From an uncultured Clostridia bacterium (lineage in GTDB: Bacteria; Bacillota; Clostridia; Lachnospirales; Lachnospiraceae): a DNA stretch of 64,000 nucleotides. A program made the position numbers and the translations under genes. The stretch lies in the NCBI GenBank assembly GCA_947089095.1, contig CAMUJB010000007.1, positions 43,787 to 107,786 of the forward strand, given 5' to 3'. The notes under the pieces are model-generated. The model made no database searches, was not told the origin of the DNA, and worked only from the letters and a program-made list of their open reading frames with translations. Shown in pieces: positions 1-64,000 of this stretch (positions are counted from its first letter, which is position 1; every line of letters starts with the position of its first letter).

Positions 1-899
1 CAAAGATACAGCCCCATACCAGTAGAATTAGAAACCCTCCTCCCATTCTGCCCGGTAAATCCTTTTTCAAAAATACGACATAAATCCCCTTTCGATATGC
101 CTAGCCCATTATCCTCTGCATACAAAACGATCTGCCCCTTTTTCTCTGCTGCAAAAAAATGCAGCACCGGCTGCTCGGTACGATACTTTACCGCATTACT
201 AATAATCTGATTCAAAATAAACTGCACCCACTTACTATCGGTATAAACACAATATTCCATCTCATCCACCAGAACCGTCATATTGCTTTGCCGAAGAAGA
301 TATTTATTCTCCCCAATCGCCTCATGTACCATATCCCCAAGCCTAACTTCCCGAATCAAATAATCTTTTTCTGTATGTTCACTGCGGGCATAATAGAGGG
401 CCTGCTCTGTAAACCGATTTACATTTTCCAACTCCGCCAGCAAATCCCTGGTAAACTCAAACCGATTATTTTCACATATCAGCTTTATTGCGGTAATCGG
501 CGTTTTTACCTCATGAATCCACTGTTCAATATATTCTTTATACTCCTTTCGCTCCCTCTGCACCTCACCAATCTTTTCAAGCATCGACTTTTCCGCCAGT
601 TTCATAACCTGATAAAATACCTGTTCCCCTGCTCTCTTTGGCACAGCAATCACCTCCGGTATTAAATACCGCTCCTCTAACTGCTCCGCCGTCTCTAACA
701 ACTGACGAAAATATCTTTTTCTTATACCATAAAGAACACAGACATAAAAAATAAAAACCACTGTCCAAACAACTACAATAAACAAAACAACCGAAACAAC
801 ATTCCCATTAGCCATTAAAAACAAAGCCAGCACCAGCATACCCAAAAGATTGATAAAAATAACCGGCAGCAGATTCTTCCAATACTGTCCTCCATTCAT
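1..899 (-). CDS. Sensor histidine kinase, BceS-like intramembrane-sensing type (partial; C-terminal end runs off window start)
   Basis: Manual minus-strand translation from ATG at 899 (ATGA overlap with RR stop). It gives 2 N-terminal TM helices, H-box IHEVKTPITAI, N-box LNQIISNAVKY, G1 EDNGLGI and G2 GMGLYL with no stops to position 1. It is absent from the ORF track because it has no in-window stop. The plus-strand ORF 159..665 is its antisense artefact. Confidence 0.75.
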   Translation of the reverse strand, partial: MNGGQYWKNLLPVIFINLLGMLVLALFLMANGNVVSVVLFIVVVWTVVFIFYVCVLYGIRKRYFRQLLETAEQLEERYLIPEVIAVPKRAGEQVFYQVMKLAEKSMLEKIGEVQRERKEYKEYIEQWIHEVKTPITAIKLICENNRFEFTRDLLAELENVNRFTEQALYYARSEHTEKDYLIREVRLGDMVHEAIGENKYLLRQSNMTVLVDEMEYCVYTDSKWVQFILNQIISNAVKYRTEQPVLHFFAAEKKGQIVLYAEDNGLGISKGDLCRIFEKGFTGQNGRRVSNSTGMGLYL

Positions 900-1549
900 A
901 ACAAATACCCCTGCCTATGCTTCGTCTTAATAAAATCCTTCAAACCGATTGCTGCCAGTTTCTCACGAATCCGAGTCATATTCACACTAAGAGCATTATC
1001 ATCTATATAGAGTCGATTATCCCAAAGAAAATCCACTATATCATTACGAGAACAAATCTTCCCCGCATTTTTAAAAAGATAAAAAAGAATCTTTAACTCA
1101 TTTTTCGTTAATTCCGCTTTTTGTCCCCGATACTCTATCCGACTGCTTTCTAAATACAAAACAGCCCCATTCCATCTAAAAACCTCCGCCTGCTTAAAAG
1201 CATACACCCGCCGCAGCAAAGCAGCAATCTTCGCAAGCAAAATAGCGGTATTATAAGGCTTTGTAATAAATGCATCTCCCCCCAGCATAATACTATTTAA
1301 CTCATCCATATCCGTATTGCTGCTCGTTACAAATACAATCGGCATATCCGAAAAAACCCGAATCTGCGAGCACAATTCAAACCCACTCTTCTCCGGCAGT
1401 TTGATATCCAAAAGAACCAAATGCGGTGCAAAAACCTTTAATTCCTCTATCGTCTTAGAAAAATCCGCAACCGCAGCCACTTCATATCCATTTCCGGCCA
1501 ATAAATTTTTTAACTGTGCCTGTATCCCCTGATCATCTTCTATTATCAT
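896..1549 (-). CDS. OmpR-family response regulator (receiver + winged-helix)
   Basis: MIIEDDQGIQ...LLDIKLPEKSGFELCSQIR receiver domain, with C-terminal ELTKNELKILFYL...RQGYLL wHTH. Start moved to the internal Met (MIIEDD) of ORF 896..1642. Confidence 0.85.
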   Translation of the reverse strand: MIIEDDQGIQAQLKNLLAGNGYEVAAVADFSKTIEELKVFAPHLVLLDIKLPEKSGFELCSQIRVFSDMPIVFVTSSNTDMDELNSIMLGGDAFITKPYNTAILLAKIAALLRRVYAFKQAEVFRWNGAVLYLESSRIEYRGQKAELTKNELKILFYLFKNAGKICSRNDIVDFLWDNRLYIDDNALSVNMTRIREKLAAIGLKDFIKTKHRQGYLL

Positions 1550-1753
1550 AATCCTATATCGATTCCATTCCATTCCTATTTCTCCCATCAGCAAACTTCC
1601 CTCTCTACACCTTTCAACATAATACCCATTATCAAAACCCAATTTTCTATCCTCTACTATCTCTGCAAACGCAAATTTATAAATGCAAACAAAACTATTC
1701 TTATCCTACTATACCACTTTTTCATCCCAAATAACACTTTTTTCTACACTTTT

Positions 1754-1914
1754 AGTCAAATCGGATATTCGCAATCCGCTTCGCTACTTGCTCATAACCT
1801 CATAGCTGCTACCGCAACTTTTCAGTGGGAGTCTGCACTCCCACTGAAACAAGGAAGTCCCCCGCTTCTAAGCCGCCAAGGCGAAAGCGGGGGACTTCCT
1901 TAATGAGGTTAAAA
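1754..1914 (+). repeat. Fam-B hairpin repeat, long form (gtcaaatcggatattcgcaatccgct...ggacttccttgatgaggttaaaa) with extra internal palindrome ttcagtgggagtctgcactcccactgaa
   Basis: Near-identical copies at 8710, 11412, 40200 and 63841. Long inverted repeat aacctcat(c)aaggaagtccc / gggacttccttgatgaggtt. Confidence 0.75.
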
Positions 1915-2094
1915 TAAAAACAAAAAACACATAACAAACACGGAACACTGGAATAAATAAATAAAATAAAAGAAAAGAAAAAAAATCATAAACCAACCAA
2001 TAAAAAAATATATCCAGCAAACACCCAAAATCAATCTAATTTCATAACAAAAAACAACAAAAGGTAAAAACAAAACATAAATTGTGCCATAATA

Positions 2095-2338
2095 CAGCCA
2101 GAGTGCATTAGGGGTACACGGTGACTTCGTAGGAAAGTTAGAGGCTCTTAGACTTCTGTCGATCCATTAGGATTTTTTGCCATTCTCGAATGGCAAAAAA
2201 AGGGGTGTGTTTAGCCCGCTGTACGGGCGAATTGCACCCCGATCCGTCCGGTTAGATACACCCAACACCAGAAGTCTTAGAGCCTCTAACTTTCCTACGA
2301 AGTCACCGTGTACCCCTAATGCACTCTGGCGTCCCCTC
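2095..2338 (+). repeat. Fam-A palindromic structured element, copy 1 (core variant A; arms perfectly complementary)
   Basis: Termini cagccagag...ctctggcgtcc. ~60-bp inverted arms (gtgacttcgtaggaaagttagaggctcttagacttctg / rc). Conserved core ggatttt-P1-aaaaa-ggggtgtgtttagcc-cgctgtacgggc-gaattgc-acccc-gatccgtccgg. Nine copies in the window. Confidence 0.85.
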
Positions 2339-2358
2339 CGAAATCCTCTTTCCCCCTC

Positions 2359-3852
2359 TTAAATCCTCCCATACCGCTTTGCAATACCCAAAATCTCTTC
2401 CTGCAATTCCTTTGACAAATCCTCTTCCGTCAAACGCCACCTCCAGTTCGTCCCCACTGTAGAAGGCGTATTAATCCGACATGTATTATCATACCCAAGA
2501 TAATCCTGCATTGGAATAATACAAGTCTTTGCATTACTTCGCATCACCAAAGCAATAAACGCCTTATACAACAACTCCTTCGGCGTATAAAGATCACAAA
2601 GATACTCCCTTGCCATCTGCTGCTCTGCCTTTGAAATCGACTCAAACCACCCGCAGATTGTCTCATTATCATGAGTCCCTGTATAAGCCACACTATTTTC
2701 CATATAATTATGAGGCAGATAGTCATTTGCCGATCCAGAATCTCTAGAATCAAAAGCAAACTCCAACACCTTCATTCCCGGAAATCCACTGTCTGCAACC
2801 AACTGCCGCACCGAATCCGTGACATACCCCAAATCCTCTGCAATTACCTCATGCCATCCAAGCCGCTGTTCTACACAGCGAAACAGCTCAATCCCAGGGC
2901 CTTTCTCCCAATGCCCAATCTTCGCCGATTCCGCACCATAAGGAATCGAATAATACTCATCAAATCCCCGAAAATGATCAATCCGCACAACATCATACAG
3001 CCGAAAACAATAAGCCAGTCTTGAAACCCACCATTCATATCCAGTCTGCTTATGATACTCCCAGCGATACAAAGGATTCCCCCAAAGCTGCCCGTCTGCC
3101 GAAAACCCATCCGGCGGACATCCTGCTACCGCACAAGGTACATTCTGCTCATCTAACTGGAACAATTCTGGATGTGCCCAAGTATCCGCACTGTCCATTG
3201 CCACATAGATAGGAATATCCCCAATCAAGGCAATCCCCTTCTGATTGGCATACGCCTTTAACTGCCTCCACTGTTCAAAAAACTTAAACTGCATATACTG
3301 CTGAAACTCTATCTCAAAATATAACTCCCTGCGATAATAATCCATCGCAAGTCCCCAACGCAGCCGAATATCCTCTGCCCACTGCGTCCATGCTACGCCC
3401 TCAAACCGATCCTTAACCGCCATAAACAACGCATAGTCCGAAAGCCACCACTTATTTTCCTCTACAAACCACAGATAATCCGCATTTTCACTGACCTTAC
3501 TGCGTTCATACGCCTTTCGAAGCAAAGGATACCGATTTTGATAGAGCTTCTCATAATCAATATCTTCTAACCGACTTCCAAAATCCGCCTCTTCACACTC
3601 CTCCTCTGTCAAAACCCCTTCCTCTATCAGTGCCTCCAAACTAATAAAATAAGGATTTCCTGCAAACGTAGAAAATGACTGATAAGGAGAATCTCCATAA
3701 CTGGTAGGTCCAAGCGGCAAAATCTGCCAATAGGTCTGTCCGGCTTCTTTCAGCCAGTCTACAAAATCATATGCACTCTTTGAAAAACAGCCAATCCCAT
3801 AACGGGAAGGCAAACTGGTAATGGGAAGTAAAATACCTGCTGAACGTTTCAT
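2359..3852 (-). CDS. malQ: 4-alpha-glucanotransferase (amylomaltase, GH77)
   Basis: N-terminus MKRSAGILLPITSLPSRYGIG..GQTYWQILPLGPTSYGDSPYQSFS is the canonical MalQ signature. 497 aa. Confidence 0.9.
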   Translation of the reverse strand: MKRSAGILLPITSLPSRYGIGCFSKSAYDFVDWLKEAGQTYWQILPLGPTSYGDSPYQSFSTFAGNPYFISLEALIEEGVLTEEECEEADFGSRLEDIDYEKLYQNRYPLLRKAYERSKVSENADYLWFVEENKWWLSDYALFMAVKDRFEGVAWTQWAEDIRLRWGLAMDYYRRELYFEIEFQQYMQFKFFEQWRQLKAYANQKGIALIGDIPIYVAMDSADTWAHPELFQLDEQNVPCAVAGCPPDGFSADGQLWGNPLYRWEYHKQTGYEWWVSRLAYCFRLYDVVRIDHFRGFDEYYSIPYGAESAKIGHWEKGPGIELFRCVEQRLGWHEVIAEDLGYVTDSVRQLVADSGFPGMKVLEFAFDSRDSGSANDYLPHNYMENSVAYTGTHDNETICGWFESISKAEQQMAREYLCDLYTPKELLYKAFIALVMRSNAKTCIIPMQDYLGYDNTCRINTPSTVGTNWRWRLTEEDLSKELQEEILGIAKRYGRI

Positions 3853-4734
3853 CTATCTTTCTCCTTTCATCTTTTGCATGATTTCTTCCTCTGTCTCTAT
3901 CAAAACTCCAAAATGATCCGATACCTTTGGTGCTCTTTCTCCATTAAACAGTACCTTAGAATACGAGATCGGCATCTCTTTATTACACCAAATCACATCC
4001 ATTCTCATTCCCTCCGGTCTGTCCTGCTCCTGAGAAAATTCTCTCCATCCATCAATACAGCCCTCTACTGTAATCCCGCTGTCCTTTTGCTCTGCCAGAT
4101 TATAAGTATCCAGCCATCCGTCCCCACTGATACAATCATAACCCTGTCCACGAAATTCCGCCGGACTGTTAAAGTCCCCCATCAGCCAGATCACAGATTC
4201 CTCCCCTTTCTGCTGCAGCCGAGTATTCAGCCGTTTCCACTGTGCCAAAAAAGGTTCTTCTTCATCTTCCCACCAGCCCATATGAACCGTATAGAACCAG
4301 TGATCACTCTTCTCTGTCCGCACGCCTAATACCCGGCGTGTTTTCCAATTTTTATAGTCCTGACAACCACTGATAAAAAAAGATTCCATCTCGGTTAGTT
4401 TTTGATTGATAGCCAATACGGCGATTCCCTCATCATAGATATCATATCCTATCTTTGCCGAGATCCAAGTCCAAGAACAGGGAATTCCCGCCTGATGCAG
4501 CCGAAATGCTGCCTGTGCAGCATGGTTATCCTGACGAATCGGCACGGCATCCGGGCAGGGAACCCAGCCCTGCAGCAGCTTTGCATCTGCAAAAGGTGCT
4601 GACAGAGACTGATTCACTTCCTGCAAAGCAATCAAATCGGGTTTTTCTTTCTGAATAACAGAAAGAAAGAAATCGAGCTTCTGCAGATAATTCTCTTCTT
4701 GAAGACTGTGTGTATTTAAAGTCAACAGCTTCAT
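3853..4734 (-). CDS. mapP: Endonuclease/exonuclease/phosphatase-family protein, probable maltose-6'-phosphate phosphatase
   Basis: EEP fold (LIALQEVNQ, GDFNS motifs). It sits between a Glc/Mal-family PTS permease and malQ, as mapP does in Enterococcus. Confidence 0.6.
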   Translation of the reverse strand: MKLLTLNTHSLQEENYLQKLDFFLSVIQKEKPDLIALQEVNQSLSAPFADAKLLQGWVPCPDAVPIRQDNHAAQAAFRLHQAGIPCSWTWISAKIGYDIYDEGIAVLAINQKLTEMESFFISGCQDYKNWKTRRVLGVRTEKSDHWFYTVHMGWWEDEEEPFLAQWKRLNTRLQQKGEESVIWLMGDFNSPAEFRGQGYDCISGDGWLDTYNLAEQKDSGITVEGCIDGWREFSQEQDRPEGMRMDVIWCNKEMPISYSKVLFNGERAPKVSDHFGVLIETEEEIMQKMKGER

Positions 4735-4789
4735 CTGTTCTATTCCCTCCTATTTTCTTAAACGAGATCACCCATTCTCGTTCTATTTT

Positions 4790-7060
4790 TTAAAGAATAT
4801 CGTTGATATCGGATTTTAATACATCTGCTTTCGGTCCATAGATTGCCTGAATTCCATTGTCCTTTTTCACCAACCCCAGTGCTCCTTCTGCTTTCCATGC
4901 AGCAGTATCTGCAACCTGTTCTGGATTCTTTACCGTTACTCTTAAACGTGTCATACAAGCATCCACTAAAATAATATTTTCCCGACCGCCTAATAACGCA
5001 ATAATCCGCTCTGGCTGGCTGTTTTGTCCGCCCTTTTTCGCAGAATCAGAAGCCGCTGCCTCTCCGCCTGATTCCTCATTTTCATCTGTATAATTTCCCA
5101 GACGTCCCGGCGTAGCAAATTGAAACTTTTCAATCATAAAGTAAGCAATCACATATCCAATCGCAAAGAAAGCAACGCAGCAGATAATAAAATGAATGAT
5201 ATCCCCGCCTAATCCTGCTTTTAATGACATCGGAACACGAGTTAAAAATTCTAAGTTTCCAAAAGAATGAAGCCGCAGATCGAAAATACCTGCCATTGCA
5301 AACGCACACCCCTGCAGTACAGCATAGACAATATAAAGCGGCAGTGCACAGAACATAAACATAAATTCCAAAGGCTCCGTTACACCGGTTAAAAATACTG
5401 CTAACACGGTTGAAACAAACATAGAACGATAATTCTTTTTCTTATCTTCATCCACCCGCCGATACATAGCAAGTGCCACTCCTAAAAGCAGACCAGTTGA
5501 ACCAATCATCTGTCCCACCTTAAAACGAGCCGGTGTTACCGTATTCAATAAATTTTCATAAGCAGCAATATTTCCTGCATCCTTAAAATTAATTAAATCC
5601 GTTACCCATGCCAGCCAAAGCGGATCTTGTCCAAATACTTCCGATCCCGCATTGATTCCGGTCTGAATTAGATAAGTTCCTCCGAAAGAAGTATAATTCA
5701 TCGGAATGGTCAGCATATGATGCAGACCAAAAGGCAGCAGAAGTCTCTCTAACGTTCCGTAGATAAACGGTGCCAAAACCGGAGAGGAGGAAGAAGAATT
5801 AGCAATCCATACACCAAACGAATTAATTCCTGTCTGTACAATCGGCCATATCACTGCCAAAACAAGAGAAATTCCTGTAGAATAAGCAATAACAGCTAAA
5901 GGTACAAACCGTTTCCCATTAAAAAATGATAACGCATCCGGCAATTTACGGAAATTATAAAACTTATTATAGACAACACCGCCTACAAATCCGGCAATAA
6001 TTCCTACAAATACTCCCATATTTAAAGCCGGTGCCCCCAGTACAGAAGTAAAATAATTTTCTACCAGCATTTCCTGTCCAAAAAGAGAAGTAACCACTGC
6101 TCCAGACTCATTTAACATTCCGCTGGTCACACCAAAAGCAGCTCCTGTAATACAGTTAATCAAAATAAATGAAATAATCGCTGCAAATGCACCTCCCGCA
6201 CGTTCTTTTGCCCAAGAACCGCCGATTGCAGCCGCAAATAAAATATGCAGATTGTTAATAATCGCCCATCCGATATTCTCCATTGTACTGCCGATTGTGA
6301 AAATAAAAGGAATCTCTGCCCCACCCATCTGAATCAGTTTTCCAAGGCTAAGCATCAGTCCTGCTGCTGGCATTACCGCAATAACCGTCATCAGCACTTT
6401 TCCCAATTTCTGCAGAAAATCAAAATTAATTCCCGCCTTCTTCTCCGAACCCCCCGAAGAAGCTGTCTTAGAAGCAGAAGTCTCCTGTTTCTTTTCAGAT
6501 ACCGTTTGCCCTGCACTCTTTGTTTCTGCCGAAACAACATCCCTACCTGTTTCCTTTTCTTCTACAGTCGCTGCCGTTTCCTCCGTTACCAGCAATACCG
6601 CATCCTTTCCTGCCCGTACCTTACCGGAACACACATCCATCTGCTTTCCGTCCATTCCGTCACACAAAAGCACCGGAGTAATTAAATTCAAATTTTTCCC
6701 CTTGATCAATTCTAAATCCGCTTCTGCTACCAAATCTCCTACTTTTACCAAATCCCCCTCTTTCTTATAGAGAGTAAATCCCTCTCCATTTAATCCAACC
6801 GTTTCCAGTCCGACATGTACCAGGACATCTAACCCGTCCTCCGATTGAAACCCATATGCATGATTTGTTGCAGCAATTGATGCAACAGTTCCGTTGACAG
6901 GACTATAAATCTTTCCGTCCTCCGGCAAAATGGCAGCTCCATCTCCCAATGCTTTCTCCGAAAACACTGGATCGGGCACTTCTTCCAATGCAACAATCGT
7001 TCCAGATAGTGGTGCAATAATTGAAATTTTGCCCTTTTCTTTTGTTGTGTTACTCATCAT
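4790..7060 (-). CDS. PTS glucose/maltose-family permease with domain order EIIA-EIIC-EIIB
   Basis: N-terminal EIIA-Glc (GDGAAILPEDGKIYSPVNGTV..HAYGF..GLDVLVHVGLETVGLNGEGF). Central multi-TM EIIC. C-terminal EIIB (IILVDACMTRLRVTV). Low-complexity linkers between domains. Confidence 0.85.
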   Translation of the reverse strand: MMSNTTKEKGKISIIAPLSGTIVALEEVPDPVFSEKALGDGAAILPEDGKIYSPVNGTVASIAATNHAYGFQSEDGLDVLVHVGLETVGLNGEGFTLYKKEGDLVKVGDLVAEADLELIKGKNLNLITPVLLCDGMDGKQMDVCSGKVRAGKDAVLLVTEETAATVEEKETGRDVVSAETKSAGQTVSEKKQETSASKTASSGGSEKKAGINFDFLQKLGKVLMTVIAVMPAAGLMLSLGKLIQMGGAEIPFIFTIGSTMENIGWAIINNLHILFAAAIGGSWAKERAGGAFAAIISFILINCITGAAFGVTSGMLNESGAVVTSLFGQEMLVENYFTSVLGAPALNMGVFVGIIAGFVGGVVYNKFYNFRKLPDALSFFNGKRFVPLAVIAYSTGISLVLAVIWPIVQTGINSFGVWIANSSSSSPVLAPFIYGTLERLLLPFGLHHMLTIPMNYTSFGGTYLIQTGINAGSEVFGQDPLWLAWVTDLINFKDAGNIAAYENLLNTVTPARFKVGQMIGSTGLLLGVALAMYRRVDEDKKKNYRSMFVSTVLAVFLTGVTEPLEFMFMFCALPLYIVYAVLQGCAFAMAGIFDLRLHSFGNLEFLTRVPMSLKAGLGGDIIHFIICCVAFFAIGYVIAYFMIEKFQFATPGRLGNYTDENEESGGEAAASDSAKKGGQNSQPERIIALLGGRENIILVDACMTRLRVTVKNPEQVADTAAWKAEGALGLVKKDNGIQAIYGPKADVLKSDINDIL

Positions 7061-7104
7061 AAACCCTCCATTCCTTAATTTTGATATATAATAATAAAAA
7101 AATT

Positions 7105-7170
7105 AATACATTGCATTGTGTTGCATAAATATTTGCACTAAAGTTTCATAAACTTTATGCAACATAACTG
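7105..7170. promoter_or_regulatory. Candidate LacI-type operator/promoter region in the malR / PTS divergent intergenic region
   Basis: AT-rich divergent region containing TGCA-palindromic half sites (tgcataaatatttgca, tttatgcaacataa). Assignment by eye only. Confidence 0.25.
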
Positions 7171-7386
7171 TACCGCATTTACTACAAAATTACAATAAAA
7201 ATTTCTAACTTTTTAGTATTTTCTATATATTGCATAATTATCCCCCTACTATTTTATGAAAAATGACGAAAAGGAAACTCGTCTTACGATTGACTTTTTT
7301 CCATTTTCTTTTTATAATCTATAAATAAATCAAAAAACAATCAAGCTTACAATAAATCAGAAAATATCAAAAAAGGAGCATCTATT

Positions 7387-8424
7387 ATGGCTGTTACAAT
7401 CCGAGATGTTGCTGCATTAGCAGGCGTATCTCCCTCCACTGTATCCAGAACCTGCAAAGATCACTCTTCGATCAGCAGAGAAACAAAAGAAAAAGTCCGA
7501 TTTGCGATGGCACAATTAGGATACGAACCTAATATTTCCGCCAATTCACAAACCGGACAATCTCCCCAGACAATCAGTATTATTCTTCCTCCTTCCTCCA
7601 GAGAAGTCTATGAAAATTCTTTCTACTTAGAGGCAATCCGAGGAATCAGCCAATTCTGCAACGGAAGAGAATATATCAGTACCATTGTAACGGGACAAGA
7701 CGAAGAAGAAATCCTGCGTGCCATTCAAACACTAGGAAAAGATGAGCAAATGGGGGGCTATATTATCCTCTATTCCAAACAAGACGATGCCATTATTGAC
7801 TACCTCTATAATGAGGGTCTGCTCTATGTCTTAATTGGCAAAGCAAAGCAGTTTGTCAACCAAACCATCTATATCGATAATGACAACCTTCTAGCAGGAA
7901 AAGAAGCCACCGAATATCTATACAGCTTAGGTCACAGACGAATTGCCTATGTCGGAAGCGAATATAATATGCTCTTTTCTGCAGAACGCAAAGCCGGTTA
8001 TCAATTAGCACTCTCGGAGCATCAAATACCGATTTTCCCCGATTACTGCATCGAAGTAGAACAGCTTTCTCTGGATCAGAATCCACTCTTCCATGCCCTG
8101 CTGAAACGAGAAGATCGCCCTACTGCCGTTGTCGCAAGTGATGATATTTTAGCTGTTGCACTAAAGCGGATCTGTGTACAGTGCGGTTTGTCTGTCCCAG
8201 AGGATCTCTCTATCGTTTCCTTTAATAATTCCCTGTTTGCACGGATTACATCCCCTCAATTAACTTCTATTGATATTAATTCACACCAACTGGGAATTGA
8301 AGCAGCTTCACAGCTTATTAATCATATTGAAAACCCTAATTTACTGGCAACAAAGATTATTGTTCCACATTCTCTTATTATAAGAGGTAGCTGCCGCCAA
8401 ATAGAAGTAGAAGAAACCCTTTAA
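7387..8424 (+). CDS. LacI-family transcriptional regulator (MalR-like), divergent from PTS-mapP-malQ
   Basis: N-terminal HTH VTIRDVAALAGVSPSTVSR, periplasmic-binding-protein-like sugar-binding domain. RBS aaaggag 8 nt upstream. Confidence 0.85.
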   Translation: MAVTIRDVAALAGVSPSTVSRTCKDHSSISRETKEKVRFAMAQLGYEPNISANSQTGQSPQTISIILPPSSREVYENSFYLEAIRGISQFCNGREYISTIVTGQDEEEILRAIQTLGKDEQMGGYIILYSKQDDAIIDYLYNEGLLYVLIGKAKQFVNQTIYIDNDNLLAGKEATEYLYSLGHRRIAYVGSEYNMLFSAERKAGYQLALSEHQIPIFPDYCIEVEQLSLDQNPLFHALLKREDRPTAVVASDDILAVALKRICVQCGLSVPEDLSIVSFNNSLFARITSPQLTSIDINSHQLGIEAASQLINHIENPNLLATKIIVPHSLIIRGSCRQIEVEETL

Positions 8425-8470
8425 AATAGGACTGAACCGGACACCGGACACCGAACGCCGGACGCATGAA

Positions 8471-8598
8471 GCAGAGAGGGTTTCTTTGCTGGGGCCGTTT
8501 GCACTAAGGCTTCCTCGCAGCGGACACATAAGGCACGAAAAAACCGTGCCTAAGTGCCGGCGGGAAGCAATACCCCTGCAAAGAAACCCTCTCTGCTC
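8471..8598 (+). repeat. Fam-C hairpin repeat, copy a
   Basis: Core tggggccgtttgcactaaggcttcctcgcagcggacacataaggcacgaaaaaaccgtgcctaagtgccggcgggaagcaatacccctgca. Complementary outer arms gcagagagggtttctttgc / gcaaagaaaccctctctgc. Copies at 9337(-), 63161(+) and 63946(-). Confidence 0.75.
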
Positions 8599-8709
8599 CA
8601 TACTGTATATTCCTAAATTCAAGTGTTCAAATTCGTCCTTCTGCATTTTCCCTATTGGGAATACAAAATAAATTTCTATGCTTTCAGAATTGTAGTAAAA
8701 TGAAAGAAG

Positions 8710-8829
8710 GTCAAATCGGATATTCGCAATCCGCTTCGCTGCTTGCTCATAACCTCATCAAGGAAGTCCCAACCCACCGCTTTCGCCTTGGCGGCTTAGA
8801 AACGGGGGACTTCCTTGATGAGGTTAAAT
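8710..8829 (+). repeat. Fam-B hairpin repeat, standard form
   Basis: ggtcaaatcggatattcgcaatccgcttcgctgcttgctcataacctcatcaaggaagtccc...gggggacttccttgatgaggttaaat. Confidence 0.75.
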
Positions 8830-8857
8830 AATAAAACAAAAACGGAGAAAAGAAAAT

Positions 8858-9310
8858 ATGGAAAAGTACACATATATCACTTTAAGGCAAAAGCCACAGA
8901 TAAAAGATACAGCAGCCGAATGGTTCCACTGTAAATGGGGCGTTCCCAAAGAAGCTTATCTGGAATGTATGAACGCTTATCTTAACAACGAAACGGAATA
9001 TGGCTGGTATCTTTGCTTAGATGAGAAAAAAATAATAGGAGGTCTTGGTGTAATTGAAAATGACTTCCACAATAGAAAAGATCTTGTTCCTAATGTCTGT
9101 GCAGTCTATACAGAAAAAGACTACCGATGTAGGGGGATAGCCGGACACTTGCTTAATATGGTGGTAGAGGATTTGAAATCCAAGTCCATAACGCCTATCT
9201 ATTTACTTACTGATCATACCAGCTTCTATGAGAAATATGGCTGGGAATTCTTATATATGGTTCAAGGAGATGGAGAACCCCATATGTCAAGAATGTATAT
9301 TCACAAATAA
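8858..9310 (+). CDS. GNAT-family N-acetyltransferase (150 aa)
   Basis: Acetyl-CoA binding motif region RCRGIAGHLLNMVVEDLK. RBS aacggagaaaag upstream. Flanked by inverted Fam-C repeats. Confidence 0.8.
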   Translation: MEKYTYITLRQKPQIKDTAAEWFHCKWGVPKEAYLECMNAYLNNETEYGWYLCLDEKKIIGGLGVIENDFHNRKDLVPNVCAVYTEKDYRCRGIAGHLLNMVVEDLKSKSITPIYLLTDHTSFYEKYGWEFLYMVQGDGEPHMSRMYIHK

Positions 9311-9336
9311 TTTCTAGCTTTCCGGTCGGAATACAC

Positions 9337-9477
9337 AGCAGGCAGGAGAGAGGGAATCTTTGCAGGGGTATTGCTTCCCGCCGGCACTTAGGTGCTGTTC
9401 TTTAGCACCTTATGTGTCCGCTGCGAGGAAGCCTTAGTGCAAACGGCCCCAGCAAAGAATCCCTCTCTCCTGCCTGC
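9337..9477 (-). repeat. Fam-C hairpin repeat, copy b (inverted relative to copy a)
   Basis: Reverse complement of the Fam-C core, with its own complementary outer arms gcaggcaggagagaggg / ccctctctcctgcctgc. Confidence 0.75.
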
Positions 9478-9506
9478 GTCCTCCCCCCTCCTATTTATGT
9501 CCTTTC

Positions 9507-9974
9507 TCACACAATATCCTCCACCAAACAATCCATTACCCTTCGAAGCCCCTCCAGTCCCACTTCCACCTGGCATCCTATCTTCCCGGCACTAAAAAAA
9601 ATCGTCTCAAACTCCCGCACCGTACAATGCACAACAGTAGGAAAAACCTTCTTCATCCCAATAGGAGAACACCCTCCATGCACATATCCTGTAAGTGGCA
9701 AAAGCTCCTTTGCCTTTACCATCTCAATTGACTTTTCCCCTACTGCCGCAGCCGCTTTTTTTAAATTCAATTCCTGATCCACTGGAATGACAAACACATA
9801 ATTCTTTTTTGACTTTCCCACCGTAACCAGTGTCTTAAACACCCGCTTTGGATTCTGCCCCAGCAAAGCCGCTACCTCCACTCCACTAAGCGTCCCATCA
9901 CCTGTATAATAATAACTTTTATAATTCACCTTTTTTTGCTCCAATACCCGCATTACATTTGTCTTTTCTCCCAT
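9507..9974 (-). CDS. ybaK: Cys-tRNA(Pro)/Cys-tRNA(Cys) deacylase YbaK
   Basis: 155 aa; MRVLEQKKVNY..., GGCSPIG motif typical of YbaK/ProX editing domain. Confidence 0.8.
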   Translation of the reverse strand: MGEKTNVMRVLEQKKVNYKSYYYTGDGTLSGVEVAALLGQNPKRVFKTLVTVGKSKKNYVFVIPVDQELNLKKAAAAVGEKSIEMVKAKELLPLTGYVHGGCSPIGMKKVFPTVVHCTVREFETIFFSAGKIGCQVEVGLEGLRRVMDCLVEDIV

Positions 9975-10008
9975 ATGCTTTCTCCCTTTTTCTATTACTA
10001 TATTACAT

Positions 10009-11361
10009 TTATCGTGTTACATTTTGAAGCCAACGATACGTCCGATACCGCCAAGTGGTAATCGGTATCTTAATTACTTCATCACTCAGTAAAATTATAT
10101 AGACCAAAGGTACCGAAAAATCCAGAAAAAAAGCTCCGACCGCTCCAAACGCTATCGAAATTCCCCACATAATGGAAACATCCAAAATCAGCCCAAATAA
10201 GGTATCTCCTCCTCCTCGAAAGATTCCGACTACCAAAGTAGTATTATAAGACTGCCCTATTACAAAATAAGACATGACTAGCATCATAACTCCAAGATAA
10301 TATCGGGACTCTTCCGATAAAGTAAATGCTGTCATTACAATCGGTCGGGCAAGCAGCACAACGACAGCTCCGGCAATTCCGGTAATTATACTTAGCTTTC
10401 GAAACCGCTTTCCATATTCTTTTGCTGTTTCTAATTTTCCCTCTCCTATCGCTTTTCCAATTAAAATCGCTGTAGTAGAAGAAACTCCAAATGCTACTAC
10501 TGTAGCAAGCTGCCGAACGACCTGTGCTACCGAATTTGCCGCTACAGCCGAGCTTCCCATATGTCCTAATATTGCTGCAATAGTAGAAACTCCTGCTCCC
10601 CACATCAGTTCATTAAAAATAACTGGTATGGAATACTTGACAAAATCTCGAAATAACAGAGAATCCCTTCGAAATAAAAAGGAAAAACGAAATGCCAATA
10701 CCTCGTTTTTTTTCCAATTATAAAAAATTACTACTACAAGTTCTGCTATTCGAGCCAGCAGTGTTCCTATTGCTGCACCTGCAACTCCCATTTTAGGAAA
10801 AGAACCCAGTCCAAATATAAAAAAACTGTTTCCAACAATGTTCGTTATCATAGAGATTAGATAAGTAACAGTTGCAATTGCTACCCGTTCCATTCCACGC
10901 ATGGTATTTAAATAGACCATAGTAATGGCAGAGACTGTATAAGAAAGTGCAACAATTCGAAGGTAACGTACTCCCTGTAAGATCACTTCTGCATCATCTG
11001 TAAAAATCATCATGATTCTTTTAGGCATACATTCGGTTATAACAGCAAAAAAGATTCCGACAAGTGCAGCAGTTTTCATTGCCATTCCAAATACAGCAGC
11101 AATCGAATCTTTATCCCCTTTTCCCCAATACTGAGCAATTAAAACCGAAGCCCCGGAAGTCAGCCCAAATAAAATCAGGCTCATAATAAACTGAACCTGA
11201 CTTCCTAAAGACGCTCCAGAAAGTACTTTTTCCCCGACTCGTCCAAGCATAATGACATCTACGGAAGAAATTCCGACATTAATCAGATTTTGAAGTGCCA
11301 TAGGAATAAGAAGGGTCAGCACTGCCCGATAAAATTGTTTCTTTTCCGTCTGTTCTGTCAT
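10009..11361 (-). CDS. MATE-family efflux transporter
   Basis: 450 aa, 12 predicted TM, N-terminus YRAVLTLLIPMALQNLINVGISSVDVIMLGRVGE typical of MatE. Confidence 0.85.
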   Translation of the reverse strand: MTEQTEKKQFYRAVLTLLIPMALQNLINVGISSVDVIMLGRVGEKVLSGASLGSQVQFIMSLILFGLTSGASVLIAQYWGKGDKDSIAAVFGMAMKTAALVGIFFAVITECMPKRIMMIFTDDAEVILQGVRYLRIVALSYTVSAITMVYLNTMRGMERVAIATVTYLISMITNIVGNSFFIFGLGSFPKMGVAGAAIGTLLARIAELVVVIFYNWKKNEVLAFRFSFLFRRDSLLFRDFVKYSIPVIFNELMWGAGVSTIAAILGHMGSSAVAANSVAQVVRQLATVVAFGVSSTTAILIGKAIGEGKLETAKEYGKRFRKLSIITGIAGAVVVLLARPIVMTAFTLSEESRYYLGVMMLVMSYFVIGQSYNTTLVVGIFRGGGDTLFGLILDVSIMWGISIAFGAVGAFFLDFSVPLVYIILLSDEVIKIPITTWRYRTYRWLQNVTR

Positions 11362-11411
11362 GTTTTTCTGTTTCCTTTCTAATACTTTTTACATTTCATA
11401 AATTAGATTTT

Positions 11412-11532
11412 AGTCAAATCGGATATTCGCAATCCGCTTTGCTACTTGCTCATAACCTCATCAAGGAAGTCCCAACCCACCGCTTTCGCCTTGGCGGCTT
11501 AGAAGCGGGGAACTTCCTTGATAAGGTTAAAA
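11412..11532 (+). repeat. Fam-B hairpin repeat, standard form; its terminal ggttaaaag supplies the TAA stop of the DUF445 gene
   Basis: Sequence identity to the other Fam-B copies. CDS 11527..12429 stop codon (rc of tta at 11527-11529) lies inside the element end. Confidence 0.75.
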
Positions 11533-12429
11533 GCATAGATTGATACATCCGATAATTAGTCCAATTAAAGCCCCCAAATTGATAATGGAATGAAGCTCCT
11601 TTTCCATAACGGAAAGGGTCAGTTTTTCAATCTCTTTTACATCCATAGTACGAATTTTTTCCTCGACAATCTGACTAATCGGAATATATTCCATTATAGT
11701 GCCAAAATAGTCTGTAATAATCCGCCGATAGAGAGATAACATCAGCTGTTCTAAATTTTCTTCTGTAACAGGCAGACCTTCCACTGTTTCGGCAATGGTT
11801 TTATCTGCAAAGCGATAGACTTCTTCTTTTGTTTTTTCCTCTATTAATGCTTTGCCATGTTCTTCTAGATATTGATTGAGTTCTTTTCTTATCATCTGTT
11901 CCATTCCGGCAATCATCTTATCATTTAACATCATAGCAAGTAAGGTGCCCTGTGTTTTCTGCCGAATTACTTCTGCTACCTTTTCTCCTACAATACTTCC
12001 AAAGTCCATCTCCGTTACTTTGTGATAGAGAAGCTCTCCTACGGTTTCTATCGTTTTTGTCAAAAACTGATCTACGGTTTCTTCTGAAGTCTGTTTTTCG
12101 GCAAATTCTTTTATTGTATTCTGATTGGTAATTCCTTTTTGATAAAAAACCGAAATTTGATTTTTTACTGTTTCCTGCATCTGCTCTGATAATAAAAGCT
12201 GCTCAAAATCTTTCTTTGTCAATAATACTTCTCCTACTGCTTCTCCCACTGCTTTTGCCAGCCGTTCCCTTCCTTTTGGAATAATTCCGGGAGTAAAGGG
12301 AAGCTGCCACTTTCCAAGATAGACTGGATACAACGGTCGAAACAGCATCTTTACTGCAATATAATTGGTAAAATATCCAATTGCAGCCCCTACCACAGGT
12401 CCTGCAAGCATTGTAATATCAAAAGCCAT
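11527..12429 (-). CDS. DUF445-family membrane-associated protein
   Basis: N-terminus MAFDITMLAGPVVGAAIGYFTNYIAVKMLFRP matches the DUF445/YheB-type family. Confidence 0.6.
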   Translation of the reverse strand: MAFDITMLAGPVVGAAIGYFTNYIAVKMLFRPLYPVYLGKWQLPFTPGIIPKGRERLAKAVGEAVGEVLLTKKDFEQLLLSEQMQETVKNQISVFYQKGITNQNTIKEFAEKQTSEETVDQFLTKTIETVGELLYHKVTEMDFGSIVGEKVAEVIRQKTQGTLLAMMLNDKMIAGMEQMIRKELNQYLEEHGKALIEEKTKEEVYRFADKTIAETVEGLPVTEENLEQLMLSLYRRIITDYFGTIMEYIPISQIVEEKIRTMDVKEIEKLTLSVMEKELHSIINLGALIGLIIGCINLCF

Positions 12430-12451
12430 TGCTGATTCTCCTCTTTTGCCC

Positions 12452-13717
12452 CTATTTTTCTTTCATTAATTCTTCTAGTGCAGTGATCTGTTCGGTTCCT
12501 TCCTGAATATCTGTACAGGTCACTTTCTGCCGATTTTCAATATAATAAACCTGAGCCATCTTTTCCCGCTTTGCATAGGCAATATAATCGGAAATCGTAT
12601 AGCGGGTACGTCTTCTAGTCTGTTCTACCAGCTTGCCCTGTTTTCGAAAATATTCGGAAAGCACAATTCCTGCCTGCCGCTCCTGATGTTCAAATACTAC
12701 CAGACAATCGACCAATACCGTATCAATCGTAATCTTTTGTCTGGTTAAAGCTAACATCAGCTGATCGACATGAATAGCAAATCCAATTGCTGCCGATTCT
12801 TTCCCAAACTGCTGCAGTAAGGAATTATAACGTCCCCCAGTTACCACTGCTTCTCCGGTTCCATAGGTATACCCTCGAAAGATAATTCCTGTATAATATT
12901 TATAATGTCCCAACATCCCCAGTTCAAAAGAAACATACTGTTCTAATCCATAATATTCCAAAATCCGATAGATTTTTTCCAAGCGAAGAATCGCCGCCAT
13001 AGAAGTTGGATTTGCTGTTAGTTTTCTTGCTTCTTTTAGACAGTCCGCCGTTCCGAAAAGATTGGACAATTCTAAAAAGGTGGTTCTGATTTTTTCCTCT
13101 ATTCCTTTTTGCAGCAGCATCTCTTCCATTCCAAAATAATTTTTATTTTCTATATATTCTCGAAGTGCGGTTTCCGTTTCCTCGTCCAGTCCGGCTTCTT
13201 CTAAAAGTCCGTTAAAAAATCCCACTTCTCCTAATTCCACCTGAAACTCGGTCAATCCTGCCGCCAGCATACATTTAATAACAATAGCGATCATCTCGCC
13301 TGCTGCATCGGTTGTCTCATCTCCGATCAGCTCACAGCCCATCTGTGTCGTTTCTTTTAACCGCCCTTGGTAGCTGTGATTATTAATATAGGTATTTCCG
13401 GTATAACAGAAACGAAGCGGCATATCCTCTGTCATAAAATATTTGCTTGCACAGCGGGCAATAGAAGGGGTTAAATCTGGACGAAGTACCAGAGTATTGC
13501 CCTCCCGATCAATAAATTTAAACATTTCATTGGAAACCACACTGCCCCGCTCTTTATTAAAAATATCAAAAAATTCAAAGGTTGGTGTCTGTATATCCTG
13601 ATATCCATGAGAACGAATCACTTGATGCAGACGTTTCTCTAATTCTAATTTTACTGCACATTCATGATTATAGATATCTCTGACTCCCTCAGGAGTATGT
13701 AATAGCTGATTTTTCAT
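12452..13717 (-). CDS. HisZ-like class-II aaRS paralogue (ATP phosphoribosyltransferase regulatory subunit-like), no hisG adjacent
   Basis: PEGVRD N-terminus and LRPDLTPSIAR motif resemble HisZ rather than catalytic HisS. 421 aa. Confidence 0.55.
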   Translation of the reverse strand: MKNQLLHTPEGVRDIYNHECAVKLELEKRLHQVIRSHGYQDIQTPTFEFFDIFNKERGSVVSNEMFKFIDREGNTLVLRPDLTPSIARCASKYFMTEDMPLRFCYTGNTYINNHSYQGRLKETTQMGCELIGDETTDAAGEMIAIVIKCMLAAGLTEFQVELGEVGFFNGLLEEAGLDEETETALREYIENKNYFGMEEMLLQKGIEEKIRTTFLELSNLFGTADCLKEARKLTANPTSMAAILRLEKIYRILEYYGLEQYVSFELGMLGHYKYYTGIIFRGYTYGTGEAVVTGGRYNSLLQQFGKESAAIGFAIHVDQLMLALTRQKITIDTVLVDCLVVFEHQERQAGIVLSEYFRKQGKLVEQTRRRTRYTISDYIAYAKREKMAQVYYIENRQKVTCTDIQEGTEQITALEELMKEK

Positions 13718-14277
13718 AATTTCTCCCTCTTTTTGTCTGTCTGATTTTCTCGACTGTTCAGATCTTTTTGCAGCATTGCCAGATAGTGAATCGGAACATT
13801 GCTTCTATGACCGATACGATAGGTTTTGTCGATCTCCTGATAGGTAAAGCTTTTCCTTCCTCCGGCTTTCATCCGAAGCCAAAACCGTTCCATATCCGCA
13901 AACGGCATATAATAACATTCCTCGACTGCGGTATAGTAAATCACCAAAAAAGCGATTCCCTCCTGCCGCTCAAATTCTCTCATAAAAGCAACCTGATGTT
14001 CATGCAGATTAGCAAGTGGAAACGTTTCCTTTGCACACTCCTTTGCATCAAAACAAATCGGAATTCCCTGTACTGCTCCAATATAATCTACGGTACTTTT
14101 CTGGTCAAAATAAGCCAACGTAATATGGCGGGTTTGTTTGTCAATGGTAATCGGTTTAATCGGAGTCGGAATCTTTTGAATTAAAGCTAACCCCTCCTCT
14201 AAATATACTTCATTGCTGTAGTTAATCAATTCCTCTAAAGAAGATCCTCTCAATCCTCTAGAATTCCAGGTTGCCAT
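13714..14277 (-). CDS. recU: Holliday-junction resolvase RecU
   Basis: 187 aa. IDYIGAVQGIPICFDAKE...LHEHQVAFMREFERQEGIAFLVIYY matches RecU catalytic core. Confidence 0.85.
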   Translation of the reverse strand: MATWNSRGLRGSSLEELINYSNEVYLEEGLALIQKIPTPIKPITIDKQTRHITLAYFDQKSTVDYIGAVQGIPICFDAKECAKETFPLANLHEHQVAFMREFERQEGIAFLVIYYTAVEECYYMPFADMERFWLRMKAGGRKSFTYQEIDKTYRIGHRSNVPIHYLAMLQKDLNSRENQTDKKREKL

Positions 14278-15272
14278 AAAAGCTGTTCTCCTTTTATAAA
14301 CTCTGCAAATCGTCTTGGATAAGGAGCCGTAAACTTCTTTTTTGAGAGATACGACAGCTCTCCGGCGATATCCGGCATTTCCAATCGATAGGCATGAAGA
14401 AGCTGGCTTCGAATCGAATAGCGTTCCTGATAAAAACGATTGATCTGCTGTTCGCCATACTTTGTATCTCCTATAATCGGATGTCCAATAGAAGCCAAGT
14501 GTGCCCGAATCTGATGAGAACGCCCTGTCACCAGCTTTACTTCTAAAAGACTGACTTTTTGATTCGATGCCAGCGGTCGATACTGCGTCTCAATCGGGAC
14601 CATATCTTCCCTTTCGAAGGCAGAAGCAGTCTCTTTTAAAGTAACAATATTACTTTCTTTTTCTTTCTTTAGATATCCCCGTATCACACATGCCTCTTTT
14701 ACTTCTCCTGCTGCAATACAAAGATAATATTTGCCGAGTTCTCTTGATTTTAATAGTTCTGCCATAGTCTGAAGCCCCAGCAGAGATTTTCCTGCAATTA
14801 AAATTCCGCTGGTATTTCGATCCAAACGATTACAGACAGAAGGAGAAAATCCTCTTAAATCCTCTTCTGTAAAAGAACCATTTGTCAGCAGATAAGCACG
14901 AAGCTGTTCTACCGCAGAAATATCTCCTTCCTTTGCCTTCTGTGATAACATCCCCACCGGCTTATTGATTAAAATAATATGGGCATCCTCATAGATAACC
15001 GACAGATTATTTTTTATTTGTTTTAGCTGCCGGATCGGTTTTTTTTCTGTAAAATTTGCGATCGTCTCATCGGAAAGAAATAACTGCACGGTATCTCCGG
15101 TCTCTAACTTTTTAGACCCTTCTGCCTTTTTTCCATTTACGGTAATATTTTTCTTTCGAAGCATTTTATAAAAAAAACTTTTCGGTGCCAAATTTAGATA
15201 TTTTGCCAGCATCTTATCCAGCCGCTGCCCAGCATCATTTTGCTTTACCACAATTTCCTGCATCCCGCACAC
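14250..15272 (-). CDS. RluA-family 23S rRNA pseudouridine synthase (S4 + catalytic domain)
   Basis: S4-like RLDKMLAKYL N-terminus. HRLDRNTSGILIAGKS catalytic Asp motif. Confidence 0.8.
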   Translation of the reverse strand: MCGMQEIVVKQNDAGQRLDKMLAKYLNLAPKSFFYKMLRKKNITVNGKKAEGSKKLETGDTVQLFLSDETIANFTEKKPIRQLKQIKNNLSVIYEDAHIILINKPVGMLSQKAKEGDISAVEQLRAYLLTNGSFTEEDLRGFSPSVCNRLDRNTSGILIAGKSLLGLQTMAELLKSRELGKYYLCIAAGEVKEACVIRGYLKKEKESNIVTLKETASAFEREDMVPIETQYRPLASNQKVSLLEVKLVTGRSHQIRAHLASIGHPIIGDTKYGEQQINRFYQERYSIRSQLLHAYRLEMPDIAGELSYLSKKKFTAPYPRRFAEFIKGEQLLWQPGILED

Positions 15273-15276
15273 TCCC

Positions 15277-15909
15277 TTACATAATTAAAGTAAGCAGAAT
15301 TTCTGCAATTCTCTGATCCTTCTTCTGCTGCTTTTCCTCTGTTTCTATCTGCCGCATCGTATCTAACCGATTGAAAAATACTTTTTTATCCTTAAAAATT
15401 TTTACTGTGGCTTTCTGACCATTTGTCATTAAATTTTGGGTTAAAAATGTCTCGGCATAGGCAGTATCATATTTTTCCGCCTCTGTATAACCGCAAACAC
15501 TGCTGTTATGAACCGCTACAAATAAAGTAGGAAGGGTCTTTTCTCCTGTTGTAATCACCAAATCCGTTAAAATCCGAACCTGTTTCGCATGCTCTAAGAC
15601 ACTTTGATATTGTTCAGATGAAGCGGACGGATAGGGTAAAAGAGCAAGAAAAGAAGCCGCAAACTTAGCAGTAGGAAGAGCACTTAAAATTGCCATAACC
15701 GTAAAAATATTATTTCTGGTTTTGGTGGTCAGATAACCGGTGAAAAAAAACACTGCTACCATACAAAGACATAAAGCAGTCGCTGTCCCAAGCCGCTTTT
15801 TCCGCATAGTTAGATAACCGTATTCCCCTTTTGCAATTTTCTTCTTTTCTTTTTTTCTTGTATTTTCCATTTTTTCTTTTCCTTTATCTAAAGAAACCGC
15901 AGCAGCCAA
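15277..15909 (-). CDS. Hypothetical membrane protein
   Basis: ORF with Lys-rich N-terminus and two hydrophobic segments. No recognisable family. Confidence 0.4.
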   Translation of the reverse strand: MAAAVSLDKGKEKMENTRKKEKKKIAKGEYGYLTMRKKRLGTATALCLCMVAVFFFTGYLTTKTRNNIFTVMAILSALPTAKFAASFLALLPYPSASSEQYQSVLEHAKQVRILTDLVITTGEKTLPTLFVAVHNSSVCGYTEAEKYDTAYAETFLTQNLMTNGQKATVKIFKDKKVFFNRLDTMRQIETEEKQQKKDQRIAEILLTLIM

Positions 15910-16646
15910 GAATGAGGCAGCAGCTTACAAAGCCAGTAAAATCCGTTCATGGTTCCTCCATAAACCGATACACTTCGCCGTCTTAAAGAATCCCGAAACG
16001 CCTTTTTGACTACTTTAACTGGATTGGCAAGAAACAGTTTCTTATAGAGAGCCACTTCTCCAGTCTCCTCAGCAATCCCAAAAAACTCCGTCCGCACAGG
16101 TCCGGGACAGACTGCCGTTACCGTAATTCCACGCCCCTTTAATTCCTCATTTAAAGCCCGAGAAAAACTCAGCACATAGGACTTTGTAGCAGCATAGACA
16201 GCAAACCGAGGCTGAGGCAGAAACGCTGCCGCAGAAGCAAGCTGAATGATTCGGGAATTTTCCGCCATATAGGGAAGCATTAGATTTGTCATGGCTGTAA
16301 GTGCCCGGCAGTTTACATCAATCATTCCCACTGCTTCTTTAACAGGCACTTCCTCACAGTCCCCAATCTTTCCAAATCCCGCACAATTTACCAGCATTTT
16401 TACCCGAGGCTGCTTCTCCTCTAAGATCTGCTCTAACTTCTCTATCCAATCGTCTTTTTCTAAATCCCATACAAAAGATACCAATGGAATCGTTCCCTCT
16501 TTTGCTAATTCTTCCAGTCGATCCTTCCGTCTTGCCACTACCCAGATCTCATCTACCGATTTTAACTTTTGATCGATCAATCGTACAAACTCTCTTCCCA
16601 ATCCAGAAGAAGCCCCGGTAACAACTGCAATCTTCTTTCTTTCCAT
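15888..16646 (-). CDS. SDR-family short-chain dehydrogenase/reductase
   Basis: TGASSGLG NAD(P)-binding motif near N-terminus. 252 aa. Confidence 0.8.
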   Translation of the reverse strand: MERKKIAVVTGASSGLGREFVRLIDQKLKSVDEIWVVARRKDRLEELAKEGTIPLVSFVWDLEKDDWIEKLEQILEEKQPRVKMLVNCAGFGKIGDCEEVPVKEAVGMIDVNCRALTAMTNLMLPYMAENSRIIQLASAAAFLPQPRFAVYAATKSYVLSFSRALNEELKGRGITVTAVCPGPVRTEFFGIAEETGEVALYKKLFLANPVKVVKKAFRDSLRRRSVSVYGGTMNGFYWLCKLLPHSWLLRFL

Positions 16647-16657
16647 TCTGTCAACCT

Positions 16658-18643
16658 CTATTTTCCTTTATTTTTATAATATCCTTTTTGATTTCTTTTA
16701 TCTGCTTTATCTGTTTGATTTCTTTTGTCTGCCTTTTGACTAATACCCGTCATTCGTTTAGCTGATTTCTTTTTTCCTCTCTTCTGTTCCTCTTCTCTTT
16801 TTTTCGCCCGTGCCTTTTGCATCCGTATCGCTGCTTCCCTTGGACGAATCAGGCATTTTTTATCAAATCCCACCAAATCCATCCGTCCTGCCTTTTTTAA
16901 CGCCTCCAAAACCAGCTCATAATTTGCCGGATTCCGATACTGAATCAAAGCCCGCTGCATTGCCTTTTCATGCGGATTCACTGGAACATACACCTTCTCC
17001 ATTGTACGGGGATCCAACCCAGTATAATACATAGCAGTCGATATTGTAGAAGGAGTCGGATAAAAATCCTGTACCTGCTCCGGCATATACCCCAAATCTC
17101 TTAGATACTCCGCCAATATAACCGCTTCTTTTAAAGTAGAACCCGGATGGGAAGACATTAGATAGGGAACCAAATACTGCTTCATTCCAAGCTGTTCATT
17201 CATCTTTCTATATTTTTCCGCAAATTTTTGATAAACTATATTTTTAGGTTTTCCCATCCTCTGCAGCACGGGATCGGCTACATGTTCTGGTGCGACTTTT
17301 AGCTGTCCGCTAATATGATATTGACAGAGTTCCTTTAAAAATTGATCGTTTGCATCTGCCATTACATAATCAAAACGAATTCCAGAACGAATAAAAACCT
17401 TTTTTACCCCAGGAAGTGCCCGAAGTTCTCTTAACAATTTTAAATAGTCCTGATGATCTACCATTAAATTTTTACAAGGCGTAGGAAATAAACACTGCTT
17501 CTTTGTACAGACCCCTTTCGTCAATTGTTTTTCACAGGAAGGATGCCGAAAATTTGCTGTCGGTCCTCCCACATCATGCAGATATCCCTTAAACTCCTTA
17601 TCCTGAATCAAACGTTTTGCTTCCTCTACAATTGAAGAATGACTTCTGGTCTGAACGATTCTGCCCTGGTGAAACGTCAGGGCACAAAAACTGCATCCGC
17701 CAAAACACCCCCGGTTGCTGACCAAACTAAACTTTACCTCCGCTATAGCAGGAACACCGCCTTCCTTCTGATACATCGGATGACAGTCTCTCTGATAAGG
17801 CAGGGCATAAATATCATCCATTTCCTGCATCGTAAGGGGTTTAGAAGGCGGATTCTGTACAACATACAGATGCTCTCCATAGGGCTCTACTAACCGCTTG
17901 CCGGAAAACGGATCGGTATTACAATACTGTGTGTAAAAACTTTTCGCATACTGTGTCTTATCCAACTTTATCTCCGAAAAAGAAGGCAGCACTTCTGCAT
18001 CATATACACTTTCTAAGCTCTTCGTCTTATAAACGGTTCCGTCAATAAACGTAATCTCTGAAACAGGTATCCCGCTCTGCAGTGCCTCCGCCAATTCCAC
18101 CACTGCATGTTCTCCCATCCCATACATTAAAATATCCGCCTGCGAATCCAATAAAATCGAACGCTTTACCCGATCCGACCAATAGTCATAATGCCCAAGC
18201 CTCCGAAGGGAAGCCTCAATCCCTCCTATCAAAATCGGCACATCCTTATAGACCTGCCGAATTAAATTCCCATACACAACCGTAGCATAATCGGGACGTT
18301 TCCCAATAACTCCGCCCGGAGTATAGGCATCTGTCTGTCTGCGTTTTTTTGACACGCTATAGTGATTTACCATAGAATCCATATTTCCGCCAGTTACCAA
18401 AAATCCAAGCCGAGGTCTTCCAAAAACAGTGATACTCTCTTTCTTCTTCCAGTCCGGCTGCGGCAATATTCCAACCCGAAATCCATGTGCCTCCAAAACC
18501 CGACTGATAATTGCATGTCCAAAAGAAGGGTGATCCACATAGGCATCTCCAATTACATAGACAAAATCCACCCATTCCCATCCCAACTGCACACAATCTT
18601 CCCAACATACGGGAAGATACTTCTTTTCCATTCCCATCCGCAT
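16658..18643 (-). CDS. YgiQ-family radical SAM protein (UPF0313)
   Basis: 661 aa. Radical-SAM cluster motif CFGGCSFC. YgiQ-type N-terminal domain and Lys/Arg-rich tail. Confidence 0.8.
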   Translation of the reverse strand: MRMGMEKKYLPVCWEDCVQLGWEWVDFVYVIGDAYVDHPSFGHAIISRVLEAHGFRVGILPQPDWKKKESITVFGRPRLGFLVTGGNMDSMVNHYSVSKKRRQTDAYTPGGVIGKRPDYATVVYGNLIRQVYKDVPILIGGIEASLRRLGHYDYWSDRVKRSILLDSQADILMYGMGEHAVVELAEALQSGIPVSEITFIDGTVYKTKSLESVYDAEVLPSFSEIKLDKTQYAKSFYTQYCNTDPFSGKRLVEPYGEHLYVVQNPPSKPLTMQEMDDIYALPYQRDCHPMYQKEGGVPAIAEVKFSLVSNRGCFGGCSFCALTFHQGRIVQTRSHSSIVEEAKRLIQDKEFKGYLHDVGGPTANFRHPSCEKQLTKGVCTKKQCLFPTPCKNLMVDHQDYLKLLRELRALPGVKKVFIRSGIRFDYVMADANDQFLKELCQYHISGQLKVAPEHVADPVLQRMGKPKNIVYQKFAEKYRKMNEQLGMKQYLVPYLMSSHPGSTLKEAVILAEYLRDLGYMPEQVQDFYPTPSTISTAMYYTGLDPRTMEKVYVPVNPHEKAMQRALIQYRNPANYELVLEALKKAGRMDLVGFDKKCLIRPREAAIRMQKARAKKREEEQKRGKKKSAKRMTGISQKADKRNQTDKADKRNQKGYYKNKGK

Positions 18644-18655
18644 CCTCTCCTACTG

Positions 18656-19309
18656 TCACGCAAATGTAAGTTCATTATAATCCTTTATATAATAATCAGC
18701 AAGTCTTTGTTTCTCTCCCGTCAAATCAGCCGAATACGGATCTTCTATTGCATACACCGTCATCCCTGCACGCTTTCCGGCAAGAATCCCCTGCGGCACA
18801 TCTTCAAACACCAGACACTCCTCCGGCTTTACTCCCACCAGCTTCGCTGCAGTCAGATAGACATCCGGTGCAGGTTTTCCGTTCTTTACTTCACATCCTG
18901 TTACCACCGCATCAAACCAATCCAAAATTCGATGTGCACGCAAAACCGTTTCCGCCAGCTCCCTCGAATTACTGGTAGCAATAGCCAGACGAATTCCCCG
19001 TTCCTTTAACCGCTTTAAAAACTCATAAGCCCCAGCCTTTAAAGGCACCTCAAAAGCATACTTATCATGTGCCATCTCATTCCAAGCCGCCTTCATTGCC
19101 TCCACCTCTTCTGGTATCTGAAACCGCTTCTTCATATAAACAGCCGTTTCCGTAAAACTCATCCCTTCAATACACTGTGCCAAATCTTCCGGCAATTCAA
19201 TCTGATAACGTCCCAAATATTCTATATCAATCGCCTTCCACATCCACATAGAATCCACCAACGTTCCGTCCAAATCAAATAGTGCCGCCTTTATCCTACT
19301 GTCAATCAT
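18656..19309 (-). CDS. HAD-IA family hydrolase (beta-phosphoglucomutase-like)
   Basis: Motif I FDLDGTLVDS at N-terminus. 217 aa. Confidence 0.75.
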   Translation of the reverse strand: MIDSRIKAALFDLDGTLVDSMWMWKAIDIEYLGRYQIELPEDLAQCIEGMSFTETAVYMKKRFQIPEEVEAMKAAWNEMAHDKYAFEVPLKAGAYEFLKRLKERGIRLAIATSNSRELAETVLRAHRILDWFDAVVTGCEVKNGKPAPDVYLTAAKLVGVKPEECLVFEDVPQGILAGKRAGMTVYAIEDPYSADLTGEKQRLADYYIKDYNELTFA

Positions 19310-19315
19310 TCCTCT

Positions 19316-20032
19316 TTATCCTTTCTTCTGCTGCTTTAACCTCTTAATTTCTTCCTCTGTCAAAGCCCGATACTCTCCCTTTTTCAACATCGGATCTAAC
19401 ACCAGATCCCCCATTGCCAAACGTTTCAAATACGTCACCCGCAGTCCGACTGCCTCAAACATCCGCTTTACCTGATGAAATTTCCCCTCATAAATCGTAA
19501 GTTCCACTTCCGACCTTCCCTCTCCCACACACAAAACCCGAAGAGAAGCCGGAAGAGTAACCACTCCCTCCTCCAATTCAATCCCTCTCTCAAACCATGC
19601 TGCCTGTTCTGCCCCAATCTCTCCGTCCAAAACAGCAAAATAAACCTTCCCCACATGTTTTTTAGGAGAAAGCAGCTGATGTGCCAGTTCTCCGTCATTT
19701 GTAATCAATAAAAGCCCTTCTGTATCTTTATCCAATCGTCCAACAGGAAATAAATCTTTCCTCCTTTTTTCACCAATATAATCCAATACCGTTTTCTCCC
19801 GCTTATCACAAGTTGCAGAAAGAACCCCTGCCGGCTTATACAGCATATAATACTCCTGCATCACATAAGCAACACCCTTTCCCTCTACCTCTACCCGATC
19901 CTCAGCCGTTACCTTCTCTTCTGCCTTTCTGCAGACACTGCCATTCACTGCAACAAGCCCTTTCCGTATAAAATCCTTTACCTCTTTGCGGGTTCCTACC
20001 CCCATATCCGCCAAATATTTATCCAACCGCAT
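19316..20032 (-). CDS. RsuA-family 16S rRNA pseudouridine synthase
   Basis: MRLDKYLADMGVGTRKE S4 domain. GRLDKDTEGLLLITNDG catalytic motif. Start taken at internal MRLDKYL. Confidence 0.75.
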   Translation of the reverse strand: MRLDKYLADMGVGTRKEVKDFIRKGLVAVNGSVCRKAEEKVTAEDRVEVEGKGVAYVMQEYYMLYKPAGVLSATCDKREKTVLDYIGEKRRKDLFPVGRLDKDTEGLLLITNDGELAHQLLSPKKHVGKVYFAVLDGEIGAEQAAWFERGIELEEGVVTLPASLRVLCVGEGRSEVELTIYEGKFHQVKRMFEAVGLRVTYLKRLAMGDLVLDPMLKKGEYRALTEEEIKRLKQQKKG

Positions 20033-20119
20033 CTGCCTGCCTTCTTTCTGCCCATAATCCCCCTCTTTCTTATCCGTTTGATTGTAACACAAAACCTAAA
20101 AACGAACAAGCCCCGGTTT

Positions 20120-20389
20120 CTATATCCATCTCAAAAGAAATCGAACCACACCACTGCACATGGCAACTTTAAAGCCAATTTCCATCAATCGCTCACCGAT
20201 CCCCGCATTAACTTGATATTGTATCCACAAATCCAAAGGCGGATCCTGATAAGGAATCCCCGCTTTTATCATAAAATAATACAAACCAATAAACAAAATA
20301 ATGATACCGGCTATGATACCAGCGTTTATAACTTGACAGAAATAACCCCTTCTTTTATCTTTCATAATAAATACCCTTTCCAAAACCAA
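20120..20389 (-). CDS. Hypothetical small membrane protein
   Basis: 89-aa ORF with one strong hydrophobic helix. No family recognised. Could be non-coding. Confidence 0.3.
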   Translation of the reverse strand: MVLERVFIMKDKRRGYFCQVINAGIIAGIIILFIGLYYFMIKAGIPYQDPPLDLWIQYQVNAGIGERLMEIGFKVAMCSGVVRFLLRWI

Positions 20390-20412
20390 ACCATTCTAAG
20401 TACACCATCACA

Positions 20413-21438
20413 TTATCTCATCTCTTGAAACGTCCCCGCCATTCCCCCTACAAAACTCCACTGCCGCTGCATATAAGATTTTAACTCTGCCGTACTCTGT
20501 CTATACTCCTCCAAAATTGCTTTCGGACGATCAAAATTTTTCGCTATTGCAGAAGCACCACAATATCCGCTTTCCATTCCCGCCGATATTCCTTCCCCCA
20601 TCGGATTCAAAAACCCTGCTGCCTCTCCTGCAAAAAGAACACGCCCTACCCCATAATCCACCTCACAGCCCGGTCGAATATGCGGCATCAGCCACTGTTC
20701 TTCCCTTATCTGCCTGCTGATTTGCAAACGATAGTTCTTCTTCATATAAGCAAGAAACCGTTCATCATAACAACGAATCAAATCTCTATTTTTAACCGCC
20801 ACTCCCAGCACCAGCAGATGATCTTTTACATTAAACCACGCATCATACTCCGAAAACTCCGGCTGCAGATAGGCATAAAAATAACACAGATCCAAATCGA
20901 TACTCCCCTCATAAAATGTCTGAAACGTAGTAATATATTCTGGAACTCTTCCTATAAGCTTTCGCTTTAATACCCCTACCACCCCTTCACAATCAAGAAC
21001 ATATCGAGCCTGTTCTCTATCATTCCCCTCACCATGCAGACAAACTTCTACCAATCCATCCTGTTCCCTACAAAAAAGAGCCGTCACACCGTCCCTAACC
21101 TCTGCCCCATATTCCTCTGCTTTCTTCGCCAACCATCCATCAAAATAGCTCCGCCACACATTTAACCCGTCCTGCTCAAAACAATACTCTCTTCCCCGGT
21201 CATCTGTCATAATCATTCCTCTATTTTCTACCGGAGTACACATAACAGACTCCGGCACATCTTCTCCAAAATAAGACTTTACAAGCCCTACTGCCTTCCT
21301 TATCAAAACACCCGAACAAGACTTATACCTAGGTATTTTAAACTTCTCCACCATAAGAACACGATATCCCTTTTCCGCTAAACACTTAGCAGCCGTACAC
21401 CCAGCAGGTCCTGCCCCAACCACTATCACATCATACAT
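20413..21438 (-). CDS. FAD-dependent oxidoreductase (geranylgeranyl-reductase-like)
   Basis: MYDVIVVGAGPAGCTAAKCLAEKG Rossmann GxGxxG. Start set at that Met, which has the RBS ggaaggg. Confidence 0.7.
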   Translation of the reverse strand: MYDVIVVGAGPAGCTAAKCLAEKGYRVLMVEKFKIPRYKSCSGVLIRKAVGLVKSYFGEDVPESVMCTPVENRGMIMTDDRGREYCFEQDGLNVWRSYFDGWLAKKAEEYGAEVRDGVTALFCREQDGLVEVCLHGEGNDREQARYVLDCEGVVGVLKRKLIGRVPEYITTFQTFYEGSIDLDLCYFYAYLQPEFSEYDAWFNVKDHLLVLGVAVKNRDLIRCYDERFLAYMKKNYRLQISRQIREEQWLMPHIRPGCEVDYGVGRVLFAGEAAGFLNPMGEGISAGMESGYCGASAIAKNFDRPKAILEEYRQSTAELKSYMQRQWSFVGGMAGTFQEMR

Positions 21439-21565
21439 CCATATCCCTTCCTTTCTTTTGTTCTTCACAACTCGACTACTCCCACTAAAACCAAACATAT
21501 CTCCTACCCAGTATACCATAAAAATCCTAATTTTAAATCCTCCAAAACATATCAAATTTTATCCC

Positions 21566-21805
21566 AAAGGGGACGCCAGAGAGTATTAAAAGCACGCTGT
21601 TCCGCTCTCCAGAAAACAGAAACTCTAAGACTTCTGAATTTCAATGCATCCAACCGGACGGACCGGCACGCAATTCGCCTCTGCAGGAGGCTAAACACGT
21701 GCCTTTTTCGGGCACAAGTGCCCGAAAATCCTACAGAATCGACAGAAGTCTAAGAGTTTCTAGTTTTCCTCCGAAGTCACAGCGTACTTTTAATACTCTC
21801 TGGCT
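21566..21805 (-). repeat. Fam-A palindromic structured element, copy 2 (core variant B, reverse orientation)
   Basis: rc of core ggattttcgggcacttgtgcccgaaaaaggcacgtgtttagcctcctgcagaggcgaattgcgtgccggtccgtccgg. Termini ggggacgccagag...ctctggcta. Confidence 0.85.
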
Positions 21806-22120
21806 ATATAATTCCACAATTTACGTTTCTTTTCTTTCGCGGTTGTATGGTTCTTCAATTTGTGTTTTTTCTCCTTGGTGGTTGTATGATTCTGCAATTT
21901 ACGTTTCTTCCCCTTTATGGTTATATGACTCTGCAATTTATGTTTCTCCTTAGCGGTTGTATGATTCTGCAATTTACATTTCTTCTCTTTCATGGTTGTA
22001 TAATTCTGCAATTTATGTTTCTTCCCCTTTGTGATTATATGACTCTGCAATTTATATTTCTTCTTGGCGGTTGTATGATTCCGCAATTTACGTTTCTTTT
22101 TCTTTGCAGATGTATAATTT
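21806..22120. repeat. Tandem-repeat array 1 (about 9 units of alternating 39 and 36 bp; unit ggttgtatgattctgcaatttacgtttcttc...)
   Basis: Direct repeats read from the sequence. Starts at the ctctggc terminus of Fam-A copy 2. No interspersed unique spacers. Confidence 0.85.
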
Positions 22121-22237
22121 TATTTTGATAAACTCTATTCCAATAAAAGTATCTATAATAAACTCTAATCAGCTAAATCCAAAAGAAAAATTATACTAAC
22201 AGCAAAGATAACCTCTGCTATTGGCAAAAAATAAAAA

Positions 22238-22510
22238 CATAAATTGCGGGAATACCAGCCAGAGGGAGAAAGTAAAATGGTATCGCAGTGACTTCGGAGG
22301 AAAGTTAGAAGGTCTTAGACTTCTGTCGATTTTGTAGGATTTTCGGGCACTTGTGCCCGAAAAAGGCACGTGTTTAGCCTCCTGCAGAGGCGAATTGCGT
22401 GCCGGTCCGTCCGGTTGGATACACCGAAATTCAGAAGTCTTAGACCTTCTTACTTTCCGTAGAGCGGAACTGCGATACCATTTTACTTTCTCCCTCTGGC
22501 GTCCTCCCCC
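22238..22510 (+). repeat. Fam-A palindromic structured element, copy 3 (core variant B, forward)
   Basis: cataaattgcgggaataccagccagag...core B...ctctggcgtcctccccc. Confidence 0.85.
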
Positions 22511-22532
22511 ACCATCCTCCCCCACCATCTGC

Positions 22533-23507
22533 TCAATACTCCCACTCCAACCTCTTATCCTCAAAATACCGCAAAATCCAATAAGGATTCACACTCTGCT
22601 CCACATAATGCTCCGTCCGAATATAAATCCCAAGGTGCAGATGCACCGCAAAATTCCCCACTGTCCCTTCCACCTTACTATATCCGCTGTCCCCCATAAA
22701 TCCAATTAATTCTCCTGCACAAACCCTATCCCCTTCCTTCCATTCTTTTGCATAACGATAGAGATGTGCATAATAAAAATATCCCCCATTCGGGCTGCGA
22801 ATCCCAATCCGATATCCGCCCTTTTCTAACCATCCAATCCGTTCCACCACTCCATCTGTCATACTGACAATCGGAAAATACCCCCGCTCATTATTCCCTG
22901 CCATAATATCACACCCCTCATGCACATGAGAAGCATCCCGATAAATCCGCTCACTTCCCCACCCATCGCTATAGTAAACTTCCGCTGCCCGCAGATTCCT
23001 GCTCTTAGGCACTGGAAAATAAACAATATCCGAAATCACCGCCCGATAAGCCGCCAGCAGCTTTTCATACTCCTCCTGCTGCCGTTCCTCATACCACGCT
23101 TTACAATCCTGAAAATAGGTAACCTCTCGCATCGAATCCGGCATAGCAGCAAATCGATCCAACTGAAACTCACTAATCCCCATCCACACCGCCAAAACCT
23201 CTTCAATAGGAATCTGATGCACCCTTTGAAATTCCTTTAAATCCGTAATTGCTTCTTCGCTCATCTGCATTTCCCGAAAATTCTCCGTCTCATAAGCACA
23301 GGCAGGAAGCCGGCATACTCCTCCACGAACCAGCAAATGATCCAATAAAATCACATTAAAAACAGCAAAAAAAATCAATACTCCAAAGAACCAATATAAA
23401 CCCGTCCGATTTTTCTGCCCTTTATACCTTCTTACCGAATAAGCCTGCACCCCTATTCCTCCCCATCTATCAAAAGCTCTGTCTAAAGCATTGTATTCTG
23501 CCCCCAA
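22533..23507 (-). CDS. M23-family peptidoglycan metalloendopeptidase
   Basis: HEGCDIMA...YAHL...GDSGYS..VHLHLGIYI (HxxxD / HxH LytM motifs). N-terminal TM anchor. Confidence 0.8.
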   Translation of the reverse strand: MGAEYNALDRAFDRWGGIGVQAYSVRRYKGQKNRTGLYWFFGVLIFFAVFNVILLDHLLVRGGVCRLPACAYETENFREMQMSEEAITDLKEFQRVHQIPIEEVLAVWMGISEFQLDRFAAMPDSMREVTYFQDCKAWYEERQQEEYEKLLAAYRAVISDIVYFPVPKSRNLRAAEVYYSDGWGSERIYRDASHVHEGCDIMAGNNERGYFPIVSMTDGVVERIGWLEKGGYRIGIRSPNGGYFYYAHLYRYAKEWKEGDRVCAGELIGFMGDSGYSKVEGTVGNFAVHLHLGIYIRTEHYVEQSVNPYWILRYFEDKRLEWEY

Positions 23508-23648
23508 AAAGAATATAACAGAAAAAACAACGGTAAAAAATAGAAAAAGCCGCCGATATCAGCAGAAATTTTATCTGCCGATATCAGCTGCTTTTATTTT
23601 TTTATATCCTTTATCTCTTAATCTTTCTTCTAGTTCTTTCTTCTAGTT

Positions 23649-24734
23649 TTAATCCTGATTCTCTTTTTCTTTTCCTTCGTCTTCTCCGAAAATAAATCGA
23701 TGCAGTTCTTCAATATTTTTTTCAAAATCTACATCTAATACCAACATGGCATTATACCAGCTATTGGTATATCCTCCGTCTACAGGAATTCGAAACTGTT
23801 CGATTTCACTAGAAAGCAGTCCCGATTCAAATGCTTTTGTTGCAATCGCCGTCATCTCTACCATATCTAAATCTGTCGTTACATAAGGCAGTACCGTCTC
23901 CATTAAAGAAAGTAATTCCGGCAGGCTTTGATCTTTAAACTTTTCATAAATTGCATTTAATACGATTCGCTGTTTCTGCGTCCGTCCAAAATCACTGGTT
24001 GCCAAACTTACCCGATTTCTGCAGTATCCCACTACCTGGCATCCGTTTAGTGTCTGTGTAGCACCCGGAATCAGATTTCGATAAGCCGGATTTGAGATAA
24101 AATTCGAGGTATTTTGAAAATTTGCTTCATCTGCATCAATATAGAGTGAAATTCCTCCCAGCTTATCAATTACTTTTTCCAGCATATTGTAGTTAATCGC
24201 TACATAACCATCCAGTTCCAAATCAAAATTGTGAGAAAATACATCATAGACCAATTGAATTCCGCCCTTTTGATAAGGAGTATTTAACTTATTATTGGAA
24301 TACCCCGGAATCTGTACCAGCATATCCCGCATAAAAGAAGTCAGTTTGATCTCTTTATGATTGGTATCCAATGTCACTACAATTAAAGTATCCGAAAGAT
24401 TTCCTGATTCCTGATCCAACCCTAACAACAGGATATTGGTTATTCCTTCTTTCGAACGCCCATCGGTCTCTTTATCAACAATCGTTTCCAATGTAGCCTC
24501 CGGTAAATGTGTATACTCTTCTACCGGTACAGTTTCAAAATAATCTTCTTGTACCACATGATCCGATCCGTCATCATAATTTGCCAGCGACATCAGATAA
24601 TAAACATAAAAAATAACCCCCATCAGGCATAAAATAATGATTAATGCCGCAATCATAAAGACTTTATACCATAACGGTTTTCTTGCAAAAGCCCCCTTTG
24701 ATCTTCCCATCGTTCTTTCGTTCGTTCTAGCCAT
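23649..24734 (-). CDS. LytR-CpsA-Psr (LCP) family cell-wall polymer transferase
   Basis: N-terminal TM, NILLLGLDQESGNLSDTLIVVTLD LCP core. Confidence 0.8.
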   Translation of the reverse strand: MARTNERTMGRSKGAFARKPLWYKVFMIAALIIILCLMGVIFYVYYLMSLANYDDGSDHVVQEDYFETVPVEEYTHLPEATLETIVDKETDGRSKEGITNILLLGLDQESGNLSDTLIVVTLDTNHKEIKLTSFMRDMLVQIPGYSNNKLNTPYQKGGIQLVYDVFSHNFDLELDGYVAINYNMLEKVIDKLGGISLYIDADEANFQNTSNFISNPAYRNLIPGATQTLNGCQVVGYCRNRVSLATSDFGRTQKQRIVLNAIYEKFKDQSLPELLSLMETVLPYVTTDLDMVEMTAIATKAFESGLLSSEIEQFRIPVDGGYTNSWYNAMLVLDVDFEKNIEELHRFIFGEDEGKEKENQD

Positions 24735-24796
24735 ACTGTCTCCTTTTTTCCGCCATAATTATAGCATCGTTTTTTATTCTATTCTATCACAATGTT

Positions 24797-26299
24797 CTAT
24801 GATAATTTTGCAATCACTTCTATCAGATACTCCCAAACCCGTGCCGTAGAGGAAATACTTAATCGTTCCCGTGTGGTATGAATCTCTTTCATATCTGGTC
24901 CTAAAGAAATCGCATCCAGCCTTGGACATTTTTCTAAAAGAATTCCACACTCCAATCCGGCATGAATTGCCTGAACAAGCGGCTCTTTTCCATACTTTTC
25001 TCTATAAATTTCTATCATTACATTCCGCAGCTTTGAATCGGTTCGATATTCCCAAGCAGGATAATCGCCCCTTGTACGATATTCTCCGCCTAAAAATTCT
25101 GTTATATAGCATAATTGACTGCTCAGTGCTTCCTTTCTGCTCCGCACACTGCTTCGAACGGAAGCGGTAACGGTTAAGTTCTCTTCATCTAGGGTTACGA
25201 TTCCAAGATTTAAAGAGGTTTCTACTAACCCCGGAATATTCAAGCTTCGGTTCTGTACCCCGTTTGGCAGATTTGCCAATAAATAAATTCCTTTCATTCG
25301 GGATGTTGGCTGCAGCTGTCTCTGTACAGAAGCCCCTTTTTTTATCAATTCTATCCGAAGATTTGGATCGGAACGTATATATTCCGCCTGATAAACCGCA
25401 GTACAGGTTTGAACTAAGTTTTCAAACTGTTCCGTCTCTTTTTCTTCTATTAATAAATGCAGCATACACTCTGCCGCAATTGCATTGTCCTTTTCTCCTC
25501 CCTGTATGCCGCAGATCCCATAAGAAATCTCCTGATCCAGTTCATAGAGCAGACGCCCTGCTAATTTAATGGCATTGGCACGTTCTTTATCAATCTCTGC
25601 ACCGGAGTGTCCGCCGGTCAGTCCGGTTATCTTTATCTGATAAGCGATTCCCTCTCCGTCCATATAATCAACAGGCAGGATGCAGTCTCCTCTTACTCCT
25701 CCGGCACAGCTAGTTAAAAAGATTCCCTCTTCTTCTGAATCTAAATTGATTAAATAGTCTCCCTTTAATCTGGATAGATCAATAGCGGAAGCCCCCAATA
25801 GTCCTATCTCTTCATCTACCGTCAGAACCGCTTCCAAATGCGGATGCGAAATAGAAGAATCCTCTAAAACAGCGAGAATATAAGCAACGGCAATTCCGTC
25901 ATCTCCTCCTAAACTGGTGCCTTCTGCATAGATCGCGTCTCCCTCTATTCCAAGACGAAGGGCATCTTTTGTAAAATCAATGGTACAGTCTTCCTCTTTT
26001 ACTGTTACCATATCCAGATGCCCCTGAAGTACAATTCCGGCATCCTGTTCCCTTCCTTTCGAAGCCTCTTTTATTATAATCACATTATTCCAATCATCCT
26101 GAATATAGGATAATCCATGTTCTTTTGCAAATGTTACACAGTAATCACTGATTGCTTTTGTATTTCCCGAACCATGCGGGATTTTCGAAATTTCTTCAAA
26201 ATAATAAAACACTCGTTCTGGTTTTAACGATTCCAGCAAAATAATACCTCCTTTCAAACACGCTATAGTAATATTGACACAAAATTCAAAAAAAATCAA
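24797..26299 (-). CDS. pepD: Aminoacyl-histidine (Xaa-His) dipeptidase, M20 family
   Basis: LKPERVFYYFEEISKIPHGSGN...GHLDMV; ~500 aa, PepD architecture. Confidence 0.8.
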   Translation of the reverse strand: MIFFEFCVNITIACLKGGIILLESLKPERVFYYFEEISKIPHGSGNTKAISDYCVTFAKEHGLSYIQDDWNNVIIIKEASKGREQDAGIVLQGHLDMVTVKEEDCTIDFTKDALRLGIEGDAIYAEGTSLGGDDGIAVAYILAVLEDSSISHPHLEAVLTVDEEIGLLGASAIDLSRLKGDYLINLDSEEEGIFLTSCAGGVRGDCILPVDYMDGEGIAYQIKITGLTGGHSGAEIDKERANAIKLAGRLLYELDQEISYGICGIQGGEKDNAIAAECMLHLLIEEKETEQFENLVQTCTAVYQAEYIRSDPNLRIELIKKGASVQRQLQPTSRMKGIYLLANLPNGVQNRSLNIPGLVETSLNLGIVTLDEENLTVTASVRSSVRSRKEALSSQLCYITEFLGGEYRTRGDYPAWEYRTDSKLRNVMIEIYREKYGKEPLVQAIHAGLECGILLEKCPRLDAISLGPDMKEIHTTRERLSISSTARVWEYLIEVIAKLS

Positions 26300-26372
26300 C
26301 CTATTTTACGAATAGCCCGTTCTGTTTTTGAATACATTAACAATAAAGAATTGAAAAAAGGCAGATCGATCT

Positions 26373-27293
26373 ATGGCTGTTTTCCTGATTCTCCTGTTCC
26401 TTATGCTGCTTTCTAATCCAGAAATTACGGTACTTGGGGCAAAGACCGGTTTAAATTTATGGTTAAATTCAGTCGTTCCCTCTCTGCTCCCCTTTCTGAT
26501 CTTCTCTAACCTTCTCTTTGAAGCAGATGCTGTCTCTTATTTGACTGCCCTGCTTTCTCCTCTATGCCGTCTTTTATTCGGCACCTCAAAAGATGGCAGC
26601 TTTGCTGTTATCTCCGGTTTTTTATGCGGATTCCCAATGGGAAGTAAAAGCTGCTTAGAATTGGTAAAACGTCAAAAAATAAAAAAAGAGGAAGCCGCTT
26701 ATCTAGTCAGCTTCTGTAATAATGCAAGTCCTGCTTTTGTGGTAAGTTTTATCTGTCAGGGTATTTTTTATGGTGAAAAAGAAATTTTGCTTCCGGTTCT
26801 ATTCTCCTTTTACGCTGCACCACTGATCACAGGTATCCTATTCGGCTTCTTTTTTAGAAAACGGCAGAATTTTTATCTTACCGTTCCTTCCGATCCCGCT
26901 TTACATAAAAAATCTTCTGTATTTCAATTTCAATATCTCGATCATGCAATTATGAATTCGTTTCAGACCATCGTAAGACTTGGCGGCTATATCACTTTCT
27001 TTGCTGTACTTTCTACTTTCCTTCAGTCAGCACAATGGCTTCCGATTCCACTCCGCATCTTTCTTACTGCTGTCATTGAACTGACAACAGGAGCAAGTCT
27101 ATTAGGAAAACTAAATCTCTCTTTAAAATTACGGGTTATCGCCGTTTGTGCCTGCGTCTCTTTCGGCAGCCTTTCTGGTTTCGCCCAATCCTATACTCTA
27201 TTAAAAGAAGGAGAAATTTCTGCAGTATACTATCTGATTGGAAAACTTATGGCATGTATCTTATGTACTATTTTTTTAAATATTTTACTATGA
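26373..27293 (+). CDS. YlbJ-like integral membrane protein (nucleoside-recognition/Gate domain)
   Basis: Polytopic membrane protein. Lies next to coaD-rsmD, as ylbJ does beside ylbI/ylbH in Bacillus. Confidence 0.5.
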   Translation: MAVFLILLFLMLLSNPEITVLGAKTGLNLWLNSVVPSLLPFLIFSNLLFEADAVSYLTALLSPLCRLLFGTSKDGSFAVISGFLCGFPMGSKSCLELVKRQKIKKEEAAYLVSFCNNASPAFVVSFICQGIFYGEKEILLPVLFSFYAAPLITGILFGFFFRKRQNFYLTVPSDPALHKKSSVFQFQYLDHAIMNSFQTIVRLGGYITFFAVLSTFLQSAQWLPIPLRIFLTAVIELTTGASLLGKLNLSLKLRVIAVCACVSFGSLSGFAQSYTLLKEGEISAVYYLIGKLMACILCTIFLNILL

Positions 27294-27295
27294 TT

Positions 27296-27925
27296 TTACT
27301 CATAATCTTCTGTTCTTCTTTCATAATTCTCTGCACCAGGCTCTGAAGAATTCTGTGCAGTCGGCACGGATTCTTCCTGCGGCAGCAGCTCAGAACGATT
27401 TTCTCGAATCCGCTCATATGTGGCTACCATTAATTTCTGAAAACTGTCATACTTCATCGCCGCACTTTCCAGAGTATCTGCTATAATATTCTGTGTATCC
27501 GCAAGCATATCATCTGTATACTGAATCGCTCCCATACGGATATTGTTGGCATCCATAGTTGCCGCATCCACAATTTCCTGTGCCTGCTGTGTCGCCATCT
27601 GCAGAATTTCATTTGCCCTTAGATAAGCCTGCTGCACCACTTCACTTTCATTGACCAGTTCATTGGTATGTGTCTTTGCATCCTGCAGAATTTTTGCTGC
27701 ATCCGACTGTGCTTTTGCCAGAATCTCATCCCGATTTCGTATAATACTCTGATACTTTTTTATCTCATCTGGTGTACGCAGCTTTAACTCTGTAATTAAT
27801 TCCAGAAATTGATCTTTATTTACAATAATCTTCGTATTAGATAACGGCTGCGGTTTACAGCCGTCAATAAAATCTTCAATTTCTTCGATTAGCTGCTCGA
27901 TTTTACTGGTATTATTTGTACTCAT
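27296..27925 (-). CDS. Hypothetical coiled-coil protein
   Basis: 209 aa, Gln/Ala-rich heptad-like region, no catalytic motifs. Confidence 0.4.
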   Translation of the reverse strand: MSTNNTSKIEQLIEEIEDFIDGCKPQPLSNTKIIVNKDQFLELITELKLRTPDEIKKYQSIIRNRDEILAKAQSDAAKILQDAKTHTNELVNESEVVQQAYLRANEILQMATQQAQEIVDAATMDANNIRMGAIQYTDDMLADTQNIIADTLESAAMKYDSFQKLMVATYERIRENRSELLPQEESVPTAQNSSEPGAENYERRTEDYE

Positions 27926-27940
27926 AAATAATATCTCCTT

Positions 27941-28432
27941 CTATCGAATCACTCCATATTTCTGATAGAGCCTTTCTACCACCAGTTCCGGCACAAATTT
28001 ACAGATCTCCCCGCCCATTCCGGCAACCTCTTTTACTGTACTTGAACTTAAATAGGCAAATTCTAAACGAGTTGTAAGAAAAACAGTCTCTATCTTTGAA
28101 TTCAATGCATGATTAATCTGTGACATCTGAAGCTCATACTCAAAATCGGTAATTGCACGAAGACCTCTTACAATCATATTTGCCTGCGATTGTGCAGCAA
28201 AATCTACTAACAGACCATCAAAAGACTGAATTGTTACATGCTTCAAGTGCTTTGTCACTTCTTTTAACATATTAACACGTTCTTCTACGGAAAACAATGG
28301 ACTTTTTGCCTTATTATTCAATACCCCCACAATTAACTCATCCGTAATGGCAAGAGAACGCTCAATAATATCGAGATGCCCAAATGTCACCGGATCAAAA
28401 CTACCCGGATAAACTGCACGATTCATACTCAT
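27941..28432 (-). CDS. coaD: Phosphopantetheine adenylyltransferase
   Basis: [18 protein letters not shown] nucleotidyltransferase HxGH motif. 163 aa. Confidence 0.9.
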
Positions 28433-28442
28433 TTCCTTTCTT

Positions 28443-29027
28443 TTATTCCTTATTTTTATTCTTTTCTTCTTCCGGTTCTTTTCTTAAAAAAATATGTTTG
28501 TTCGTTTTATAGAGTTTTTCTTTTTCTACAAAAAATCCCCATTCTTCCACTCCTTTTAACTGAGTAGTAAGAGCTGCCTCTATGATCAATAACGTATCTT
28601 CTTTTATCAGCTTTGAACTGTTCAGATACTGCAGTACCTGTTCTTCATATCCTTTTCGATAAGGCGGATCCATAAAGATCAGATCAAATTGGATTCCTCT
28701 TCCCTCTAAACGCCGAAGTGCCGTTAAAAAGTCACATTCCATCACCACTGCATCCTCTTTTAATTTTGTAAATTCCAAATTCTCTCGAATACATGCCGCT
28801 GCCCTTTTATTATTTTCTACAAAATATGCCTCTTTTGCCCCACGGCTTAATGCCTCAATCCCGATACTGCCGCTTCCGGCAAAGAGATCCAGTACCCTGC
28901 TGCCCGCAATTTCACTCTGCAGAATATTAAATAATGTTTCTTTTATCCGATCCGTTGTCGGTCTGGTATCGGTACCATCTATTGTCTTAAGTGGAAGTCT
29001 CCTCGCTCTCCCCGCTATTACTCTCAT
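28443..29027 (-). CDS. rsmD: 16S rRNA (guanine966-N2)-methyltransferase RsmD
   Basis: [13 protein letters not shown]..., [23 protein letters not shown] motif, DPPY motif. Confidence 0.85.
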
Positions 29028-29220
29028 TCCCTTCTCCTATCTTTCCCAAAAATAAACCGATATGATGATTAAGTATCCGATAATGATTATAACAGAAAAA
29101 TAGTTCCTTACAAGTATTTTTTTTGCAAGATCTCACTTTTATTTTTTTTTAATATGATTTATACTAGAATTAATCAAAAAAATCCCCCTATTCGAGATAG
29201 AAAGGCAGGTCATAACCATT

Positions 29221-30984
29221 ATGAGAAAACATACGCTAGAAACCCGCTGGACACAGCAAATTACAGAAACAAATGCCTGGCAGGAATACCCTCGCCCTAC
29301 TATGGTTCGCTCCTCTTATATAAACCTAAATGGTTACTGGGATTATAAAATCAGCAGACGTCACACCTTTCCCTCCGCCTATAGCGGAAAAATCCTAGTT
29401 CCATTCTCTCCCGAATCCAAACTATCCGGTGTACAGCGTCAGTTAAAACCAAATGAATATCTCTGGTACCACAGAACCCTTACCCCTTTATCATTTTCCA
29501 AACAAGAACGCCTCTATCTGCACTTTGGTGCAGTAGACCAATCCTGCACCGTTTACCTCAACCGCCGGAAAGTCGGTTCCCATCAGGGAGGCTATCTTCC
29601 TTTTTCGATTGACATTACGGAAGCGATGCGGCACGCTTCACCCAAAAAGTCTCTAGACTTATTCGTATGTGTAACCGATCCCAGTGACACCTCCTATCAC
29701 AGCCGGGGCAAACAAAAGCTCCGCAACGGCGGAATGTTTTATACTGCACAAAGCGGAATCTGGCAGACCGTCTGGATGGAACTTGTACCGGAAAATTTTA
29801 TCCGCTATGTCAAATTCACTCCTGACTACGATAAAAAAGAAGTAAAAGTAAAGATTGCTACAGAAAAAACCTGTCCTGCTGTATTACATCTAAAATTAGA
29901 ATCCGGCGATCTCTCTTATTCTTTTACAAGCAACCAAAGCTTTCGGATTCCGATTCGGGAATTTCACGCATGGAGTCCAGAGCATCCCTATCTGTACCAA
30001 GTAAAAATCACTACAAAGACAGACTGTATCTCCAGTTACTTTGCCCTAAGAAAATGTGAAATTCAAACCGATTCAAACGGAATCCGAAAAATCTTTCTTA
30101 ATAATCGCCCCTATCCGCAGATTGGCATCCTCGATCAGGGATACTGGCCAGACGGACTCTATACCCCGCCCTGTGAAGAAGCGATTTTATTTGATCTTTT
30201 GGCAATAAAAAAATTGGGATTTAATATGATCCGCAAACATGTAAAAATCGAATCGGAACGCTGGTACTATCACTGTGATCGGCTTGGTATTCTAGTCTGG
30301 CAGGATATGGTAAATGGCGGCTCACGCTACCACCGCTGGTTTGTTACTTACTTTGCCACTCTCTTTAACTGCCTGAATATCCGAATATTTGATCGTCCTC
30401 ATGCTTTATTTTCACGCAGACAAAAAGAAAGCCGAACCGAATGGACCAAAGAAGTCGTATCCACTGTCCGCACCTTATATCCTCATCCCTGCATTGTATG
30501 CTGGGTTCCATTTAACGAAGGATGGGGACAGTTTCGTGCACTTTCAGCAGCAGAATTGATTCGCAGTCTAGACAAAGAGCGGCTGATCGATCACGCCAGC
30601 GGCTGGTTTGATCAGGGAGGCGGCGATATAAAAAGTATTCACTACTATTTCTTCTCCCTGATTCTAAAACCGGAACGGCGTGCACTCGCTCTGACCGAAT
30701 TCGGCGGCTACACTTGGCATGTAAAAAAACACAGCTATTCCTCCAAAAAATTTGGCTATCGAACTTTTTACAGCAAAAATTCCCTGTCAAAAGGCTATGC
30801 CAAATTATTAGAAGACCTGATTTTTCCTGCATTTCAAAACGGACTTTCCGCCTCCGTCTATACCCAGCTTTCCGATGTAGAAGAGGAACTAAACGGCATC
30901 TTTACCTATGACAGAAAAATTCTGAAATTAGACAAAAAAACGGTTACCGAATGGAACCAAAAAATAAAAAATCTAATCGAGTAG
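29221..30984 (+). CDS. Glycoside hydrolase family 2-like protein
   Basis: 587 aa. N-terminal sugar-binding-like region and TIM-barrel segment (WQDMVNGG). Family assignment from overall similarity only. The last codons ATC GAG TAG lie inside a Fam-D repeat. Confidence 0.55.
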   Translation: MRKHTLETRWTQQITETNAWQEYPRPTMVRSSYINLNGYWDYKISRRHTFPSAYSGKILVPFSPESKLSGVQRQLKPNEYLWYHRTLTPLSFSKQERLYLHFGAVDQSCTVYLNRRKVGSHQGGYLPFSIDITEAMRHASPKKSLDLFVCVTDPSDTSYHSRGKQKLRNGGMFYTAQSGIWQTVWMELVPENFIRYVKFTPDYDKKEVKVKIATEKTCPAVLHLKLESGDLSYSFTSNQSFRIPIREFHAWSPEHPYLYQVKITTKTDCISSYFALRKCEIQTDSNGIRKIFLNNRPYPQIGILDQGYWPDGLYTPPCEEAILFDLLAIKKLGFNMIRKHVKIESERWYYHCDRLGILVWQDMVNGGSRYHRWFVTYFATLFNCLNIRIFDRPHALFSRRQKESRTEWTKEVVSTVRTLYPHPCIVCWVPFNEGWGQFRALSAAELIRSLDKERLIDHASGWFDQGGGDIKSIHYYFFSLILKPERRALALTEFGGYTWHVKKHSYSSKKFGYRTFYSKNSLSKGYAKLLEDLIFPAFQNGLSASVYTQLSDVEEELNGIFTYDRKILKLDKKTVTEWNQKIKNLIE

Positions 30985-31068
30985 GAAAGGTTACTTTCCC
31001 TACTCGCTGTCTCAGGCGTCCGTCAGCTCCGCTGACCTATTTCATTTAAACATTCATGTGCATAAAAA
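30975..31068 (+). repeat. Fam-D repeat, copy a (aatcgagtagg-hairpin-...gctgac...cataaaaa)
   Basis: Copies at 37750, 40424 (deletion form) and 49331. Contains hairpin gagtaggaaa..tttccctactc. Confidence 0.7.
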
Positions 31069-31120
31069 GGGACTGCTGCAAAATAATAAATTCCTATCCT
31101 ATTTTGCAGCAGCCCCTTTT
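31066..31120. terminator. Bidirectional intrinsic terminator between convergent GH2 and GNAT genes
   Basis: aaaagggactgctgcaaaat...attttgcagcagcccctttt: long GC stem flanked by A-run and T-run. Confidence 0.7.
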
Positions 31121-31123
31121 CCA

Positions 31124-31594
31124 CTATAAAATCACTTCCATCCCAACTTTCTGAGGCTTTAGCCCACAGGACTGATAAAATTTCATAGCAGATTCATTTA
31201 AGCTCCAGACATTTAAGGTTACATTATAACACTGATTCTGCCTTGCAAGTGCAAGCACTTCCTGATAAAGCTGCTTTCCTATATGTTGTCCTCTCTGCGT
31301 CTCCTCCACACAGAGATCATCAATATACAAAGTCTTTATATCCGTTAAAATATTATTTTCTTTTTGCTGCTGAAAAACACAAAAGGCATAACCCAAAACC
31401 TGCTGTTCCGAATCCACCGCTACTAAAATAGGTCTCTGATCATCACAAATCAATTCCTTTAACTGTTCATCCGTATATTTCTTTGCACCATACTTAAATA
31501 AATCCGGTCTTCCTCTATGATGCACCAGACACACCTGCATCAGCAACCGATTAATCCCCTCCATATCGCTTTCTTCCGCCCGTCTAATTTTCAT
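31124..31594 (-). CDS. GNAT-family N-acetyltransferase
   Basis: 156 aa. Q/RxxGxG/A-like motif ETQRGQHIGKQL. Confidence 0.8.
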   Translation of the reverse strand: MKIRRAEESDMEGINRLLMQVCLVHHRGRPDLFKYGAKKYTDEQLKELICDDQRPILVAVDSEQQVLGYAFCVFQQQKENNILTDIKTLYIDDLCVEETQRGQHIGKQLYQEVLALARQNQCYNVTLNVWSLNESAMKFYQSCGLKPQKVGMEVIL

Positions 31595-31637
31595 TGTTTA
31601 TTCCCTTCCTTTACTAACTGTTTCTTTCATTCCTTTT

Positions 31638-32294
31638 CTATTCCACTTCCGCTTCCGCCGATTCCACTACTAAAATACTCTCAATCACCGGCTGTTTCTC
31701 TTTTGGCAGCACCCCGCTCAACCCCTGCTCAGAAGCCTCTTTACAGATCGCATCCACAATCTCCATTCCCTCCGTAACATAACCAAACACAGCATAATCT
31801 CCGTCCAAATGAGGGCTGTCCTCATGCACAATAAAAAACTGCGAACTGGCACTGTCTGGTATCATAGAACGTGCCATAGAAATCGCACCCCGTGTATGCT
31901 TAAGCGGATTATCCACTCCATTATTCGGAAATTCTCCAACAATTTTCGTATTCGAACCGCCGTAACCATCCCCCTGCGGATCGCCTCCCTGTATCATAAA
32001 CCCGTCTATCACTCGATGAAAAGTAAGCCCATCATAAAAATTAGATTCCGCAAGCTGAATAAAATTTGTAACTGTAATCGGAGCACTATCTGCATCTAAC
32101 TCAGCATAAATAATTCCCTTATCCTTTACATGAATCTCTATCTGATGCTTCCCTGTTAGATAAGACTCCTCTGTACTAGATTCTGTTTCTGCAGAAGGCA
32201 CCTCCCCTTTTCCACAAGCAGTTATCCCTATTATACAAAATAAAACCAAAACCACAAAACCATATAATCCCTTTTTCTGATACAATTTTTTCAT
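31638..32294 (-). CDS. Cyclophilin-type peptidyl-prolyl isomerase lipoprotein
   Basis: Lipobox ITACG. FHRVIDGFMIQGGDP...HTRGAISMAR cyclophilin core. Confidence 0.85.
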   Translation of the reverse strand: MKKLYQKKGLYGFVVLVLFCIIGITACGKGEVPSAETESSTEESYLTGKHQIEIHVKDKGIIYAELDADSAPITVTNFIQLAESNFYDGLTFHRVIDGFMIQGGDPQGDGYGGSNTKIVGEFPNNGVDNPLKHTRGAISMARSMIPDSASSQFFIVHEDSPHLDGDYAVFGYVTEGMEIVDAICKEASEQGLSGVLPKEKQPVIESILVVESAEAEVE

Positions 32295-32421
32295 AAAATA
32301 CAGTTTTCCTCCTTTATCTAAAATCTAAAATCATAACTCTATCTAAATCATAAATCCTCTATCCAAAATAATAACTCCATTCTCTCTAAATTTATTCACA
32401 ATCTATCTTTAATTTTTTATC

Positions 32422-33045
32422 CTAATTCTTTTCATATATCTGAATCGTTGCATCAATCGAATCTACCACACTGACAATATGATATTTTAATACAAACAAT
32501 GCATTTGCCTCTTCTGGATATTTTTGCTTTACTTTTCGAAGAAGCGGAAGGATATATTGCCTGGTTTCTTCAATATATGCCTTTAATTTTTCCTTTGAAA
32601 ATGCCCCCGCCATACACGATACATTATGACAGCGATCAATTAGTTTCGTAATAGACGCTTCCCGATTTTCTAAAAGTTCATTATAATAACGATTCCTTGC
32701 GATCTCTTTTGTCTCACCTTCCATAACCCGAAATGTCATCAATTCTACACCTCGCCGCACAATATCATTTACTGGAAGTTCCTCCAAACTAATTCCGCAG
32801 TCTTCACAGACATCATGCAGTAAAATCGTTGCAATTATATTATCTTCTTTAATTCCAATACTAAGTGCATTGCACGCCATAGTAAGAGGATGAATAATAT
32901 AGGGTTCTCCTCCCTTACGCATCTGTCCCTCGTGTTTCTCTCTTGCAAAAGATAGTGCCTTTAATGTCTGTGTCATCTCTGCCCCAGAAGCATAACCTCG
33001 AATATAAGTATACATTTTATCTGGATAAAATACGGTTCTTTCCAT
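32422..33045 (-). CDS. HD-domain phosphohydrolase
   Basis: H...HD motif (IIHPL...LLHDVCED). 207 aa. Confidence 0.7.
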
Positions 33046-33162
33046 CTTCTATTTCCTTTATCGTTTTTATTATTGTTAATAGGTTAAAACAATTACTCTA
33101 CCAAAATCACTTTTTATAGTTTAGCATATTTTTTTTATATATTCAATATTCGATTTCAACTC

Positions 33163-33428
33163 CAAGGGGACGCCAGAGTGCTTTAGGGAGACGTGTTCCG
33201 CTCTCCAGAAAGCAGAAGTTCTAAGACTTCTGAATTTCCGTGCATCCCGCCGGACGGACCGGCACGCAATTCGCCTCTGCAGGAGGCTAAACACGTGCCT
33301 TTTTCGGGCACAAGTGCCCGAAAATCCTACAGAATCGACAGAAGTCTAAGAACTTCTAGCTTTCCTCCGAAGTCACAACGTCTCCCTAAAGCACTCTGGC
33401 TGTATTGTCTCACAATTTACGTTTCCTT
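33163..33428 (-). repeat. Fam-A palindromic structured element, copy 4 (variant B, reverse)
   Basis: ggggacgccagagtg...rc core B...ctctggctgtattgtctcacaatttacgtttc. Confidence 0.85.
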
Positions 33429-33545
33429 TCTCGATCCTCTATGAATACAGGAATCAACTTTTATGTTTTCTTTTCTCGATCCTCTATGGATACAGGAATC
33501 AATTTCTATGTTTTCCTTTTTCGAACCTCCATGGATACAGGAATC
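33429..33545. repeat. Tandem-repeat array 2 (about 2.7 units of 45 bp; tcgatcctctatggatacaggaatcaatttctatgttttcctttt)
   Basis: Direct repeats lying between the head-to-head Fam-A copies 4 and 5. Confidence 0.8.
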
Positions 33546-33555
33546 AAATAAAAAC

Positions 33556-33833
33556 TTATCGGCAGGAAAAAACAGCCAGAGTGGGGAAAAGATTCCTTGC
33601 CACTGTGACTTCGGAGAAAAGTTAGAAAGTCTTATGCTTTTGTCGATCCACTAGGATTTTTTGCCATTCTCGAATGGCAAAAAAAGGGGTGTGTTTAGCC
33701 CGCTGTACGGGCGAATTGCACCCCGATCCGTCCGGCTGGATGTATCTACATTCAAAAGCATTAGACTTTCTTACTTTTTGGAGAGCGGAACAGTGGCAAG
33801 GAATCTTTTCCCCACTCTAGCGTCCCCCCGCCC
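33556..33833 (+). repeat. Fam-A palindromic structured element, copy 5 (variant A, forward)
   Basis: cttatcggcaggaaaaaacagccagag...core A...ctctagcgtccccccgccc. Confidence 0.85.
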
Positions 33834-33871
33834 ACACTATAACACCAAAACCTTTACACCCTATCCCCCTT

Positions 33872-35170
33872 CTATAAAATATCAATATATTCCCCAGATA
33901 AAGCCTTATTCATACTGCGAACGGCACAAAATTTTCCGCACATCGAACAACTGTCCTCCTGCTCCGGTTTTCGCTCTTCCCGAATCTGCTTCGCCGTTTT
34001 TGGATCTATCGCACACTCCCACTGCTTTTCCCAATCCAATTCCCGCCGTGCCTGAGCCATTGCATCATCTAATTCCCTAGCCCCTCGAATCCCCTTTGCA
34101 ATATCAGCCGCATGAGCCGCAATTCGGGAAGCTATTATCCCCTGCCGCACATCCTCTAAATTCGGCAAAGCCAAATGCTCCGCCGGAGTTACATAGCACA
34201 AAAAAGAAGCTCCTGCCGCTGCCGCAATCGCTCCTCCAATCGCAGCCGTAATATGATCATACCCAGGTGCAATATCGGTTACCAAAGGTCCCAACACATA
34301 AAAAGGTGCCCCCATACAGATTGTCTGCTGGATCTTCATATTCGCTGCAATTTGATCCATCGGCATATGCCCAGGACCTTCCACCATTACCTGCACATCT
34401 CTCTCCCAAGCACGTTTTGTCAATTCTCCCAGCCGCACCAATTCTTCTATCTGACAGACATCCGAAGCATCCGCCAAACATCCCGGACGACAGGCATCTC
34501 CAAGAGAGATCGTAACATCATATTCCCGGCAAATTTCCAAAATTTCATCATAATACTGATAAAACGGATTTTCCTCTCCTGTCATACACATCCAGGCAAA
34601 TACCAAAGACCCTCCCCGTGATACAATATTCATTTTCCGCTTCTGCGTTCGAATCTGTTCGATTGTCTTTCTGGTAATCCCACAGTGCAAAGTTACAAAA
34701 TCTACTCCATCTTCTGCATGAAGCCGAATCACATCTAAAAAGTCCTGTGCACAAAGTGTCGCTAAATCCCGCTGATAGTGAATCACCGCATCATAAACCG
34801 GTACGGTTCCAATCATTGCCGGACATTCTGCCGTTAATTTTCTCCGAAACGGCTGTGTATCTCCATGGGAAGATAAATCCATAATCGAGTGAGCACCCAT
34901 TTCCACTGCTTTTTGTACCTTTTTCATCTCTGCTTCCTTATCTTTACAATCTTTCGAGACTCCCAGATTGACATTGATCTTTGTGCGAAGCATCGATCCA
35001 ATCCCTTCTGCATCTAAACAGGCATGACTTTTATTTGCACAGATCACAACTTTTCCCTCCGCTACAAGCGGCATCAGTTCCTCTGCTGTCATTTGTTCTT
35101 TAACCGCAACCGCTTTTAATTGTTCTGTAAGAATCCCTTTCCGTGCAGCTTCCATCTGTGTAGCATACAT
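33872..35170 (-). CDS. thiC: Phosphomethylpyrimidine synthase
   Basis: 432 aa; radical-SAM ThiC C-terminal CSMCGKFC cluster motif; high similarity to ThiC throughout. Confidence 0.9.
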
Positions 35171-35249
35171 TCTTTTTTCCTCCTGCCGATTTTTTTAGTT
35201 TTTATTTCTTCTCTTATCTAATGTGTTTCCTTCTTATTGTGCCTGTTTT

Positions 35250-36044
35250 CTAATTTTCTAAATTCCACATATGGTTCAATGGACCGTTTCCATGTCCAAG
35301 AAAAATCTCCTTCTGCAATGCTCCGCTGATATATTCTTTTGCCAGCCGCACGCTCTCTTCCAATTCCTTTCCCTTTGCTAAATTAGAAACAATCGCTGCA
35401 CTTAAGGTACATCCTGTTCCATGTGTATTAGAAACATAATATCGTTCTCCGCTTATCCAAATTTTCCGATTTTGTTTTATTTCATAAAGAAAATCATCTG
35501 CATCCTCTGCTGCATGTCCTCCCTTTAACAGAACACTGCATCCATACCGCTGACCCATTTCCACTGCCGCTGCCTCTCTCTCTGCTTTCCTTTGAATCGT
35601 TCTGTTCACTAATCGCTCTGCCTCTAAAAGATTAGGCGTAATCAGTCTTGCCATAGGAAACAATCTCTTTGTCAACTCGGTCTTTCCCTCTCTGTCTAAA
35701 AATTCCGTCCCGCTAGTAGAACCCATAACGGGATCGATAACAAGGTTGTCAGCCTGATAATAGGCAAGCCTTTCTGCAAGGATCGGAATCAAACGCTTAG
35801 AACCAATCATTCCAATCTTTACTGCATCTGGTACGATATCTGTAAAAATACTGTCTATCTGCTGCCTGAAACATTCCTCTGTCACCGGACAGACTGCAGA
35901 CACTCCTCTTGTATTCTGTGCGGTCAAAGCTGTAATCACACTCATTCCATAAACGCCATGCATCGTCATCGTCTTTAAGTCTGCCTGAATCCCCGCTCCG
36001 CCTGAACAGTCACTTCCCGCTATTGTAAGTGCCGTTTTTATCAT
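35250..36044 (-). CDS. thiD: Hydroxymethylpyrimidine/phosphomethylpyrimidine kinase
   Basis: ALTIAGSDCSGGAGIQADL motif. Start moved to the internal ATG at 36044, which has the RBS ggaggga and overlaps the thiE stop. Confidence 0.85.
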   Translation of the reverse strand: MIKTALTIAGSDCSGGAGIQADLKTMTMHGVYGMSVITALTAQNTRGVSAVCPVTEECFRQQIDSIFTDIVPDAVKIGMIGSKRLIPILAERLAYYQADNLVIDPVMGSTSGTEFLDREGKTELTKRLFPMARLITPNLLEAERLVNRTIQRKAEREAAAVEMGQRYGCSVLLKGGHAAEDADDFLYEIKQNRKIWISGERYYVSNTHGTGCTLSAAIVSNLAKGKELEESVRLAKEYISGALQKEIFLGHGNGPLNHMWNLEN

Positions 36045-36045
36045 A

Positions 36046-36696
36046 TTAGCTTCTCCCTCCAATTTCAAATAGCTGCTCACACCTTCTGCGAAGCCGCAAA
36101 ACAGCCGACTGTATCTCTTTTTGGGCAAAAACAGCTCGAATCACAGCGACTCCGCAAATCCCGGTTCCTGCAAGCTGAGCCAGATTTTCTTCTACAATCC
36201 CTCCAATCGCTATAACTGGAATAGAAACGGTCTGAACAATCTGCTGCAGTACTTCTATTTCGACAGCCTGTGCATCTGCTTTAGACTGTGTAGCAAAAAC
36301 AGCTCCAACCCCTAAATAATCCGCTCCCTGCCGTTGTGCCAGTACAGCCTGTTCCACTGTCTGCACCGATACCCCAAGAATCTTTTCTTTTCCTATCTTC
36401 TCCCTTACTAAAGAAGCCTCCATATCCGTCTGCCCCACATGTACGCCGTCCGCATCCAGACAACATGCCAATTCTACATGATCATTGATTAAAAAAGGAA
36501 CCTGATACTGCCTGCAAAGTCTTTGTACCTCCAACGCTTCCCTATAACACTCCTCTTTAGACAATTCCTTTTCCCGAAGCTGCAGCATGGTTACTCCTCC
36601 CTTTAATGCCTCCTCCACCTGCCAAATAAAAGGATGCTCTCTATCCGACCAGCCCCGATCCGTCACCGCATAGAGCAGCAAATCACCGCATCTCAT
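36046..36696 (-). CDS. thiE: Thiamine-phosphate synthase
   Basis: MRCGDLLLYAVTD N-terminus, TMP-TENI fold motifs. Confidence 0.85.
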   Translation of the reverse strand: MRCGDLLLYAVTDRGWSDREHPFIWQVEEALKGGVTMLQLREKELSKEECYREALEVQRLCRQYQVPFLINDHVELACCLDADGVHVGQTDMEASLVREKIGKEKILGVSVQTVEQAVLAQRQGADYLGVGAVFATQSKADAQAVEIEVLQQIVQTVSIPVIAIGGIVEENLAQLAGTGICGVAVIRAVFAQKEIQSAVLRLRRRCEQLFEIGGRS

Positions 36697-37504
36697 AATT
36701 TGCCCTCCTCTCCAACTCCTCTCCGCTCATCCGATAAACCGCATCAATAATCCGATTTCGATAAGAAGCATTTCCGTCTCCCTTTTCCATTCTCTCCCAT
36801 GCCACTTCTCCGGCAACCCCCATCACACAGACAGCAGCCGCACAAGCCTCCAATTTCCGCTCAGGATTTGCCGCCAAATAGGCAGCCGTCACAGCCGAAA
36901 GCTGACATCCGGTTCCTGTAATTCTGCTCATCTCGGGACGTCCGTTTCGAATAATATAACTATGCCTTTCATCCAAAACCAAATCAATCGCTCCCGTACA
37001 GACAAGAATACAATGTCTTTCTTTTGCAAATGCCTGAAAAATCAAGATCATTTCTTCCAGATTTTCTTCTGTCACCACATCCATTACATTGGCATCCACT
37101 CCCTGCGTATTTCCGCTTCCAAACACCAAAGCCTTTAGTTCCGAACTATTTCCCCGAATACAGTCAAAGGAAATCTCCCGCATCAGTGAAAGAGCCGTAT
37201 TGGTTCGAAACATACTAGCTCCAGCTCCCACCGGATCGAATACTACACAATGCCCCAATTTCACTGCCTGTTTCCCTGCAGCAAATATAGCCGGAACCGT
37301 ATGCTGATTCAACGTCCCAATATTAATCGTCAGCCCGTCACAAATCGAAGTAATCTCCGCCGCCTCTTCCAAATCATCCGCCATAATCGGACTTGCTTTA
37401 CAAGCAAGCAGCACATTTGCCACATCATTCACCGTTACATAATTTGTAATATTATGAATTAACGGCATCTTTCTCTCCACAGCTTCCAAACATTCTTTTA
37501 ACAT
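36683..37504 (-). CDS. thiM: Hydroxyethylthiazole kinase
   Basis: LIHNITNYVTVNDVANVLLACKASPIMADD is the ThiM signature. 273 aa. Confidence 0.85.
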   Translation of the reverse strand: MLKECLEAVERKMPLIHNITNYVTVNDVANVLLACKASPIMADDLEEAAEITSICDGLTINIGTLNQHTVPAIFAAGKQAVKLGHCVVFDPVGAGASMFRTNTALSLMREISFDCIRGNSSELKALVFGSGNTQGVDANVMDVVTEENLEEMILIFQAFAKERHCILVCTGAIDLVLDERHSYIIRNGRPEMSRITGTGCQLSAVTAAYLAANPERKLEACAAAVCVMGVAGEVAWERMEKGDGNASYRNRIIDAVYRMSGEELERRANYEMR

Positions 37505-37540
37505 ATCACATTCCTCCTTTTCTTGGAGAACCTCTAATCA

Positions 37541-37588
37541 AAGGAAATTCGGAATCCGCTCCGCTACTTCCTTGATAGGTTAAAAATA
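37541..37588 (+). repeat. Fam-B short (deletion) form: aaaggaaattcggaatccgctccgctacttccttgataggttaaaaa
   Basis: Shares both ends with Fam-B long copies. Sister short copies at 49195(-) and 63797(+). Confidence 0.6.
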
Positions 37589-37749
37589 AGCCGTCCCTTT
37601 CCCCGTCATACCAAACCTGCCATCCCTTCCGCCTGTCACAATGGAACCTCTACCCTCCTTCTACAATCAAACAAGAAAAATTTATCTTCCCCTGCTCATC
37701 TACCAAAATCTGTCAGCTTACTGAACGATTCCTTTGAACACCCATATAC

Positions 37750-37845
37750 CATCGAGTAGGAAAATTTCCTCTCCTTACTCGCTGCACCAAGCGTCCATCA
37801 GCTCCGCTAACATCATTCCCTTGGACGCCCGCATACATAAAAAAA
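37750..37845 (+). repeat. Fam-D repeat, copy b (inside the thi leader)
   Basis: atcgagtaggaaaatttcctctccttactcgctg...cagctccgctaac...gcatacataaaaaaa. Confidence 0.7.
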
Positions 37846-37980
37846 TGCAGACACGCAAAAAGCATATCTGCACCGTTCTTCCGCAAATGATGTCCCTACG
37901 TTGGCATTATCCAAATCAGGTTTTAAGGGTAAAAGCCTCACATGCTTACTCTCAGCCTATTCTAATAAGCTCCCCATATA
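37838..37980 (-). promoter_or_regulatory. TPP (THI-box) riboswitch with terminator-type expression platform, upstream of thiM-E-D-C
   Basis: Minus-strand aptamer GGGGAGC..GGCUGAGAG..ACCCUUAAAACCUGAUUUGGAUAAUGCCAACGUAGGGA matches the THI-element consensus. It is followed by the hairpin ugcagauaugcuuuuugcgugucugca + U7. Confidence 0.85.
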
Positions 37981-38019
37981 TTTCTATTATAACCTCTTTT
38001 TAAAAAAACACAATCCCCT

Positions 38020-38347
38020 TTTTCCAACAAAATCCTTTAACCCCTCCCAACACCATACCTCATTTGAACCTCTATTTTTTACTGAAATTATTCGAACCAA
38101 GTCCAATCAAATCCAACACCATACCTCATTTGAACTCCTATCTTTTACTGAAATTGGTCCAACCAAGTCCAATCAAATCCAACACCATACCTCATTTGAA
38201 CTCCTATCTTTTACTGAAATTGGTCCAACCAAGTCCAATCAAATCCAACACCATACCTCATTTGAACTCCTATCTTTTACTGAAATTGGTCCAACCAAGT
38301 CCAATCAAATCCAACATCGTACCTCATTTAAGCCTCTATCTTTTACT
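38020..38347. repeat. Tandem-repeat array 3 (about 4.7 units of 66 bp; caacaccatacctcatttgaactcctatcttttactgaaattggtccaaccaagtccaatcaaatc)
   Basis: Direct repeats abutting the 5' terminus of Fam-A copy 6. Confidence 0.85.
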
Positions 38348-38630
38348 CTATCGGCAGGATAAATCAGCCAGAACAAAGAAGCAATTTCTTGCTGACGTGA
38401 CTTCGGAGAAAAGTTAGAAAGTCTTACGCTTTTGTCGATCCACTAGGATTTTTTGCCATTCCCGAATGGCAAAAAAAGGGGTGTGTTTAGCCCGCTGCAC
38501 GGGCGAATTGCACCCCGGTCCGTCCGGCTGGATGCATCAAAATTCAAAAGCGTTAGACTTTCTTACTTTTCGGAGAGCGGAACGTCAGCAAGAAATTGCT
38601 TCTTTGTTCTAGCGTCCCCCACCCCCCATC
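38348..38630 (+). repeat. Fam-A palindromic structured element, copy 6 (variant A, forward)
   Basis: ctatcggcaggataaatcagccagaac...core A...ttctagcgtcccccacccccc. Confidence 0.85.
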
Positions 38631-38649
38631 CAATCATGAAAAAATCCCC

Positions 38650-48897: not shown

Positions 48898-49170
48898 AGT
48901 GGGGGGAGGACGCCAGAGTATGGCATTGCAGTACTGTTTCGCTCTACAGAAAGTAAGAAGCTCTAAGACTTCTGAATTTAGATGTATCCAACCGGACGGA
49001 CCGGGGTGCAATTCGCCCGTGCTGCGGGCTAAACACACCCCTTTTTTTGCCATTCAAGAATGGCAAAAAATCCTAATGAATCGACAGAAGTCTAAAAGCT
49101 TCTAACTTTCCTCCGAAGTCACAGTACTGCAATGCCATACTCTGGCTGTCTTTTTCCACAATATAGGTAT
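48898..49170 (-). repeat. Fam-A palindromic structured element, copy 8 (variant A, reverse)
   Basis: ggggggaggacgccagag...rc core A (P1 gccattcttgaatggc)...ctctggctgtctttttccacaatataggtattc. Confidence 0.85.
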
Positions 49171-49194
49171 TCTTTATTTCTCTTTTTTTGTTTT

Positions 49195-49240
49195 TTTAAC
49201 CTATCAAGGATGTAGTGGAGAGGATTCTGAATTTCCTTTG
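49195..49240 (-). repeat. Fam-B short form (reverse orientation)
   Basis: rc reads gtcaaaggaaattcagaatcctctccactacatccttgataggttaa. Confidence 0.55.
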
Positions 49241-49330
49241 ACTTAATAAAATAAAAGGCAGTTATCTTATCTTTTGATAACTGCCCAAACTAATGGTGAA
49301 TAAAATTTGTTATATTCTTTCTATTTTTAT

Positions 49331-49437
49331 AATCGAGTAGGGAAGGCTGCCTCCTCTACTCGCCGTGCTAAATGTCTGTCAGTTCTGCTGACATCGTTCC
49401 TTGAGATATCTGTGTACATAAAAAAATTCCCTGTAAA
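49331..49437 (+). repeat. Fam-D repeat, copy d, immediately beside tRNA-Leu
   Basis: aatcgagtagggaaggctgcctcctctactcgccg...tctgctgacatcg...gtacataaaaaaa. Confidence 0.7.
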
Positions 49438-49470
49438 CATTTCGTCTACAGAGAACGCCCCTGCCAAGAG

Positions 49471-49553
49471 TGCCGCAGGCCGGACTTGAACCGGCACGAG
49501 GTCGCCCCCGCTAGATTTTGAGTCTAGTGCGTCTGCCATTCCGCCACTGCGGC
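49471..49553 (-). tRNA. tRNA-Leu (anticodon CAA), class II with long variable arm
   Basis: Manual cloverleaf: acceptor GCCGCAG/CUGCGGC, anticodon stem CUAGA/UCUAG, loop CUCAAAA, T-arm GCCGG-UUCAAGU-CCGGC, discriminator A. No encoded CCA. Confidence 0.9.
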
Positions 49554-49703
49554 AATTCCTTAACACTTGATAAGTCTATCATAGAAATAAATCCTTGTCA
49601 ACTCTTTTTTTACAAATTTCGAAATTTGCTTGATATGGTTTTTTACAAATTTATTGTATTGTTTTTTTGAGAATTTTTCTGTAACTTTTTTTACAGTTAT
49701 AAA

Positions 49704-52076
49704 CTACTCTTCTGCCTGCATCTGCTCTATTAGGGATTGTTTTTTCTGCCTATGAATCACCCAAGCGGTCAGGATAAATTCTATACTAAACAGTCCCAAG
49801 ATAAACAGTCCCATTTCAAGGATAGGAAATTGATATGGAACAATTTTGCCGCTAAAAGATCGCTTGCTCAGTTCCCTGCATACCATAACTGCAATTGGAA
49901 GCCCCATAAATAAGACTGTCAAAATAACAAAACAGGTATAACAAAGCCCCTCACAAATATTCATTTGATATAGTTGTTTCTTTGTCAGACCAATCGAGCA
50001 CAAGATACTGTTTTCCCGTTTTCGAAACATCTGATTGGAAAGTGTCGTATTGATTAAATTAATAACTCCAAACAGGAAAATCAACCAAGAAAATGCCTGC
50101 ATACTCCCAAAAATAAAAGAATTTTGCCATTTCTCATATTCAATATGTGCCTCAATAGTATCCAATCCAATATTGCTGTGGTTAGACAGGATTTTTTGCA
50201 GTCCGTTTTTCACGCTCTCTGATTTTTCTGAATCACTGACAATACTCCAAGAATAGTCAAAATTTTTAATTTCAGGCAGAATTTCTTGAAATAGTGCCTC
50301 TGGTGCAAACATAGAAACACTGTCAAGAAAAAGTGCACCATGCCCATTTCCAATCTTAGTTACATCAAATAAACCACATATCGTAACAGTCGTGGTTTTT
50401 TGACCCAAAGACAGTTCCATAACTGCCCCTACCGTCATATCATCATAATGTTTATAATAATTTGTACCCAAAATAACGCTGTGTGAATCCTTCGGCATCG
50501 TACCAGATATCAGTGCAGCTTCTACTGACAAAACATTTTCGTGAGTCAGCATATCGCACATACCTACGGAAGCATTTTTAGAAGTCCGAAATGCTGCATG
50601 TACAGATCTGCGTGTAACCAGCACCTCTGCTACCCCATCCACAGATAAAATTTCCTGCCGCAGCTTTTCATTCAGCGGATTATCGATACTCATAATTTCC
50701 GTCTCTGACTGTTCCGAAGCCAAATAGATTTTATAATCTCCGTCCGAAAAAAACAGCCTTGCCGCCTGCTCCGGCGATCGAGTCAGCAGCATAGAAGATA
50801 CAATTAAAAGAATCATTCCACCCAAACTTAAAGATGCTACAATACTAACCGCCTTTCTGCGATCACGCAGAAAATTCGCTATCCCCATAGATACAGGATT
50901 TAATTTTATATGTTTCTTCCGACTGTATATTTTTTCCTGTCCCATAGAAAAACGCATTGCTTCCAGCGGTGAAATTCCGGCAGCTATTTTAACTGGTCTA
51001 CGAACAGAAACAACCACCATAAACCAGCAGATCCATACTGTGAAAAAAACAACCATCCCATAAGAAACAATATGAACACCCTTTGGGAATAAAACCAATC
51101 CTGCACAGACTCCCAAAAAAACTCCAAACAAAATTCCCATACTGCCAAGCTGTCGGCTCTCTCTCTTTACTATGCCCCGAAGCTGTTTTGGCGTTGTGCC
51201 AATTGTACGAAGCTGTCCATAACTTCGAATCTTATTATTGACAGAGATACGAAAAATACTCTGAATAACAACATAGCCGCCAATCAGTACAAGAATTGCA
51301 GCACCACCAACTGTAACAAAATCAATCGACCTTGAATAATAAATGAAATAATTACTGTTTATTCCCGCAGGAGGCAGATCATATTGAGCGGCAATCTCTT
51401 TGCAGCGGGCAGTTATAATCTCCTGACCAAGCTGCCGATCATTCTGAAAATGTACATAAGCACGATATCCAACCGGATTAAAACCTGCCCATTCTGTCAA
51501 TGTCTCCTTTGAAACAACAAAGACGCAGATATTTTCCTCTTTCTCACTCATACCCCTCATAATACCAGTCACCATATATTCCCCTTGAAAACTTTCCGTA
51601 TCCAACAGAACCGTTTCACCAATTCCAGCATTAGAGCCATAAGCAGAAAGAAAATATTCGCTGACAACAACTTCATTTGCCTGTTTCGGAAGCCGCCCTT
51701 TTACCAATTCCATCTGACTGCGGGCAATATACATCATCTCACTGTCACAGTACACATACGATGCATGATATCCTCGTTCCGAGTGCTCCTGCCCCAACAG
51801 ATAATATTCACCCACGCGGACAAACTCTGGCAAACCTTTTAAAACTGCCACATCCGATTCATCAACACCAGTAAAAACCGCCTCATAAGTATCAGCCACC
51901 TGACGGCGTTGCATCTGTGTAATTGAAACAGATGTAATTCCTGCAAAACAAATCAAAAATGCCGCCAATCCAACCGCAACCACTACCATCAGATTCCTGC
52001 GTCTCTCACTTTTCAGACTCCTTTTTGCTAACTTCTTTACAACAGCACGGGTATCATTTTCAAAAGGCCAAGTCAT
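49704..52076 (-). CDS. FtsX-family ABC transporter permease (MacB/BceB-like, two FtsX domains), no adjacent ATPase
   Basis: 790 aa, 10 predicted TM segments, large extracytoplasmic loops. Confidence 0.8.
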   Translation of the reverse strand: MTWPFENDTRAVVKKLAKRSLKSERRRNLMVVVAVGLAAFLICFAGITSVSITQMQRRQVADTYEAVFTGVDESDVAVLKGLPEFVRVGEYYLLGQEHSERGYHASYVYCDSEMMYIARSQMELVKGRLPKQANEVVVSEYFLSAYGSNAGIGETVLLDTESFQGEYMVTGIMRGMSEKEENICVFVVSKETLTEWAGFNPVGYRAYVHFQNDRQLGQEIITARCKEIAAQYDLPPAGINSNYFIYYSRSIDFVTVGGAAILVLIGGYVVIQSIFRISVNNKIRSYGQLRTIGTTPKQLRGIVKRESRQLGSMGILFGVFLGVCAGLVLFPKGVHIVSYGMVVFFTVWICWFMVVVSVRRPVKIAAGISPLEAMRFSMGQEKIYSRKKHIKLNPVSMGIANFLRDRRKAVSIVASLSLGGMILLIVSSMLLTRSPEQAARLFFSDGDYKIYLASEQSETEIMSIDNPLNEKLRQEILSVDGVAEVLVTRRSVHAAFRTSKNASVGMCDMLTHENVLSVEAALISGTMPKDSHSVILGTNYYKHYDDMTVGAVMELSLGQKTTTVTICGLFDVTKIGNGHGALFLDSVSMFAPEALFQEILPEIKNFDYSWSIVSDSEKSESVKNGLQKILSNHSNIGLDTIEAHIEYEKWQNSFIFGSMQAFSWLIFLFGVINLINTTLSNQMFRKRENSILCSIGLTKKQLYQMNICEGLCYTCFVILTVLFMGLPIAVMVCRELSKRSFSGKIVPYQFPILEMGLFILGLFSIEFILTAWVIHRQKKQSLIEQMQAEE

Positions 52077-52326
52077 AATCCACCGCCTCCTGAACCCAAA
52101 CTCCTATCCCTCTCAATCCCCACAACCCCCACAATTTACTCCACCGAACAGCACCATCCCGCCATCTCCTGAAAACATTCCAAACAATCCTCTGCAATAC
52201 TTTCATCTTAACCTAAGACACTCCTTTCTAAACAATTTACCTTATAGAGCCTATTATAAAATCCAAATATCACAGAAATGTCCGAATGAAACCATTCTCG
52301 TTTCATTTTTTATGACCCCATTCTTT

Positions 52327-52995
52327 CTATCTTCTATCCTCTATCTTCCCCTTTTCACAAAACGATTTCTCGTTTCGTTTCTCACAGGACTGTTTCGAAA
52401 AAATACAACCGCAGTAATTCTGCCGATAAAGTCCATACTCCCTTGAAAGTTCAATAGAACGCTGGTATCCATTCTTCTTCTTAAAATCAGAAAAAAGATA
52501 AGGTACACCATACTCTTCTGAAAGAACCGCACCAATTTCATTTAACTTCTCTGCATTTTTCAAAGGACTAATACTCAAAGTAGTTGTAAAATAATCAAAT
52601 CCCCCCTGCTGTGCCATCCGAGCTGTCTCCTCTAATCTTAACCTATAACAGCGAAAACACCTCTCTCCGCCTTCCCTTTCCCCTTCTAATCCCTTTACCG
52701 CATCAAAAAATCGCTCCTGTCTATACTCTCCCTCCAAAAAATGCACCGGATACCGAAACGGCATAGCAGCAATCAACCGCTTCTCCTCCTCTACCCGATA
52801 CCGATATTCCTTCTCAGGAGAAATATTCGGATTAAAATAAAACACCGTAATTTCAAAATAATTCGATAAATACTCCATTACATAACTAGAACAAGGGGCA
52901 CAACAACTATGTAAAAGAAGTCTCTTTCCTATCCCCTCCTGTTCCTGTATTTTTTCCAATATCCGTTCCAATGTCTTCTGATAATTCTCAGCCAT
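52327..52995 (-). CDS. queH: Epoxyqueuosine reductase QueH (DUF208)
   Basis: LLLHSCCAPCSSYV...YFNPNISP...CFRCYRL...YCGCIF Cys pattern typical of QueH. Confidence 0.75.
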   Translation of the reverse strand: MAENYQKTLERILEKIQEQEGIGKRLLLHSCCAPCSSYVMEYLSNYFEITVFYFNPNISPEKEYRYRVEEEKRLIAAMPFRYPVHFLEGEYRQERFFDAVKGLEGEREGGERCFRCYRLRLEETARMAQQGGFDYFTTTLSISPLKNAEKLNEIGAVLSEEYGVPYLFSDFKKKNGYQRSIELSREYGLYRQNYCGCIFSKQSCEKRNEKSFCEKGKIEDRR

Positions 52996-53130
52996 ACTCC
53001 TAAACTACATCCTTCCTAATTCAAAATCCCATCTCTATCCACACACCAAAAAATATCATACCACTCCTCATTCCACCAAACCACCCCAAAATTCCCTCCC
53101 ATTCCCACCTGAATAAAAAATAAAAATCAA

Positions 53131-53405
53131 ATCTATCGCCAGAAAGAACCAGCTGGAGTTTGGAAGCCCTTTCTCTATGCAGTGACTTCGGAGAAAAGTT
53201 AGAAAGTCTTATGCCTCTGTCGATCTCCTAGGATTTTTGCCATCTTCTGATGGCAAAAAAGGGGTGTGTTTAGCCCGCTGCACGGGCGAATTGCACCCCG
53301 GTCCGTCCGGTTGGATATATTTTCATTCAGAGGCATTAGACTTTCTTACTTTTCGGAGAGCGGAACAGCATAGAGAAAGGGCTTCCAAACTCCAGCGTCC
53401 TCTAC
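53131..53405 (+). repeat. Fam-A palindromic structured element, copy 9 (variant A with P1 gccatc-ttct-gatggc)
   Basis: aatctatcgccagaaagaaccagctggag...core A...actccagcgtcctctacacc. Confidence 0.85.
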
Positions 53406-53506
53406 ACCATCCCCCCAGCTTTTCCATCCTAATATCCACACACCATCCCCCCCAGCTTTCCCATCTCAGTATCCACACCATTCCCCTCAACCTTCACTTT
53501 TCTCTA

Positions 53507-55015
53507 TCAAGAAATCCCATACAACTTCTCATACTTTTCCGTAAGATACCCCACAAAATAATCGGGATTAAATTCCTCCCCAGTAGCTTCCTTTAAAATC
53601 TCCCGTGCCTCCTTAAAAGCACCATACTGATGCACATACCGATGCAAAAACTCCCGTACAGCCCCAATATTTCCCTTAGAAAGCTCCGCCTCCACATCCA
53701 TCTCACTCTTCATCTTAGCATAAATCTGAGCCGCAAAAGCATTTCCAAGTGCATAAGAAGGAAAATACCCAATATCCCCCATAGACCAATGTACATCCTG
53801 CAAAATCCCCACCGTATCATTCTCTGGTACCACTCCCAAATACTCCTGATACTTCTCCTTCCAAAGCCGAGGCAGTTCCTCCACCTCCACTTCCCCATTT
53901 ATCATCAGCTTTTCCAATTCATACCGAACCATAATATGCAAACAATACGTCAGCTCATCTGCCTCCGTTCGAATCTCATCTGCCCGAACCCGATTAATTG
54001 CCGCTACAAACTGATCCAAAGAAACCTCCCCCAACTGTTCTGGAAACGTTTCTACTAACTTTCCATAAATAGGCACCCAAAAAGCCCGGCTCCTCCCAAT
54101 CATATTTTCCATCAGCCGAGACTGTGACTCATGAATCCCACAGGAAGCCCCTTCTCCCAACACGGTCTGCGTATACCGATCCGCAATCCCCTGTTCATAA
54201 ATCGCATGTCCGCTCTCATGAATTGTAGAAAAAATTGCCCCTGCCAAATTCTCCTCATAATAATGAGTCGTAATCCGTACATCATGATTATGCCAAGCCG
54301 TTGTAAAAGGATGTTCACTTTCCGCAATCACTCCGCGATTCAAATCAAATCCAATATACTCCGCCAAAAACCGATTAAACTCCTTCTGCTTCTCAATATC
54401 ATACTTCTGATACAAAAAAGAATCCTCAATCTGCGGCTTCTTTTGAATCTTTCGAAGCAGCGGAAGAATCCCCGCCTTTAGCTTTTCAAAAAATACGTCT
54501 AACACTTCCACGGAAAAATCCTCTTCATAATCATCTAAAAGCACATCATACCCGTTTAATTTCTCTGTCGCACCATAAGAAGCAAACTTTTTGCAGTATG
54601 CGATCACTTCCTTTAAATAAGGAGCAAAGATTGAAAAATCATTTTCTTTTTTTGCCCTCTGCCATGCCTTCTGCGACTTTGACTTCAGTTCCGCATAAGC
54701 CCGCTTCTCCTCCTTAGGAATTGCTTCTGTTTTTCTCAAATTTTTCTTTATTTTTCGAATAATCGCCTGCTCCGTCTCTTCCTGTTCCTTTGTCTCTTTT
54801 GTTTTAGACTCATAGTCCTCTAAAATCTTCTTTACCTGCGGATTAGTCAGACACAGAAAATCCTCTTCCGATAAAATCCCGATTACCTTTGCCGTATACT
54901 CTCCTGCTTCCTTTGGTGCAAGAGTTGCATCGTCCCAATCTAATAGGGCAAGTGCTGTCTGTAAAGCCATATGTTTTTCCAAATAAGGCACTAACTGTTC
55001 AAAAAGCTGACTCAT
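53507..55015 (-). CDS. M32-family carboxypeptidase (Taq-type)
   Basis: HESGHAIYEQG HExxH. N-terminus LVPYLEKHMALQTALALLDWD typical of M32. Confidence 0.85.
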   Translation of the reverse strand: MSQLFEQLVPYLEKHMALQTALALLDWDDATLAPKEAGEYTAKVIGILSEEDFLCLTNPQVKKILEDYESKTKETKEQEETEQAIIRKIKKNLRKTEAIPKEEKRAYAELKSKSQKAWQRAKKENDFSIFAPYLKEVIAYCKKFASYGATEKLNGYDVLLDDYEEDFSVEVLDVFFEKLKAGILPLLRKIQKKPQIEDSFLYQKYDIEKQKEFNRFLAEYIGFDLNRGVIAESEHPFTTAWHNHDVRITTHYYEENLAGAIFSTIHESGHAIYEQGIADRYTQTVLGEGASCGIHESQSRLMENMIGRSRAFWVPIYGKLVETFPEQLGEVSLDQFVAAINRVRADEIRTEADELTYCLHIMVRYELEKLMINGEVEVEELPRLWKEKYQEYLGVVPENDTVGILQDVHWSMGDIGYFPSYALGNAFAAQIYAKMKSEMDVEAELSKGNIGAVREFLHRYVHQYGAFKEAREILKEATGEEFNPDYFVGYLTEKYEKLYGIS

Positions 55016-55082
55016 AATAAACTCCTTTCTTTTTTAGCAAAACCGGAAAGCAGCCTTTTCTTCTCACTGCTTTCCGGTTATT

Positions 55083-55535
55083 TTAAAAGTATTTCTTACT
55101 TCCCCAAAGATTATTCCTTTTTAAATCCAAATATTCGTTATAAGCTTTTTCTAAAATCTGCTTTTCATTTGAAAATTTTAATAAGTGGTAAGCCTCATGA
55201 AATTTATAATAACCTGAATCCATGAAAAACTCTTCCCGCTGTGGTTTGCTGTAATAGCTGTCCGACATCATCAGATACCAGTGTACATCTTTCTCTACCA
55301 TATCAGCAGGAGTTGCAAACGTATATTGGCTTTTTCCTACATATTTAATTATATTTCCCTTTACTCCTGATTCCTCCAATACTTCACGTAACGCAGTCTC
55401 CTTATACTCTTCTCCAGCCTCTACAGTCCCTTTTGGTAATACCCATCCCTCATATTTATTCTTATAATTTTTATATAAGAGTAAAATCTTACCTCGAAAA
55501 ATAACCACACCGCCACAGCTCGTTGCTTCAATCAT
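55083..55535 (-). CDS. NUDIX hydrolase
   Basis: Nudix box GTVEAGEEYKETALREVLEESGV. Start placed at MIEATSCGG. Confidence 0.75.
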   Translation of the reverse strand: MIEATSCGGVVIFRGKILLLYKNYKNKYEGWVLPKGTVEAGEEYKETALREVLEESGVKGNIIKYVGKSQYTFATPADMVEKDVHWYLMMSDSYYSKPQREEFFMDSGYYKFHEAYHLLKFSNEKQILEKAYNEYLDLKRNNLWGSKKYF

Positions 55536-55645
55536 TGCAATTCCTCCTGTCCTTTGGTGTGAAACCAAAACTAGGATAAGTATACCTCAATTGACAGAAT
55601 TATGCAAGTAAATCCAAAAATATATAGAAATTTTCTGTTACTATT

Positions 55646-58414
55646 TTAGGATTCTTCCTGATCGAGAGAATACCATGTCCGAAACAGCTTATCTGCTATC
55701 GCCGCCGCTTTTGTACTTCCTGCTCCTCCCTCTTCTACAATCACACTCACTGCAATCTCTGGTTCCTCTGCAGGAGCAAACCCTACAAACCAAGAATGTG
55801 CCTCTTTCTTTACATCCCACTCTGCCGTTCCGGTCTTTCCTGCCACGGTATAATCCTCCGATGCAGCACGGCTTCCGGTTCCTTCTTCAACACACAGCAT
55901 CATCCATTCTGTCAGTCTCTCTGCTTCTTCCTGGCTAATTGGTTCTCTGTACTTTTTTGGTCTATATTTCTTTACAGTAAATCCATGTGCATCTGTTATC
56001 TGATCTACAAAATAAGGCTTCATCATTACTCCGTCATTGGCAATCGCTGCTGCTATCATCGCCTGATGAAGCGGCGTCATCTCTGCCGTTCCCTGTCCGA
56101 TTGCCGTCTGCATCTTCTCCCAGTCAGGTGAATCCTGCTTCCATTCAAATTGACTCGATACATAAGATAGGGCAATCGGTAAATCCTGATTCAGTAAAAA
56201 ACTCTCACAAAGATCCGTAAACCGCTCTGCTGAAAGCTTTGATGCAATACTGGCAAAAGCCCCATTGCAGGATTTCGCAAAAGCCGTTTCAAAGGAAATT
56301 GTTCCATGTGCTTTTTTATGATAACACTGAATAACAGCCCCCTGATACTCATAGGAACCCTCACAAGTATAGGAAAAATCAGAAATTTCTTCTGGAAATT
56401 CTCTGGCATACTCCAATGCCGTTAAAATCTTAAATGTAGAACCAGGCGGATAACGCCCCTGCGTAGCACGATTTAATAGATAACTCTGCTCGGTATCAGG
56501 ATTTTCCGAAAGCGATTCCCAGATCTCTTCTATTTGATTGGGATTATAATCCGGTTTTGAAACCATTGCAAGCACCTTTCCAGTAGAAGGCTCCATCACT
56601 ACTACAGCCCCCTTTTCCTCTCCCAATGCTTCCCAAGCCGCTTTCTGAAGCGGATAATTTAACGTAGTCACAACTTGATTTCCTTTTTCTTTCTCTCCCT
56701 TTACTTCAGCCGCTATCTTTTCATAAATCGGAGCATCGGAAGTCAAAAGCTGAAAATTATAGATCTTTTCCAGTCCGTCCTTTCCACTCTGTGAATATCC
56801 AACCACATGAGAAAACAGATTGCCAAACGGATACTCTCTTACCTCTGTCCCGTCTGCTTCTACCTTTGTCTCTGCCAGAATCTCTCCGTCCGCTGACAGA
56901 ATCGATCCCCGCACAACTTTTTTAGCAAACTCTTCCTGCCGCAGATTATAGGGATTATTCACGACTTCCTTACTCTCCGCTAAAAGAAAATATCCCAGAT
57001 AACACGGCATCAAAATAAACAATCCGGTAAAAAGATACATAACCAGATAGAATTCCCGATTGCTGTTTCTTTTTTTTATTTGTATTTCTAACTCTATACT
57101 CTGCCCACAATCTGCCCTTACATCTGAATTTACATTTGCATTTGCATCAGAAATATACAATCCCTGTATAATCCCATACATAATCAGGGAACTCAGCATC
57201 GAACTTCCCCCATAACTGACAAACGGAATCGTTACTCCAGTAGAAGGAATTAACTTCATCGCCCCGCCAATCGTTAAAAATACTTGGATCCCATATTCAC
57301 AGGCAAGCCCTAATGCCATATATCGATAAAAACGGTGATGCATCTGAATTGCTGCATTTAAAATTAGCAAAAGACAGCCCAAGCAGATAAAAATAACACA
57401 GATCGCTACTAATCCTCCCATCTCTTCTGCAATTGCCGAAAAGAAAAAATCTTCCTCTACAACCGGAATCTGTGAAGGAGAGCCCTTATTGAGTCCGACT
57501 CCTAACCATCCTCCCGTTCCGATTGCAAAAAGAGATTGTGCTATCTGATACCCTTTGCTTTCAATTACAGACCATGGATCTAACCATGCAGTCACTCTGG
57601 TCTGAATATGAGAAAATAGCTGATATGCTGTATAGGAAGCCGCTGCCCCCGCCGCCAGTCCGCCAAACAGATAAATCGGCTTTTTTGTAGCGACATAGAC
57701 CATAAATACAAAGACCAATGAAAAGATCAATGCACTCCCTAAATCAGTTGAAGCAACCAAAATCAAGATATGTATTGCTGCTAAAATTCCTGTTTTTACT
57801 ACCTGCTTCCAGTCATTTCTTACCTCAAACATAGCAGCAATAAAAAATACATAGCTGATTTTTACAAATTCGGACGGCTGAAAAGAAACACCCAGCAGTG
57901 CAATCGATAACTTTGCACCATAACTGGTCTCTGCCAAAATTAAAACAACCAAAAGCAGCAGTGCCCCGGCAATTCCATAGAGCCATGCAAACTTTCTCAA
58001 TGCCTTCCACTTTTTCATAATATAGGGAATTACTGCCATAAAAACCGTACCCAATGCCAAGATTAAAAACTGCCGATTGGCCTTCCCTATCGAAAGTCTT
58101 GCCAGCATAATAAATCCTATCACCATTAACATGCAAACCAAACTGGTTAAAATCTGCGATCCCTCTGGATAAGCTGTATGGAATAACGTCTCCATTAAAA
58201 TCAGATAAACTAACTCTGCCCCATATAAAAGAATTAAATTTTCATTGCCTGTAGAAAGAAACAAGGATAAAAAACCTAAAAAATGAACAGAAAACAGACA
58301 AATATTTAACACCGCCAGCTTTCTTTTTCTATAATAGGCAAAAGAATAATACGTATATACCATAATCAGCAGAATAATCAGATATTTTGAAAATTCCTCT
58401 ATCAGATGAATCAT
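55646..58414 (-). CDS. Fusion protein: SEDS glycosyltransferase (FtsW/RodA-like) + class B PBP transpeptidase
   Basis: N-terminal ~10 TM SEDS region. C-terminal transpeptidase with SxxK (STFK), SxN and KTGTAE motifs. 922 aa single ORF. Confidence 0.8.
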   Translation of the reverse strand: MIHLIEEFSKYLIILLIMVYTYYSFAYYRKRKLAVLNICLFSVHFLGFLSLFLSTGNENLILLYGAELVYLILMETLFHTAYPEGSQILTSLVCMLMVIGFIMLARLSIGKANRQFLILALGTVFMAVIPYIMKKWKALRKFAWLYGIAGALLLLVVLILAETSYGAKLSIALLGVSFQPSEFVKISYVFFIAAMFEVRNDWKQVVKTGILAAIHILILVASTDLGSALIFSLVFVFMVYVATKKPIYLFGGLAAGAAASYTAYQLFSHIQTRVTAWLDPWSVIESKGYQIAQSLFAIGTGGWLGVGLNKGSPSQIPVVEEDFFFSAIAEEMGGLVAICVIFICLGCLLLILNAAIQMHHRFYRYMALGLACEYGIQVFLTIGGAMKLIPSTGVTIPFVSYGGSSMLSSLIMYGIIQGLYISDANANVNSDVRADCGQSIELEIQIKKRNSNREFYLVMYLFTGLFILMPCYLGYFLLAESKEVVNNPYNLRQEEFAKKVVRGSILSADGEILAETKVEADGTEVREYPFGNLFSHVVGYSQSGKDGLEKIYNFQLLTSDAPIYEKIAAEVKGEKEKGNQVVTTLNYPLQKAAWEALGEEKGAVVVMEPSTGKVLAMVSKPDYNPNQIEEIWESLSENPDTEQSYLLNRATQGRYPPGSTFKILTALEYAREFPEEISDFSYTCEGSYEYQGAVIQCYHKKAHGTISFETAFAKSCNGAFASIASKLSAERFTDLCESFLLNQDLPIALSYVSSQFEWKQDSPDWEKMQTAIGQGTAEMTPLHQAMIAAAIANDGVMMKPYFVDQITDAHGFTVKKYRPKKYREPISQEEAERLTEWMMLCVEEGTGSRAASEDYTVAGKTGTAEWDVKKEAHSWFVGFAPAEEPEIAVSVIVEEGGAGSTKAAAIADKLFRTWYSLDQEES

Positions 58415-58435
58415 ACTCTACTACCTCCCTTGTAC

Positions 58436-64000: not shown

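Follow-up and report, generated by a model that had tools for sequence, protein, structure and literature searches.

Interspersed repeats lengthen a thiM TPP riboswitch leader beyond its terminator, and one of them recurs behind intrinsic terminators in gut Lachnospiraceae

The window, the whole 64-kb stretch of Lachnospiraceae DNA that was analysed, carries on its minus strand the thiamine operon thiM-thiE-thiD-thiC (33872-37504). The four genes were assigned by their Pfam matches: thiM (36683-37504; HK, 2.4e-70), thiE (36046-36696; TMP-TENI, 7e-67), thiD (35250-36128; Phos_pyr_kin, 6e-86) and thiC (33872-35170; ThiC_Rad_SAM, 2e-192). All features of the leader are on the same strand. An Rfam covariance search identified, 5' of the four genes, the TPP (THI-box) riboswitch aptamer that would regulate them (37876-37986); it matches RF00059 over the full model (positions 1-105 of 105) with 67.7 bits (gathering score 54.3) and an E value of 3.8e-11, and carries the conserved CUGAGA and ACCUGAU..CGUAGGGA elements. 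The first-pass annotation, which had delimited the core of this aptamer (37886-37976), had described it as unusually far upstream of thiM, and this is borne out: about 380 nt separate the aptamer 3' end from the thiM ATG. Among 57 related thiM loci in which a THI-box regular expression detected an aptamer, the aptamer-to-ATG spacing ranges from 66 to 493 nt (median ~115); at 388 nt by the same measure, the window has the second longest of these 58 related thiM leaders. The same leader was recovered from six independent assemblies of the species (98-100% identity, no gaps) and is therefore not an assembly artefact. Upstream of the aptamer, a putative promoter can be read from the sequence (37986-38013): a -10 element TATAAT (37986-37991) is separated by a 16-nt spacer from a -35-like TTGTGT (38008-38013). 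This site was not listed by the consensus scan and its -35 has only 3 of 6 matches; a TTGnnn / TATAAT pair stands at the matching position in two relatives (L004 and L005). A 57-aa ORF (37713-37886) and the plus-strand ORFs across the leader overlap the aptamer or the repeats described below, and were rejected as spurious.

The terminator scan detected an intrinsic terminator directly 3' of the aptamer (37839-37874), the expression platform of the switch. It consists of a stem-loop of 13 pairs (37846-37874; GGTGCAGATATGC-TTTTT-GCGTGTCTGCA(TT)) followed by a T7 tract (37839-37845), and also appears in the MFE folds. Alignment matches it to the terminators of L133, L004 and L005, relatives that share the identical aptamer: the aligned aptamer core is 100% identical in L004 and L005, although their ThiM proteins are only 74% and 72% identical. 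In the window and these three relatives the T tract is invariant, and one stem pair is compensatory (T.G, T-A or C-G depending on the genome). When the 3' arm of the terminator was removed, the fold weakly predicted a candidate antiterminator in which ~37880-37896 pairs with ~37860-37870. In L005, only ~30 nt separate the T tract from the start codon, indicating that the ancestral platform was already complete. The extra ~310 nt of the window leader are all located beyond the T tract; every inserted base is thus transcribed only once the termination decision has been made.

The first element beyond the T tract is a unit of a repeat family, Fam-D (unit 1, 37749-37838), matched by covariance model R1 with 68.5 bits (E 5e-13, model span 37749-37841) and by nhmmer with 52.3 bits. 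It comprises, in order, 'AT', hairpin A, hairpin B (CGAGTAAGGAGAGG..TTTTCCTACTCG) and ATGG; hairpin A has an outer stem CGGGCGTCC/GGACGCTTG, a 5' bulge AAGGGAATGAT and an inner stem GTTAGC/GCTGAT, and both hairpins are present in the fold. The Fam-D copy had been thought to overlap the terminator hairpin: the copy is genuine, but the overlap is not, as the unit proper begins 2 nt past the T tract, and the 'TTTTTAT' shared at the 5' edge of Fam-D copies derives from the T tract of each locus's own terminator. Abutting unit 1 in exact tandem register is what appears to be a decayed tandem copy (unit 2, 37664-37748; R1 17.2 bits, E 0.07, full model); this identity is weak by score alone and is supported by the register. 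A decayed unit is also found in strain L123 (R1, 20.0 bits), and BLAST aligned 37851-37674, covering both units, with a tandem array in another locus (L093:8142-8323). Next comes a purine-rich spacer of 73 nt (37591-37663), which has no match within the window, in loci L001-L122 or in Rfam. It contains a 19-codon GTG mini-ORF (37580-37639) behind a AAGGAGGG motif; the two SNPs that distinguish this mini-ORF from that of strain L003 are both synonymous, a number too small to be significant.

The spacer is followed by a short copy of a second repeat, Fam-B (37529-37590), in which a T run precedes a 53-nt palindrome (AACCTATCAAGGAAGT..(CGGAGCGGATTCCG)..TTTCCTTTGATTAGAGGTT) that is predicted to fold into a hairpin. 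The first-pass annotation had recognised this copy, and matches of 37535-37590 to 49193-49245 (91%) and 63798-63839 (90%) confirm it as a repeat; homology also links it to one module of the long copies at 1750-1917, 8710-8832, 11413-11535, 40196-40363 and 63798-63919. Finally, the native ribosome-binding region (37502-37530) comprises an anti-SD-like TTCTCC (37525-37530), the SD GGAGG (37513-37517) and the ATG (37502-37504). The sequence TCTCCAAGAAAAGGAGGAA found here in the window corresponds to GTCCCAGAAAAGAAGGAGGAA in L005 and CCCCGATAAAAGGAGGAA in L133, and the fold includes a small SD-pairing hairpin. The MFE fold keeps the hairpins of Fam-D, that of Fam-B and the terminator apart as separate modules. 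The leader is thus long because ~310 nt of interspersed repeats separate the native ribosome-binding site from the T tract, in agreement with the earlier proposal that it had been expanded by two different repeats.

Fam-D is a unit of ~88 nt with two hairpins, of which A is variable in sequence and strongly covarying, and B is conserved. In total, 74 distinct nhmmer matches were collected from 40 metagenome loci plus the window. The window itself has three full units, one decayed unit and one solo hairpin, and the hairpin-B pattern matches it three times, compared to 0.00 expected. Besides unit 1, the full units are located on the minus strand at 30974-31066 (R1 70.5 bits), directly downstream of the terminator of a GNAT acetyltransferase gene (GGGGCTGCTGCAAAAT..ATTTTGCAGCAGTCCC + TTTTT) and with a convergent downstream gene, and at 49330-49422 (R1 77.8 bits), behind the terminator (CTCTGTAGAC..GTTTACAGGG + T7) of a tRNA gene (49471-49553). 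The solo hairpin B (40415-40463, minus strand; R1 23.6 bits, E 0.003) directly follows the stop codon of an 812-aa MVP-like gene; taken together with its T-rich tail, the hairpin is itself terminator-like (scan site 40448..40419).

The structure of the unit was evaluated on 39 distinct units and 30 pairs. Cells were paired at 93.6%, compared to 35-45% when the partners were slid; 16 pairs were changed on both sides, and the covariation score was reached by none of 500 shuffles. Covariation was detected in 11 of the 13 outer and 4 of the 5 inner pairs of hairpin A, whose A(A/G)AGGAAAT bulge is conserved and stays unpaired. For hairpin B (CGAGTAGGGGAAG..CTTCCCTACTCG), pairing reaches 97.4% and the sequence, which includes a bulged G, is conserved. 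Among the non-Watson-Crick cells, G.T exceeds A.C (76 vs 58, or 76 vs 37 when one column is removed), which hints that the sense strand folds, be it as RNA or as single-stranded DNA, two states that this excess does not separate. Fam-D matched no Rfam family, and a permissive search of the leader and of a tandem Fam-D array returned only noise (L20 leader, 19 bits; CRISPR-DR47, 14 bits; Intron_gpII, 15 bits, E 1.9).

The position of Fam-D relative to terminators was assessed on independent, non-tandem units scoring at least 40 bits. A strict hairpin plus T run ends within 4 nt of the unit in 34 of these 43 units, and several of the remaining 9 have looser hairpins; the same arrangement occurs at 1.5% of random positions, 7.1% of all TTTAT sites and 9.6% of intergenic TTTAT sites. 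In nearly all copies, Fam-D proper starts 2 nt beyond the T tract, the junctions being TTTTTAT/GCRCA or TTTTTTAG/TGCACA (the slash marks the junction), and TTTTTTT/GTGCG for the related Mediterraneibacter-type units. Eleven more units sit behind another unit in tandem. Of 48 upstream ORFs, 44 are co-oriented with Fam-D; among the downstream genes, 36 are co-oriented and 16 convergent, and this mixed orientation links Fam-D to the terminator and not to the gene that follows. Copies are present after the terminators of SAM riboswitches (L103, L111/L113/L116), of an L10 leader (L084) and of tRNAs (L086 and the 49-kb copy of the window). One exception, in L114 (10632-10722), is a copy located between a TPP aptamer and a distant hairpin that sequesters the SD; no terminator precedes it, which means that the rule is not absolute. 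The association could also partly reflect selection, insertions elsewhere being lost, and the intergenic TTTAT sites are only a crude control for this.

Comparison of related thiM leaders reveals gain or loss of such units. L041 and L040 differ by a clean indel of 86-88 nt, corresponding to a Fam-D-like unit placed exactly after the T tract of the thiM TPP-riboswitch terminator; in this single filled/empty pair, which belongs to the related family, we found no target duplication beyond an ambiguity of 1-2 nt. At the thiM terminator, L039, L047 and L052 have two tandem units and L042 has a shorter version. Apart from one small hairpin unit in L052, the Mediterraneibacter-type units of the 20-kb loci were all found in thiM leaders. 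In the clade of the window, relatives with 82% and 79% ThiM identity bear different Fam-D-derived arrays at the same site, and all same-species contigs also bear Fam-D-derived units there, so that such a unit is kept at the thiM site through a clade with 79-99% ThiM identity. Most of the same-species contigs end inside the thiM leader. The possibility that close relatives lack the repeats, raised by the first-pass annotation, therefore holds only at 72-74% ThiM identity and fails for the 82% and 79% relatives and the same-species contigs.

Taken together, these results make it likely that the window carries an ordinary and intact TPP terminator switch in which the repeats are passengers located after the T tract, Fam-D being sited by the terminator. 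Binding of TPP to the aptamer (37876-37986) would allow the hairpin and T7 tract (37839-37874) to halt RNA polymerase. In the absence of TPP, the terminator's 5' arm would probably be paired with the 3' part of the aptamer, and transcription would read through. As the repeats are downstream of this decision point, they would have no part in the switch and would travel as 5'-UTR passengers of the read-through mRNA. The window switch resembles the TPP riboswitches with an intrinsic-terminator platform that are usual in Firmicutes thiamine operons in its aptamer, its adjoining hairpin and U tract, and its operon. It differs from the TPP terminator riboswitches of its relatives only in the gap between terminator and start codon, which is ~335 nt and repeat-filled compared to ~30-100 nt. 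The riboswitch itself thus adds little to what is known, being a standard switch with inserts where they cannot interfere, and the locus can be regarded, as had been suggested, as a natural case of a riboswitch leader that tolerates insertions. As for Fam-D, its insertion or retention site would be the 3' edge of an intrinsic terminator, giving the order hairpin, T run, 2 nt and unit in the orientation of the terminator; a riboswitch attenuator would be treated like any gene-end terminator, and arrays would then grow in tandem behind the unit's own hairpin B.

We consider it unlikely, although worth weighing, that Fam-D is instead a functional RNA or single-stranded DNA module selected downstream of terminators, which would add a second regulatory layer at thiM. 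The unit might be a signal for processing or decay of read-through RNA, bind a protein, or provide a back-up for pausing or termination; in a further variant, it would be a functional RNA acting on read-through transcripts. The strong covariation of hairpin A, its conserved unpaired bulge, the conservation of hairpin B and the G.T excess fit with a function, as do the strict orientation relative to the terminator, the retention at the thiM site across the clade and the terminator-like score of the solo hairpin B with its T-rich tail. However, units are found behind the terminators of unrelated genes, tRNAs and several riboswitches, and ~30% of the downstream genes are convergent. Copy number and composition change rapidly at one site, units decay, and sister genomes differ by clean presence or absence. 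Moreover, an element that blocks or destroys read-through RNA would silence biosynthetic operons, yet their ORFs are intact. Most likely, Fam-D units are terminator-targeting passengers, transcribed only upon read-through.

It is very improbable that the insertions have remodelled the platform, or that the Fam-D or Fam-B hairpins serve in the terminator or antiterminator and alter TPP control, as the first-pass annotation had proposed. The leader is indeed far longer than usual, the 5' edge of Fam-D defined by sequence similarity takes in the T run, and L114 has a unit between a TPP aptamer and a distal hairpin, where a platform would truly be disrupted. However, the terminator stem and T tract of the window are intact and homologous to those of insertion-free relatives, whose aptamers are identical and whose leaders are short, and the inserts, all 3' of the T tract, are transcribed after the termination decision and fold as independent modules. 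Finally, we give hardly any credence to an outward promoter within the repeats that would make thiM-thiC riboswitch-independent and the switch a relic: although another Fam-B copy, upstream of pncB, supplies the -35 of a good promoter-like site (TTGACT-18-TATACT with a TG extension, 40205..40176), the promoter scan found no sigma-70-like promoter on the coding (minus) strand within 37505-37880, the Fam-B end here is TTGATT, only 25 nt from the ATG and without a -10, and the 100% conserved aptamer and intact terminator argue for continued selection on the switch.

The ordinary switch with passenger repeats being the reading that we retain, its broader interest lies in Fam-D: a structured unit of gut Lachnospiraceae that sits almost to the nucleotide behind intrinsic terminators, that neither Rfam nor the literature searched contains, and that appears to form an undescribed family. 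We tentatively propose, with somewhat more doubt than conviction, that Fam-D and the Mediterraneibacter-type units represent an undescribed class of ~88-nt non-autonomous elements that target the intrinsic terminator, sharing the niche of group IIC introns with neither ribozyme nor ORF, form arrays by re-targeting their own hairpin B, and to which attenuators are systematically exposed and tolerant. Because Fam-D does not distinguish gene-end terminators from attenuators, it generates natural riboswitch-plus-insert constructs (TPP, SAM, L10 leader), in which read-through mRNAs tolerate ~90-330 nt of additional structured leader. The repeats also break short-read assemblies within regulatory leaders and thereby bias riboswitch annotation in metagenome-assembled genomes.

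The distribution of the copies suggests that Fam-D is mobile. Across ~410 kb of sequence that carries Fam-D, we detected no transposase, no reverse transcriptase and no other gene that might mobilise it, and tblastn with IS200 and IS608 TnpA and with E. coli RAYT, using approximate query sequences, gave no match in Fam-D loci. The sole Y1 match, to an IS200 in Sellimonas (L019), is unrelated. The Fam-D loci also yielded no group II intron, no Rfam group II model reaching threshold there, and a search for an autonomous element detected no Fam-D 5' and 3' ends kilobases apart. Viral contigs gave no match in a pattern scan, nor did plasmids and phages in a BLAST comparison with a Fam-D array. Fam-D has the dispersed copies, small size and lack of coding capacity of MITEs; its ends (GCRCA.. 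/ ..CTCGATT) are not inverted repeats, and it has two internal hairpins instead. The literature searched on repeats next to terminators in Lachnospiraceae or Firmicutes, and on MITEs within the leaders of riboswitches, offered nothing relevant except group IIC introns.

Group IIC introns are six-domain ribozymes, with a catalytic domain V and a branch-site domain VI, and usually carry a reverse-transcriptase ORF. They are mobile retroelements located downstream of intrinsic-terminator motifs (Toor et al. 2006, PMC1702495). The primers given in PMC1702495 contain TTTTTTAGGTGTGCC, from which we read the exon/intron junction as TTTTTTAG/GTGTGCC, a position that is not marked in the paper. Fam-D shares with these introns the succession of terminator stem-loop, T run, 1-2 nt and element, in the orientation of the terminator, and both lack a target duplication, as far as the one empty/filled pair of a Fam-D-like unit indicates. 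In contrast to the introns, Fam-D measures ~88 nt, is devoid of ribozyme domains and of a reverse-transcriptase ORF, and forms tandem arrays; it has no significant match to the Intron_gpII or D1-D4 models of Rfam (best 15 bits, E 1.9) and cannot self-splice or reverse-splice on its own. If mobile, Fam-D would be the second kind of element, after the group IIC introns and much smaller than they are, to have solved the targeting of terminators, and would help to show how these are recognised, be it as DNA or as RNA.

Other known elements share part of these features. REP/BIME sequences, associated with RAYT (Y1 HUH) transposases, and the PATEs, miniature derivatives of IS200/IS605, are short extragenic palindromes present in many copies, often after genes and sometimes clustered; REP-type and IS200-IS605 elements make no target duplication, and they insert at a set distance from a short T-rich sequence. 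Hairpin B is likewise a short, conserved and imperfect extragenic palindrome, for which recognition at the level of the hairpin would be expected. However, Fam-D consists of direct tandem repeats of a two-hairpin module in which only one hairpin is conserved in sequence, and to our knowledge REPs do not require an adjacent host terminator. The pneumococcal BOX and RUP, Neisseria Correia and Bacillus bcr1 elements are small, structured, non-coding and modular UTR repeats that are often co-transcribed. Fam-D resembles them by its small size, its structure, its variable number of modules and its tolerance in leaders, but has no sequence similarity to them, and we know of none that is described as terminator-specific. 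Fam-B was also considered as a second terminator-seeking element, which was rejected: all its copies begin after TTTT and none has a preceding terminator hairpin. Its termini are inverted repeats (AACCTATCAAGGAA / TTCCTTTGATTAGAGGTT), as in MITEs, and by analogy this palindrome with inverted termini after a T run would fit the BOX/RUP-Correia-bcr1 class better than Fam-D does.

The TPP aptamer upstream of thiM is full-length (37876-37986, minus strand; Rfam RF00059, 67.7 bits against a gathering score of 54.3, E 3.8e-11). Directly 3' of it, a terminator scan placed a hairpin of 13 pairs followed by a T run (37874..37844, minus), read from the sequence as a stem-loop at 37846-37874 and a T7 tract at 37839-37845 (minus). 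The first ORF downstream is thiM (36683-37504, minus), followed by thiE, thiD and thiC; the host is an uncultured Lachnospiraceae bacterium, and a mouse-gut MAG, MGBC128194, encodes a ThiM 99% identical to its own. About 380 nt separate the aptamer 3' end from the thiM ATG. We surveyed 80 thiM loci of other species, locating the THI box by regular expression and taking the distance between where the box ends and where thiM starts: across 57 loci the spacing ranged from 66 up to 493 nt (median ~115), and the 388 nt of the window on the same measure were exceeded by one locus only. The first-pass annotation's observation that the aptamer lies unusually far from thiM therefore holds, and it was also right that two different repeats expand the leader, as the insert contains Fam-D units and a Fam-B palindrome. 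Expansion downstream of the TPP terminator seems common among thiM leaders: those of the comparison loci L074 (493 nt), L073 (332 nt), L067 (263 nt), L014 and L028 are also long, with sequences unrelated to Fam-D and, in L074, long inverted repeats.

Read from the T tract, the insert comprises Fam-D unit 1 (37749-37838, minus; 68.5 bits with the covariance model), a decayed unit 2 in exact tandem register (37664-37748, minus; 17.2 bits, E 0.07, and 20.0 bits in strain L123), a purine-rich spacer of 73 nt (minus) and a short Fam-B palindrome (37529-37590, minus). A BLAST alignment with the tandem array of L093 spans both Fam-D units. The spacer has no match in the window, the comparison loci or Rfam, whereas the palindrome is 90-91% identical to 49193-49245 and 63798-63839 and akin to one module of five longer Fam-B copies. 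As the leader is present, gap-free and at 98-100% identity, in six independent assemblies of the species, it is not an assembly artefact. Many other same-species contigs stop inside it, as repeats would predict: among L003 and L126-L132, most short-read contigs break 61, 195, 229, 399 or 711 nt upstream of thiM, in Fam-B, Fam-D unit 2 or a 66-bp array. Breaks inside the thiM leader mean that riboswitch-to-gene links are systematically lost in such short-read MAGs. The spacer region also holds a 19-codon mini-ORF (37580-37639, minus; GTG..TAA; MTGGRDGRFGMTGKGTAYF) behind a AAGGAGGG motif; its two SNPs relative to strain L003 are both synonymous third-position changes, a pattern probably due to chance (n=2).

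To collect Fam-D, a conserved-hairpin pattern yielded 40 metagenome loci, and a profile search of these gave 74 distinct units. The unit is ~88 nt long, from GCRCA at the 5' end to ATT(G) at the 3' end. The outer and inner stems of hairpin A vary by copy (GACCCGTGC/GCACGGGTC, CGGGCGTCC/GGACGCCCG, CGCCGATGC/GCATCGGCG, GGGGTGCGT/ACGCACCCC), with an unpaired A(A/G)AGGAAAT conserved on its 5' side; hairpin B keeps its sequence across copies (CGAGTAGGGGAAG-loop-CTTCCCTACTCG, including a bulged G). Among 39 distinct units, 93.6% of cells were paired against 35-45% with the partners slid, and 16 of 30 pairs had changed on both sides; the covariation score was matched by none of 500 shuffles. No Rfam family matched, even at permissive thresholds, and nothing on Fam-D was found in the literature searched. 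A solo hairpin B follows the stop codon of an 812-aa ORF (40475-42913, minus) and scores as that gene's terminator; the product resembles major vault protein (Pfam MVP_shoulder and a faint Vault_3 match).

Ahead of each of the three Fam-D copies of the window stand a GC-rich hairpin and a T run, different each time: those of the riboswitch terminator, a GNAT gene terminator and a tRNA terminator. Position was tested on non-tandem units of at least 40 bits, with strictly defined terminators. In 34 of 43 units a terminator ended no more than 4 nt from where the unit starts; the rates for random positions, TTTAT sites overall and intergenic TTTAT sites were 1.5%, 7.1% and 9.6%. Several hairpins of the remaining nine fall short on the strict criteria alone. 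A further 11 units come after another unit, ..CTCGATT being followed by GCRCA.., so that hairpin B with its T-containing tail seems to stand in for the terminator. The upstream ORF was co-oriented in 44 of 48 cases and the downstream gene in 36, with 16 convergent; Fam-D is thus tied to the terminator and not to the downstream gene.

Riboswitch terminators are one Fam-D target among many. Rfam scans of Fam-D loci placed units immediately after a SAM riboswitch in L103 and L111/L113/L116, after an L10 ribosomal-protein leader in L084 and after tRNA genes in L086. The thiM terminator site itself appears to have been hit more than once. L041 carries, and its sister L040 cleanly lacks, a Fam-D-like unit of 86-88 nt positioned exactly at the T tract, without target duplication; two tandem units occupy the site in L039, L047 and L052, and a shorter form in L042. 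Mediterraneibacter-like genomes carry behind this terminator a unit of similar architecture that starts with GTGCG.. after TTTTTTT and ends CGGATAGGGG..CCCCTATCCGATT, which matches hairpin B save for two compensatory changes of pairs; the model scores it weakly (14-19 bits). The comparison of relatives' leaders proposed in the first-pass annotation divides them: those with ThiM at 74% and 72% identity lack the repeats and have no Fam-D-derived array behind the terminator, whereas those at 82% and 79%, in the window's clade, carry differing Fam-D-derived arrays behind the same terminator.

Fam-D is, we conclude, a non-autonomous element that either inserts or is retained at the 3' edge of intrinsic terminators; its mobility and mechanism we infer. 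The result of interest is this terminator-adjacent family, brought to light by the leader observation. To our knowledge, no elements other than group IIC introns are known to sit at this edge. Such introns inserted downstream of intrinsic terminators (PMC1702495), and their junction as read from primer sequences in that paper, terminator-TTTTTTAG followed by GUGUG, closely resembles those of Fam-D, which, unlike the introns, has neither ribozyme domains nor an ORF. No transposase or reverse transcriptase was found in ~410 kb of Fam-D-bearing sequence, and no copy in viral, plasmid and phage collections. A functional RNA would fit the bulge conservation, the covariation and counts of G.T that modestly exceed those of A.C; the balance nevertheless favours Fam-D as a tolerated passenger, given how fast single sites turn over, the decay of units, the unrelated neighbouring genes and the intact operons downstream of riboswitch terminators.

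The TPP riboswitch, judged from sequence and folding, appears ordinary and intact. Its aligned aptamer core is identical in L004 and L005 (the 74% and 72% ThiM relatives), and the terminator is homologous: GCAGATATG..CGTGTCTGC in the window, ..CGTATCTGC in L004 and L133, GTAGACATG..CGTGTCTGC in L005, one stem pair being T.G, T-A and C-G, respectively, and the T tract invariant. As only ~30 nt separate T tract and ATG in L005, whose GTCCCAGAAAAGAAGGAGGAA corresponds to TCTCCAAGAAAAGGAGGAA in the window, the extra ~310 nt all lie 3' of the intact T tract and 5' of the native ribosome-binding region. An expression platform remodelled by insertion, one suggestion of the first-pass annotation, is thus not supported. 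The other, repeats acting in the terminator or antiterminator, fails because the whole insert is 3' of the T tract and termination is decided before any of it is transcribed; in the MFE fold, the terminator, two Fam-D hairpins and the Fam-B hairpin form separate modules. No promoter-like site was found on the coding strand inside the insert. The aptamer at 37886-37976, variable P3 loop included, is 100% identical to those of L004/L005 for ThiM only 72-74% identical, which would be unusually strong conservation for peripheral aptamer parts. By contrast, L114 (10540-10830, minus) may be a case of insertion truly parting aptamer from expression platform: its Fam-D unit (10632-10722), with no terminator ahead, has a TPP aptamer (RF00059, 56.8 bits, 10740-10828) on one side and, on the other, a distant terminator-like hairpin, CCTCCTCGCGAAAACGAAGGAGG+TTTTTT, predicted to sequester the SD just upstream of the start codon.

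Fam-B looks like an ordinary palindromic MITE; its copies always begin after TTTT and, unlike Fam-D, without a hairpin in front. All long copies end ..GATTTGAC, and Fam-B may therefore carry an outward-reading -35 box. The end of the long copy at 40196-40363 provides the TTGACT of a promoter-like site (40176-40205, minus; TTGACT-18-TATACT with a TG extension, 10/12) directed towards pncB, the NAPRTase gene.

The 64 kb hold about nine TwoAYGGAY-like RNA elements, most of them close behind genes. Those at 48942-49117 (minus) and 38401-38578 (plus) scored 70.5 and 68.1 bits, the gathering score being 43; a gathering scan of the whole window overlooked the latter, which only a small-region scan recovered, so fast filters lose real copies. 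The seven others, inferred from repeat families D1, D3, D5, D9 and D12, lie at 2073-2352, 22256-22513, 33557-33836, 43003-43262 and 53150-53409 (plus) and at 21598-21835 and 33194-33431 (minus). Minisatellites of 39 bp (7.9 copies, 21817-22119) and 45 bp (2.8 copies, 33422-33547) were also found. A 66-bp tandem repeat (38047-38347; 4.6 copies, 94% matches) occupies the stretch immediately upstream of the putative riboswitch promoter, separating it from a TwoAYGGAY element. The pncB-thiM intergenic region measures 1145 nt in the window; in L004, ~25 nt lie between the stop codon of pncB and the thiM promoter.
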